Notes: generated by a model not told the origin, from the sequence alone. Positions 1-64,000 are shown, counted from the stretch's first letter. The stretch: 64,000 nt of DNA from Epithemia pelagica (GCA_946965045.2 OX337236.1:2852001-2916000); one strand, 5' to 3'. Numbers and translations: made by a program.

Positions 1-28
1 CTTTGCCTCGGCGACCGAGTGTCGCCTA

Positions 29-655
29 ATGATGGACACCAAGGTCCAAAATCCCATGATTGCTCATTGGATTCGTCACAAGGTCCCCTCCTTGGAACAC
101 GTTCTTTCCTTGCCTCCACCCCGTTCCACCAATAAAGGTTCCACGACATTCACGGCAAACAACAACCACACGGACCAGAAATTGTACATGTTGTTCAATC
201 TCTTGCCCAGTACCAACCGAACCGCGTTCCAATCTCCTTGGTATTGTGGTGCTCTGGCCGCCGTCCAAGGAGGAATGGACGACAACATTGGGGACACTGT
301 ATCCACGACCATGGCTGTTACACCAGCAGAGGATTCTTCCTCCTCCTTGGTCGTTCGAGCGACTCGTGTGGCGATTCGGGGAGGAATCTTGGTCCTCTCC
401 TGTCCAGTCACGCTGACAGCAACCCAGAACGAAACCAACGACAACAACAGCCACCAGGCGACTCCCCTTCCCGTGACTCATGTATGGTCCTCGTCCCTCA
501 TACCCTCTCCACATGGGACCGTCATTCCACTGTACGATTTACGATTGCATCAAACCTGTCACGAATTGGAGGTACAAGAGTATCAGGACTTGTATCCGTC
601 ATCATCATCATCCATAGCAACTCGGCAGGTTGGTACCCCAGTCTCCAACCGTTCC

Positions 656-686
<31 letters not shown>

Positions 687-1765
687 GAACAACAACAAGC
701 GCCACGACCGAGTCACGCAATACTTCGACTACTACTACTACGACTCGTAGTACAAATCCTCAAGTGGGTGCCTGTCTCATTACACGAGGCGACAAGAGTC
801 GTCGAGCCTTGCACGAATGGCTCATTTACCACCGCTTGTTGGGCATTCATCACGTTTGGATTTATCTCAATGAACCATGGAATCTGACCCATGCCACACC
901 CACAACCACAGCATCATCCTCCTCCTCCTCCTCCTTGCCCAATCTCCCCTATGTCACGTATATACCCTACAATTACTGGTATCGCAATTTTGTACCATCT
1001 GACAATGGAATCCTGATTCGATGGCAAGTTCCCATGCAAATGACATGTCTCTGGAATGCCAAACGACTCGGTTTGGATTGGATCATGACGACCGATACCG
1101 ACGAATTTCTCGATGTCACCAATATTGTTCCCAAAGACCCATTGGACAAACCCCATCCGTCTGCCAACAACACCAAAACCGCCCAACAGGAGAACCAGCA
1201 GCACCATCCATTGCCAGGAGTATCCTCCAACGACACTACCAAAGCTGACGACAGCCATACGACTCACCATGAGTCACCAATACCGCCATTGCTTGAGTTC
1301 CTTGGCCGATACAATCCGCACCGTGTCGGTGCCTTGCAAATGATGAGTGTTCCCTACGGGCGTCATCGTCTTTTGGAACCCGAACCCAACAAACGCAACC
1401 AGTCATTATCGTCGTCGTTGCAAATGGATCAAGTGTGGCGGAATCGAAAATTGTGGCATACCAAATGGAATCGGCTCAAATTACTCTACAGTGTCCCCAA
1501 TGCCCTGGCCGTCAATGTCCATGCCTTGCTGGAATGTCACACGCGCCAACATGAAGCGTGTCCCATTCATCGATTGGATCCCACGAGTTCCATCTATTTG
1601 CGCCATTATCGACGGGGAGGCATGGCGACGACGGGAATCATGTTCAATCCCGATTTCAAACACTTGGTGGCCGATCGGCAATTGCCCCAACACTATCGGA
1701 CGGCCGTGTTGGAGGAATTGCACAAGACGACAATGACGACGGACAACCCACCAGTCGCATCGTAG
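29..1765 (+). CDS. Glycosyltransferase family 92 / DUF23-like protein
   Basis: 578-aa ORF with VGACLITR..LHEWLIYHRLLGIHHVWIYLNE and DWIMTTDTDEFL (DxD), typical of GT92/DUF23; poly-Thr spacers. The true 5' end may lie upstream of the window. Confidence 0.75.
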
Positions 1766-1912
1766 TCACCACCCACCACACGCACGCACACACATCAAGT
1801 GGTTTCTTTCGTGATGGACCATGCACAAACCAAAACAGGTTTCGTTGTGTGGTTAAAGTAGGATTACCTTGTTTATTCAGTATGTGCATTATCTATAGCG
1901 ATTCTCTCGAGA

Positions 1913-2674
1913 CTATATATACAGAGATTCTCGTTTCTCTTTTGTTCTTCTTGGCGGGAGGCTTGCTTGAGCAATCTGTGCGGCCCAAATCCGTGAGGGA
2001 CGGGAGATTTCTTGTGCCACCAATGCCATGGTGCAGGCACGTTGTTCGGCCGATGCATATGGATAGTCCTGATCTTCTTGAATGTCCAAGACGGCATGGA
2101 TCAATTCATCTCGTCGTGGTCTCTTGTCGAGTCGTAACCGGCGAATGGCCACCTTTTCCAATCCAATCCGGCCCGCATACGAGACTGAAAGCAACTCTCC
2201 AAGTACTTGACCATCCTGAGCGGACAAGACCGATTCTTGAGTGGCCTCGTTTTCTTCTTGGAGTGTCTTTCTTCGGGACATTGGTACTGCACAACAAGAT
2301 TGGTAGAGACGGTCTAGTGCTCCGCTGTACGAGTTTTTGTCTTTGCGGTTGCCTCGTTCCAAACGAATCACCATTTTGATGGCTTGTGTGTACTCATGTC
2401 GGAATTCTTGATAGTCTTGTGACGAGTACCATTTGTTCATATCACAGTCGTCTTGCTCTGGGACAATAACATGAGAATACGTGGTGGTGTGTTCGGCAAA
2501 CCGTACGCGACGATTCATTGTTGTTTGCTGCACAGTTTCAGTCTTTGAGAGGCTCGTGGGTTGCACGTAAAACGTAGAGGACGTCGATCCTTCTTCATCG
2601 GACAGAGGTGAAGCAATGGAGTACGGGTGGAACTGCGATATTCTGGATTGCTCGAGTTGTCCGATCATGATCAT
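1913..2674 (-). CDS. Diatom-type hypothetical protein (RRVRF...WYS...GLE family)
   Basis: 253-aa ORF with RRVRFAE, KWYSSQDYQEFR and RIGLEK motifs, a pattern common in diatom proteins of unknown function. Start codon uncertain. Confidence 0.6.
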   Translation of the reverse strand: MIMIGQLEQSRISQFHPYSIASPLSDEEGSTSSTFYVQPTSLSKTETVQQTTMNRRVRFAEHTTTYSHVIVPEQDDCDMNKWYSSQDYQEFRHEYTQAIKMVIRLERGNRKDKNSYSGALDRLYQSCCAVPMSRRKTLQEENEATQESVLSAQDGQVLGELLSVSYAGRIGLEKVAIRRLRLDKRPRRDELIHAVLDIQEDQDYPYASAEQRACTMALVAQEISRPSRIWAAQIAQASLPPRRTKEKRESLYI

Positions 2675-2880
2675 GGATTTTGTCTGTTGTTGTTTTGTTT
2701 AGTTGTGATTTTTGTGAGACGGCAATCATATTTTGGGTTTGGGATTTCGGATATAGTGGTTGCTGTCTGTGCTGATGCGGAGCATAATATGCCCGAGACC
2801 TTAAACTCCGAACAGCTCATATCCGACGACCGACTGCCTGAGTCAACAGTCAACAGGAGCAAGTAAAGAGTAAAGACAAA

Positions 2881-4134
2881 CATTCGCCATTAAATCCCCT
2901 CCATTTTGGTGAGGCGGCCAGACCAAATTCGGTCGCGTGTCCTGGACACGTGCTTGGAAGGGCTTGCTCTCAAATGGGTGGCTTTGCCAGCTCTCCAACT
3001 GCCTGCAAGCGGCCCTGCGTGGATGACGGTTGGTTGTTTCATAATGTCGGACAAGCAACAAGCACACAATCCTTTTCTCTTGCCAAAGCACATCGGATTA
3101 ATGGCATTCCAGGTGAGCTTGATCCATTGCGGATTGCCATGACAATTACATTGCTCATGCTCACTCACACTTGTCTCTTTTGCTTGCTCTGCTCATTGGA
3201 CGAGCGTCTGCTCATCTGCTGTGTCTCTGGCTCAGCAGCTAATTACTTGCCATTGTTCATTTCTGTCGAAATGAGTCCATAACTTTCATTGCATTCATCC
3301 ACAGACTATAAACCTTTTTTTCTTTATTCACTAGAAATAGAACTCATGTGCTAGCCATCTATAGAGTTAAGTGCCTTCTGTATTCGTGTTGTACATCTGT
3401 TTTCTGTTTTGAGCACGTCAATGACCCTCAGTTCCACCATGAACACACGACAGAGCAGCTCTTACACGCATCTACAGCTACGAATTGAATCATTCGCTGT
3501 ATGACTCTAGATCTAGGTGCTGATAATTGGAAAGTAGGGTGTGGAAGCAAAAACAACAACATGTTTGGTCGTTGAGAAATGATTGAGAATGATCTATCCT
3601 ACAGAAGACATAAAAGTAACCAACCAGCCAACAATCAAACAACAAAAGAATTGCAACAAGGGGAAGGGGATAGATATTCCACTTGACCACAAGCAGCTTA
3701 TACCGACTAGTCTACGCGTACAACATGAGACAAAACCAAAGGATTATGCATGAACCAAAGGAAAGATTGCAGCAGTGATGAGTAAGAAGAAAGAAAAGGA
3801 GAGAAGAAGATTAGAACTAAGCAGCAGTAGTTAGAAGTTAGAAGCGATTCCGCCCAGCATGATTCGTCCATGGTTCATACCTCATGTCATGTGCCTCGGT
3901 TTTGGGTTTTTGTGAGAGACGCGAACGAGAGGGTTGCCCAATTTTGTGAGGATTCGTCCTAAACAAGAAACCAAATCCGAGGAAGCTGGACGCAAGCCGA
4001 CCTTGATGTAACGGTGTTGGCAATTAGAGATACTTAGAGCTAACTGGAGCAGTGGCGGGCGACATTGAAAAAAGGATAGGGTTGGGGATTTGTCTGGCCG
4101 CCTCACCAAAATGGAGGGGATTTAATGGCGAATG
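2881..4134. mobile_element. Non-autonomous TIR DNA element (MITE-like, 1254 bp)
   Basis: Perfect 43-bp terminal inverted repeat: CATTCGCCATTAAATCCCCTCCATTTTGGTGAGGCGGCCAGAC at 2881-2923, reverse complement at 4092-4134. AAA on both flanks may be a 3-bp TSD. No transposase ORF inside. Confidence 0.8.
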
Positions 4135-4234
4135 AAATACTCACAATCGCACACAAAACACATCACCGGGAGCCGATAATATGACATAACGTTTGCATAT
4201 ATACTCAAATAACAAAAATAACTTGTCAAACTTC

Positions 4235-5160
4235 TAGAGCTGGGTCAAGCGTCAAGCGCTCAAGCGCTCAAGCGCTTGACTTCTCAAGCGCTTGAGGAGC
4301 TCCAGCACAGAAAGGGTGTTGCTTGAGAGCTCAAGCGCTCAAGCACCTAGACTAGAGGAAAGTGCCAAAACGCAGCAAACCATCATTCGTCTGCCCCTAA
4401 CAGCCTTTCTACAATGCCTGAGACATCTATTGATGATCACAATGAGTCATCATACCATCCAGATGATGAAAATTATGAGCAAGTGGCTGAAGAGGGCCCA
4501 ACAGATGACAATGATGATAGTGAGAAGAATAAATTGTCATCCATGGAAAAAGAATACGTAAGGCCTCCTACTATTGCCATTCACAAAGGCAAGGAAATAT
4601 GTGTTACAAAGATATCTCAAGATGCTGCTGATGGAGTTTGCGTCCCATTATTGGACAGGAAAACTGTTCATTGGCATTTGTAGCATGTTGGAGTGAGAAA
4701 AAATGGACGAAGTCTCTGACAAGCCTACTACACAACCTCCGCTAGCTAGACTCTAACAATTGAAAAGAGGAACGACTCATTATTAGACAAGAATCTCTCC
4801 ACAACTTCCCACTACGAGCTCTTCGTCTGTGCCCAGCAACGAACTAAGCTCACGCAATCAGAAGGCATTATTCTTGCAAGAAGAATCTACACCACGAGAT
4901 CGCACAAAGACAACGGAATGAAAAGTATCTTTTAAGAGTAACTTCGAAATAGATTTTCCATCACCTATCATGTACACAATAGATAGTATGACAAGTTACC
5001 ATGTCACTAGAGATGCTATGATGAGTCTATTGCCATAGTTTCCCGTGTTAGCACTGTTTGCTGCCGCTTGAGCGCTTGAGCGCTTGAATTTGGTCCTAGC
5101 TCAAGCGCTCAAGCGCTTGAGTTCTCCAGCAGAAAAAAGCTGTTGCTTGACACAGCTCTA
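4235..5160. mobile_element. hAT-superfamily non-autonomous element (926 bp)
   Basis: 16-bp TIR TAGAGCTG(G/T)GTCAAGC (15/16 match) and a perfect 8-bp TSD CAAACTTC (4227-4234 and 5161-5168). Clusters of TCAAGC/GCTTGA subterminal repeats at both ends. Confidence 0.92.
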
Positions 5161-7389
5161 CAAACTTCCCAACCATTTCAGTCCCATTTCCTCTAAAAGA
5201 CAACAGACAGTCAGAGATACTTACGAGTATTACTTATCCCTAACAGATAACAAAAGATAACAGCCTCCGCCGAACCTGACCCTCGGCCATCTATTCTCTA
5301 CGAGTATTCCATAATATGCGTATTGTAAAATTCCACCATCAACGAATTTTTCAGTACAGATTCCATATTATTTCGACATCAGATTGGATAAACAGCAAAG
5401 AGTGTGGATGTTAGTTTAGGTTCAGGGTTCAGGTTCTTTTCTATCCTAGGACTGGGAGTATTCTACTTCCCGCTCGCTAATGCGCGGGCTGGCGTGTCTT
5501 CGGACGGACTAATCTGCTTCCACTCGCACTCGGTCGCCGATACTTTCTACATCGGGGATCAGGGCATCAACGATAGGGAGCTCCTCTAGTTTTCTGTCGC
5601 CCACGATAAACACTGGTGGTGTATCTTTGGGTGAGCTGAACGAGTGTCTAGCTTGGAGTCCCAGTCGTCTTCTTTCTTGGTATGACATGGGCGGGATCGT
5701 ATCAATGATACTATCGCTCCTCATGTCCGTGCCCTGATCGCTTTCGTCATACGGAAAATAAAAAAACTACCTAGAGAAATTCACCTTTTCATTCTCTGAG
5801 TACTCCTAGCTAATTTTCGATGATTTTCTAGCTACGTAGATACCCTATACCCAATTCATGAATCTATATTGCATATTGAGTCACGTCCCTTTCATATCAA
5901 TACTCGTACATATTCCAATCACTTGAATTTCGCATTCGTAAAGGCCCAACCAGGATCAAGTACGAGTATATGCCGTTTTTCTGAGCATCCATCCACCAGC
6001 TTTGTACTTTGTATTCGTACTTATTACTTACTCCTATATCTTTTTGAATTTTGAATGAATTGACGATGAATGTTGAATGTCCAATGTCCAGCCCGCAGTG
6101 TCATAATCACCATAAGATCGTATTCGTAGCAACATAGCAAGTTATGTCCCATTTTTCCAAATTTCTGGTAAATGTAAGGGAGTTCTGCTTTTTTCACGTT
6201 CCAAAACTACTCTCCAGAGCTACAGGCTATTTTATTAATAAAATTTATTTCATTGTATATACTTAATTCACGCTAGAGATTAGTTTCTACATTGAATAAT
6301 ATTGTAACCACGATATTGCTTGCTTCCGAATTGTCAAATATTACTGCTGGAAGCTCGGGAAAGGATCGAAAGCAGCAGAACAATCTACACTTGCGACTCG
6401 AGCTTTTTTGTTTTCGAGAGAGTGCAAGACTATGAGAGAAGAGAAACAAAACCGGGAACCCAGCTGAGAAGAAGTATTTCCCTCAAATTGACTCACTATA
6501 TAGATCTTATCGATTATCGATGCGGGACACTTTTTGACTTTTGACGCTCTATCGTAAAAAGAGAGGAGCCGTCGTAGCTCTGGTTCGAGGTACGTCATTC
6601 ACAAGCAAATCTGAATCACATTGCTGGATCGAATACTCCTATATTGCAAATACGCACGATCGTGACTATATCCTCGGTAGTAGTAATTTGGCAAAACCCT
6701 CTTTCACAGCGTCACAAACACTTGGTTAGGCTTGGACGATCATCATCGCCTCTCTTCGTGCGTCAAAACAGCTTCGTTAGAAGCGTCTGAGAAACTAGAT
6801 GCGCATCTGTTGACTCATCACAGTCCACGAACAACCAAGTTCAGTCGAACGACGCTGATTCACACATCTCTCTCTATTCTTGCCTCATGACCCTGAGACC
6901 ATCCGTTCACGTTTGCCCAGTGAGATTCTAAATTGTGTTTGGATGAAAAAATAGTCCATTCTTCTCTTTTTGGTGCGAACAAGAGAATTCCACGTTCCCG
7001 ACGGAGAATCGAGGAGCGTCATGACTGCCCTGATTCGGCAAAATTCAGCATCTTGGTACGCACCTTTTTCGTTCTAGCCAAGAAGAACAACATCATCGTC
7101 ATCATTGGGGAGGAGAAGAACGTCTTTTGCAAATGAGTGTTTGGTGGCACGGTTCTCCTACCATCAAAGAGTACTGCTACTGAATACTAGAGTGCAGACT
7201 CAGGACATCGCATGGCTTCGCTTCGGCAAACATCACCATTCGTTGGTCCAAAGGAAGGATCAAACTCAGAGAGGTGGATTCTGACTCTCTCACGTCTTTT
7301 CAAGAAGAAACATGAATGCGCAGCAATGCGATCGACTCATCCATTCTTGCGCGTTCGATGGCAGGAACGACCAACTGATGTCATGGAAA

Positions 7390-7408
7390 CTTGTTAGAAG
7401 TTTTAACA
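7390..7408 (+). repeat. 5' LTR remnant (last 19 bp of U5)
   Basis: CTTGTTAGAAGTTTTAACA is identical to the 3' LTR end at 13550-13568. The sequence upstream does not match the LTR. Confidence 0.85.
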
Positions 7409-7422
7409 TATTCTCCATTGAA
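7409..7422 (+). promoter_or_regulatory. Primer-binding site, complementary to the element's own LTR
   Basis: TATTCTCCATTGAA directly abuts the LTR terminal CA. It does not start with TGG, and it is the exact reverse complement of TTCAATGGAGAATA at 13272-13285 and 13494-13507. Confidence 0.8.
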
Positions 7423-7465
7423 ATCATTACACTAAGTACCTCCGTTGTTGACGTGAAGTACTCTT

Positions 7466-8164
7466 ATGAGTGAAGAGGGCACAAGTGATCGCGTACAATC
7501 TTTATTATCGGAACTGGCCCAACTCACTATCGAACAAGAGGATCTCTTACACGAAGCGGAACAGCGCTACCAACAACGCTTTCGCACCAAGGAGGCGCAG
7601 CATCGCGAGGCCATCGCTGCACTGGAGCGACAACGAGAAATCGAAAGAGACAACGATTACGAGGAAACGGAGATTCGGAAACAGCTGATCTTCGAGGAGA
7701 TACAGGAAAAGCGACGCACGTTGCTAGACAAAATCAAGCGGGCTGAGCGGGGCCCATCAACCTGCGCGGCTACATACGCAGAGCACTCCGCTGAAGCGTA
7801 TCTTGTGGAACCGAACCACGAAAACCCGAACCTAGAAAACAATTCGGAAGAGAATCAAGATCTTCGCGCATCCCCAGTCGCTCTCGTTGACCTGAGCCGA
7901 GAAACACCGGACGGTGAAATCGAAACAGAAACAATCATCCCCGCTATTCCACCACAAAGAGGCGTACTCCCACGGTGGATTCCTATTGGAACTCGCGTTT
8001 GGGTATTGAATACTCTCAAGTTGAAGGAAACAGTGGGACGAACACATCTCCAAGGCACAGTGTCGCGCCACGGCACATTATATCACTTTATCAAGATTTG
8101 GAATCCCATCACCAAAGATACAGAAGAACACCGCCGCCATCGTGACAGCATTGCGATTGTTTAA
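7466..8164 (+). CDS. Accessory ORF of the copia element (coiled coil plus C-terminal SH3/KOW-like beta domain)
   Basis: 232-aa ORF between the PBS and gag-pol, ending 5 nt before the gag ATG. E/Q/R-rich heptads N-terminally; IGTRVWVLN..QGTVSR..FIKI..RHRDSIAIV C-terminally. The fold assignment is inference. Confidence 0.7.
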   Translation: MSEEGTSDRVQSLLSELAQLTIEQEDLLHEAEQRYQQRFRTKEAQHREAIAALERQREIERDNDYEETEIRKQLIFEEIQEKRRTLLDKIKRAERGPSTCAATYAEHSAEAYLVEPNHENPNLENNSEENQDLRASPVALVDLSRETPDGEIETETIIPAIPPQRGVLPRWIPIGTRVWVLNTLKLKETVGRTHLQGTVSRHGTLYHFIKIWNPITKDTEEHRRHRDSIAIV

Positions 8165-8169
8165 ACGAG

Positions 8170-11100
8170 ATGTCTCAACAAGACAACGCAAATCGTCCAG
8201 ACACGGTTGAGTCTAGCTCCCGGTCGAGTGGACAACGTCAAGGCAGAGGCGGACGAGGAAGAGGACGAGGATGGCAGAATCAGGCTCAACAATCCAACTC
8301 GCCTAGATTTCAAGGCCAAGAACCGTCGCTTAAAGAATGCATATTCGACTACAGTGAGGATCCGCAATCGAAGCGCTATTTACGAAACGTCGAGTTATTG
8401 ATCGGCTACGTCGGTAGTAATTTTGATCGACACAATCAAGAATTCCAACAAGCACTCGAAGCATTGGAACTACCCGACCCAGAAGAAGCAACAAAACCAA
8501 AAGACCCCACAGATATGATCCAAGTGGAAGAGTGGAAGATGGCGTACAAAGCACGCCAAGATCAAATGGTCCTCTACAAAAACTTTCGTGCAGCTCTATA
8601 CAGCTTGATTATGGGACAGTGCACTCCGCTACTCAAGGATAAGCTACAGGCCCACGAGACCTTTGGAGAGATCAAGAAGATGCGTGACGGTGTGGATCTC
8701 TTGAAACTTATCAAGCAAATCACATTCACCTTTGATTCCGGACGCATATTCACTCTTGTCGCCCGAGATAAGCTCAAGGAAGATTTCTATAGTCTGAGGC
8801 GACGAAATAATCAAAGCCTCCATTCATATTACGAGGTATTCCGAGCCAAAGTCAAGGTCATGAATGAAGCCGGGATTGTCCTGTACGATAAGGACATGTT
8901 GGAACGAGTGGCGAAGGAAAAGAAACACACAACACCTTCTTCCGACGACCACGAGGACGCCCAAAATCGTTGTATTGCCATTCGATTCATCCGATCTTGT
9001 GGCAACAAGGAGTACGAAGCACATTTGCAAAATATGTTCTTGGATGGACAGAATGTATACCCCAAGACGCTTGCCAATGCTCGTGCGATCCTGGACAATC
9101 GAATGACAGGAAAACCAAAGAACAATCCTGGTCAGAGCAGCGGTCAGCCCGACAACGCCACCGGTGTGGCGTATGTAACAAGTGGAGAGACGAGTTTGCC
9201 CGATTCCACCATGACAGGCCACTCCAATGCGACAACTGCAACAGGAGCACATGCAAGTGGCTCCCAAGCATCGACAACACAGAGTCGCTCAAATCGAACC
9301 AACTCACAAGCCGAGGGTAACAATGAATCCAATCGAGGTGTGCTAACCTCATCAAACAGGGGCTCAATCGTCAACTGCGACTCACCTGATTATGTTTTCT
9401 CTTCCTCTACCATGCAGGCTAGCATTCCCCCTCAATGGCTGTTACTGGACAATCAGTCCACCGTTGACATCATCAAAGATCCATCCTTATTAAAAAATAT
9501 TCACTCGTCTGAGACTCCCATCGTCATTCAGAGTCATGCCGGTCAGAGGACTCTTCAGTTGCGAGGACTCCTGCCTGGATATGGCATCGTATGGCATGAT
9601 CCTGAGGGTCCAGCCAACATCATCTCCCTAAACAACGCACACACAAGATTTCACATCAAATATGACAGCGACCGTGGAAATTCATTTGCCTTACATGACC
9701 GAGCCACTGGTAGGCTAAAACACAAGTTCAATCCAAGCCCAGAAGGTTTATTCTACCTGGATACATCGACGTTACAGAGTAGCTTCGTAACAACTGTTAG
9801 CGAAAACGAAGAATCATACTCCCCGGAAGAAATTCGTAGAGCCAAGCTGGCCAGATCACTCCTAGCGAAGATAGGAAGGCCTTCTACCAAGGATTATCTT
9901 CATATCCTAAGGCACAACCTACTACCAAACGCTAACATTACTACTGACGATGTACACAGGGCCGAGAAGATCTACGGACCAGATTTGGGAACGCTCAAAG
10001 GCAAGACAACGAGACGCAAGTCCCCATTTGTCGACACGTCCACGACAGTACCACCTCGTATTGCTGAGAAGCACAAGGATGTCACATTGACCATTGACGT
10101 TATGCACGTGAACAATATACCATTCCTTGTCACCACGTCAAGGAAAATACATTTCGGGACGATCGACGCCATACAATCAACCACTGACACCAATATCATA
10201 CAATCCCTGAAGAAGACTGTGGCAGTTTACCGACGTGGCGGGATTAGACCGAGAATTGTGTTGGCTGATGGTGCATTTACAAGTGATGATATGCAAGCCA
10301 GTCTCCAACTCCTCGGCATCACCATCAATCCCACTGCCAGGGATGAGCATGTAGGTGATGTGGAACGTTACATCAGGACTGTGAAGGAGAGGATGCGCTG
10401 TGTTTATAACACGCTTCCTTTCGATGCCCTACCGAAGGTCATGTTGATAGAACTGGCCAAATTTGCCACGTTTTGGTTAAACTGCTTCCCACATCACACC
10501 GGCATTTCCAAAACACAAAGTCCACGTCTACTCGTGACCGGAGAGCATGTCGATTTCAACAAACATTGTCGGTATGAATTTGGCCAATACGTGCAGTGCC
10601 ATGAGCAGCACGATAACACCATGGCCCCAAGAACCATCGGAGCTATCGCATTGAGGCCAACCGGTAACAGGCAAGGTAGTTATTACTTCCTTAGCCTCAC
10701 TAGCGGCAGAGTAATCACAAGGAATCACGCCACCGCTTTACCTATGCCAGCAGAAGTCATTCAACGAGTACATCAGTTGGCGCAAAGTCAAGAGATGCAA
10801 CCGGGACTAGCATTCGGCAATCGTGACAACAGAATCTTGTTCCTAGACGAGAACAATGAACTGTTTGATGATGATGACGAGTCCTATGAAGATGTACAGG
10901 ACATGGATGAGGATCTGCGGTATGACGATGATCTAGTTGAGAATGAATTAGCTGAAGATGACGTGCCTGATGTTGAAAATGTCATAAACGAGCCAGAGCC
11001 CAACCAGCCGTTGGACAATTTGGATCTTGAACCGTTGGAAATCCAAGGAGTGGGGGCAGAAGCCAATCTGCCTGACCCAGTAGACAATGAACAATATCAT

Positions 11101-13335
11101 GATGCGCACGAACAAGACAGTAACGATTCGACCTATGATGATGCTTTGGAGGATGTTGTGATGGATATGGATGCTGATGAGGATGATGAGGGAAGGGAGC
11201 TAGCCGGTGGAGTAGAGGAGGAGAACGAAGAAGAAGCATCTCTCACAGATGAGGACTTAGGGATGGATGTAAATCCTGAACAGGAGAACAACAACCAACC
11301 CGAAAATGAACCCCGATACAATTTACGACCGAATCGACAAAGAAGCTATGCCCACCGTTACGGACATTCTTATGCCGCAGTGGACAAGCTTCAGCGTGGA
11401 CGATACGATGGCTATTTGCGAGATGGAATCCTGTATTTGGTGTCAACGGAAATCAATATGGCCACACCACAAATGCCAATGAAAAAAGGCATCAAGTTGT
11501 TCGGTGATAAAGGCGTGGCGGCTGTGAAAGTGGAGATACAGCAGTTACACGACCGCGGTGTTCTACGGGCTGTTCATAAAACTGATCTAACTTGGAACCA
11601 AGTGCAAGAAGCGTTAGGATACTTGATGTTCCTAAAACGCAAGCGCTGTGGCAAAATCAAAGGAAGAGGCTGCGCTGACGGGAGAAAGCAAAGAGCTTAT
11701 ATTGACAAACCCGAATCGGCATCACCCACAGTTGCTACTGAATCCGTTTTCATCACTGCTGTGATTGACGCTCTAGAACGACGCGTGGTTGCAGTAGCTG
11801 ATATACCAGGGGCATTCATGCACTCCGACATGGACCCCGACGTATATATGCGACTAGATGGGTTGATGGCTGAGCTGTTGCTGGAAGTGGATTATGACAC
11901 CTACGCTCCTTTCTTGACCTATGAGAAGGGTCAACCGGTGATTTATGTGGAGATGCTAAAAGCTCTTTACGGCACGCTTCGTGCCGCTCGTTTGTTTTGG
12001 GAGAAGCTTACCGCCGTGCTCAAGAGTTGGGGATTTGTTATCAATCCATATGACTCGTGTGTTGCAAACAAACAAGTAAACGATCGACAGCTCACTGTGA
12101 CGTGGCATATTGACGATTTAAAAGTCTCGCACGTTGATGGCAAGGTAGTTCATCAATTTTTGGATGACCTACGAGCGGAGTTCGGACAGTTGAGCGAGAT
12201 CTCAGTATCTGAGGGTACTCGACACGATTACCTTGGCATGTTCCTCGACTATGGGGAAGATGGTGTGGTTCAAGTGGATATGAGATCGTATCTTGAGACC
12301 ATCCTACTTGACTTACCAAAAGAATGGATCGGTCGAGCCCGTAGTCCCGCAGCCAAACACCTTTATCATGTGAACCCAATGGCTCACAAGCTGGATGAAA
12401 CAAAATCAGACCGGTTCCACAGTGTGACCATGCAACTCGCTTACATGGCACAACGTGGTCGCCCTGATATACGGACTGCCGTAACTTTTCTCAGCACCCG
12501 TGTCATGGCTCCTGATGATGATGACTACCGCAAACTCGGACGGGTTCTGAAGTATTTACAATCCACACGCGATTTGATCCTGCGTCTAGAAGGTGACCCA
12601 ATGATGCATCTGTGGTGGTGGGTTGACGCATCTTATGCGACTCACCCCGATCTAAAAGGACACACTGGGGGTTTCATGACCATGGGAAAAGGAGCAGTGG
12701 TGACAGCTTCATCGAAACAAAAACTCGTGGCCCGTAGTTCAACTGAATGTGAACTCATTGGGGTACACGATGTACTCCCGTCTATCATCTGGACCAAGAA
12801 TTTCATACAGGCCCAAGGCCATGAGATCAAGGACGTAACCCTACATCAAGACAATCAGAGTAGTATTCTATTGGCGAAAAATGGACGGCTATCCAGTTCG
12901 AAGCGAACCAAACATATCAACCTTCGCTACTTTTATATCACAGACTGCATCAAGCGCAAAGAGATGGATATTGCATTCTGTCCGACTGAAGAGATGGTCG
13001 CCGATTTTTTTACCAAGCCATTACAAGGTCGCATCTTCTACCAATTGCGTGATATCATCATGAATGTACCATCGGATAGTAAATATCATTCCTCGGCACA
13101 AAGGAGTGTGTTGAGGATAGCAGAGCAACCGGTGAATATAGAGGACCAAGGTGCGACTGGTGCGACTGGCCATTCGCAAGATATAGGCCATTCGCAAGAT
13201 GCGGAATCATGGACATTGGTTTGTAGACGTGGCAAAAGCAACGAAAGAACGAACAAGAGAGCCAACGCTCATTCAATGGAGAATACGTATTTCGATAAGC
13301 CTATAAAGAGTTGCTTTTACGGCACGGCTTGTTAG
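8170..13335 (+). CDS. Gag-Pol polyprotein (Ty1/copia)
   Basis: Intact 1721-aa ORF. Protease WLLLDNQST; integrase TIDVMHVN / LADGAF / VERYIRTVKE; RT FLKRKRCGKIKGRGCADG, DIPGAF, LKALYG, WHIDDL; RNase H VDASYA..SSTECE..QDNQS..RTKHI..ADFFTKPL. Confidence 0.97.
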   Translation: MSQQDNANRPDTVESSSRSSGQRQGRGGRGRGRGWQNQAQQSNSPRFQGQEPSLKECIFDYSEDPQSKRYLRNVELLIGYVGSNFDRHNQEFQQALEALELPDPEEATKPKDPTDMIQVEEWKMAYKARQDQMVLYKNFRAALYSLIMGQCTPLLKDKLQAHETFGEIKKMRDGVDLLKLIKQITFTFDSGRIFTLVARDKLKEDFYSLRRRNNQSLHSYYEVFRAKVKVMNEAGIVLYDKDMLERVAKEKKHTTPSSDDHEDAQNRCIAIRFIRSCGNKEYEAHLQNMFLDGQNVYPKTLANARAILDNRMTGKPKNNPGQSSGQPDNATGVAYVTSGETSLPDSTMTGHSNATTATGAHASGSQASTTQSRSNRTNSQAEGNNESNRGVLTSSNRGSIVNCDSPDYVFSSSTMQASIPPQWLLLDNQSTVDIIKDPSLLKNIHSSETPIVIQSHAGQRTLQLRGLLPGYGIVWHDPEGPANIISLNNAHTRFHIKYDSDRGNSFALHDRATGRLKHKFNPSPEGLFYLDTSTLQSSFVTTVSENEESYSPEEIRRAKLARSLLAKIGRPSTKDYLHILRHNLLPNANITTDDVHRAEKIYGPDLGTLKGKTTRRKSPFVDTSTTVPPRIAEKHKDVTLTIDVMHVNNIPFLVTTSRKIHFGTIDAIQSTTDTNIIQSLKKTVAVYRRGGIRPRIVLADGAFTSDDMQASLQLLGITINPTARDEHVGDVERYIRTVKERMRCVYNTLPFDALPKVMLIELAKFATFWLNCFPHHTGISKTQSPRLLVTGEHVDFNKHCRYEFGQYVQCHEQHDNTMAPRTIGAIALRPTGNRQGSYYFLSLTSGRVITRNHATALPMPAEVIQRVHQLAQSQEMQPGLAFGNRDNRILFLDENNELFDDDDESYEDVQDMDEDLRYDDDLVENELAEDDVPDVENVINEPEPNQPLDNLDLEPLEIQGVGAEANLPDPVDNEQYHDAHEQDSNDSTYDDALEDVVMDMDADEDDEGRELAGGVEEENEEEASLTDEDLGMDVNPEQENNNQPENEPRYNLRPNRQRSYAHRYGHSYAAVDKLQRGRYDGYLRDGILYLVSTEINMATPQMPMKKGIKLFGDKGVAAVKVEIQQLHDRGVLRAVHKTDLTWNQVQEALGYLMFLKRKRCGKIKGRGCADGRKQRAYIDKPESASPTVATESVFITAVIDALERRVVAVADIPGAFMHSDMDPDVYMRLDGLMAELLLEVDYDTYAPFLTYEKGQPVIYVEMLKALYGTLRAARLFWEKLTAVLKSWGFVINPYDSCVANKQVNDRQLTVTWHIDDLKVSHVDGKVVHQFLDDLRAEFGQLSEISVSEGTRHDYLGMFLDYGEDGVVQVDMRSYLETILLDLPKEWIGRARSPAAKHLYHVNPMAHKLDETKSDRFHSVTMQLAYMAQRGRPDIRTAVTFLSTRVMAPDDDDYRKLGRVLKYLQSTRDLILRLEGDPMMHLWWWVDASYATHPDLKGHTGGFMTMGKGAVVTASSKQKLVARSSTECELIGVHDVLPSIIWTKNFIQAQGHEIKDVTLHQDNQSSILLAKNGRLSSSKRTKHINLRYFYITDCIKRKEMDIAFCPTEEMVADFFTKPLQGRIFYQLRDIIMNVPSDSKYHSSAQRSVLRIAEQPVNIEDQGATGATGHSQDIGHSQDAESWTLVCRRGKSNERTNKRANAHSMENTYFDKPIKSCFYGTAC
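13100..13108 (+). promoter_or_regulatory. Polypurine tract
   Basis: AAAGGAGTG immediately before TGTTG, within the usual copia SVL-coding junction. Confidence 0.65.
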
Positions 13336-13345
13336 AAGTTTTAAC
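13109..13345 (+). repeat. 3' LTR, copy 1 (237 bp, terminal A missing)
   Basis: Starts TGTTGAGG after the PPT and ends TTTTAAC. Contains internal direct repeats GGTGCGACT x2 and GGCCATTCGCAAGAT x2. Confidence 0.85.
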
Positions 13346-13350
13346 TGCTA

Positions 13351-13568
13351 CCGGTGAATATAGAGGACCAAGGTGCGACTGGTGCGACTGGCCATTCGCA
13401 AGATATAGGCCATTCGCAAGATGCGGAATCATGGACATTGGTTTGTAGACGTGGCAAAAGCAACGAAAGAACGAACAAGAGAGCCAACGCTCATTCAATG
13501 GAGAATACGTATTTCGATAAGCCTATAAAGAGTTGCTTTTACGGCACGGCTTGTTAGAAGTTTTAACA
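13351..13568 (+). repeat. 3' LTR, copy 2 (lacks the first 20 bp)
   Basis: 13351-13567 repeats 13129-13345 with a 222-bp period, separated by TGCTA. Ends in AACA followed by the TSD. Confidence 0.9.
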
Positions 13569-14945
13569 TGGAACATGCGCACATGCAGGGACTGGACCTT
13601 TATGCATCCATCACTGGCCCTTCATGATTTGCCCCGCATACCTTACTCAAGGTGAAGGAGGGTGGACTCGTTTTTCAGTGCGGAAGGATCAAGGTGGATT
13701 CTGACTCTATGATTCGCACGACGAAGAGGTGATGTCATTTCGAATGATTCATCCTTTCGTAATACGTACACGGCCAACGCTGTCAGAACTCTTGCTCTCC
13801 CTCTCAACGACCAACGGATGTCATTTGACAGGATGATGATTGTGTGCGAACTTTTGTTGATCTCTGCTCCAGAGGAACATTTGATCTTGGTTGGTAATGG
13901 GGCCGCCATGATCCAGCGACACTGACCTTGCATGCAGAAGAAGGAAGGCTGACTTTTCATTGCGGTAATCTCTGACTCTCTCTAGAGTACTACTACGAAA
14001 CGAAGATTCCAGTCCAAATCCATTCATCCGGTCTTTGGGAAACGCACGTCCCACACGGTGCGCCGCCCTTCCATGGACGCTTCTTTGGTGGACCAAGCTT
14101 CAGCTCTGCCACTCCAAAGAGTGGTGAGTGTCAGGGATCCATGGTGTTCCACTGGAAAGAGATACGACCGTCTGAATCTCTGGTAGAGAGCATATTTCGG
14201 GACTCGATTGCAACGCATCTTCACCCTGATCTTGTATTTGTGTATGTGTCTATCAAATCTCGTCGACTGTCAGGCCCTTGTACAACCGAGTGACAAGCGT
14301 TCCCGTATCCAGTATCATTTCGAATGAAACGACTTCCAAGTCCAATTGCGGTGGCCGTATCGAACTGCTTGAATTCGTATTCCTGGCCTTTTCATTGGAC
14401 GCAAAACACGGCTTCATTTCTTCCATACCCAAAATTGGGTCCATTATAATATCTAGGTCACCAACAAAAACAAATGACCACCAGCAAGCGCAAGACGAAG
14501 GGTCTGACTGCTGTCCACTTCAGAAGGGAGGTAATTATTTGATTCACTGGTATTCTTGCATCTTGACTGTCCCCATTGAAGTCTCGTCCTTTTTCTGATT
14601 CCCGTTGTCATTGTGACAAACTTGTAAAAATTCGATAAAATTTTACGATCGAATGTATAATTTTTTATATCAAAAGTTCTCTAGAAAGAGATACGGATCG
14701 AGAGAGACGCCACGCGCGGTCATGTGGCCGTTTTGGTCTTGATCCACATATCTTGGTCTTGATACGCCGGCGGGACTCGTTTTTTCGTACGCAAACTTTT
14801 GTGCTCATGTTTTGAGAGTTTTCAACGGTTCCGTTCAACGGTTCTGTCGTTCCATTTGCAGGCATCTCTCTTTTTTGTGTGCCATTCTTTTTTGGTGAAG
14901 ACTCGCGGTTTGCAATCCATCCACTTGAAACCAAGAAACAAGAGA

Positions 14946-15567
14946 ATGGTAGTACGATTGGCTCTGTTGTTCAGCAGTCGTCCAGGAGGAGGATTCCTAC
15001 CATCCGTGAGAATCCTGGTCGTTGGGGTGATTGCTTGTTTGGCAGTCTTGCAACTCCATCACTTTGATTCCTGGCATGCCGCAAGCACACAACAACGGCG
15101 ACAAGAACAACAACAAGGCCAACAACAACAAGGCCGACACAATCCTGACGACAACGACCACAACGACAACAACGACCAAGCAGTACAGCCATCCTCCTCG
15201 CCACTACCACCACAATCACCACCAGTAACACCACCAGTAACACCACCCCTCCAGCGCCGGGGTGTGGTGTTCTTTTTACACATTCCCAAAACTGGTGGCA
15301 CCACCATTCGCAATGTGACCAAAAGTTTTATCTTGCAGTCTCACGGACAAGTCCAGCGTCGTCGGATCCGAGATCCCAAGCAATGGATGGCCATGAAACG
15401 GCAGGTCCAACTCTTCTTGAAGCAACCACCACCGCCACAGTCACGAAACTATCCACAACCACAAGTCATGTTTTGGGAATTGCATGGGACCATTCCCGGA
15501 CTGATTGAGGTGACTGCCTTTGTTCGACAGTGTCGCCAATGGGCCTCTCAATCATTTCAACAACAAC

Positions 15568-15599
<32 letters not shown>

Positions 15600-16337
15600 C
15601 AAAAAGAAGAACAAGAGCCCGAGCCTTTTGTGTTTGCCTTTACCGTGGTACGGGATCCGGAATCCTTTCACATTTCCTACTTTCAATACTTTCATGTCCG
15701 GTGTCCCTATGCCAAGTGGTGCGAAACGCCGCAGTACCTCCAGGCCACACCGGGCAATTTTCAAGCGTCCATGCGGTCCAATCACGAGTTGCAATTGTTG
15801 TGGTATGGACAATACGAAACCAAGCAACGCCATCCCCAGGGTCAACGACCCGTCATTTCCAATACCGACCAGGGTATTTTGCAACAAACCCAACAACTCT
15901 TGCACAACGAGTGGGATTGGGTCGGAACCATTGACACCATTAATAGCCACACACTCCCACGATTGATGCGAGTCTTGCAACAACCAGCGCACCCTTCCCC
16001 TTGTCCCAACCACACCCACACCCACATGCACGATACAGTACTATTGACACGCAATTCCACCACCACTACTACGTCGACGGCCCTTGTACCAGCCGTGTGG
16101 GATCCCTCCTGGACGACCCTTCGAACCAATGTTCGTGCCCCCACAGCCTTGAACTGGGTCACACCCCAAATACGACAATTCATTCGCGACCACGCACCAT
16201 TGGATCAGGAATTGTATCAATGGGCCCAAACACGACAACAAGAACAACAACAACAACAATGGTGGAGGTGGGACACGAACCACCACCACTTTAACGACTG
16301 TTCCAACACGAGCACCACCAGCCGCCGCAGAACATAA
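14946..16337 (+). CDS. Golgi-type sulfotransferase family protein
   Basis: N-terminal TM anchor, PAPS-binding VFFLHIPKTGGTTIR and FTVVRDP..HISYFQY. ATG at 14946 preferred over the 14799 ORF start. Confidence 0.85.
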
Positions 16338-16683
16338 TTCATTCCTATCTCTAATAATGGACGGAGGACAAGTGCGTGGCTATTTTGGTTTGGTTTGTTG
16401 GTATGGGAGCCGTACCGTAACTACTTGCGGGATGCCGTGACAAACCTATTGACAGAGGACACTCACGATGCTGTTCTCCTTGTGATGGTTGTGAGCAAGA
16501 ATACGAAATCCTGTTCCAACCGTCACATGCTCGAACCCAAGAAGAACAAGTAGACGGATCCTGAATGAATAAATGGAAAAAGACACGTAAACAACAGACA
16601 CTAGACAGGACTGACTGACATCATGGACAGTCCGTGACAACGCTTCAAGACACTGTCATAAGAATAGTTCCATCATCGTTTCA

Positions 16684-17194
16684 ATTCATTCGGGTGATTC
16701 TCCCAGAGAAGCAGCCTCCAGGAGCATGCATGCTAAAAACCTACGTACTGCCGACTCCGGGAAATGGAGGATCACGACAACCAGGGAACGGCAACTACAT
16801 GGGAGGAGCGAAAATGATACTGTGTGTGCGCGTGTTGATTCGTGCTGTATTTCTATTTCAACATGTAACATATGGAAGGCAAACATGATGGGTAGCAGCA
16901 GAGTGTGTGCTGTCGAGTGGAAAAGGGTTCCATACTTTTGCTTGGCAAGGCCTCTCGGGTGGTGGATGCATCCATCCAACCGAGCTTCGTCTAGCGGAAA
17001 CGAACTGGCACAGAGCCAACTCCGTTCGCTGGAAGGCTTGTCAAAACGGATCGTGTCGTCCTTGTTGTGTCTTGTGGCGGACACTCCTGAAGAAGGAATC
17101 TCCAAGCTAAGAACAACAACCTGGCAAAAAAACACAAGGGACACTCGTGACGAGGGCGGCTGTCCAGGCGATCCTTGGGGAGGCGGCGGCGGCG
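16684..17194. repeat. Diverged direct duplicate of 40192-40780 (3' end and downstream region of the KH gene)
   Basis: Shared blocks such as GGTGATTCTCCCAGAGAAGCAGCCTCCAGGAGCATGCATGCTAA and GGCGGCTGTCCAGGCGATCCTTGGGGAGGCGGCGGCGGCG (minus strand encodes PPPPPQGSPGQPPS), with indels between them. Confidence 0.88.
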
Positions 17195-17466
17195 TCGTAG
17201 AACTTGGTCGATGGAAAGTTACTGGGAAAGGATGAACCGCAGACAAGGTGTCAGCAGCGCTATGGGTTCAACGATTTGGACACGTTCATGGATAAAAGTT
17301 CGGGCTAGGCTCCAAACGACAGAACCAATCCGAACCCGTTGAGCAACAGGATTGGGGAAGATGCATTTGAAGCTCCGCAGAACCAGTAGTAAAGGAATAA
17401 AGCTTAGTCATCACTCATTAAGACCAAGTGACGATGAGGGACTTACTACAATACAGCTCTGTGTTC

Positions 17467-17920
17467 TCATCGAGTCAAAGACTCCTCGTCGTCATCGTCA
17501 GGTTTCTTTATTTTCGAATCATCACTGCCATGACGGGTGCAAAAGAACGTATGGGAATGATCGCCATACAATGATGATGTCAACTCATCAAACGCATCAT
17601 CCATTTGTACGATTTGACGCCATTGCTTGAGTTTCGAATGCTCCTTTCTGTTGGTCCACATCATTCTCATCCAAACAATGCCGAACACAGTCAACCCAGT
17701 AAATGAAGAAAGAACCATGTAGAGCGAAATCAAATCTTCACTTGGACATCCTTCCATCAGATCTTCCACGCCTGGCACTATACACCATAAATAAAATCGT
17801 GGAAACAAGTATCGAAGTTCTTTGACTCCACTAACACCAGATCCCGGACTAAAGGTCGTACTGAAGAAGATCATGGACAAAAATGGCACTGCAGAAAGCA
17901 GCTCACAAGTGATCAGATCC
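17467..17920 (-). pseudogene. ABC transporter pseudogene, piece 4 of 4 (end of second TMD, C-terminus)
   Basis: DLITCELLSAVPFLSMIFFSTTFSPGSGVSGVKELRYLFPRFYLW parallels module 1 (LFSTTFSPGSGFDGVKGLRYLFPRFYL at about 38300). Confidence 0.85.
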
Positions 17921-18019
17921 TACCCCCAAGTAGGGGTAAGTGGTCGCATGTGTGTCGTGCTTTTGGTGTGCAAACTCTTACTCACCCCCAAGGCGCGACC
18001 TCTGCGCTCCCAGTACTGA

Positions 18020-19816
18020 CACCCAAAAGCAGCAGAACTGACAACCGGTACCCGTTTCTTGGGACAACCCATTGGATCACCAACGTTTGCACAAACATTC
18101 ATCGAACAACGGCTCCACAACATGGAGAGCAACCTTGACAAACTAAACCAAATGGACGACCTCCAAACCCGAAGCTCCCTCTTCCGCTATCCCTTCATCC
18201 CCGCCATTCTGCACCTGCTCCCAGCAGACATTGTCCAGGCCCACCCATGCCCCAACCAGCGATCCACACTCTGGAACAGTCCAGTCACGACAAAAACAAA
18301 CCGGTTGATTGCCAAATTCATCGCCAACCTCACATCAACCGTCGAAACCAACGTGACAGAACAATCGACCCTCATAGCGAGCCTTCCCAACCGACTCGGA
18401 GGATTGGGGTACCACAACGCCGCAGCGGCTGCATACCCCCGTCTCTTGACCCAAACAGCACGGGCTCTGCAACTAGCCCAATCCAAAGAATCCCCCATAC
18501 CAACCCACCACCAACAACAGTACCAAAACTGGGAACACAGCGAGGATCCAGCCATCATAGCCTTCCGAAGAGGCCTCTCCCTCTTCACCCACGAGTACGC
18601 CGACCAAACTCTCTACAAGCACGAACGGTATGACCACACAACACACAACAGACAAATCAACCACATCCTGCAAGAACACGTCATTCCAAAACTCATTGCA
18701 ACCACCACTCCGACAGAACGGGTTTTTCTTCCATCACTCTTGTCACCACTGACAAGCATGGCATTTCACTTACCACGCACAGCCGAACGCTTTTGACTCG
18801 ACAACCAAATATTTAGAACAGCTATACGGCGGAAACTGCGGTTGCCGCTCTTCCACTCCGACGCCGGCGGCCGTTGTCGCTGCAACAAAGATTTGGACAA
18901 AGAAGGGGACCACCTCTTCCACTGCAACCAAGCATCAAAAACAGCGCTATCGAACGCGGTACGCGACACCCTCTTCGACATTCTTCGGCAAGCCGCACCG
19001 GCAGCAAAAACAGTCGATTCCCCCCACGACGTCCACATCGAACCGCCGGGCCTTGTGCCTCTACACAACCGCAATATCCGTCCGGCAGACGTCGGGCTGC
19101 ACCTTACCCAGCCCCACAACAATGAGCCATTCCAATACGCCGCGATCGACGTAACCATACCACCTCCACAGTCCCGAACACCCCTTCAAGAACCGTCCGA
19201 CCACACTGCCATCGCAAAACTTGCATCAAGGACGCACAACGAAGCGGCCAGAGCCAAATATTGTAGAGACCCCACCACCGCCACCCATCTCCTTCACAAC
19301 GGAATTTACTTGATCCCTTTTACGGTTGACCACTTGGGGTCTCTGGGACACTTTGCCACCCGCCTGCTCTTCCATCAAGATCACCCACTGCCCTTCTCCA
19401 CCGCTGAACCACCGGACTGGAAAGATCCACACTTCGGAAAATCAACAACTCGAAGCAACCCACACCCAGCAGCATTTGCTCTGTACCAAAACGTCGAACA
19501 CTCCCCAGAGAACATTCTTGCCAAAGCAAACAAACATGTCCAACTCCACTATCCAGAAGCAAACATCTTCACCATGGCCCACTACGCCAAAGCATCCCTG
19601 GCTCATACCATTGTATCGTCCCTAGCTATACACGCTAACAACCAAATTGCGGCACACAGAGCACACACAACAGCACAAAGGTCGCGCACAACCCAGCTGG
19701 CAAACTTAGCCCGAACGGACTTCGCCCCGGTAACACCACTTTACTCCCCACGGCCTGTTGCAGATTTTCTCTCGCCGGGACCGGACGCCCCACTCCTCTG
19801 CTCGCTTGCCGCTTAG
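18020..19816 (+). mobile_element. 5'-truncated CRE-like non-LTR retrotransposon (RT tail plus restriction-like endonuclease)
   Basis: FLGQPIGS, LPNRLGGLG, RRKLRLP, CRCNKDLDKEGDHLFHC (zinc knuckle), RPADVG, AIDVTI, EAARAKY and PFTVDHLGSLG. ORFs 18059-18796 and 18842-19816 share a frame and are split by one TGA. The RT core is absent. Confidence 0.8.
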
Positions 19817-20159
19817 GAGTTCCACAATACATAGACCGGTAAAATAACATATAAAGGCATACACTAGCAAACCTCCAAACCACCAACTGCATTCATCGCG
19901 GCAATGGAGATATGGAGCCGTGCTTAGGGATCCTACAATGTCTTCTTCGTCGCACAAACGCCGTCGCATTTCCCAGAAATCAATTAGGAAGCTACATGCT
20001 TCCCGCGGCATGGCCATTCCTCCTGCATCCGAAGCAAAACAAGAATCAAGTGATCCTATCGCCGACATGGCATCTCACCTTTCTTATTGTCACGTGTTGC
20101 ATTGAATGGATCAATGGACATTGAAACCACTCACCAAACATTGGACTTCTCTACAGATC

Positions 20160-21470
20160 ACTTAAGCTTGTCGACCTGCATAACGCATGGCCGAACAGCC
20201 ATTAGTCTCATCATGCCACAGTAGGAGCATTTACTTGTCCTTTCAATTGACACAACTGACAAATGTTGTGATACGAGACATTTCTACTCATAAACATTGC
20301 TAATTTGATTTTGTTGAGACCCTTCTTGCTATTCCTGTCGTCATCCATCCACTCCATTTTCATTTCTTCGCTTACATGAAACATGTCCAAATCATCGTCC
20401 ATAAAGCTGCACACGGAGGCTCCCAAATCAGAGCTAGCAAAAGCCGAGAAAAGCGCCCAGACGGTGGGAAACGACGTGAAGGTTCCAGCATCTCGTCCCA
20501 TAGGACCACAAATGGCAGTTTCCCAATCACAGAGAATCACATTTCCACTCGGTCCAAACACATTTCGTAGTCATTTTCAGTAGTTTTACATTTTGTTTCG
20601 ACCAAAATGTTAAACGGATGGCTGTCTCTATGACAGAGTGACTCTCTCACTTCCATGATCTGATGAGAATATCTGTCTACCACATTGTCAAAGGTTCATT
20701 GTCCCACTTCCTTGAGTAAGTTCATCAAGGCATCACAGTCTTCGTCCAGAGACATGGTGGGTTTGGTGAAATGAAGTTTTACCATGGAACAGACAGACAA
20801 AAGGGCGCTTCGCCCACTGTCGTTCCATTCTTGGTCCACTCCGGTAAGATTGAGAATGGCAAAAGCCTCGGCCGCCTTGTGCACAATTCTCTCACCTACT
20901 TCCGCATCGATAAACTGACTGGCCCATTGTTCTTCCATGTTGGTTGCCCAGCACTTGGCCAACATGAACTTAGCATCATCCTCCACCTCCAAGACACAGA
21001 ACAAGTAGGACGAGACAACTGGAAACGGAGCGGCGTCTGCTTCGTAGCCAATTTGATCGAGCTTTTGTAGGGTTTTGTATTCACTCAGGGCACGTTCGAT
21101 GTCAAACTCAAAGTTGTGATCCTTATCCCAAATGGTGTGTGGAAGATACAGCTTGGTACAAATGACAAGGTCGTCTACTGCATCCTCATCCTGTTCCTCT
21201 CCTTCGTTAGTACTATCAGTCTTCGAACCAAACACTTTGTAGTGGGGAAGGGTGGTGGTACTTGGTGTGTTACTGGGGACTCTTGTAGGGCTTTCCGGCG
21301 CAACTGCCGTCTTCGTAGGTTCTTGTGAGGGAAGAGGAATGGTGTGGACGTCTTGGAAGGAGGTGCAAAGGTGCTTGGGTAACGATATGACGACAACCAG
21401 ATTTGCTCCGTAGTGGTTGTATGGGTGGGTGTTTGGTGTTTGTGTCAGGACTGGGAAATCGCCACTTTTT
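20160..21470 (-). pseudogene. Decayed APH/choline/methylthioribose-kinase-like phosphotransferase
   Basis: HRDSHPFNILV (catalytic HxDxxxxN) near 20630, VILCDWE and GPMGRDAG downstream, and an N-lobe ORF at 20696-21532. Broken by stops and frameshifts. Confidence 0.6.
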
Positions 21471-21554
21471 GAAGGTCGCGCCTTGGGGGTGAGATAGAGA
21501 ATGCTCATCAAATTTCGATCACTAATCCTCATGACTCACCCCCGCTAGGGGGTA

Positions 21555-21645
21555 GATCAGATCCAAACGCGAGTATATTCCCAACAACACTGCGCCGATC
21601 GCCAGAGATAGCGTGTCTGTAGCAATGCCCAGCCACACGGTGAAA
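21555..21645 (-). pseudogene. ABC transporter pseudogene, piece 3 of 4
   Basis: FTVWLGIATDTLSLAIGAVLLGIYSRLDLI joins in frame to piece 2 (..GTLSS) and to piece 4 (TCELL..). Confidence 0.8.
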
Positions 21646-21931
21646 TCATCGGACGCACCCCATCCACGATAGTCTCGTACAAAACGAAGTTTTTCTGGGG
21701 GAACGCGAGATTGTCGAGTTTCGGAAGCACTTTTCACATGAGAGGCACGATTAGAAGGGCTATATTCATAAGATGGCTGGCGTGATTTACGTAGAATTTG
21801 TACTGTGAGGTACGTCACTCGCATTTCGTCTGAAACCAGCTTGTACTCCTACTCCTACACTGAGTGCCTTCAAATGTCTTCTCCACGCGCACGTCCCACC
21901 CAAGCCAGCCACATCAACTCTAAACAGCAAC

Positions 21932-22267
21932 CTACAAGCTGAGTTCAGACAGAATGTTCCTGTCGTAGCGCTCCAGTAGGAAATCTACGTAATACGCGCC
22001 AGTCATCTTTGCTAATATAGCCCTTATAATATGCCTCTGTTGTGCAAAGTGCTTCCGAAACTCGACAATCTCGCGTTCCCCCAGAAAAACTTCGTTTTGT
22101 ACGAGACTATCGTGCGTGGGGTGCGTCCGATGATCATGTTGTTGTGTATGATGCCAACCCCGTACCTTGTAGCGCCATTGAGGGTGGTTCAAGTAAACCC
22201 TAAAGCATCCGGATGCAGCTCGGCTACAAGGTAGGCGGTTGGGATGGCCCTCCACCATGGTCAACAC
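21932..22267 (-). pseudogene. Possible MULE/FAR1-type transposase N-terminal fragment
   Basis: PQWRYKVRGWHHTQQHDH followed by LGEREIVEFRKHF..IIRAIL resembles the W..V...HNH motif and following helix of Mutator transposases. Resemblance only. Confidence 0.35.
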
Positions 22268-22590
22268 AGTCGACTGTTTTTTCGTAATTTTTGATGAAAT
22301 TCTAGCGTTCGGAAGAAATCACACATAACACTAAAGTTAATAAAATATTTATTTCAGCCACTAGGAAGTCGCTAGTCGGACACTAATAACGCAGAACGCT
22401 TTCCAGGATTACTCCTCTGGTACCAATTCTACAGGAGTCTACGACAGGAACACACTCCCTGAACTCAGCTTGTATTACTCCTACACGAGCAACGGAGAGA
22501 CCGCTGCTACCCAATGCCATATGCAGGATGATGATTCGCAAAAAAATCGCCCACATTCTTTTGTCGTCTTGAGATGGAACAAATTGGACC

Positions 22591-25500
22591 ATGGGAGTGT
22601 CAGCCATGTTGCACAAGTTCTTTTGCTTTCACTGTGTTTTGCTGCAGCTTACAATTTTACCTCTGGTTGTGCTTGCCTTTGTTGGGCCTGATGGAACTTG
22701 TCCAATACAAGTATTTGCACCCTTCACGTGGTGCGTTCATTCAACTGTTTGTGGTTGGACTTGCAATTTGATGTCTGACCAACTCCACTTGCTTCCCATT
22801 TTCTACTTCAGGAATGGTGATCCTTACTATTGGCTTGTCAACCGCAACTTTACCGTTGGTTTTTCAGTAATGGCTGCAGCTGTGTTGGCGGTGGACCATT
22901 TCAATGAACGAAATAGTTCCATGGTTCCCGACCTCGCCCAATTCGCACCAAATGGTGGCAGTCCTTGTGATGTACAACTGGAAATTGACAAAGTTTTCAA
23001 CACTGATGGGGGAGAATCGCATGAGGCTAGTCGGATGCTTTGGGATTACGTTCTTTTCGAAAATGAGACAAGCACTGAAAGTGAAAGTGCCTCTTCAAAA
23101 GCAAAATCTCTGTGCGCATTTGCAGGCCCTATGCATGCACGCCCAGCAAGCGTAAGTCTGCTCCATGGTTTAAAATCTATGTCCAGATATTCCCGTAGTT
23201 GGATGGACCGAAGACGGTGAATCCAGGCTGATAATTTGTTCATTCGTCCTTGTTTGTATTTGTGCAGGACATAGGAATCATGGCATATGCTGCTAACATA
23301 CCGATGATTTCCATTCTCAACGATGACATGGTTCGAGATTTTAGTAGACCCATGAGAACTTCGGTGTTTCCAGATCTTCTTGAATCTGCTATTGTGTTGG
23401 TGTCCTTCTTGTTGCATCTAGAAAGGACAGACTTTATTGCCTTTTTGTACCCGCTCTCCGACAAGGGTATGCAACGTCGATCAGCTTTGGGGGTCATGTT
23501 GGATTCCAACAATGTTCGATGGATGGCCAGCGAGTACGTTGATTCTGTCGCAACGACCAAAATCAAACAAAAGGAGGGCAAACTCGGTGCTGACGATGTC
23601 TTGAACGCTCGCACAGTCCGAACCGCCGTGAAAAGGATCAAACAGAGTGGATTTCGCACTGTGGTCATCTCTCTCGATCACAACTATGAACGAATGTTTG
23701 AAGAAATTGCCGATGCCATTGAAGAGTTTGGAATGAATGATGGTGAGCACTTCTTTGTGTTCCTCGAACCCATCGGCTTAAGCGACTATGATATCGATTC
23801 CAATGTCAACATAAGAAAGCTGATCACAGGATCCGCGTTCGTTCTTCCCTTGTCGGATGATAATGTCAACTGGATTGGAAACCCCCTAATTGAAGACTGG
23901 TCAAGATTGGGAGAGCCCACCCTCAATGAAAAGTTGAATTTTCTGAACCCGATCGAACCAGCCAGTCCTGCATATATGCGCGAAACTCAACCGGAATACG
24001 GGTCAGGTATGTTGTTAGAATGATTCAGGGCTCAGTGAGACATCGCTGATCTTACATTTTGTTCCCGATATCACCATTTAGCTTTCATGTACGACGCTGT
24101 AATGAGTATAGGCTTTGGTGCCTGCCTCGCGAGTCGTCGTTCCGACGGATCCGTGGATGGTCGAGATCATCACAATGCCATTCGCAGCTTGCGCTTCAAA
24201 GGAGCATCGGGAAACGTTGCGTTCGGCAGAGATGTGTTGGAACGAGGAGGAACGCGTTGGTGGCAAAGTCTGGACTGGGTTGCTATCAACTACAGGGAAA
24301 GTGGTCACTACGAGCTGGCGGATGTGCTGATTGTCAAGAACATATCGACACTCGACAATCCGGATGATCCACCCTTTGAACAAATTGTGACAGCTTGGCG
24401 AGAAGGGGGATCACTACCGTGGTTTCTAGGATCGCCGTTAGTCTATGCCGACGGAACAACCACGGCTCCTATGCCACTGCGAGATCCAGGTGATCAACAT
24501 CTGGTCGATCCCTATATGAAGGCCTTGGGACTTTCGCTCATGGGAGCGACAATGCTGACATCTCTTATGGTCATTATTTGGGTGTATCGATGTCGCCAAC
24601 ACCGGGTAATTGCTGCGTCACAGCCTATGTTCCTCTACATCATTTCCATTGGGACCGTTGGTAGGTGGAAATACACTTGTTGAGTTTTGACATAAAACGC
24701 ACAATGGTCACCTACTTGTTGCTCATGATTTTGCCTTGCTGTGTCTGCTTCGGGAAGTGGAGGCAGCGACCGTCTTGGGGATATCATTCGATGATAGTAC
24801 GTTGAGCCCTGAGCAACTCAGTCGTCTATGCATGGCACTACCCTGGCTCTTCGGCACTGGTGTTGTCATTGTGGTGTCTACTCTATTCACAAAGGTAAGA
24901 TGTGGAGGAGGTTTATTCATAGTGAGGTTTTGTGCTCACCAGTCATTATCATAGCTTCTTCGTGTCCATAAAACGCTGCAGTTTTCTCGAAAACGTGTGC
25001 CGAAGACGGTCCTTATATTGCCGATCACGCTTCTGCTATTTGCAGTTGTACTCATTTTGTCCTTGTGGACTGGCTTGGACCCGCTAGTATGGAAAAGAAA
25101 AGATCTTGATGACGAGACAATGGACAGCAGCGGCACATGTCGCAGCGAGGGCCAATTAGCGGCCTTTCTTGCTCCTTTTGTTGCTGTGCTTCTTTTGGCA
25201 CTTCTCTTGTTGGCATACATGGCTTATAAGACGAGGGATGTCGATGAAGCTTATTCAGAAAGCCACTGGATTTATATTCTTATTATAATGCAGTTGGAGG
25301 TAGTCCTGGTTGCCTCCCCTGTTGTAATCAAGCTGCACGATACAAATCCGATTCCAAACGTTAATTACATGGTCTTCACGCTCTTGTTGCTATCATTTCC
25401 ATGGATGACTCTTTGCTTTATCTTCGGGCCTAAGTTGCTTGCCTACTGGAAATCTATCCGAGGCATTGATCCCAATAAACCAAAACGAGGGCAGCTCCAA

Positions 25501-25656
25501 TCGAAGCCACGCGTAACAGGGCTAGAAAAACCAATCACAGCCGTTCCCTCAATGTCCGAACAGTTGCCAGGTGAGAAATGGGCAATCGACCAGGATGATC
25601 TACATGATTTGTCCGCAAAGGAAGAGGAACAGAGCGTGGACAGAAATACCCAATGA
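22591..25656 (+). CDS. Class C (GABA-B-like) G-protein-coupled receptor, 6 predicted exons
   Basis: Signal peptide, Venus-flytrap-like ectodomain (AAAVLAVDHFNERN, MYDAVMSIG, FKGASG) and 7tm_3 motifs (HRVIAASQPMFL, CMALPWL, LFTK, DPLVWKR, AYKTRDV..SES, FGPKL). Predicted introns 22731-22811, 23152-23267, 24007-24081, 24661 to about 24760 (acceptor uncertain) and 24895-24954 keep the frame open. Confidence 0.88.
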
Positions 25657-25714
25657 GTGTCCTTCTCTTCGTCTCTGCGTTTGATGACCGCCTTTGATTC
25701 ATTTCTTATGCTTC

Positions 25715-26077
25715 TCATGGTTCCCCCCACACGTCATCGTCAACATGGCCATTACAAATCTCCATCAGCAATTCCACCTCCTGGCTCATAACTTTCAAAA
25801 CACTTTCAACAGTGTTCGAAGACCGAGCTCCCACTCGCACACCATTCATTGTGCAAACTTTATCACCAGGAGAAATATCAACGATTTCTGAGTCATGCGA
25901 AGTTAAGGATAAGATGCGCCTTCCGGAAATTGGGCTGATGGTTGCTTCTAGGGTGTGATTCCTAGGATGTTTTAGAGATTCCCTAGTCACGTTGACAAGC
26001 CTTGTATCAGTGGCATTGTCTTCAAAACTGCCCAACTTTTCGGTTTGAAATTTGAAAGTGATCGTTCTGTACAGTCG
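25715..26077 (-). pseudogene. PDZ-like domain fragment
   Basis: TITFKFQTEKLG...ISPGDKVCTMNGVRV..SSNTVESVLK..EVELLM resembles the PDZ consensus. There is an in-frame stop upstream and no clear start. Confidence 0.35.
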
Positions 26078-26452
26078 CTACTGGAAGCTTTTCGACTGGT
26101 GTGTCCTCCTTCATCATTCCCTGGTTCAACGTGTTGAGGAGGCTCAGACGACAGGAGAGTGAACAACATGCGCTGAAAATTACGGCTCTGTGTCTGTGCT
26201 CCTCCTTCTGGGAGTGTTGTAGCAGACTTTCGGTGAGTGAGACAGTAAAAGCGGTCCACCGAGAATTCCCAATCGAAGGATTTGAAGTGATAACAGTTTG
26301 TACATGAGGGTGACATTACGCTCAACGCAGCCCAAGTGGGAGTGACACGTCAGCAAATCACCTCTACGGGCTGCTGCGAATAATGGACAACAGTCATCAT
26401 TACGAAGTAGATTTACGGTACTACCAACTACCAAGGTTTGGGTTTCGAATAT

Positions 26453-27473
26453 TTAAAGCAAGAATGCAATGTTGTTGTCGTCATCTACGCCGCCGACATG
26501 AACTCCTACGGCCATGCCATGGAATTTTCCAAGATCCTCGGGTTGATTCTGATCCAGCAAAAACACGACTGCCCCAGAACAACCCGCAAATGTGTTAATG
26601 CTGTGGCAAAAGGTTTTGCGTTCGGGTGAGAATTCTGTAACCTCACCCGTGTAAATGCATGTTTGATGCTTGTTGCCATAAACCTGCGCCAAGTCGACTG
26701 AAGGCAAAGCACCGGCGTCGGCGTGGTCAATATCGAAGGTTCGAAAAACAGCAATTCCAATTTTGTGACCAATCTGGAGGCGAAACTCCTCGGGTACTTT
26801 CTGAAAGAGTAATGGCATCTGTGTAAAATAGTGTTGCGGGTCGTCGGTCGTTTCGCCAAAAGACACGTCCCCGTCATCCCAAGTGATGGCGGCCCTGTTC
26901 TGAGTAGCCACCCGAACAGTGGTCTGGCATGAGCCAAGTGAACACCCACCGTCGGGCATTTCGACGTCCAGATCCGAACCGTGGGCAAACTGCATTGTGG
27001 TCCGTTTGTATTTCTCGCCATTTTCGCTCTCCAAATTATGCTTGGCGGTGACGGGAGAAGCTTCGTACTTCGCGAAGTTTTCAAAAGAGACCGACCTCTT
27101 GCACCGATTGTTCTGGAGTTTCTGCGACCTTGGATCCCATGATCAAACCGCCCTGTCCATAGTACTCGTGGTTATTCGAAGCCACATCTGCAAATGTCAC
27201 GTATATTTCAGCCGCTTTATTGGCAACCTGCGTAACGAGCTCTCTCGAAACGGCCGTAGCGTCATCAACGAACGATTTGGCGACCACCTCGCCATGCTTC
27301 CCCGCATCAAGGAGTCGCTCACCGCGACCTTTCTTCTTGTGGCTGCGACTGGCAGAACTATTAGCGTAAGAGGCGGCTCGCTTTCGAGTCTCTCGGCTTG
27401 TATTCGAGGAAGACATCATGGTGAATGGTGCGAGAAAGAACGCAAAAAAATATTGAGTTTTTGTGAGAAGCAA
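26453..27473 (-). pseudogene. Trypsin-like peptidase domain gene with a frameshift (or unrecognised intron)
   Basis: C-terminal FCHSINTFAGCSGAVVFLL..AVGVHVGG matches the trypsin-like GxSG catalytic region. The N-terminal ORF 27081-27473 is in a different frame. Confidence 0.55.
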
Positions 27474-27725
27474 ATCCGACTGTCACCTGTCACCTGTCGG
27501 TTTCTGTCAACTGTCAACTTACGCGCCGGCCACAAACGGATTGACCGACAGACCAAGAATGAAGATTCTTACCTAGGAGTACCTAGGTACGGTAGCTTAT
27601 TTTCTCAGGATCTTAGGGGTAGTTTGAGAAAAAATGCAATGCCCGATAGATAAATACGTATAGTCAGATTAGGTCAATCCTCATGGAGGGTCGACCTTTA
27701 GCGTTATCGCGGTGGAGATGCGATG

Positions 27726-28093
27726 TCTCTTGTTGGCATACATGGCTTATAAGACGAGGGATGTCGATGAAGCTTATTCAGAAAGCCGCTGGATTTATAT
27801 TCTTATTATAATGCAGTTGGAGGTAGTCCTGGTTGCTTCCCCTGTTGTAATCAAGCTGCACGATACAAATCTGATTCCAAACGTCAATTACATGGTCTTC
27901 ACGCTATTGTTGCTATCGTTTCCATGGACAACTCTTCGCTTTTCTTCGGGCCTAAGTTGCTTGCCTACTGGAAATCTATCCGAGGCATTGATCCCACAAT
28001 AAACCAAAACGAGGGCAGCTCCAATCGAAGCCACGCGTAACAGGGCTAGAAAAACCAATCGCAGCCGTTCCCTCAATGTCCGAACAGTTGCCA
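27726..28093 (+). repeat. Direct partial duplicate of the GPCR last exon (25203-25569)
   Basis: 368 bp versus 367 bp, with about a dozen substitutions plus a 1-bp deletion and a 2-bp insertion. Confidence 0.93.
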
Positions 28094-28555
28094 AACTCGA
28101 CAGTGTACCAAAATCGGTAACAATGTTGATGAACGCAAATTCAACCGTTAAGACAATGAGAGTAAGCAATATTGCCATCAATGCTTTGAGGAATCTGCTC
28201 AGCGTCAGAGATGTATGTAACAGTGCTTCCGCCTCTTCCTTGACGGCAAATCGCCAATCTGGTAACGACAAGAGAAAGGGCTGGATGCAGAAAAAGGCAA
28301 GAACACTGGAGGCGACCAAAACCAACGCCGAAAGTTCCTCTGTCGAGTCCCAAAATCCAACAATGAACAAACCAAAGACCAAGGAAGTAAACACTGTGGT
28401 TCCGACAAGTATCGGGCTGGACATCACTTCCACTTCAAAAAAGAACTTCCAGTCATGGCCATTTGTATCAATGACTTTGGTTTGCCCTACCGCCAGAGCA
28501 TAGAGAACCTTGTCTCGGTCGACCTGCTCCAGATTATTAACCCTAACGGTATTGC
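28093..28555 (-). pseudogene. ABC transporter pseudogene, piece 2 of 4 (start of second TMD)
   Basis: NTVRVNNLEQVDRDK..FWDSTEELSALV..FCIQPFLLSLPDWRFAVKEEAEALLHTS..IVTDFGTLSS, parallel to module 1. Confidence 0.85.
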
Positions 28556-28649
28556 ACTTTTCGAAGACAGTCTGTTTTTCCCACCCTACTGTTTAGCCCC
28601 ATACTCTTTTCTACTGTTTGTCTTATAGTAACTTCGTCAAGTCATCACC

Positions 28650-31375
28650 ATGGCGCCCTATCGCCGTTCTCCCTCGTCGTCTATCAAGCGTCCAGGCTCT
28701 GGTGGCACATCCGGTACCTCCTCGTCGACGCACTCCGTGGTCCAATCGCGAGTTAATCAATTCTTCTCGGCGGCTCCGCAGAGTGGGTCATCGTCTACCA
28801 CTCGATCGAGCGGACAACCCAACCGACAAGGCGCTACCCCAGCGGTTCCGAATCGCACGGCCACGACGGCCTCCCAGACGCACCGCAAACGGCCCGCTGC
28901 GGAGGAGCGTTCTCCTGTATCCACCATGGCGCAGGACGTCGCTCCCACTCGGCTCCTGCGGGAAGACCCGACCGATCCTATCCAGGATTCTTCTCCGTAT
29001 CGGTCGGCCCTTCTGGCCAACAGCAGTTCCACGTCGGCGCCCGGTACGGCCACTACGACGCCTCCCAGGAATACACCGTCGCCATCATCCAAGAAGAAAC
29101 CCGCAAACTTAACGCCAAGTCGCAGTCTCCTCGTCCGGCGACGGAGCTTTCGACCCCCAATCGCTCCCGCTCGGAGACGCGGCGTCCATCGGCCAGCAGT
29201 CCGGACCCGGGGATGTCGATTACCGGTCGAGGGCGAGGTGGTTGTGGATCCTTTGCCGCCGGTTTTTCGTCCCCTGGTCGTGGCCATACTCGATCTTCCG
29301 GTCGGATCCGCCCATCGACGATAAACGACGCTACCCCGGAGGAATTGGCGGAAATGGATGAGGCCGCCGACGATGACGCTCTTGTCCGTCGGGTTGCTGG
29401 CTGGATTTCTGCCCGAAATCAGACTCGACAACACACCCCGACTTCGCCGCCGGGGGCAGAGACACCTGGTAGTCCATTGGCCACCAACCGTTTGCCTCCT
29501 CCTCGCGCCCCGTCCCCGGCAGGCTCCGACGACGCCACGGTGGCCGCAGACAACTCGGAAGGGAACCTCGTACATCGATTTGTGAACCAACCCACGACGA
29601 CGGTCGCTACTACCACTTCCCCGGCCCCGACGACGGTGTCCGTTCCGGGCGAGCGGTCAGCTGGCTCACGCCCCTCTGCCTCGTCCTCGTCTGCTCCGTC
29701 CAATCCCTACACCGCCCCGTCCTTGGTGCCGGCCCGCCCTTTTGAACGCCGGTATGAATTTCGGATCCTAGTGCCGCCTTCGACTCAGGCCGATGTGGAA
29801 CTCTGCTCGGTGCTGGTGCAATTCTTCACGAAACTTCGGGAATGCGATTCGTCGCTCGTCTTACACCCGTGGGAAGACAAGGAAAATACAACACGACAAA
29901 GCGGTACCCGGCCATGGAAGTCGATTTCGTCACCTTCCCAACTTCCTCTCACCCTCACCGGATTGAAGAAGTATTTTCCCCGGATTCTCCCAAAAACTGG
30001 TGGCGGCCACGTGTACCCGTCGTGCTATTTAGGCCACACGAAGACTTTTGGTTTCATCAAGGATGAGCTTACGTGGTGGTTCCAACAGGAGCGTCACGGA
30101 TTGTGGGAGCGCCAGCTCCAGTGCGAATCCACCTACATCGTAGGCTGGGGACTGTATTCCACTCAATCCATGCACGTCCCGGAACTCCGTCGGGTGCTCA
30201 GCGAATTGTTGGGATTTGACATCGGGATCAGGTGGCGCACCATCCAACTGGACAAGTCGGGTCCTATCCCGGCCGAGCAGCTTGCGAAAGCGCTCCATTT
30301 TGAAGTCAACCGGACCAATCGGCGCCAAGCGAAGCAACGGCTGGGTCAGATCTACGCCCGCGACGCGACGTCCTTCCCGTTGGGTATCAAACTGCGGCTC
30401 GTGTGGCCTCTCTCGGATCTCATGAATTTCCACACCCGTACCAAAGTTTCGGCCCTTCGCTTGCGGCAACTCCAATTTTGCAATCACATGCGTGGAATGC
30501 GTACCTGGGAGCTTCACACGATAGGTCAACCTGACGAGACCACCGGTTTGACACTACGCAAACGTTTGACAGACATTCGCAGCCAAAAGGACGGCTTTCA
30601 ACTATTCCATTCTGTTGACCCGAGCTATATCGGGGATGCCGTGCAATTTACTTTCCATCCAAATCGGGAAGAAGAAGCTCGGGCCATGATCACGGGCCTT
30701 ATCCCCTATTTGCGATGGAAAATGGCGGATGAACAGTCTTTCGCTTCTGCGGTGGAACGGGAACGTTTTTTCTCGCGCGCACTGTACCGTCATTTTAGCC
30801 GCGATGCTCTGGATCGAGCGGTGGATGCGGTCTGGAACCCACAGACCATGAGTGTGGATTCCCCGGCAGACGATTACAACGGATGGATTCACGATGTGGG
30901 CGATAGCGAACTCGACTGTTCGCACATGGATCCGAGTCCTGCCCCTGGGGATACTATTCCAACGGCCTCAACGGGGCCGCGGGTTCGGCCGCACGACGCT
31001 GCTGGCGACCAAGACAGTATTTCCACCCTTCCCCAAGGCCAGTCGGTGGCGTCCTTCCCTTCCTAAGCGTCTGCCACGTCCCTTCCATCGGCCCAGCCTC
31101 CCCAACCTCCCCCCAATGCTTCCCCTGCGACAACAACCCCTTCGTCTCTGACTTCGGCGACTCCCCCCGCCCAATTACTTTCTTCTATTGATGCAATGAT
31201 CAGTTCCCTTCGTTCGGCACTTGAACACCTTCCCAACACACCCGAGACCATTGTGGTCAGGCAACAACTGGCCTCCCTTCCTTCCGGCTCATCAGCACAG
31301 CCTTCTTCTTCCTCTTTGACTGCGCCACCCCCGTTGTCCTCTTCGCGCAATGTGGCGACGGGGCCGACGCCTTAG
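28650..31375 (+). pseudogene. LINE ORF1 (about 900 aa reconstructed)
   Basis: ORF 28650 joins ORF 29213 if one C is restored near 29100 (KKKP-RKLNAK). An in-frame TAA at 31064-31066 is followed by 102 more open codons to TAG at 31373-31375. Confidence 0.75.
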
Positions 31376-31433
31376 TTGGCACGCCTCGACGGTTTCTTCT
31401 TTCTTCCTAGAAACCCGTCACCGAGAGGCCAGC

Positions 31434-34400
31434 ATGGAAGAAGTTACGGGTATCGTGAGGGAGTCGCAGGACAGCGAGGAGCCCACCTGGGGCGATCCTT
31501 TTGTCTTACAACCCACCGACGATACCCCACGGGTCGCGGCGGTCAATGTCTCGGGTCTTCCGCCGGACCCTAATGGACTCAAGTACCACGAATTACAAGA
31601 TTTTCTTTTACACAACAATATTGATGTTTTATGCCTCACGGAAATGAACCTTGCTTGGCACTGTCTTCCAGAGACGGCTCAATTTGCACACGTAGTACGA
31701 CCTTGGTTTTGGTCGGTCTACACCAAGGTTGCCTGGTTTCGGGACAAGGACGCCACCTCCCATTTCCTTCGTGGCGGTACAGGTATTCTAGTGCGCGACC
31801 ATCATGCAGGACGCGTCTGCGGTTCAGGAGTGGACCCCTCCGGGTTGGGTCGGTGGTCCTGGATTCAGTTACGGGGACATCATCGGTCCCATCTACGTAT
31901 CTTCTCTGCCTACCGGCCGGTGGCCAATACAAGGGATCTTGGATCTCTTTGGAATCAACATCGGTCTTTCTGGTTGGCGTCGGACCCACCACGGACCTTA
32001 GACCCTCGACAAGCGTTCCTCGACGACCTCACGGTCGCAGTTCAAGAAGCATACGACCTCGGCGACCAAATACTGGTCTCGATGGACGCAAACGAGCCCC
32101 AACTTTGGTCCCCCGACAATCCGGTCGTTTGCGCGCTCCGTCCCTTCGACTGCTCCGATCTCCACCTCGACCGTCACTCGCGCACTTCGGCTCCCCCTAC
32201 ACACAATCGCGGGAGCCGCCCTATTGACACCATGATGGGCACCCCCTCGCTTTGCGACTCCCCGTCCGGTTATCTCCACTTCGGGAGTGCTCCCGGAGAT
32301 CATCGGCCTCTATGGCTTGATCTCTCGGTGACGACGCTTTTCAGAGCGGCGGGCCGCGTTATCCCTCCGTCGAAGGGGCGAAAACTCCAGTGTCGCGATC
32401 CACGGGTCGTGTCTCGGTACCAACGCTCGTTACGGACGACCTACGTAGCTAATAATTTGTGGGCACGAACTTTTTCGTTGGAAGCGTCGGTTTCTGCAGC
32501 TCCAACCAACTCGGCTCCCGGTCTCTCTGTAGCTCAGGCACGCGAATGGGAATCGCCGGACAAAATCCGCTGCGATGGAATCTTGAAGGCTGAAGCATCC
32601 TGTCGCCGTCTCCGCACTGGCAGTGTTCCGTGGACCCCTGCTCTGGTTCGAGCACTGAATATCCACCGGTTTTGGGACCGTTTGTATCACCGGGCGCTCG
32701 GCCGTCACGTGAGCTTCTCCTACTTACGTCGTTTAGCCTCTCGGGCTGGGTTAGATATCCCTGTACACATGCCGATTGACATTATACTGGAGCACCGACA
32801 AGCTGCATGGTCGTCATACCGTGAAGAAAAACGACGCGCTCCTGAATCCCGTCGGTCGTTCCTGGCGGAGTTAGCTCGAGCTCGAGCAGAGGCTGGGCTG
32901 GACGCAGCCGCCACGGGTCTCCAAGCCATGATCCGACGCGAAAAGCAACGAACCGACGCTGCCCTCCTTCGGTCGATTCTGCGTCCCGCTCAACGTCGTG
33001 GTCTAGCGGCGATCGAAGTTCCTGTGGGCTCCGGTGACTGGGAAGACGGCGAATGGACAGGCGAGTGGCAATTCCACTCGGACAAGGCCGGGATTGAAAA
33101 CGGATGCTTAACGGAAAACGACCGTCGTTTTCATCAAGCGACCGGAACAGATCTCCTCACGCGTCCCATGGTCGACGCTCTGGGCCCCACAGGATGCTCG
33201 TCGGAGGCCCAAATCCTCCTGAAGACAGGCCATACCACGGCCTTCGAGGACTTGGTCTCGCCTGAAGCACTGTTGTACCTTAGTGCTCATCGACGTCCGT
33301 CGGTTCTCGTCGCCCCACACCCCTTCCTCCTCGACTTTCGCACGGATGCCTACTCTCGGTCTTGGGCTCGGATGGATGAATCGACGTCCTCCGGTCCTTC
33401 AGGATTGCACTTCGGCCATTTCATGGCGAATGGGATGGACAGCGACTTGGGGGCAATCGATGCCGCGCTAGCTCGGATCCCGGCCATTACTGGGTATGTC
33501 CCTTCCCGATGGAAATCTGGTTTAAATGTCATGCTAGAAAAGAAGCAAGGGGTGATTAAAGTGTCGCAGCTTCGTACGATATTACTCTACGAAGCCGACT
33601 TTAATCACAACAACCAGCTGATGGGTCGTTCCATGATGCGGTACGCTGAGGCGAACCAGCTTTTAGCGCCGGAACAATACGGAAGTCGCAAGGCGCACAG
33701 CGCGATTCATCAGTGCCTTAACAAGGTACTCACCTTCGATTTGATCCGCCAAACACGACAACCCGCCACGCTCTGTCTAACGATGCGAAATCGTGTTACG
33801 ATCGTATCGTCCACGGAGCGGCAGGCTTGGCCATGCAACGGTGTGGTGTACCAGTACCCCTAGTCGAAGCGTCTCTGTCTCCTATACAGCAATTGCGGCA
33901 CTATATCCGCACGGCCTACGGTGATTCTCGCGTCTCCTTTTCCGCTTGCTCCGGGGACTTACCGGCCCATGGAATCGGTCAGGGCAACGGCGCTGGTCCG
34001 GCAATCTGGGCCGTGGTAAGCACGCCCATCTTCAACTCGATGCGGCAACGTGGGTATGGCATCTTTGTCCGGTCACCGTCGGGCGCGGACTTCTTCTTCG
34101 TTGGCTATGCGTTCGTCGATGACACTGACCTAGTGGTCAATGACCCCTCGCCATCTGCTTCTTCCACTTCGGTGATTGATCGGCTACAAACGAGCATCAA
34201 TTTCTGGGAGTCCTCTCTTCGCGCCTCAGGAGGCGCTTTAGTGCCCAGCAAATGTCATTGGTACTTGGTGGATTATTCCTGGAGAAACGGCAAGTGGCAA
34301 CTTCTCCCCCCCTCTGCCTCTCCCGGTACAATCTTGATTCGGTCGCCGTCTGGTCGACGGGTTCCGATCGAACGAGTGGACCCACATGTGGCTAGGAAGA

Positions 34401-37150
34401 CTCTTGGAGTGTGGATGGCGCCGGACGGATCGATGGAGGCCGAGTTACAGTACTTGCGTTCTAAAGTCAAAGCATGGGTGGACAAAATCCGTGTGCGTCA
34501 CTTGCCCCACCATCTGGTATGGCTGTCTCTCCGGACGGGAATCTTTAAGACCTTAGAATATCCCCTTGCGGCAACGACATTCACCCCGCTGCAATGCCGT
34601 GAACTGTGTGTGCCGCTGCTACAAGTCGGTTTGAGCCGATCTCACATCGTTCGGTCAATGCCACGGGATGTGGTCTACGGTCCAACCGAGGCAGGCGGTT
34701 TTTCCCTACCCAACCTCTACGTGGAACAGGGCCTTGCTCAGCTGACAGCATATCTTCTTTTTGGCCGATCTTCCTCGAGCATTACAGGTTTTCTTCTGCG
34801 AGCCTCGCTGGAGCACCTCCAGCTAGAAGTTGGAACATCGACCATGCCTTTGTCGCTCCCGTACCGGTCCTGGTCCAAGTCCGCCGTCCCATCGTGGCTT
34901 CAATCATTGTGGCTGTTTTGTGATACCTACGCTATCAAACCTCCTACTATCTTAGCTCCGCCCTTGTTACTCCGATCCGGTGACCGCTATCTGATGGATG
35001 CCTTCTGGCAAAATGGAATTCGTAACCCAGACTCGTTGGCACGCCTCAACCACTGTCGGCTCTTTTTACAGGTACTCACCTTAGCCGATATTGTGTCGGT
35101 CGACGGACGCTACGTTTTGCTGGACGCCTGGACCGGTTCCTCCCCTTGCGGTCGACGCTCACGCACGGAGACTTGGTCACGTGCGCCTCCGGCACATGCA
35201 CTCGATTGGTCTCTCTGGAGGCGCTGTCTCAGCTCTACCTTCGGGGTGGATCACCAGTTTCGACGCCTGACGTCTACCCTGGGAACGTGGTTCTTTCCGC
35301 CGGTTCGGGAAACTCTTTGTTTCTACAGTGCCCGGGACAACCGTGTGTTTGTGCCCAAGTCTATGGATCAGTGGCAACTGCTGACAGCCGTTCCGCATCG
35401 ACGTGGCCGACGGCGCTTCCAACCTGCTCCCCAGTACCTATCCTTTGGACAATTGGCGCTCCAGTCCCCGCTATTCCCCGCCGACGTGGTCCTCTCCAAT
35501 TCCCCCTTCGCAGTTCTCATGGGGCACGAATCCCAGGTGTTTCGGTTTCCTCTGGCCTTTCCCCGTCGCGCTCCCTGCGTGGTACTTGATTGGGCCTCCC
35601 CAGAACTCACTCCCTTTACCCAGGTGTGGTTTGACCAACCAGCTTTGGCGACCTTCGAGACATTGCTATGTGCGGTCCAGGACGGTCGTTTTGCGGCGGT
35701 CACGGATGGTTCCGCCAGGGCTGGCCTGGAAGGCACCGCAGCGTGGTGTGTCGCTTTCGACCCTACGACGGTCGCCCATCTGTCCGCTGGTTTTCGTATC
35801 CCTGGTCCCCCCAGCTCCCAATGTTCGTTTCGCAGTGAGCTAGCCGGCCTTTTGGCTATCGCCCGATTGCTTCGGGCCTGTACTCGGATAGCACCGACAC
35901 TCAGCGGCACCATTCACTTCCGCACCGACAGCCAAGCTGTCCTGGACAAGATTTTCAACTTTCCGCGTCCAGCGTCCCTGCGGGACCATAGCTGGGACCT
36001 CGTATCTCTTACCAGAGTTACCCTTGACGCAATGCCTTCCATTGTTTGGCGGACACGCCACATCAAGGGCCACCAGGATTCCTTGACAAGCGGACCCCTG
36101 GACATCTGGGCCCGCCGCAACATTGCGGCCGATGAACGGGCGGAGCAAGTCTATCATCAAGTCCCGATGGACCACCTTCCCACTTTTCCTGAGCCTCCCC
36201 TTCCCAGTTGTGCGATCGGCCTCCACGAGGTGGTGCACGACTTAGCCACGCAACTGCGCCGACATGCACTCACGCCCCCACTTGTCGCACACTGGACCCG
36301 GCTTGGCAGGTTTGGTAGTGCGTCACCTGATACGGTGGAATGGACATCATACTCTAAGGCCCTCTCGTACCTCACTCAAGCACGACGCCACTGGATGATC
36401 AAAGCGACGGCGGAACGTTCGGCCGTCGGTGTGGAAATGGTTCGACGACGGGCGTGGCGAACACCCGTCTGCCCACGATGTCAACAAGCAGTGGAGACGG
36501 CCGCACACGTCTTTGAATGTCCCCATGTCGAAGCTCGGGAACGGTGGACAACCGCACTGGCGCGACTTGACCTTTGGCTCCAAGAACACCACACACAACC
36601 TAATGTTCGACGTTGCATTCTTCAAGCACTTCGACGCTGGCTCGATCCGACGGTCGTGGCTATCACTCCGTCCGTCACTACTCCCTCCTTGGCACAGGCT
36701 CTCCAGGAACAAGAGTCCCTCGGCTGGTCGTCGATGATTTTTGGTTTCTGGTCGACCGCATGGGCGGAGGCCCAAGACAATTACTTCCGCTTCCTCGGCA
36801 AACGAAACTCCGGGCGGCGATGGCTTGCTCTCTTGATTGTTCAGCTCTGGGATACGGCCTGGGATCTGTGGGAACACCGTAACGGTATTTTCCACGCCCA
36901 GGAGGCCGCCAAGGCTCTCGAATCTCGGCAAACGGCCATTCGAGAGATTTATGCTGCACCTCCACCGCTCCTCACTCCGGCAATGCAACTGCTCCTGCGA
37001 CGCCCCTTGGCCCAACGGCTCACCGAGTCTCAACGCATCCAGGAATTGTTTATTCGCCGATTTACCACACACCGAACCACAATACCGGTCCGTCGACTTC
37101 GTCTCCAACAGACTCGGTTCCGACAATTCTTTCGTCCCCGATCGTCTTAA
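31434..37150 (+). pseudogene. LINE ORF2 (endonuclease-RT-RNase H-CCHC) with one frameshift
   Basis: APE motifs LCLTEMN, SAYRP, MDANE, RPID, GDHRP; RT motifs EQYGSRK, GIGQGNG, AFVDDTDL; RNase H motifs VTDGS, RSELAG, TDSQAV, IKGHQD, NIAADERA; CPRC..ETAAHVFEC. Restoring one T near 33776 gives LCSNDAKSCYDRIVH. Confidence 0.92.
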
Positions 37151-37356
37151 TCATTCGGCGGAATATCCCCTGGCACTTCGTGCCACATTCAATTCATCCT
37201 ACACGTTCCACCTCCCACGTTTTTATTCTTGTGTCCCTTCTCCACTGTCCTTGATGGTCGACTTAGCCCGGCGGGACAAGGTCCCCTTTGGTTACACTAA
37301 GCGACGTTAAAGCCTTAGGCAGTTCTTAAGAACTAATCAATGCGTTATTTATTTAT

Positions 37357-39592
37357 TTAACCCTAACGGTATTGCGATGCAAGGATGAGACAGTAATCTT
37401 GTTGTCCGCTAATCGTGAGAGCTTGGGAATGTGATCATTGGTGACCAGTAAAATGTGATGCTTTTCACGCATCTTCTTCAGACGCTTGGAAATAAAGACT
37501 ACAAAGTCATCAGTAACTCCAGCAAACGGTTCATCTAGAATGATGAGAAGTCCCGACTGGTTGGCTGTGCGTTGAAAGAGCAACTCAAACAGTAACAATT
37601 TCCGTTGCCCTCCTGATAAACCCGGTATGAATTCTCCTGCCATGGTTCCACCCACTTTGATCGTGGAGGCCGTTTCCTACTTGACGTAGAGTTCCCAAAA
37701 GGGCAACGTGGTTGGATCAAAGTTGGGTATTTTGCGAACTGGAATATAGGGCCGCATGGTATGGTGTTGTCGAATATAAATGCATGGATGTCTTTGATAC
37801 AGATCATTCACCAATGTGGTTTTGCCCGATCCAGAACTTCCAACTATGACCGTAATGGTTCCAGAAGTAGATGAACAAGTGGACTCGTCGTGATGTCGCT
37901 CTCTAGTAGGTCCAGACGACACCAGCTGTGGCTGGACTAGCGGTATTGCGGATGAGTCTGAATTATCGCCTCCAGATTCCTCCTCGTCAGTGCGTCTTTT
38001 TCTTTCATACAATTCACGCTGAAGCTCTTCGAGCAGTTCGATATTCCCATTTTTTGTTCTTGTCGTGGCCATCCCTCCTGTAAGTCCTTCACCCCTGACA
38101 ACTCGTTCTTCTTGCTTGTTCTTGCCACAGATCTTACGGGTAACTTCCGGCAAGAGATTAATAAACAAGATCACAATCAGGCCAATCATTGATGATAGAA
38201 ACATCAATGGAATAATCCAATCATCTTCCGGGCACCCTTCCATGACATTTTCAACACCACACCGGGAAGAATAGAAGACAGATAAAACCGTGGGAACAAG
38301 TACCTGAGACCCTTTACCCCATCAAAGCCGGATCCAGGACTGAACGTCGTGCTAAACAGCAACGACAAGACAAAGGGGATGCCACCAATCATTTGTACCA
38401 TATCCAAACTCCAACTGGTAAAAATTCCTCCGTACGCGAAAAAGAGCGCCGAAGAGAAAATATCGGTAAACATTCCAACCCAGACTCCCACTTGCGTCAA
38501 GCTCCCGTCCCGAATAACAATGGTGGTAGCTCCAAATTGCACAGCAGTGGCAACTAGAAAAAGCAAGAACACAACGATGCTCTGAAGCATGCGATAAAGG
38601 GAACAGGAGTGGTGCATCAGCGCTTCGGCTTCAGCTTCCATGGCATTGCGCCAGTCTACCAGGGACATGAGAAAGGGATTGACAGTCTGAAAACACAAAA
38701 CAGTTCCCGAGGTATGGACCAACACGGACAAGTCAGAATTTGAGTCCCAAAATGAAAGTACAAACAAGGCATAGGTAGCGATGACCAATGCTGCAACGTC
38801 CCTCCAACTTCTGTTTGACAATATTTCGATATCCCAACAAAACAGGAAATCCTCGTCCGTGACTTTGAAATCAGTGGCTTCGCGTCGCAGGCCATTCAGA
38901 AAAGCTTGAATCACCATTTCTCGATTGACTTTTTCTCGATCGTTCAAGGTGACAACAGAGCGTTTCACGGCTGATATAACAACCACATTGTCGGCCAACC
39001 GAAGGAGTGCTTCTTCATGATCATTAGTAACCACAAGAATATCATGCGTCTTTTGCATTTTCACCAGCCTCTTTAGGAAAAAAGGCACAAAGTCTTCGGT
39101 TACACCTGCAAATGGCTCATCCAGCAAAATCAACAAGCCGGACTTGTCCATTGTTCGTTGATAAATCAACTCAAAAAGGAGCAATTTCCTTTGTCCGCCT
39201 GATAGACCGGCCGTAAACTGACCGGCCATGGTTCCTCCCACTTGAATGGTCAAATCTTTTTCCTCATCCACATACGTGTTCCAGTATGGCAATTCCGTTG
39301 GATCAAATTTGGGAATTTTCGAAACAGGAATATAAGGTCTGATGGAATGGAATTGCCGAATGTAAATGCATTACCTTCGCTGTCGTTGACGTCGTTCATG
39401 AACGTGATTCAAAAAGGTTGTCTTGCCCGATCCTGAACTGCCAATCACAACTGTTAATGTCATCGTGTTGTGTTACGCAAGTATTTGTGCGATGAGGACA
39501 TCTTTTGGAAAGCATTTTATTGTGTTCTGACCACTTTCTCCTCCTGAGAGGATGGTTTCCAAAGAAACAGGCTTGCCACAAGCACAAATCAT
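37357..39592 (-). pseudogene. ABC transporter pseudogene, piece 1 of 4 (NBD1-TMD1-NBD2)
   Basis: Two Walker A (GSSGSGKT), two signatures (LSGGQRK) and two Walker B (LLDEP/ILDEP) motifs. Lesions: TAA at 39371-39373, a 5-bp duplication frameshift at 38254-38263 and TAG at 37677-37679. Confidence 0.9.
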
Positions 39593-40733
39593 ACGACAAT
39601 GAATGAGAATGAATGGATGAATGAGAAGCCAATGCGAACGCTTCCATCATCCACAGAGGGGGAGAACCGTTGAACTCTCAAAAAATGAGAAACACGCGAG
39701 TTGACGATACTGCGCATGCCTGCTTGCGAAAACACCAAAGGGGGCTGTTCAAGAAATGGTAGTATGCGCAAGCCAGCCTCACAAGACCAAAAGGTACTCG
39801 TATTGATTTAAATTGTCAAATTTATCAAGACCAAAACAACACCGATGCAAAACGGCAACTCTCTCAAGGCTCGACGGCCCCATTTTTTTGTTTCCCCAAG
39901 CGCAGTGCGACAAAACCTTATCACTCTCCGTCTCTCCCTCTCTATACTTGGATGGCAGTCCGTAGAGATTGGTCGTCGGTTGTGCTCCGTTCCAAAGAAG
40001 GAATCACCCGTCTGTGTGTTCGAGCATGGTCTAGCGGGTGTCAAATGTACAGTGGCTTGGTCACACGAATAATGGTGATGAATGAATGGACAAGACGAGG
40101 AACAACACATTTTACAGAACTGGCTGGAAACTTGAATAGTTCGTCACAACGCTTCAGGATGCAGTAATATGAAACTAGCAAATTATTCTTGATTCATTCT
40201 GGTGATTCTCCCAGAGAAGCAGCCTCCAGGAGCATGCATGCTAATAACCTACGTATTGCCGACAAAGGAAAATGAAGGAAACGACAACCTGGGAACAGCA
40301 ACGAGATGGTACAAGCGAAAATGATAGTGTGTGTGTTGATCCGTGCTGTATTTCTATTTGAACATGTAAAATATGGAAGGCAAACATGATGGGTAGCAGC
40401 AGAGTGTGTGCTGTCGAGTGGAAAATGGTTCCATACTTGCTTGGCAAGAGAAAATGGCCTCGAGTGGTGGATACCTCCCACTGGGCTTTATCACAAGAAA
40501 CGACCGAGCCCACTCCGTCCGGTAATAGGCTTGCCCAATTAGATCTTGTAGTCGTCTTCGTTGTTGTTGTCATGGTCGCGTGTCTTCTGGAGGTCACTCC
40601 AGTAGAAGGAATCTCGAAGTAAAGAACAAGAACCTGACAAAACACGCACAAGGAAAACTTGGTGCGGGTTCGACAAGCGCCAAGCCTCGTGCACACCCGT
40701 GTTGGCTTGGTCCAGGGAAAAAAGTCACCGTGT

Positions 40734-43538
40734 TCACGAGGGCGGCTGTCCAGGCGATCCTTGGGGAGGCGGCGGCGGCGCGGGTCCTTGCGACGACGAG
40801 GAGGAAGGAGGGGCTTGGTCGGCAGTGGTGGTATTCGTCGTCGGGTTGCTTCCTGGTCCCGTGTTGGTGGTGGCGGTGGGTGGCAAGACGATGCGTTGTC
40901 CAATCAAGAGTTGGGTTTGCCAGACCGACTGGGCGGTGGGTCCTCGTACCGTCACGACGCGATTGCGAGTTCCGGGAATGAATTCGCCTCGTTGACTAAT
41001 CCAAATCCGTGTCCCGGACATGAGTTGGAGTTCGTTCAAGGTCCGACCAGCCCGTCCCAATATAGATCCAATCATGGAATCGGGAACGGCAATTTGAGCT
41101 TGAAAGGCATTGGGACCCATGCACGTGGGAGCTACGGGAATAAGGTAACTGTGATTGGACGAACCTGTCGGAGGAGAGGCCGTGACTTGAGGAGGTTGTG
41201 GTGGTGGAGGTTGTGGTGGTGGAGGACTGGGCTTGTTGGAACTGGGACTTTCACCCACCATGTCGTGGACCGGTGTATAGTGGATCGGTTGTGGATCCAG
41301 CTGTGCACCAAACAAGTCCGGCGCCGACGAAGAGTGCGTCATTCCAGGAATTGTATGGTGTTGCTGCTGCTGCAAGGCATCGGGATCGTCCATGCTGGTG
41401 GGTGGAGGAGGAAAACTGGTATAGGGCAGTGGCCGTTCATTCCCGGGTGATGGAAAGGACGCTGGCAAGAGTGGGGGAGAAAACACCATTTCGGCGGACG
41501 ACAAAGAGGTACCCTTGTAATCGTAGGGTGGAGATGGATCCTGTGGTACGTCAGCGTCGCGTTCCACTATCTCGGGCATGGGCAGCATGCGTTTGGGAGT
41601 CAAAGTCTTTCCAGCGCCCGAAGACGAAGATCCCAATTTGGCCGTTTGGGCCGGGTGTGATGGTGGTGGTGCCGCCAAGGGTTGCGCATGGGGCGGTGGA
41701 AGCGGTTGCGGATAGGCCGCACCCGCAATCGACGGTGGTGGTGGCATGCCGCCCGTCGTGCCTGGAAACATCATGGCCGGAACATCAGGAAATCCACCCG
41801 AGGACGACAACAACATGTCTCCACCGGGAGGTGGTGGTGACGTAATGGGAGAGGGAGCAGTGGCCGGTCCCGATCGACCCGGTTTGCGGGCATAACTCGT
41901 CGTCATGTTGAGATAGCGCGACACATCGGGGTGGGACATCATGCCTTCAAAAATGAGCATGGTACATTGGAGACAACTGTCCAGACTGGGTCCGGTAATG
42001 GTCAAGGCTCGTTCCGACGCGGCACCCGGCAGGGACTCGGCGTACAGGGGTGGTTGAGGTAAAAGAGGTGCTTGTTGTTGCTGCGAATCCTTGGGTGACA
42101 ATCGGACCGACACGACCCCTGTCGTTTCCTCGAGATACTTGATGTTGGAGCCTGCCTTGCCAATAATCATGCCACAACTAGAACTGGGTACCAGCAATCG
42201 TACCACAAAACTAGGACTCGTTCCTTCCGTAGATGGCACTACTGCTGCGGCTGCCGCCATGCCGGGTGGTGCTGCAGCTGGTTTGGGTTGCAACTGCCAG
42301 GGCGGAGGAGGATTCGTGGTGGGTGGTGCAATGTTGGTCGTCGTCGGAGGAGGAGGATGGGCTGTCACGGGTGGAGCCGCCGTTCCCGGAGCCGCAGCTC
42401 CACTTTCTTGTTCGTGCAAGACATGCATCCGTTCCAGCAACAATCGAAGGGCCGTTTTGATGTGGCCCGGTTCACCTTGGACCAAACAGACGCGATCGTG
42501 CGTGCCCGGAAAATAATCGCCCGATTGACTCAACTTGATACGGGTCAAGGACCGCGATTGCAATTCCGAAATGGTCTGGCCTTGTCGTCCAATAATGGAC
42601 CCGGCCACATTATTGGAGACCAACAGCTTAATGGCCACCGGATATCGACCCGTATTAGGATTCGTGTTGTTGTTGTTGTTACTGGTGTTGTTAATGTTGT
42701 TGTTCGCATTCGAGTGGTATCGTCCGTTTTCGTACATAGTATCGGCGGGGTACCGTCCTCCACCACCATGGTTCAAGGGAAATCCTCCCTGTAGGGGATG
42801 ATGATGATGATGATGATGATGGGGTGGGAGATCAGGAGCATGGGGAAACCGAAGGACCGTGTTGCCACTGTTCGAAGGATCTCCACTCTCTCCCGCACTG
42901 GAAGGACCTCCCGACAGGGAGGGTGCACCGGAGCTGCTTCCCGATGTGGTGGTCAAGGTAGCCGTGGTGGAGGAACCAGGAGGACTTTCGGAATCGGCAA
43001 TCGAAGAAGGAGGACCCGAGGCGAGGGGGCCTCGTCCAGTACTGGCCGCCGATCCGCCTCGTGGAGGAGAAAAGGCTGCCGCACTCTTGTTCGTCGTCGT
43101 CGATGTGGTCGTGCTAGTCTTCACTCCCGAGTGACCTACTAACAGGGAAGAGGAGGAGGATCCTTCTCCTCCTCCACCGCCATGCCGTATCGAGGTCTTG
43201 CTCTTGGTCTTGGAATCTCTTCGTGCCTTGGTATTGCAAGTCGCAGCCGAAGTGGAGGATGATGGTGCAGCAGTGTCGGTGATTTCATGGATCCCTAATG
43301 ATTGGTCTGCCCCTCCTCTCTAGAGAGATTGGCACCAACAAAAACGATGAAGGAAAAACAACAAGGTCATTGTCAATTGCATTAGAAGAATCAATGAGGA
43401 GTGAATTGCAGGAGACCACGGCATACAAGTTGGTACTCCCATGACAAGGACTCTCCCGTACTGGTTGGTACCAAGAAAGAAAGAGATGGAGAGACACACA
43501 TATTATATCTGTACACTACTCACCTCGGTTTTCTCCAT
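40734..43538 (-). CDS. Triple KH-domain RNA-binding protein (NOVA/BTR1-like)
   Basis: Three KH domains with GxxG loops (IIGRQG, IIGKAG, ILGRAG). A predicted first exon MEKTE (43538-43524) and a GTGAGT..TAG intron (43523-43320) put the open frame above ORF 40734-43124 in phase. Confidence 0.9.
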
Positions 43539-44755
43539 CGGTAAGATGTGGAATGGAAAAGAACGAGCTTGGTTGTAGTAGTGGTGGCAGTGGTACAGAG
43601 AATGATCGACGGTGAGCTAGTTCTAAGGACAAAACTATAACTCATACCGGAAGACTGTAACAAAATCGAAATACAGAGAGGAACAGCAACAACAGGTATG
43701 AGAAAAGACCCACCAAACCGCAAGCAATGCCAAGACTTGCCCCTTTCTCATCAAGATCCAAAACAAACGAGCCTGTCGATCCTACAGGTCTTCTGGCACC
43801 TGCTCTATTCACTCGCCAAACCACACTCTACAACGTACCACACCAAGATGACAGATGATAGGTTACAACACAAAGACAATAAGGGACGATGCTGCTCTTT
43901 TTGTTGCGGATCTTTGTGCAATCATTTGGTTGTTGCCCCTTCCATTGCCTCCATACTATTGCTGCACAGAGCGTGTGTAGGTGTAGCATGTTTCCCCATG
44001 CGCATGTAGGTTGCCCTGCTGTTTGTTGGGAATGATTGTGTGACGTACGCAGAGACTGGAGTCTCTCCAACGTCACCAGTATCCCAAGCGTTCATGACTC
44101 TTTCTATTTTATGATTATGTGATCATCTTTCCACTCAGTTACCGCTTTGGATGTACTAAAAGATCGCGCGACCGAGAAGAAGGACGGCTCGTAGAGAATG
44201 TCGGCGCGCTCGACAACAGATGCGAAGACACCATCACTGCCTACGTAGCGTACTATAGCGTCAAGAGTACATTGCAAGGTTTTTTCTCGTGGGGCCGACT
44301 TTTTTAGTTCCGGATGACGGCTACCCTCACTACCTGCTGTCGCACGTTCTCGCACGTTCTTGGGAGAGGCAATCCATTGGACGTGCAGCCACATTAGCCC
44401 GCAACCTTAGTATGGTGTATGAAGCGACGTTGTTCCTTGTCTACACATTTCTATCGTTCGAGACATTGTCTTTCACGACTTTACTTCTGGTCGGCACTCC
44501 CCTATCTTGAAGAGTTCAATCGTTCGAGAAAGAATCCGATGGGAGTTTCGTACCGGATCATCTTTTCTCCTCCGATCGTGCATGGACGAACCCCGCGGAA
44601 TGGCGCAACCTATTGCTGGGTGAACTACCTCTAGAGACAAGTCGTTCCAAGAAAGAATTCTATAGGTTTACGTAGTACAGTCATGGAGAATACTAGGTAG
44701 ATTGGAAGCCTACCTTCACCTCGACTCTCGGACCAAGAAAGCAAGTGGGAGCAAC

Positions 44756-47062
44756 CTACTGCGTCGTCGTCGTCGTTTTCATGGGCTGCGACTGGAGCGG
44801 CACAATGTGAAACTGCAAGGTTTCCATGGCCTTGTGGGGTTTGTTGTTGCCCGGTTCGGGTTCTTGATACAAGTATTCCAATCCATAAATTCCAATCGAT
44901 GCATGCGTCTTGCTGTAATGTTCCTTTTTGTTGGCCGTACCGACGGTATTGGCCTCCGAGACACGGTCGTCGGAATCGGGCAAATCCGTGGCAGCCACGA
45001 CCAAGTTTTGATCCAACAAGGTAAAGCGATGTCCACCCATGTCCCACTTGTTTTGATGCAAAATAATGGTCCGTCCCGGCAATACCAGGTCACTTTGGGA
45101 CGCCACCGCCGTCAGTTCTCCCGCCTCAAAGGAGGTTTGTCCCTTGCGACCCAAGACACGATTGATGGAAGCACCGAGAGCACAGGGGCCGGCCGTAAAC
45201 AAGGTATCAAAGGCATGCAAGACGGACAATTCGGGATCGGGGCAAAAGGTATCGTCCACATCTACTGACGTGTAGCGATTCCGGATTTGGTTGACCACCG
45301 TCTCAATGACATGGGCCAAAAAAGGATGAGCAGGAGCCGAGGCAATCAATCCATTCCAGACACACATGCGAAGTTGAGCTTCAATGCCCGGTTCGTCCAC
45401 GGGAACCATAAAGCCCACATCGGGTGGAACCGAGGCGTCCAAGTTGGACTCGAGTATAATGTCAACGTCGGCATAGACACCACCATAAATCAACAAGGCG
45501 CAGTATCGAAACAAGTCTGCCTTGAAGGCACCGGGTCGAAGGGTATCGTAGGCTTCCCGAACTTCGGGGGGAAAGTGGGTACTCAAAAAGTTTTGAGCCT
45601 CCTCATCCGAATAGAACCGATATTCCCATCCCGATTGTTTAAAGGACTCAATCATACGACTCATGTTCGGATACTTGTCCGGTGTCAGCTCTTCGTAGTA
45701 CGTTTGGTGAATGATGCGAGGGACGAGACGGTTGGGATCACGTGCAAATCGAGGAGGAGATACGGAAATCGTTTTGGCCACATGTTTGGGATCGGGTCGT
45801 TCCTTACATAGCGCCTTGCAGTAGCAGGCACACTGTGTGGCACAGGTTTGACAATTGGCGCCACTCTTGTTGCGCAAACATCGGGAACAGTCGACCGAGT
45901 CGGGAAGACATTGGTTTTGCATTAGAATATCAAACAAGTTCTTGGCCTGATAGTCGGCCGGTTTGGGAAAGACTTGTTCGCGAATCGTGGAAATGTAGGG
46001 CAAATCCTTTTCATCGTAGTGCTGGGTTTCCGCATTGTAGGGTTTGGCCAGGTCCGTCGCTTTGGGAACCGGAAGAAGTGCATGGCGGGTCAACAAGAGC
46101 GTTTGCGATTGGTCCAAGACACGGCAACAAAAGCCCCCGTGTGCCACCGGACACTGATTTCCTTGCCACTTGAAATTCTGCGACACATGACACTCTTGTT
46201 CCAACAGATACCACATGTCATTATTTTCACCCAATCGCAAGGTATCCTTGACTTGGCGTTCAATCACATCATGCAGAGCTTGCGGCAACAAGAGTGTCTT
46301 GTACATGAGGTCGGACAGGGAGGATCCAACCAGTACTTGCAGCATATCCTTGGCCAACTGATTTTGTTCCGGTCGAACCAGCAAAAAGGATCCATGAATG
46401 GTTTCTGGTACTGTGGATGCTTCACCCAACACGGCCATGCTGTACTGCGATGGTCCTCCCTGCTTCAAAAACTCGATCAAGGGAATTATCCACGGCGATT
46501 CGGCATCCATCCAAATGCCTCCACGACTTAAGGCGCAATACTTGTACAATTCCGTCGCCAAATGTTCCTGCTGAGCATCGACCAACTCTTGAAAGCGAAC
46601 CAGAATGGTCTCGTAGTTGGGAGAATCGCGACAGGTGGTTTGAATCGAGGCCTTTTGCTCGGCCATGGATTGGGCCACGACAATTTGGATTCGAGCTGCA
46701 TCCGCGGCCGAATGCAAATCCTGAACAAACTTGAGATTGGTCCAGGAAGAAGCATCGTTGACCGCGGAATAAATGACCATGGTTTGTAAAAAAGACCCTC
46801 CTCCTTCTTCCAAACGACGACGACGACGAGGAGCAGCATAGCGAGAAGAGGGCGTAGAAAGCAGTGCATTCGAGTCTACCAACGAGAGACTATTCGTATG
46901 GTGACCATGATGGGACACTAGAGTCCCCATCATGACAATTCCCACCAAGGCGATGAAGCATCCACCCAACCAAAAACGTCGTTGGGTTGTCATTCTTCCA
47001 GCCAACGACGGTGATGCTCCTTCTCGTGACGGTGGAGCCTCTTTGTTGTCACCACGGCTCAT
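44756..47062 (-). CDS. Glycosyltransferase family 32 (DXD sugar-binding, OCH1/SUR1-like) type II membrane protein
   Basis: TM anchor; VPRIIHQTY, LRPGAFKADLFRYCALLIYGGVYADVD. A second, degenerate copy of the motif (ELYKYCALSRGGIWMDAE) lies N-terminally. Confidence 0.9.
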   Translation of the reverse strand: MSRGDNKEAPPSREGASPSLAGRMTTQRRFWLGGCFIALVGIVMMGTLVSHHGHHTNSLSLVDSNALLSTPSSRYAAPRRRRRLEEGGGSFLQTMVIYSAVNDASSWTNLKFVQDLHSAADAARIQIVVAQSMAEQKASIQTTCRDSPNYETILVRFQELVDAQQEHLATELYKYCALSRGGIWMDAESPWIIPLIEFLKQGGPSQYSMAVLGEASTVPETIHGSFLLVRPEQNQLAKDMLQVLVGSSLSDLMYKTLLLPQALHDVIERQVKDTLRLGENNDMWYLLEQECHVSQNFKWQGNQCPVAHGGFCCRVLDQSQTLLLTRHALLPVPKATDLAKPYNAETQHYDEKDLPYISTIREQVFPKPADYQAKNLFDILMQNQCLPDSVDCSRCLRNKSGANCQTCATQCACYCKALCKERPDPKHVAKTISVSPPRFARDPNRLVPRIIHQTYYEELTPDKYPNMSRMIESFKQSGWEYRFYSDEEAQNFLSTHFPPEVREAYDTLRPGAFKADLFRYCALLIYGGVYADVDIILESNLDASVPPDVGFMVPVDEPGIEAQLRMCVWNGLIASAPAHPFLAHVIETVVNQIRNRYTSVDVDDTFCPDPELSVLHAFDTLFTAGPCALGASINRVLGRKGQTSFEAGELTAVASQSDLVLPGRTIILHQNKWDMGGHRFTLLDQNLVVAATDLPDSDDRVSEANTVGTANKKEHYSKTHASIGIYGLEYLYQEPEPGNNKPHKAMETLQFHIVPLQSQPMKTTTTTQ

Positions 47063-47637
47063 TGTATTTCTTCAATAGGTACGTCGTAATCAATTCAAAC
47101 AACCCAACAATCAATGATCCTCCAACACGAAACGAGGATGCGCAGAATGGCGTTTGTTTTCTCACACGCTGTCAACACAAGTCTTCCAACAGAGAAGGAA
47201 GACTTTTTGCGGATTGCGTGAAACGGATGCGTTGCACACAACGAGGGTCCGTCCGGTGAGGACGGGTGGTCCGCCTGGCGCGCTGTCACGCATGCCGTTT
47301 CGATGAACAGCGCGGGGAAACTAGGCAAGCTAGCTACTACACTATTCCCCAAAACTAGCTATGGAGAGGCATAGAAGGTTTCGTTGTTCTCCGGTAGGTG
47401 GACGGACAACGACTCCCTTTCGCGTTGTAGAAGGATGTATTTATAGACATGCGGTAAAGGTTGTTCCGTGTGGTAGTTTCGTATTTGTTGGTTGGTTTGG
47501 TGTTTCTGTGGTTGTAGAGTGTGCAATGCAGTTGTGTGAGCGTGTTTGTTCGGGTAGGTTGGTGGGAGACAATGGAGTTTCGGACTATGCGTCCACCACC
47601 ATCATCATCATCTACCTAGGTAGTGTGGATGCGTGTT

Positions 47638-49659
47638 TTACGACGACGATCCAACCGCGGTGGCTGCCCGTACGACATCGGATGGATCAAGGCTGGGACG
47701 TTGCAACCATTGTCGCAATTCGACCGATTGTTCCAAGCGTGACACAAAGTACGTTTCGTAATAGTGTCGACGTTGCATCGTCTTGTAATACTGGTTGCTC
47801 ATTGTCGTCTTGCTCTTGTTTGTAGTAGTAGTAGTATCCTTGGAGTCGTCCGTCTCGTCATCGTCCTCTTCCAACATGCAGAGCGTCATGGACTTTTGGT
47901 CCTTGTCGGCTTGGACATGAAAATGCAATTCCAAGGCATCCTTGCGTCCCTTGTGTTGATCGTAATTCCACAACAACCACGATATATTCGTACTAGCAGG
48001 AGGAGCGACATGTTCCCATTGCCAATGACGCAACTTGTAGGACAGGACCAAGGCCATCATATCCTCTTGCGACGTACGAGTCGCGGCGGTCGTAGCATCC
48101 GTCGTCGTTGTGGCAGTCGTCGTCGTGTTTTTAGGGTTGGTCTTGGACTGTTTCTTGGCTTCGTCTTGTTCGGATTGATAAAACAAAGTCAATTTGGACA
48201 GGGGCAAGGTGGTATACAATTGCAAATAGGACGCCACGGTGCGATGGGTCTGGGGGGCGGGAATGTCCCGCAAAAACACTTGGACCAAGTGTTTGTGGAC
48301 ATTGTGCGTCGTGGTGGTATAATTCGTCGTGACAAATTTGGGGGAGGCAAACCATTCTTCGTAGGACGACGTGGCTTCCAACCGCGCCGCATGCTTGTCG
48401 CGCAAGACCCGGGCCACGGCATCGTCCATCCATTCGTCCGTTGTCGTCGTTGTCGTGGGACTGCGCTTGTTGCGACTATTGCTGCTGGTCGTCGTGGTCG
48501 CATGACCCAACAGCACATAGTGCAAGAGTGCCAAGAGAGACAACATGCGTTCGACTTGTTTGTGAAATTGTTCCGATCCCGGTACTTTGCGCAATTGTCC
48601 CGTTTTAAAGCCACGGAGGACCGTCGCACAGACTTGGCCCAACAATCGGGCGGCATCCTTGTATCGACGCAGCATCATCAAGCTGATACTGCAATGATAG
48701 GAGAGGGACAATTTGGCCGCCACGACCGACTCCAAGGTTTCCGCCACGGTGCGGCCACTCGTGGTTTTGGTCGCAGCATCCGTAGTATGGCTGGGAATGA
48801 CGAAACTGGCATGGAGGGACAAGGGTGTCAAGGCTTGCAAACTGGCCGTAAAGTCTCCCAACAAACATTCCAATCGAGATTTGGTCAAGGTGGCAAACAT
48901 GTTAAAATAGGTATAGACGGGCGGCAAGGATGTCATGGTGGACGTGGGCAAGCCCAATTCGGCAAAGCGATGCAAATAGGAAAAGACAATTTCCACATCC
49001 CAGGCATCGCGATTTTGTTCCAACACGGTTAAATTGTCCAACAAATTGGACGTATTGTTGTTGTTGTTGTTCGAGTTGTTGTTATTATTGTTGGACGATG
49101 GATTGGACAAGGCCGCCGTGGCGGCGGGCGAGAGCGTGACGGTATGGGTGTCTTCGTCCACCGTAATCCAACCATGTTTGCGCGCCGAGGCATAGACGGC
49201 GGATCGGACTTGACAAAATCCTTGAAACTGATACCCAAATTCTTGAAAGATATCAAAGACCCAGGTCGGTAACAACTCAAAATTGGCATCTTCCGCCGCT
49301 TCCAAAATTTCATCAAACAATTCCCGATAGACGGCAAAGCCTTCCAATCGATCGCGAATGCTGGGTCGACTCAAGACCACTTGATGCCAATGCCGATGCG
49401 TCATTTCCCGATAGACGGCCAAAAACAAGGGATCGCCATTGCATTCAGACGCAATCGATTGCGGACTCGGCCAGGGTTGATGACCAAAATACTTGGTGCT
49501 CAAGTCGCGAAATTCCGTCCCATACAATTTGGCTTGTTCCACCGAATCCTGCGACATGGTCACGGAATCGTACAAATCAAAAATAAAATCCGTCAAGGCT
49601 TTCGGTAGAGCCACATCCGAAGAGCCCGATGAGGCGGGATGAGACGAAGAGGACGCCAT
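47638..49659 (-). CDS. eIF3L: Eukaryotic translation initiation factor 3 subunit L
   Basis: KYFGHQPWPSP, LFLAVYREMTHRH, SRLECLLGDFTASL, YHCSISLMMLRRYKDA and SYLQLYTTLPLSKL match the eIF3L/Paf67 family. ATG at 49659 preferred. Confidence 0.85.
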   Translation of the reverse strand: MASSSSHPASSGSSDVALPKALTDFIFDLYDSVTMSQDSVEQAKLYGTEFRDLSTKYFGHQPWPSPQSIASECNGDPLFLAVYREMTHRHWHQVVLSRPSIRDRLEGFAVYRELFDEILEAAEDANFELLPTWVFDIFQEFGYQFQGFCQVRSAVYASARKHGWITVDEDTHTVTLSPAATAALSNPSSNNNNNNSNNNNNNTSNLLDNLTVLEQNRDAWDVEIVFSYLHRFAELGLPTSTMTSLPPVYTYFNMFATLTKSRLECLLGDFTASLQALTPLSLHASFVIPSHTTDAATKTTSGRTVAETLESVVAAKLSLSYHCSISLMMLRRYKDAARLLGQVCATVLRGFKTGQLRKVPGSEQFHKQVERMLSLLALLHYVLLGHATTTTSSNSRNKRSPTTTTTTDEWMDDAVARVLRDKHAARLEATSSYEEWFASPKFVTTNYTTTTHNVHKHLVQVFLRDIPAPQTHRTVASYLQLYTTLPLSKLTLFYQSEQDEAKKQSKTNPKNTTTTATTTTDATTAATRTSQEDMMALVLSYKLRHWQWEHVAPPASTNISWLLWNYDQHKGRKDALELHFHVQADKDQKSMTLCMLEEDDDETDDSKDTTTTTNKSKTTMSNQYYKTMQRRHYYETYFVSRLEQSVELRQWLQRPSLDPSDVVRAATAVGSSS

Positions 49660-49890
49660 GGTGAGGAGTGATGTAGTGACAAAGAAAGCCGCAAAACAAT
49701 GGAGGCAATGGCACACGGCGTGTGTGGACCACACATGTGCTCAACCGCACCTGGATCGCTTTACAAGTCCCGCTTCTCTCTTGAGACGTGGCAGGTCCCG
49801 CCAACCACACAAGTCACGAACTCACCCCGCTGCAGCCACACACACAACGCAATCTTTGGCTCTTCTCTCGTCGTCGCTCCGTACTTGACC

Positions 49891-50373
49891 ATGGGCATGG
49901 GTCCTCCACCACCACCACCAACGACGAGAATGCCGCAACAGCAGCAGCAACAACAAGAAGATGCGGTCCAGGAACGAAAAGTGCGATTGGCGGCCTTGGC
50001 GGCCAAGGCCGGACGATCCACGACGTTTCTGGTTCCTACCAACAATGCCCATCCCCCATTCTCCACCCACCCAAACGACCCGGCGGCCACGAAATCCTCT
50101 TCTTCTTCCGTCTTGCAACGGGCCTTGGAACAAACCCAAGCCGAATTATTAAAACAGAAACAACAACAACAACAAGCACAATCTGTACAATCCTCCGTCC
50201 CCCACCATCCAACCTCGTTGAATTGGGATTTGAAACGAGATATTGCCGGCAAATTGCAAACGTTGGAACACCGCACCGAAAAATCCTTGGTCCAATTGCT
50301 CCATCAACGATTAACGCAAGAAGTCGAACAAGAAGCAGCAGCAGCAGCTCACGAGGAACAAGAATTGGATTGA
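49891..50373 (+). CDS. CWF18: Cwf18/CCDC12 pre-mRNA splicing factor
   Basis: QERKVRLAAL N-terminally and NWDLKRDIAGKLQTLEHRTEKSLVQLLHQRL C-terminally, the Cwf18 signature. Start inferred at 49891. Confidence 0.85.
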   Translation: MGMGPPPPPPTTRMPQQQQQQQEDAVQERKVRLAALAAKAGRSTTFLVPTNNAHPPFSTHPNDPAATKSSSSSVLQRALEQTQAELLKQKQQQQQAQSVQSSVPHHPTSLNWDLKRDIAGKLQTLEHRTEKSLVQLLHQRLTQEVEQEAAAAAHEEQELD

Positions 50374-50996
50374 TGGTTGGTTGCGGGGCAACCTCTCAAA
50401 CAAGGTGTGATTGTAGGAGGTTGTATATATGGTTGGTACCACACTCGACCCGAGTTGCGCGCATTTGGATCTCTGCAAATGGTACGACGCGCACGGCGTT
50501 TGGCACAAGCCGGATATCAATTTGGAGTAGGATCCTAGTGGAGGCATGGACCAATCGGAAGAAGGAGAACCAAACAAACACCCGCAAAGCAGGAACCTGG
50601 ATTCTCCCTCCCCCTCAACACACACGCACATGCACACGCACACAAGGGAGAAGGAGACTTGGAACTTGGACGGTCCATGACATTGGACACTTTGGCGCAA
50701 GCGAGAGAGGGAGAGAAGGAAGGGAGTAGTCCATGGTTGGAACGAAGCAACCGTCCAACTATCTACTACTAGAAAAGTCTCTCTCCAAGAAGAATGAACC
50801 CCGTACGACGAGTATAGAAATTAAATTCTCTTGTAGTAATGGTTCGGCCTCCACACCCGAATACAAAAAACACACAAACGTTAATGGGGCTCTGCTGTAA
50901 CTTAGTAGGAGTAGGAGCGTAACATTTTGGAGACTTTACAAAAGACTACCTACTCTATCTGCTAGCTACTCCTTCCTTCCAAAAGCGTCCGTCTGT

Positions 50997-53057
50997 ATGG
51001 CCGCCATGGGCACGAAGTTTTCTTTTATTGCATCTCTCTATTCTCAACATCTCCCCGAGAAAGAGCACAAGATGATGCCTGCCACCAATCCTGGCAACCA
51101 TGACAACTACACCCACCATTACGGATCACCGTTCCAACGATTGTCGTCGTCGTCGTCGTCGTCGTGGCACAACGCCCAGGAATCCTTGTCGCAGCAGCAT
51201 CAGGCACCATCCTTTGTAGGAGTGACAACACTGCCACAGCCGTTTTCGTCGTCCTTGGCAACAACAGCAGCAGCAGCAGCAGCAGCAGCACCAGCAGCAC
51301 CAGCAGCACCAGCAGCACCAGCAGCACCAGCGCTGGAACCCTTCTACCACCAAAACAACAACCACAACAACACGCACAATTTTTATTCTCCTCACCAGGA
51401 TGACAATCCTTCACCAGCACAACCGCAACATGAACAACCTGCCGTCGTTGGTAGAGGAACATTATCCACCTCCCCACCCGTTGCCAACCACAACCACAAC
51501 CACAACAATGCCACCAGCACGACGGTCGTTCGCATTGTCCCCGTATCCATGGGACGTGGCAAGTCCTTGGCACGCACCACCGTTCCCACCACCACGACGA
51601 CGACAGTACCAGAGGCGGAGGCGACTGCTACCAGGGACCAGGCTAGTACTACTGCTGCTCCTGCTGCTGGGACTCCTCCACCCGATACGGCCACGACAGC
51701 CGTGCGGCAATCGCCCTCGGGTCTTGCTCCTCCTTCGTCTCGCCCTGGTACGAGTCGTACCCGGAAACCGGGTGGCAAGAAACGGGGCATCAAGGTGGGG
51801 ACCAAAATTACCACCAACAAGACCTTGTATGATTGGAATCTGGCCTGTCGTACCTGGATGCGATTGCAACAAGTAGAACAACAACAACAACCACACGCGT
51901 CAAACACAAACAACTCGAAAACACCAAAACCAAAAAAGAAGTGGACCCACAAGGCCTTTTTGGAATCGTCCTACAGTGGCGACAAATTTTGTGGCTCCTT
52001 GTCGGAACAACAATGTTTTGGTCGATACTTGGCACGTTACAAACAGGAGGAGGAGGAATCCCTGGGGGGAACCGAGCCTTTGCTCCATTCGCCCACGGGC
52101 AGCACTACTACTACTACTGCTGGTACCCTTGTGACTATTCCAGGAGCCACGGAACGCGGCTCTTCTTCTTCTTCTTCTTTTTACGACAACGACAAGACTG
52201 GCTGGAACAACTCAACAAAATTTCGCAAACGACGGCGTCCCAAACGATTTGGAGATATTGAAACGGCCTTGTATACCTGTTTGAATGCGCGGGTCCGAGC
52301 CTTTCAAACCCTCCGATGTGGCTTGTCGTGGAATGCCTTGCAACACTTGGCCTTGCAACTGGCCCACGCGCTGGGCTACAACCACCAGGACAATGACCAC
52401 CACCATTCACCAACCGCAACATCCACAACCACAACCACGGAACCACCACAAGCACAAACCGACCAGGAGGAGGAAGCACGACACTCGTCCACCCCGACGA
52501 CGACAACGACGACCGAAACGAAGAAGACGAAAACGAAACCATCGTTTCAAGCTTCGACGGGGTGGTTGTCGGATGCCTTGCGTCACTATGGGCAAGTGTA
52601 TGCGGCTGCTGTACCAAGGACGGCTGCCACAACTACTGCGACAACTACACCTACCTCAATGGACCCCGTATTGTTTACGCCAGCCCAAGTGGAGGCCCAA
52701 GTCCAAGAAGTGATTCGACAATGGACGACCAAACAACCACCACAACTACCATCATCATCATCTTCATTGCATCCGGACGACACGAACCATCACCCCGCAT
52801 TCGCCACACCTTGCCATCCTTCGACGACTCGTCCCACAAACCAGCCGGTCCTTTCACGACAGGAGGTGTCGGGGCATTTGCAAGCCTTGCAACGCTTTGT
52901 GCAACAACAACAACAAGAACAACAACCACAAGGACCAACTCACCGAACCGTACCCCCGCACCTGTCTCTCTTGATGCAACAAGTGGTGCACGAATTCCAA
53001 GCGTGGAACGACGACCCGGACGACCCGAGGAGGATGCAACCACAACAACCACCTTGA
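50997..53057 (+). CDS. CENP-B/Tc5-transposase-type HTH DNA-binding protein without a DDE domain
   Basis: RRRPKRFGDIETALYTCL..LSWNALQHLALQLAHALG..FQASTGWLSDALRHYG fits HTH_Tnp_Tc5. The remainder is low complexity. Confidence 0.75.
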   Translation: MAAMGTKFSFIASLYSQHLPEKEHKMMPATNPGNHDNYTHHYGSPFQRLSSSSSSSWHNAQESLSQQHQAPSFVGVTTLPQPFSSSLATTAAAAAAAAPAAPAAPAAPAAPALEPFYHQNNNHNNTHNFYSPHQDDNPSPAQPQHEQPAVVGRGTLSTSPPVANHNHNHNNATSTTVVRIVPVSMGRGKSLARTTVPTTTTTTVPEAEATATRDQASTTAAPAAGTPPPDTATTAVRQSPSGLAPPSSRPGTSRTRKPGGKKRGIKVGTKITTNKTLYDWNLACRTWMRLQQVEQQQQPHASNTNNSKTPKPKKKWTHKAFLESSYSGDKFCGSLSEQQCFGRYLARYKQEEEESLGGTEPLLHSPTGSTTTTTAGTLVTIPGATERGSSSSSSFYDNDKTGWNNSTKFRKRRRPKRFGDIETALYTCLNARVRAFQTLRCGLSWNALQHLALQLAHALGYNHQDNDHHHSPTATSTTTTTEPPQAQTDQEEEARHSSTPTTTTTTETKKTKTKPSFQASTGWLSDALRHYGQVYAAAVPRTAATTTATTTPTSMDPVLFTPAQVEAQVQEVIRQWTTKQPPQLPSSSSSLHPDDTNHHPAFATPCHPSTTRPTNQPVLSRQEVSGHLQALQRFVQQQQQEQQPQGPTHRTVPPHLSLLMQQVVHEFQAWNDDPDDPRRMQPQQPP

Positions 53058-54859
53058 ACCAACAGACACATGGCGTGGTTCCGAACAGGACTGTTGACCA
53101 CCAGTAGTAGTAGGATTGCGTCGGGATTCTTAACACTTGTTGGGGTTTGTTCCGACTGTGGTGTGTGTGTACGAAACAAGCCTTTCGAAATTGGGTTTCA
53201 TTCTGATGATGGGTGAACGCCCAGTCTCATGCATTCCACAAGGAAACCAGATCCATGACCCAAATGACACGACACCATGGACGACGACACTCCGATCCAA
53301 TGGAATCTCCTTGGCCTACCATACGACCTATCGGCCTCAAGTCGTCGGCCCCAAGTCTTGTAGCACCTCGTTGGCACAGAAGCCGACACACGAGCTCGGA
53401 AAACCCCGATGTAATCGTGAGTGTGGGAAACGATCGACAACAGGGCTTTGCCCGAACGAATGGCTCCCTCTCGACACCTACCTAGAATCATGTCCTGGAA
53501 GAAGTCAAGAGGAACTCCTATTGTAGTATACGTGGTCCTCTCTGAAACTCCTGGAACGCATGGATCAACCGCACGTCCAGTCTCTATATATTCCATAGCA
53601 GTAGTCCAAGGCAATCCCCCCTTTTGTGACTCCTGCAACACGAGGAAGCAACCACCAATTCATCCATCCATCCATATCCACTCTCCCCAACGACGCGGGA
53701 GCCATTCGTGTGCATGTATCGGTATGTGCGTGTGTGTTCTCAGAGGTGTGTGTTCCCAGAAAGGGACTGGAAGAACCGTTGTGGAACTCGTCGAATGTAC
53801 CTACTCTACTCTAGAGACTCTTCTCTAGTATAGACATGCACTCGTGGTGGTGGTGGTGGACCTGTGGTTTGGTTCCGGTCCCTTTCCAACAAAATCACCC
53901 ACACCCACCCACGAGAGAGTTCTCCCTACACTTCTTATTCTTATTATTTGTGCGAGTGCGCGCTCTCTGTGTTCCCGCTCTCTCTCTCTCTCTCGAATAC
54001 CAACGTTTGCTTCCAACCCACGAGACATGCTCGATTCGGACGATGATGAGGATGAGGATGATCCCAGAGACGGACAGACACAAGAGTCTGCACGATGCGG
54101 GAAGAGGACCTCTCGTCTTTGGGAATCATGTGACACGAAACACACACACATATATATATATATATACGCACAAACACACACATAAATACACGCACAAACC
54201 AGTACAGACCGTGCGAGAGACGTTCCCGAATGAGAGAGAGACAAGAAGACCCGAGAGAGGGTCGACATGAGAGAGTGGAGGACGGGGTACGCTGTGGATC
54301 GAATCTGGATCTGCAATTTTGTGAGACCGCCGTACCCACCCGCACTGGAAGATGTCTCGCCGTGCGTGTAGGCATTGGAACAAAGTTTGAAACTTGCGCG
54401 ACCAAGACTGGATTCCAACGAATACTTAGAGATAGTCGTACCGACAATTGATACCATATATTGTTGTAGTGTAGTTGCCGGCGCGCACGGCATGGGTCAC
54501 TTCGTCAGCCGTGGCATTGCGTGACTGGCATGCGTGCACCAAACCTTTTTGGGTTTGTCTCAAACCAGACTCGAGGTGACTGGACCATGAAGAGCAGCCG
54601 ATTGTCGCATTAGAGACTCTTTTTGGAACACCCAGAATTGTACATTGGCTCTACCTAGAACCACCACACAATCCACCTCTCTCTCTCTCTCTCTAGCTAC
54701 CAGAGTGATACATCTGTCTGTCTCTCTCTCTCTCTCTCGTTGCGCCTGTTCATCCTCTTCTTCATTGACTTGGCTATAGTTTGATCCATTGTCATTGACC
54801 ACAACAAACAAACAACAAACAACTACAAACAACAACTACAACCAACAAACAACTACATC

Positions 54860-56915
54860 ATGGTGTTGCCGGGCTCCTCTCCTCCTTCGGTCACAACCAG
54901 TGGTGTTGCCTTGGCCGGTTCGACACCGGGCGGAACGATTGATTTGCACGAAGTCGCCAAGGGATGGAAGGCCGCCATTGCGCGGGCCAAGGATCCCGCC
55001 ACACGGTACGTCGTCGTCAACAACAGCACCACTAGCATGGCAGGGCACTGTTCCAGTTCCTTCTCTCCTGATGCGCGCGCACACTGTCGGTCATTGCCTC
55101 ACCGTTCCTCGCTTGTTGTTGGTGTTGTTGTTGTTGTGTTGTGTGTCCCCTCGTTGTTTTCTTCTTGTTGGTTGTTGTTGTGTGTTGTGGATATTGGGAC
55201 AGTCACGAAGCCCAAGTGAAGAATGATCGTGGTAATTTGCCCTTGCATTCGGCCGCTTCCTTTCGCGCTCCTGTGGAAGTGATTGAAGCCTTGTTGGAAG
55301 CTTATCCCGAGGCGGCCAGTTTGACCAACAATTATGGCAATTTGGCCTTGCATTTTTCCGCCTGGAAAAAGGGTCCCCTCGAATCGGAAAAGTTGCTCCT
55401 CAAAGTCTTTCCCGAAGGCGCGGCGCAAAAAAACAATCATGGCAATTTGCCCTTGCATTATGCCGCTCATTACAATGCGCCTCTCGAAGTCGTCGAGGCC
55501 TTGTATCAGGCCTATCCCGAAGGCGCGCATCAAAAAAACAATGACAACAATACGCCCTTGGATTTGGCCATTGCCGATGGGGCCAGTCCCAATGTCGTGG
55601 CCCTCTTGCGGGGTCAATCGGTGCCACCGACGGACGAGGAAGTCTTGGAGGCGGCCAAATCCAAATGCGAACGCATGGAAAAGGAATTGCAACGCAGTAT
55701 GGAACAACACGATGGCATGAAGGAAGATCGCGAAGCCGTCTTGGCCATGCTCTATGATGTCCGCGAAGCGCATCCCCATGCCCTCTATTCGGCTGGCATG
55801 GATCCCACGGCTGTGCGGGATATGGAAACCTTGTTGGAACAGGTATGTGTCGTGTGTGTGTGGAGTGTGTATATTGAGTGTGTGTGCCAACCCATGTGGA
55901 CTTACTTTATTTGGATTGGAATTCCTTTTCCTGTTCTCTCTAGGTTCGCAAGGCGTCTGCGGAAGATACTCCTCCTCCCGGTGTGAGTGACGAAGAAATT
56001 GAAGCGCAAATCATTGAAGATAGTTTGGCCCCTCCCGACGATCCCGTCGAAGGTGCCGCCTTGTCCAAATTGGTCGGCCTCGAAGTCGTCAAGGCCCAAT
56101 TGCGAGGCTTGCGTCGGACCTTGGAATGTCATGCCGGCAGTGGCGAAATTCCTGTCGCGGTCCGTCACTTGGCCTTGGTGGGCAATCCGGGCACGGGCAA
56201 ACGTTTGGTGGCCCGCATTTGGCAAAATGTCTTGTATACCATGGGCGTGGTCAATCGCCATTTTGTCGTGGCCACTCGACAAGACTTTGTCGATCGCAAA
56301 TCCGAAGCCCGGACCGTTTTCAAGACGCGTCGCGTCTTGGAACGTGCCGCCGGCGGCGTCTTGCTCATTCCCGAAGCCTATCAATTGTTGCCCTCGGCGG
56401 CCCGTCCCCGCGGTGCCGATCATGGTGCCGCCGCGCTGCGGGAATTGACTCGCGCCTTGCCGGCCGGCAATCCCATTGTCATTTTGACTGGTGTCCCCCT
56501 CGATTTGCAACGCATCTTGTCCAGTGACATTGGCTTCAAGTCGCACTTTTTGACCCGTCTCGAATTTCCCGATTTGACGCCCGAGCAAATTGCCCGCATC
56601 TTTTTGCAACACTTGACCCATGCCGGATTGGTGGCCGCCGAAGGCGTGACCGTCGAATACTTGGCGGAATTGATTGCCAGCAATACCGAACCGGACTGGC
56701 GAAGTGAACGCAATGGCAATATTGCCGAATTGCTCTTGACGGGTGTCCGAGCCGAATTGCGCAAACGACATGTCTGGGACGATACGGCCAGCAAGGGCAG
56801 TTTGTCGCCCATGAAAATATTGAGTCCCGGATCGTCCCGCATGCCCGCCTACATGCCCGAAGAAGTCTTTGTCACGGTCGAAGATGTCCAAAATGCCATT
56901 GTCGATGGCATGTAA
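54860..56915 (+). CDS. Ankyrin-repeat plus CbbX/CfxQ-like AAA+ domain protein, 3 exons
   Basis: Exons 54860-55005, 55203-55842 and 55944-56915 with phase-compatible GT-AG introns. Ankyrins GNLPLHSAA, GNLALHFSA, GNLPLHYAA and NTPLDLAI; AAA domain VGLEVVK, GNPGTGK, AAGGVLLIPEAYQL. Confidence 0.88.
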
Positions 56916-57209
56916 TACCATATTATATACCACGAACCAGAAAAAACTGTGATTTGGAAACCCACTCTTCTTGTGACAAACCACCACGCCTCACCACCAA
57001 CCACGTTTCTATTTTATCTAGTGTTTGTATTCCGTTGATGATTCCTACTACCTACTCCTTCCTAGTCTCTTTCACACACACACACAGGGGTAATAGAACC
57101 ACAATCCTCCATTCGTTGTGCTCCTATGTAGCATACGTCGTCTATGTGACTAGTTCGTCACTTGCGTCTTGCCCTCTAGTTGGGGCGTTTGGGTTCTTGC
57201 CTTCTTTCC

Positions 57210-57476
57210 ACCATCACACACACCAACACAACCCAAACGAGTCGCCGTACAACGGAGGCAATTCTTCTTCTTCTTCTTGTGTGGATTGATTGCGATCGTT
57301 CATTCCTTTCTCTCGTCTTGAGTTGTTTGTCGTTGTGCATGTTTCTGGCCGTTTTTCAACCATCACACACCAACAAGAGTCGTCCTCCTCCACAACGGAT
57401 GCAATTCTTGTGTTGATTGATTGTGGTCGCTCTTTCCTTTCTCGTCTGGTGTGTTTGTCGTTGTGGACGTTTCTGG
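57210..57476. repeat. Imperfect intergenic tandem duplication (units 57210-57348 and 57359-57476)
   Basis: Both units run ACCATCACAC..ACAACGGA.GCAATTCTT..GATTGATTG..TCTCGTCT..TGTTTGTCGTTGTG...GTTTCTGG. Confidence 0.75.
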
Positions 57477-57780
57477 AACGATTCCATGCCAGAAGAAACT
57501 CAGCCACCGTGACACGAACAGTGCGGTGGTTGCCATCCACAAAAGGAACGAGACTACCTAACGAAACAAACATGGTGTTGTCTCTGTAAATCTATACCCT
57601 CCGCCTGTCCAGGAGAGAGAGAGAGAGGCCCTGTGTACCTCACAGACTCGACACGAGCGAGCTAGCTAGGTAGGTAGGCGGCAAGAGAGAATCACCACCC
57701 CAACCAAGGCGGCCTCCCTCCAAATGCGCCAAGAATTCGACAAACTCTGCAACATGAGTTTTCCTTCTCCAGCGTTTTCC

Positions 57781-59334
57781 TCACCTCATGGCCTCTTTCT
57801 CTGCGAATTCCAAGATAATAGCTTTGGCAAGGGCATGCATGTAGGCAGGTACTGGGAAGGACTGGTTGTCGTCGCTATGTGGTACTTGAAGTTCCTTTCG
57901 TTTCTTGTCCACAAAGCGCTTGAGTCTCTGGTATCGTCCATGATAAACGTCCACAAGTCGCTTGGGGAAGAGTTCCAATTGTTCAATGGATTCAATAAAG
58001 CCATTGGCCAAAAATGAGGAACGCGGATAGACGGGTCGGCCGCCATCTCTGGAAGCAACCCATGTTTGATTGTGTACATACATGGGCACGGCCAAATTGG
58101 ACCAATCCCATAGATCCGCCAAAAAGATGGTATGGAACGGCGGTCCCAAAAGGACGGGGACACACCCGTGCACCATGGCTTCGACAAGTCGTAAGGAAGC
58201 CGAGGTGTCGCCGGGTGGTATCAAACAAAAAATGGAATCCTTCAAGCGACGCACATAACCCTCATGTCCTTCCTGCCGCGCCCCGTCGTCATTGGAAGAC
58301 TCGCACTGGGCGTCGATGGAACCAGGGAATTGGCTAGTGTTCAAGTTGGATGAGGTGAGAATCTGCACAATGTCGTGTCGCATGCGTTTCCCATACGTGC
58401 CATTGGCATCACATCCCGCCCGCATCATGAGAAAGGTGGACCGCGCCGGCTCTGGATGGATGCCACTGTCTTGTTGGCCATTTGACAGGGACTCGGCCGT
58501 GGTGACCTCTCGAACGAGCGAGTACGGGATGATATGAATGTTTGCTGTTTTCAGTAGTTTACGATAAACCATACCCTCTTCTGTAATGACAAAGGTAGCT
58601 TTCGTGACATGTTTCCTCCGGATGAAAAAATATCGTGGAAAGGAAGCCGTCCAAATCAAATTTTCCCCACCCGGTGCCATCCAAGTGTTGGAATATTTAT
58701 CGAAAAATGAATTCAGTTTGCGTAATCCCGCTTTCATGGTTTCTCCCGTGATGCGAATATTGGGGTCAGGGTGTGTGGTGGCGTCCAAGGTCCAATGCTC
58801 CGAATTTCCCCAAAAGAGCATGACCATGTCGTCCTTGGAAATGTCATTCTTGAGCATTTTTTCATTCGTCACAATCTCAAAGCCAAATGACTGGTGTAAT
58901 GTAGCAGCCAGTAACACTTGTGACAAGTGTTGTTGTTGTACGCCAGCATTGGGACTGGGATAAATTGACTTGAGTGTATTGTACACGCGTTCAAAATCCA
59001 TGTGGTTTTGATTGAGAAAGGCAGTCTCCATGACGGGAGGACGCCCCGATTCCGGTAGGGTTTGGAGGAAATAATCCACGTCAACGATAAACCCCCGAAC
59101 GTTCCGTCTCGAGTCATGGTGGTTGGGAGCAAAAGGAATGTTCCGGATATCGTGGTTGGCCTGGTAGCTCGTTTCCCAACGCAACAAGTACCACTGATTC
59201 AAGAGGAACAAAATGACTGCGAGCAATGGGCCAACAATAATGGAAAGATTCTTGGTACGTGGCCTACTTCTCGCAAGGACGGCAAATGGCTGCGAAAGCG
59301 CGCTACTCGTCGTCGTCGTTCTTCCTCCTGTCAT
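57781..59334 (-). CDS. Exostosin family (GT47) glycosyltransferase
   Basis: TM anchor after MTGGR; STFLMMRAG, YVRRLKDSIFCLIPPGDT..LRLVEAMVHGCVPVLL. ATG at 59334 preferred. Confidence 0.88.
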   Translation of the reverse strand: MTGGRTTTTSSALSQPFAVLARSRPRTKNLSIIVGPLLAVILFLLNQWYLLRWETSYQANHDIRNIPFAPNHHDSRRNVRGFIVDVDYFLQTLPESGRPPVMETAFLNQNHMDFERVYNTLKSIYPSPNAGVQQQHLSQVLLAATLHQSFGFEIVTNEKMLKNDISKDDMVMLFWGNSEHWTLDATTHPDPNIRITGETMKAGLRKLNSFFDKYSNTWMAPGGENLIWTASFPRYFFIRRKHVTKATFVITEEGMVYRKLLKTANIHIIPYSLVREVTTAESLSNGQQDSGIHPEPARSTFLMMRAGCDANGTYGKRMRHDIVQILTSSNLNTSQFPGSIDAQCESSNDDGARQEGHEGYVRRLKDSIFCLIPPGDTSASLRLVEAMVHGCVPVLLGPPFHTIFLADLWDWSNLAVPMYVHNQTWVASRDGGRPVYPRSSFLANGFIESIEQLELFPKRLVDVYHGRYQRLKRFVDKKRKELQVPHSDDNQSFPVPAYMHALAKAIILEFAEKEAMR

Positions 59335-59944
59335 TTTGGCCAAGGAGATAGTTTGCTCTTCACGACGACTTCTGGACAACCAATGCCGAACTAGCACAAG
59401 CCACGCTTCAATCGTCTCTCTCTCTCCTTTCCCGATTCTAGGAACAACCTTCGAGACGAGATTGGAAAGCTGGATGATCCTGAGAACGTCGTCAGCTAGA
59501 TGGGCATTCGATGGAGACAAAGGCGACAGAGAGAGAGAGGGAAGGGGTAAGGGGTTGTGATGAGAGATGGGATTCTTCTTCCAAAATATTGGAAGATCAT
59601 TCGTGGCTGGGGGGTGGGGGTAATCGCCCCGAAACCTGGTTATCGGCGACCCCAGATCACCTTTTCCCCCCATAAAACTTCCGCGACGCGCGCTCTGGAC
59701 TTCATCGGCGCGCGTACACTACGACTCCAACGGTCAGTCCCCCAATCCCGACCGACTTTCTTTCGAATACTTTTGGTAGTCAATTCCACAGAGTACGTTT
59801 GGGGAGTGCGTGTTGGGGACCCAAACCAAGCAGGTTTTGGTTTTAGGTTCATTCAGCAATGCTCTCTTTCCTGCAACCTGCAACCTGCAAAGGATCGATA
59901 TACCTTAAGGCACCAGAAGTCACATCGAAAGAGAGATTGGCAAC

Positions 59945-60872
59945 ATGGCATTGATTGATAGCTCTCCGTTCCAGGAGAGCAAGACACGATTCATGAAAAC
60001 ACGAGTTCTTATCGTAGTTCTGGGTCTCAGTGCCCTGGTTGGCATTGTGTATAAGGATGTATTCCTGTCCATGGTGAACGCTCCAATGATCACGGATGCA
60101 ACCACGACCGACAAGAATACGCCCGTCAGTCTCAACGCAAACATTGACCCCCAGATTCGGATCAAGCACTTTAAAGATACAGCCCTGTCGATTCAACCGG
60201 TGACCGACAAGATTGGGTATTGGACCACGGATCGTCATCGGTATCACAACATGTACGGCCAGTTTTTGTTACCTCTTGCGGCCTATAAACCAAACATGAA
60301 GTTTTTGGAAATTGGTTTGGGGTGCGACATGTTTTATGGACCTTGAGCATCCGTCAAGCTGTGGAAAACGCTCTTCCCACCCACCGTACAAGTGTGGGAG
60401 GCCGAATATCACAAGGATTGCGCCGACAAGGCCCGGTCGGAAGGTCAATTGGAGGGCATTCAAGTTGTGACGGGGGAATCAAGGTGATTTGAAAACATTG
60501 GATTCCTGGATAGAACAGACTGGTGGAAAGTTTGACGCCATTATCGATGATGGTGGTCATGAGAATTGTCAAATCCTGAATTTGTTTCACAAACTGTGGC
60601 CCGAACTCAACCCTGGTGGCTACTACTTTATCGAAGATTTGCAGGTTGGTATTGCGAGAAGCAAGACGCCGTCGAGTCAATGTACCAATGTTCCTGTTCA
60701 TGAATATATAGAGGATTGGCAAAAGCAGTTGCTCTACATAACAAGGCCGGGACATGTTAAGCCAAAGTACCCTTTGCCGAAAGATTTGTTGTTTATCCAT
60801 TGTATTGCCGAAGCATGCGTGTTCCATAAACGGACGGATGAAGTGAATCTCCCAGCTGTGAAGAAAGATTAA
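59945..60872 (+). pseudogene. SAM-dependent (sugar O-)methyltransferase with TM anchor, disrupted
   Basis: DK..HRYHNMYG, KFLEIGLGC, WEAEY and FDAIIDDGGH motifs. TGA at 60344-60346 replaces the expected G of YGPGAS, and an extra A near 60478 breaks TGDQGD. Confidence 0.75.
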
Positions 60873-61803
60873 CCGAAAATGGAGTTATGCACATGTTGGT
60901 GATTGCCATGTTTCAGTTGGCCTTTTCACGCTGAAGAAAGCGATCATTAGGAGTCCCTAAAACATCTGCACACTCTATTTTACAGCTGGCGCAGGGTGAA
61001 GAGGCCACCACAGCCATATAGCGTAGTCGCTTTGTCTACACTTGAGTCAAAAACGTTTTGTCTATCGTTCGACGGTCCGAACGAAGTCAAGACCGATCGT
61101 TCAAGAGAAAGAGAAGGCACGCCGAGTCATTCGATAGTTTAATAGGAGTATTAGTTTCTAGTAGATAGGATAGGATGGTTCGTAGATTCCAATGTGTACT
61201 GTACGTGGTTCGGTCTAGTAGGTCGAGAGGGCATGACGGGACTGAACTCGGAGCAGATCGTAGTCCTCTATTAGCAAGAATAAGTCCTTGGAATAGGACG
61301 CAAGGAAGACGACACGGAGCAATGGTGTGCTGTAGATTCACTGAATGGAGAGGATGAGTGCCTCGCCTCTTACCTACGTGAAGACCTTTGTCAAGAAGGC
61401 ATTGACTCATGTCCTGACATACTATCCTCGTGGGAAGCAAAACGTTGTGACCCAATCTCTCTCTCTCTCTCATTGACAGTGTACGAATTCCACTCTTTCT
61501 TGCAGCTACCACTCCAAGCAAAGAAATCTTTGTTCTCCTGAGGACCACCACCATCTTGGTCTTGTTTTATTCTCTGTTCTTCCGCCGCCGTCCGTCCAAA
61601 CTACCCCATTGGTTGCTGTAACCACTGATCCTGCACCGCCATCCTCTACTCCTGGTAGGTATTTCACCTCCTCCGGAATCGGTTCGTCTCCATCCTGTCC
61701 CACATGGCTGTGATGACAAGAATTCTCTCTCTCTTTCTCTCTCTCTCTATACATATCTATCTATCGTATCACACTTTGGACCGCGCATCGTTGGCAAGCG
61801 TGG

Positions 61804-63024
61804 TCATTCCTTCTTGTCGTCGCCGTCGTTGGGACAGGACCAAATACCAACGAGCGAATTGTTGGATTCGGGACAGTTGTATCGTTGAGCGACATAAAGA
61901 TTGTAGGCATGTCCCAATCGTTGCTTGGCATAAAAGTCCATGTCTACATGTCGTTGAATCGCAGGAAAGGTCAAATTGGTACCGGCCGTGACCAACGCAC
62001 GATGTGTGTCATTGAACCAACTCAATTGACGACTTTCTGCACTGGGAAATTCCAAATGGTAGCCCACCATATTGTAATCGACGGCCAAGGTGGCCGCTTG
62101 ATGGGCACAATAGTGAGCAAAACAAAAATCCAAGCCCCATCCACACCCCCCTCGGGCATGCAAAAAGGAATAAAAGCATTGCCAACTCGCTTGTGTAAAG
62201 ACTTGACAAAAGGTTTCAATACTGGACGGACGAACCAAACAGTGCCGCGTGGATCGACCTCCATACTCGGCATGAGTACTCATTTCTCCATTAATCACAT
62301 GCCACGTACAGCCCACTATGCTGGGGGAAATGGCGGACAAATTGTACTTTTCCATCGACTCCAACAATTTGGGAATGCGGACTGGATGGGGTCCAGCCGT
62401 TGGCAAGAAAATATCATCCAACAAGAGGGCAATATACTGGTACTGTTGGACGAGGGGTGGAGCCAAATATTGCAAAAAGACTCCCCAGGCCACATTGGGC
62501 GTTCGAATCACGGCACAGGCGGTCGAGTCGTGCTCCGTCGGCTGTTGCAATTGCCGCAAATGATAATCGTCTTCTGGCACAATCGATTCATCGACGTACA
62601 AAAAGGCAATGCAATCCCAATGTGCGAAATGCTGTCGTTTGTGGAACCAACTGTACTGAATCGCTTCGCGGCGACCCAACGCGTCAAATACCACCAGATT
62701 TTTGCTTCGGTTGGCAGTAACAGGATTGGGTGTCGTCCACCATGCCGGTGGAGGAGTCCAGACGGGAGGATCCACCGCGGTGTGGAGGTGGTGGTGGTGT
62801 TCTTGTTCCGTCACTTGCAGCAATCGAGCTACTTGAAGAATCACCACCACACACAAGAGCAATACCACACACGCATTGTTGTTGCAACGACGAGGCATCC
62901 ACCCGAATGGCTTGTGGTTGTTCTTATTGTCGTTGGAAGAAACCGAAAACGGTCTTGTCGTTGTCGTTGTCGTCGGCGTCGTCATGATTCGGTTTTGTCG
63001 TGCCGTTCTCGTCGTAGTCCTCAC
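61804..63024 (-). CDS. DUF707-like putative glycosyltransferase, type II membrane protein
   Basis: TM anchor; HWDCIAFLY, YQYIALLLDDIFL, MEKYNLSAISPSI, IETFCQVFTQASWQC and CGWGLDF match the DUF707 pattern. Confidence 0.7.
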   Translation of the reverse strand: MRTTTRTARQNRIMTTPTTTTTTRPFSVSSNDNKNNHKPFGWMPRRCNNNACVVLLLCVVVILQVARLLQVTEQEHHHHLHTAVDPPVWTPPPAWWTTPNPVTANRSKNLVVFDALGRREAIQYSWFHKRQHFAHWDCIAFLYVDESIVPEDDYHLRQLQQPTEHDSTACAVIRTPNVAWGVFLQYLAPPLVQQYQYIALLLDDIFLPTAGPHPVRIPKLLESMEKYNLSAISPSIVGCTWHVINGEMSTHAEYGGRSTRHCLVRPSSIETFCQVFTQASWQCFYSFLHARGGCGWGLDFCFAHYCAHQAATLAVDYNMVGYHLEFPSAESRQLSWFNDTHRALVTAGTNLTFPAIQRHVDMDFYAKQRLGHAYNLYVAQRYNCPESNNSLVGIWSCPNDGDDKKE

Positions 63025-63371
63025 GTGGAGGAAAGAATAATCCAGGACTTGAATGAACCAGGGTTGTTACCGTGTGTTCGAGGACTCCTCTCATTGAGAA
63101 GAACAGGGAGAGATGAATGATGAATTGCTCCGTCCACGATTTACACCAATGCGATAAAAAAAACACAGTGCTGCCACATGTACCCGCTAGAGGGTATCGC
63201 CGACCGACGATAACCCACGCGCGTACGTTGCTACATGCGACCGATTGCTTGCGTCTTCATTCGACTCCCTGGCGTCTCGCGCATTGGTTCATGGTTCATC
63301 ATCACACCACCACAACCAGCACCTGTTGGTGGACAAAGCACAACCACCATTCGTCGTCTTGGAGAAGAAGA

Positions 63372-64000
63372 ATGATGATAATGAAGAAACAACGAGCCGG
63401 ACTCTTGGTTATGATTGGATTTACCATTTTGAATGGTTTCATGGTACTCCTCCAACTCCATGGAAGTGCCACGATACAGACTCGAACACAAGCATCCTAC
63501 CTCCATCTTTCGACAACTTCTTCTTCCTCATGTTTGTGGCCTTGGTCTTCTTCTTCTTCCTCTTCTTCTCGTGAAGTTGTCGTTGAATCTCTTTCCTTGC
63601 GTCAAGAGGCCATGGAATTGGCCGAACTACGACAAGCTGAATTGGACTATTGGACGCAGGGTTGCAACGCATTTATTACGTCAATTTGGACAAAAATGTC
63701 CAGCGTCGTAAGCAAATGGAAGACCAATTGCAAAAACTCGAGCCGTCCATTCCCTATTCTCGTGTTCCCGCCATGAGAGGTACGTCCAATGGAAATGCCT
63801 GCATTAAAGGATTGCAGGATCCCGATCGATGCATGGGTGTGTCTGGTTTGTCTCGGACCATGGTGAAAATTATGGATACGCAAAATGTGACGGGTTTAAC
63901 CTTGGTGTTGGAAGATGTTTTTGTGTTGGGAACCAACTTGACCAAAATTCATCAAGCACTGTCCATGGTACCGGACGATTGGGACCTTATTCGGTTTACC
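63372..64000 (+). CDS. Glycosyltransferase family 25-like type II membrane protein, runs off the window, apparent frameshift
   Basis: TM anchor from ATG 63372. After a one-base shift in the G run near 63660: RIYYVNLDKNVQRRKQME..YSRVPAMRG..LVLEDVF, a GT25 pattern. Confidence 0.65.

Follow-up and report, generated by a model that had tools for sequence, protein, structure and literature searches.

The primer-binding site region and copy state of the element

The window, a stretch of 64,000 nucleotides of Epithemia pelagica DNA, contains an LTR retrotransposon with the following features, counted from the first base of the window:

7384 to 7388: TGGAA, possible left copy of a target-site duplication (TSD); one A lies between it and the LTR remnant
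7390 to 7408, plus strand: 5' LTR remnant, consisting of the final 19 nt of U5 with the closing CA (direct repeat)
7409 to 7422, plus strand: predicted primer-binding site (PBS), 14 nt, complementary to a segment of the element's own LTR and conserved or co-varying in relatives
7466 to 8164, plus strand: ORF1 of 232 aa, an additional gene upstream, without a Pfam match
8170 to 13335, plus strand: ORF2, gag-pol polyprotein of 1721 aa, identified by Pfam RVT_2 and motif reading
13100 to 13108, plus strand: PPT-like AAAGGAG(TG), adjoining the start of the 3' LTR
13109 to 13346, plus strand: 3' LTR copy 1, 238 nt, TGTTGAGG...AACA, boundaries from sibling LTR pairs and TSDs
13268 to 13271, plus strand: initiator-like CTCA, adjoining the primer segment on its 5' side
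13272 to 13285, plus strand: predicted self-primer, pairing with the PBS; it would be the first 14 nt of R, or +2 to +15
13286 to 13345, plus strand: rest of R-U5, with hairpin arms around the conserved apical motif GTTGCYTKTACRGCAC
13347 to 13568, plus strand: LTR copy 2, in tandem and 5'-truncated (LTR positions 17-238; direct repeat)
13569 to 13573: TGGAA, possible right copy of a TSD, directly after the last LTR

The LTRs have the form TGTTG...AACA, and their 238-nt limits were set from sibling copies carrying 5-bp TSDs, which are perfect in eight of nine sibling pairs. The sequence (A/C)A(A/G)GGAGTG in front of TGTTG is kept in all relatives, the external ones included. The window copy itself is defective. 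It has neither a 5' promoter nor an R region, the 5' LTR being reduced to its last 19 nt where sibling copies have the full 238 nt; the loss of the 5' R region had already been given as a caveat in a preliminary description of the locus. The 3' LTR is duplicated in tandem with a 222-nt period, and the two copies are identical at 220 of 221 positions. Where copy 1 meets copy 2, the last base of copy 1 is T, not A, and a second primer segment lies inside copy 2 (13494-13507). This second LTR (13347-13568) is absent from the preliminary description. Neither a microhomology deletion nor a permuted 2-LTR circle fits as the origin of the truncated 5' LTR and the tandem 3' LTR. The TGGAA found at both ends is a possible but weak candidate for the TSD of this copy, being a single 5-nt match with a 1-nt offset.

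Each of the 19 related elements taken from the same genome has an open and alignable ORF1; the external relatives do not have it, and there the polyprotein begins just after the PBS. When pieces of both ORFs were compared with Pfam, the sole match was RVT_2 (PF07727, E 1.4e-13, ORF2 residues 1159-1379), that is, a copia-type reverse transcriptase (RT). No rve (integrase) domain was matched in Pfam even at E<=1. The translation shows, upstream of the RT (ORF2 about 640-735), a region resembling D..D..E that has a GDVERYIRTVKER motif; copia-like RNase H motifs follow the RT (about 1480-1600), and no zinc-finger cysteines are seen. PF07727 is present in all 120 homologues listed, and the full-length ORF2 homologues are 1500-1800 aa long. 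The nearest named homologue among the matches listed is from the diatom Mayamaea pseudoterrestris, with 57% RT identity, which is indirect evidence for a possible place in the CoDi lineages of diatoms. The element resembles the diatom Ty1/copia elements described in 2009 (PMC2806351), which are 5-8 kb long with TG..CA LTRs of 150-850 bp, many of them without a CCHC knuckle. That paper makes no mention of a PBS or of priming.

Complementarity between the PBS and the LTR

The PBS at 7409-7422 (TATTCTCCATTGAA) follows directly after the terminal CA of the LTR. It is the exact reverse complement of 13272-13285, which lies directly after CTCA. The partial tandem duplication of the 3' LTR accounts for a second exact match, to 13494-13507. 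The 14-nt match does not extend on either side. The preliminary description reported this perfect complementarity and put its chance at about 1e-6; comparison of the sequences confirms the match, and our own calculation, for the complement of a 14-mer at any place within a 238-nt LTR, gives a similar value (225 x 4^-14, about 8e-7).

In sibling copies the complementarity is 14/14 in all 14 of the 5' ends, compared with at most 7 nt in the flanks after 14 3' LTRs. Among a further 19 elements from the same genome, with 65-86% RT identity, it is 14/14 in 18 and 13/14 in the remaining one, which gives 33 full 5' ends in total, 32 of them with a perfect 14-nt match. Eight different primer/PBS pairs are found among these elements, and always the PBS stands right after ..AACA and the primer right after CTCA. 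The same genome also has more distant copia clades, at 41-62% RT identity; the figures given here refer to the siblings and the 65-86% group. Nine elements come from elsewhere, that is from other organisms or samples: two are on JGI metagenome contigs, four are Logan elements and three belong to the ENA assembly ERZ25042306. Each of the nine has its own pair of 13-17 nt in the same place, bringing the number of distinct pairs to 17. The host flank and leader DNA of the elements L062 and L053 gave no match in the Epithemia genome. The Mayamaea copy (L051), the only one that comes from a named diatom, has identical LTRs but a complementarity of only 7/14; it counts against self-priming and was left out of the supporting pairs.

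The window copy is rearranged, its 5' LTR being truncated and its 3' LTR present in tandem, and this might raise the suspicion of an assembly artefact or of chance complementarity. However, the roughly 1e-6 expected for one element would have to be repeated, with differing sequences, in 33 5' ends from the same genome and nine external elements, and independent DNA runs contain the sibling 5' LTR-PBS junction. Judged from these sequences, such an explanation has a negligible probability and can be regarded as already refuted.

When 15 families from the same genome are aligned, all 210 cells of the primer/PBS duplex are Watson-Crick pairs with zero G-U, and 10 of the 14 positions have changed on both sides (30 cells). 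None of 500 shuffled controls reached the observed pairing, slid registers pair only 39-53%, and RNAalifold recovers the same primer:PBS helix. Many of the changes are flips between AU and UA without a wobble intermediate, as would be expected if the primer serves as the template of the PBS. Covariation among siblings had been suggested as a check in the preliminary description, and compensatory changes are indeed found across the 17 distinct pairs. Complementarity, exact position at the LTR edge and compensatory evolution are observed directly in the families compared. In two families the complementarity can reach one base into the LTR (15 bp), and the duplex end alone therefore does not fix the cut site. 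The elements carrying a self-complementary PBS have transposed recently, judging from their LTR pairs, which are 99-100% identical and flanked by perfect 5-bp TSDs.

According to the preliminary description the PBS fits neither the tRNA 3'-end type nor the half-tRNAiMet type of Drosophila copia and Ty5, and priming may be independent of tRNA. In agreement with this, none of the PBSs begins with TGG, and the listed genomic hits with at most one mismatch include none, by coordinates, in the 63 best tRNA genes. The exact 14-mer has 32 hits in the genome, all inside related elements, and the family-A primer has no exact copy outside elements. ARAGORN detected no tRNA within the window, and Rfam gave no match in 6500-14500.

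Ty1 RNA uses long-range 5'-3' pairings. With this as a precedent, the pairing of LTR and PBS might have another role, such as packaging, dimerisation, cyclisation or translational control, while a host RNA, for instance a tRNA fragment, acts as primer. Internal or half-tRNA primers without a TGG start are used by Drosophila copia, Ty5 and several plant lineages, according to Neumann et al. (2019; PMC6317226), and the comparison above covered the 63 best tRNA genes, by coordinates. But seventeen unrelated AU-rich PBSs would require seventeen different host primers, and the duplex always starts at the base right after the LTR CA, where the 3' end of a primer must sit. The search results above also speak against a host primer. 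The pairing is strictly Watson-Crick, includes AU/UA flips and lacks G-U, and so points to a templated origin more than to selection for structure. We regard a host primer combined with another role for the pairing as very unlikely.

The R-U5 fold and the predicted RNA start

The R-U5 stems listed in the preliminary description (13287-88/13344-45, 13289-93/13335-39 and 13294-301/13326-33) are present in the window sequence, and ViennaRNA predicts the same stems for the siblings. Each family is predicted to fold into the primer:PBS helix, a long stem and the conserved apical motif. The primer segment is mostly followed by an unpaired C, which faces the terminal A of the LTR, in agreement with the C-A mismatch that had been proposed at the predicted cleavage point. 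The long stem was not recovered by a MAFFT/RNAalifold alignment, and the inner R-U5 hairpin alone has unremarkable energies (z from -2.0 to +0.6). Instead, a flank-swap test was used. With their own hairpin flanks the elements reach a summed duplex energy of -78.7 kcal/mol; swapped flanks average -49.6 (sd 5.8), and among 14,833 derangements no value was as low as that of the own flanks. At the family level the calculated energies support the fold-back, with covariation between the two arms of the R-U5 hairpin.

The TCA before the primer is invariant in the 15 aligned families, and in 15 of the 17 pairs the 5' limit of the complementarity meets a CA or TCA initiator-like motif. A limit at this place would be expected if plus-strand synthesis continued up to the 5' end of the RNA. 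The external elements L057 and L063 have no CA before the primer. CTCA fits the diatom motif TCAH(+1)W, known as an Inr-like motif from Phaeodactylum (PMC4686930), and also the oomycete motif YCA(+1)YTYY. By analogy with TCAH(+1)W, the predicted +1 would fall on the first paired base, and the pairing would comprise +1 to +14, as in Tf1. The preliminary description placed +1 at A 13271, with pairing of +2 to +15, which is a guess. A start on this unpaired A would give a primer with a 1-nt overhang. The sequencing runs found to contain the element are three in number, all from one study and none of them recorded as RNA; aligned with a sibling 5' end, they behave as DNA contigs, and transcript starts are not seen in them. 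The ends of Logan and JGI contigs were rejected as a proxy for the transcription start, because the breakpoints of such contigs in the LTR cycle are arbitrary; the L053 contig begins 1 nt inside the primer and the L052 contig about 30 nt further on.

The primer could be encoded by the element and still be something else than the capped 5' end acting in cis, namely the copy at the U3/R border of the 3' LTR, a dimer partner, or a fragment of a longer leader starting upstream of TCA. The same 14 nt are present in both LTRs, so genomic RNA could carry two copies, and the RNA start is a prediction from the motif. The A directly before the duplex, which is never paired, and the two elements lacking CA before the primer would also be compatible with such a source. 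On the other hand, the 5' limit of complementarity coincides with the CA/TCA motif in most pairs, and the co-varying hairpin brings the 5' copy and the PBS together. A primer of this other kind is in our opinion improbable, and the 5' end of the same RNA is the preferred source.

Probable self-priming in a diatom-type Ty1/copia lineage

The best reading of the data is that a diatom Ty1/copia clade uses self-priming of the Tf1 type, and that the PBS is re-copied from the primer in each cycle. The transcript would begin inside the LTR, on the conserved TCA or beside it, and the 14-nt segment would form its 5' end. Folding of the R-U5 hairpin would bring these 14 nt onto the 14-nt PBS directly after the terminal CA of the LTR. 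By analogy with the RNase H of Tf1 the RNA would then be cut after the 14th base, and the 3' end of the short RNA would prime minus-strand strong-stop DNA from the last base of U5. The primer may be kept attached and copied during plus-strand strong-stop synthesis, and the PBS would as a consequence be rewritten each cycle as the exact complement of the RNA 5' end. On this reading, which we regard as likely, the region is an LTR retrotransposon of the Ty1/copia type from a diatom-type lineage and supplies the primer for its own reverse transcription. The core of the preliminary description, priming by an RNA that the element itself encodes and that pairs with the PBS without a tRNA, is strongly supported by the 17 compensatory pairs. 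Its suggestion that self-priming might be new to Ty1/copia does not hold: such priming has already been proposed for the plant elements Houba and Osr-1, and for the TAR lineage as a whole, which includes them, it has been predicted (Neumann et al. 2019, PMC6317226, citing Capy 2005).

For Tf1, according to the summary in PMC7175516, pairing involves the first 11 bases, the RNase H cut falls between bases 11 and 12, and a U5-IR-like stem-loop is required. As in Tf1/Tf2 of S. pombe and the Tf1/sushi elements, the PBS after the LTR here complements the element's own predicted RNA start, an R-U5 structure joins the two, and, here among the tRNA genes compared, complementarity to tRNA is not seen. 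The duplex differs from the 11 nt of Tf1 in being 14 nt long (13-17 in relatives), and here we infer the RNA start, the cut and the primer retention that gives re-templating of the PBS. The element would be Tf1-like in its mode of working but is not a member of the Tf1/sushi family, which are Ty3/gypsy chromoviruses, as it has an RT of the RVT_2 type, an integrase-like region before the RT and 5-bp TSDs.

The plant TAR lineage belongs to the same superfamily and has the same predicted tRNA-independent self-priming, but its hosts are land plants and not diatom-type organisms. The TAR prediction, in the available text of PMC6317226, is a classification of the PBS element by element without covariation analysis, whereas here 17 compensatory pairs are at hand. 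Drosophila copia, Ty5 and the plant Osser, Bryco and Bianca elements are likewise Ty1/copia with a PBS lacking TGG directly after the LTR. Their PBS matches an internal stretch of tRNA-iMet or tRNA-Ile and is the same across families (PMC6317226), while the PBS described here varies among families and matches each element's own LTR. The fungal GalEa copia elements also have a conserved structure (the 'Conserved Hairpin Site') at the PBS position and no tRNA PBS; complementarity to the LTR as in Tf1 was sought by their authors without success (PMC5445492), and here it is the defining feature. The literature searchable here contains no description of self-priming in diatoms.

It is conceivable, although we would put it at somewhat below even chances, that self-priming is the ancestral and general mode of a large diatom-wide Ty1/copia lineage and arose independently of Tf1/sushi and TAR. 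The proposed mechanism would bring stramenopile (diatom-type) Ty1/copia elements into the range of self-primed reverse transcription, on comparative evidence that is unusually clean, with many families, strict Watson-Crick pairing and recent activity. The set of primer/PBS pairs also makes up a natural variant series for the study of how RT/RNase H recognises and cuts its duplex. Annotation pipelines that look for a PBS complementary to tRNA will misjudge such elements, which form a large share of diatom repeats. If the PBS is re-copied in each cycle, every family would have a private primer/PBS 'address' that drifts freely, and this could stop families from priming on one another. The elements would further be independent of host tRNAs and invisible to tRNA-fragment silencing, and may in this way evade defences that act through tRNA-derived fragments.

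The element and its coding content

The element is assigned to Ty1/copia on the basis of its copia-type reverse transcriptase (RT), the TG..CA form of the LTRs and the 5-bp duplications. The features needed here are, in window coordinates:

7390-7408, remnant of the 5' LTR, 19 nt, ending in CA
7409-7422, PBS, TATTCTCCATTGAA, starting at the first base past the terminal CA of the 5' LTR remnant
7466-8164, ORF1, an extra ORF of about 210-280 aa between the PBS and the polyprotein, also found in the elements L031-L050 of the Epithemia pelagica genome
8170-13335, ORF2, 1721 aa, with a copia-type RT (Pfam RVT_2, E 1.4e-13, residues 1159-1379)
13109-13346, 3' LTR, boundaries by sibling comparison
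13268-13271, CTCA, directly followed by the putative primer segment
13272-13285, putative primer segment

The LTR boundaries were taken from sibling copies, where the LTR starts with TGTTGAGG, ends with AACA and is flanked by 5-bp target-site duplications; its length is 238 nt in the closest subfamily. The preliminary description claimed a perfect match between the PBS and the 3' LTR, and the window sequence confirms that 13272-13285 is the exact reverse complement of 7409-7422. A second exact reverse complement is found at 13494-13507 (inverted repeats I5, I6). The complementarity does not extend beyond 14 nt on either side. We calculate that a 238-nt LTR would contain a complementary 14-mer by chance with a probability of about 225 x 4^-14 = 8e-7.

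The copy in the window is defective, as only 19 nt of the 5' LTR are left and a second LTR copy, without its first 16 nt, adjoins the 3' LTR with a 222-nt period. The two units of this tandem duplication (13125-13568) are identical at 220/221 positions, and the second unit begins at LTR position 17. Where the units meet, the first LTR has another base in place of its terminal A (..TTTTAAC-TGCT-ACCGG..). This arrangement does not fit an origin from a simple 2-LTR circle or from microhomology. The sequence TGGAA lies at 7384-7388, 1 nt before the 5' LTR remnant, and recurs at 13569-13573, immediately behind the last LTR. Should this repeat be the target-site duplication, truncation of the left end may have preceded integration instead of following it. 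Host sequences left and right of the element, 7150-7384 and 13600-13824, are about 71% similar overall, with identical blocks that include AGGTGGATTCTGACTCT and AACGACCAAC(T/G)GATGTCAT, and probably represent a local host repeat.

The catalytic motifs of ORF2 are divergent. The RT active site is HIDD in place of YxDD, and a candidate protease site reads LLDNQST in place of D(S/T)G. Pfam detected neither integrase nor protease in ORF2, even at E<=1; in the translation, a D..D..E-like integrase core was seen upstream of the RT and copia-like RNase H motifs downstream, while a CCHC knuckle and the integrase zinc-finger cysteines were not found. The best named match among 653 ORF2 homologues is from the diatom Mayamaea pseudoterrestris, with 57% RT identity. 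The polyprotein frame stays open through nearly all of the 3' LTR (13109-13335), with the stop 11 nt short of its end. The frame of relatives ends at variable points, within or before the LTR.

ORF1 is open and alignable in 19/19 related elements of the same genome, is absent from the external relatives, and has no Pfam match. Its N-terminal part is coiled-coil-like, and at the C terminus the motif IGxxVWVLNxLKL...WNP...EEHRR is conserved. Relative to ORF2 the frame is variable, and the ORF1 stop adjoins or overlaps the ORF2 start. The ORF1 of L041 (same genome, C17) carries an internal duplication of about 40 aa compared with its sister copy L039.

Primer and PBS in related elements

A search of the 60.5-Mb genome with the LTR gave 41 places, mostly pairs about 5.9 kb apart. 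At all 14 loci with a 5' LTR, the 14 nt after it are perfectly complementary to a segment that lies 74-75 nt upstream of the LTR end, while 14 control flanks after 3' LTRs reach 7 nt at most. A sister family, about 82% identical in the LTR, differs in its PBS, TAATCTCCTTAGAA, and in the LTR segment that matches it, by three compensatory double changes. The covariation looked for between PBS and LTR is present among the siblings, and complementarity is kept in those with a 5' LTR.

An RT search of this genome listed over 100 related elements, whose identity ranges from 100% to 41%; for comparison of the PBS, 20 of them, covering 65-86% RT identity, were retrieved. LTR pairs, 97-100% identical, are present in 19 of the 20; the complementarity is 14/14 in 18 of these and 13/14 in one, and the two sides of the match are always anchored, one by ..AACA| and one by CTCA|. 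The genome holds eight distinct primer sequences, in listing order:

1-4: TTCAATGGAGAATA; TTCTAAGGAGATTA; TTCAATGGAGTTTA; TTCTAAGGAGAATA
5-8: TTCTATTGGAAATA; TTCGATGAGTAAAA; TTCTTTTTAAAATA; TTCTATCAACAATA

Elements of this design were recently active, with LTR pairs that are 99-100% identical and perfect target-site duplications.

Nine external elements, found via homologous polyproteins, each have a private primer/PBS pair at the same place.

Length of primer/PBS complementarity (nt) in external elements
JGI metagenome contig L052: 13 perfect, or 15 with one G-U
JGI metagenome contig L053: 14
Logan contigs, four run sets: L054-56, 14; L057-58, 14; L059, 14; L060, 14
ENA assembly ERZ25042306: L061, 17; L062, 14; L063, 15

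Neither the host flank DNA of L062 nor the leader of L053 has a match in the E. pelagica genome, and at least these two sources are therefore other organisms. Of the 17 pairs, internal and external, 15 have CA or TCA in front of the primer. The Mayamaea copy L051 (2379-7574, GCA_027923505.1) has 100% identical LTRs and a complementarity of only 7/14, its PBS matching the LTR segment over the first 7 nt and then continuing as unrelated sequence. It was not counted as support for self-priming, and may have arisen by internal deletion or recombination. Its polyprotein is shorter, 1477 aa. L061 (1-9689) has its self-priming-type element, at 1471-7284, inside a copia-type element on the opposite strand; the outer element carries Pfam gag_pre-integrs and RVT_2 and thus represents a different copia clade of that organism, a more conventional one.

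Helix, R-U5 fold and tRNA

In an alignment of 15 families, where columns 5-18 pair with 84-97, the primer/PBS helix is 100% Watson-Crick over 210 cells. Ten of the 14 pairs have changed on both sides (30 cells), and one-sided changes number zero. None of 500 column shuffles matched any of the helix measures, pairing falls to 39-53% when the partner is slid by 1-3 columns, and RNAalifold predicts the same helix. G-U pairs are wholly absent, and there are many AU<->UA flips without a wobble intermediate. Such a pattern would be expected when one strand templates the other, rather than from mere selection to pair.

The R-U5 stems listed in the preliminary description were found in the sequence and are predicted for the siblings too. 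Every family folds into the 14-bp helix and a long irregular stem with a near-invariant apical motif, GTTGCYTKTACRGCAC. Taken alone, the inner hairpins are of ordinary stability (z from -2.0 to +0.6). When the left arms of eight distinct families were paired with their own right arms, the energies summed to -78.7 kcal/mol, against a mean of -49.6 (sd 5.8, minimum -70.7) for all 14,833 derangements. None of these was as low as the own-arm sum, and the R-U5 arms therefore co-evolve; on this the modelled swaps are clearer than the inner-hairpin energies. The stem parallels the U5-IR-like stem-loop required for Tf1 priming (PMC7175516).

As for priming by a tRNA, the PBS sequences never start with TGG, are rich in AU and vary from family to family. 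For family A, one of the E. pelagica families, the exact 14-mer occurs 32 times in the genome, always in the LTR or PBS of these elements. With one mismatch or less, none of the matches listed lies within the 63 best-scoring tRNA genes, as compared by position. The window gave no tRNA and no Rfam match.

Proposed mechanism and its precedents

Transcription would start at the TCA motif, and the RNA would fold back so that its first 14 nt pair with the PBS. The RNA would then be cut after base 14, and priming would begin at the last U5 base. Plus-strand strong-stop synthesis would copy the retained primer and in this way regenerate the PBS. If the LTR segment mutated, both new LTRs would receive the change from the R copy at the 3' end, and the PBS would follow after one more cycle by way of the primer; this would explain the strictly Watson-Crick co-variation. 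This account of the re-copied PBS is an inference from the standard retroviral strand-transfer model and from Tf1.

The start site is a prediction. The oomycete initiator YCA(+1)YTYY has +1 on the A (PMC3599244), while the Inr-like TCAH(+1)W of Phaeodactylum places it one base further (PMC4686930). Applied here, the former makes the A before the primer segment +1 and the latter the first paired base. This A is unpaired in every family, which speaks for the TCAH(+1)W reading, or for a cap-proximal base that is not copied.

Tf1 and Tf2 of S. pombe are established cases of self-priming, which has been proposed for other Tf1/sushi elements too. The earlier view that it was undescribed for Ty1/copia does not hold, since plant Ty1/copia elements include two proposed cases, Houba and Osr-1, and the TAR lineage as a whole is predicted to self-prime (PMC6317226). 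The fungal copia elements GalEa, unlike those studied here, are without such PBS/LTR complementarity (PMC5445492). The founding paper on the CoDi copia elements of diatoms mentions neither PBS nor priming (PMC2806351), and no description of self-priming in diatoms or CoDi was found in the open-access full-text literature. Given these precedents, the proposed mechanism is already known in kind, and the diatoms seem to be a host group new for it.
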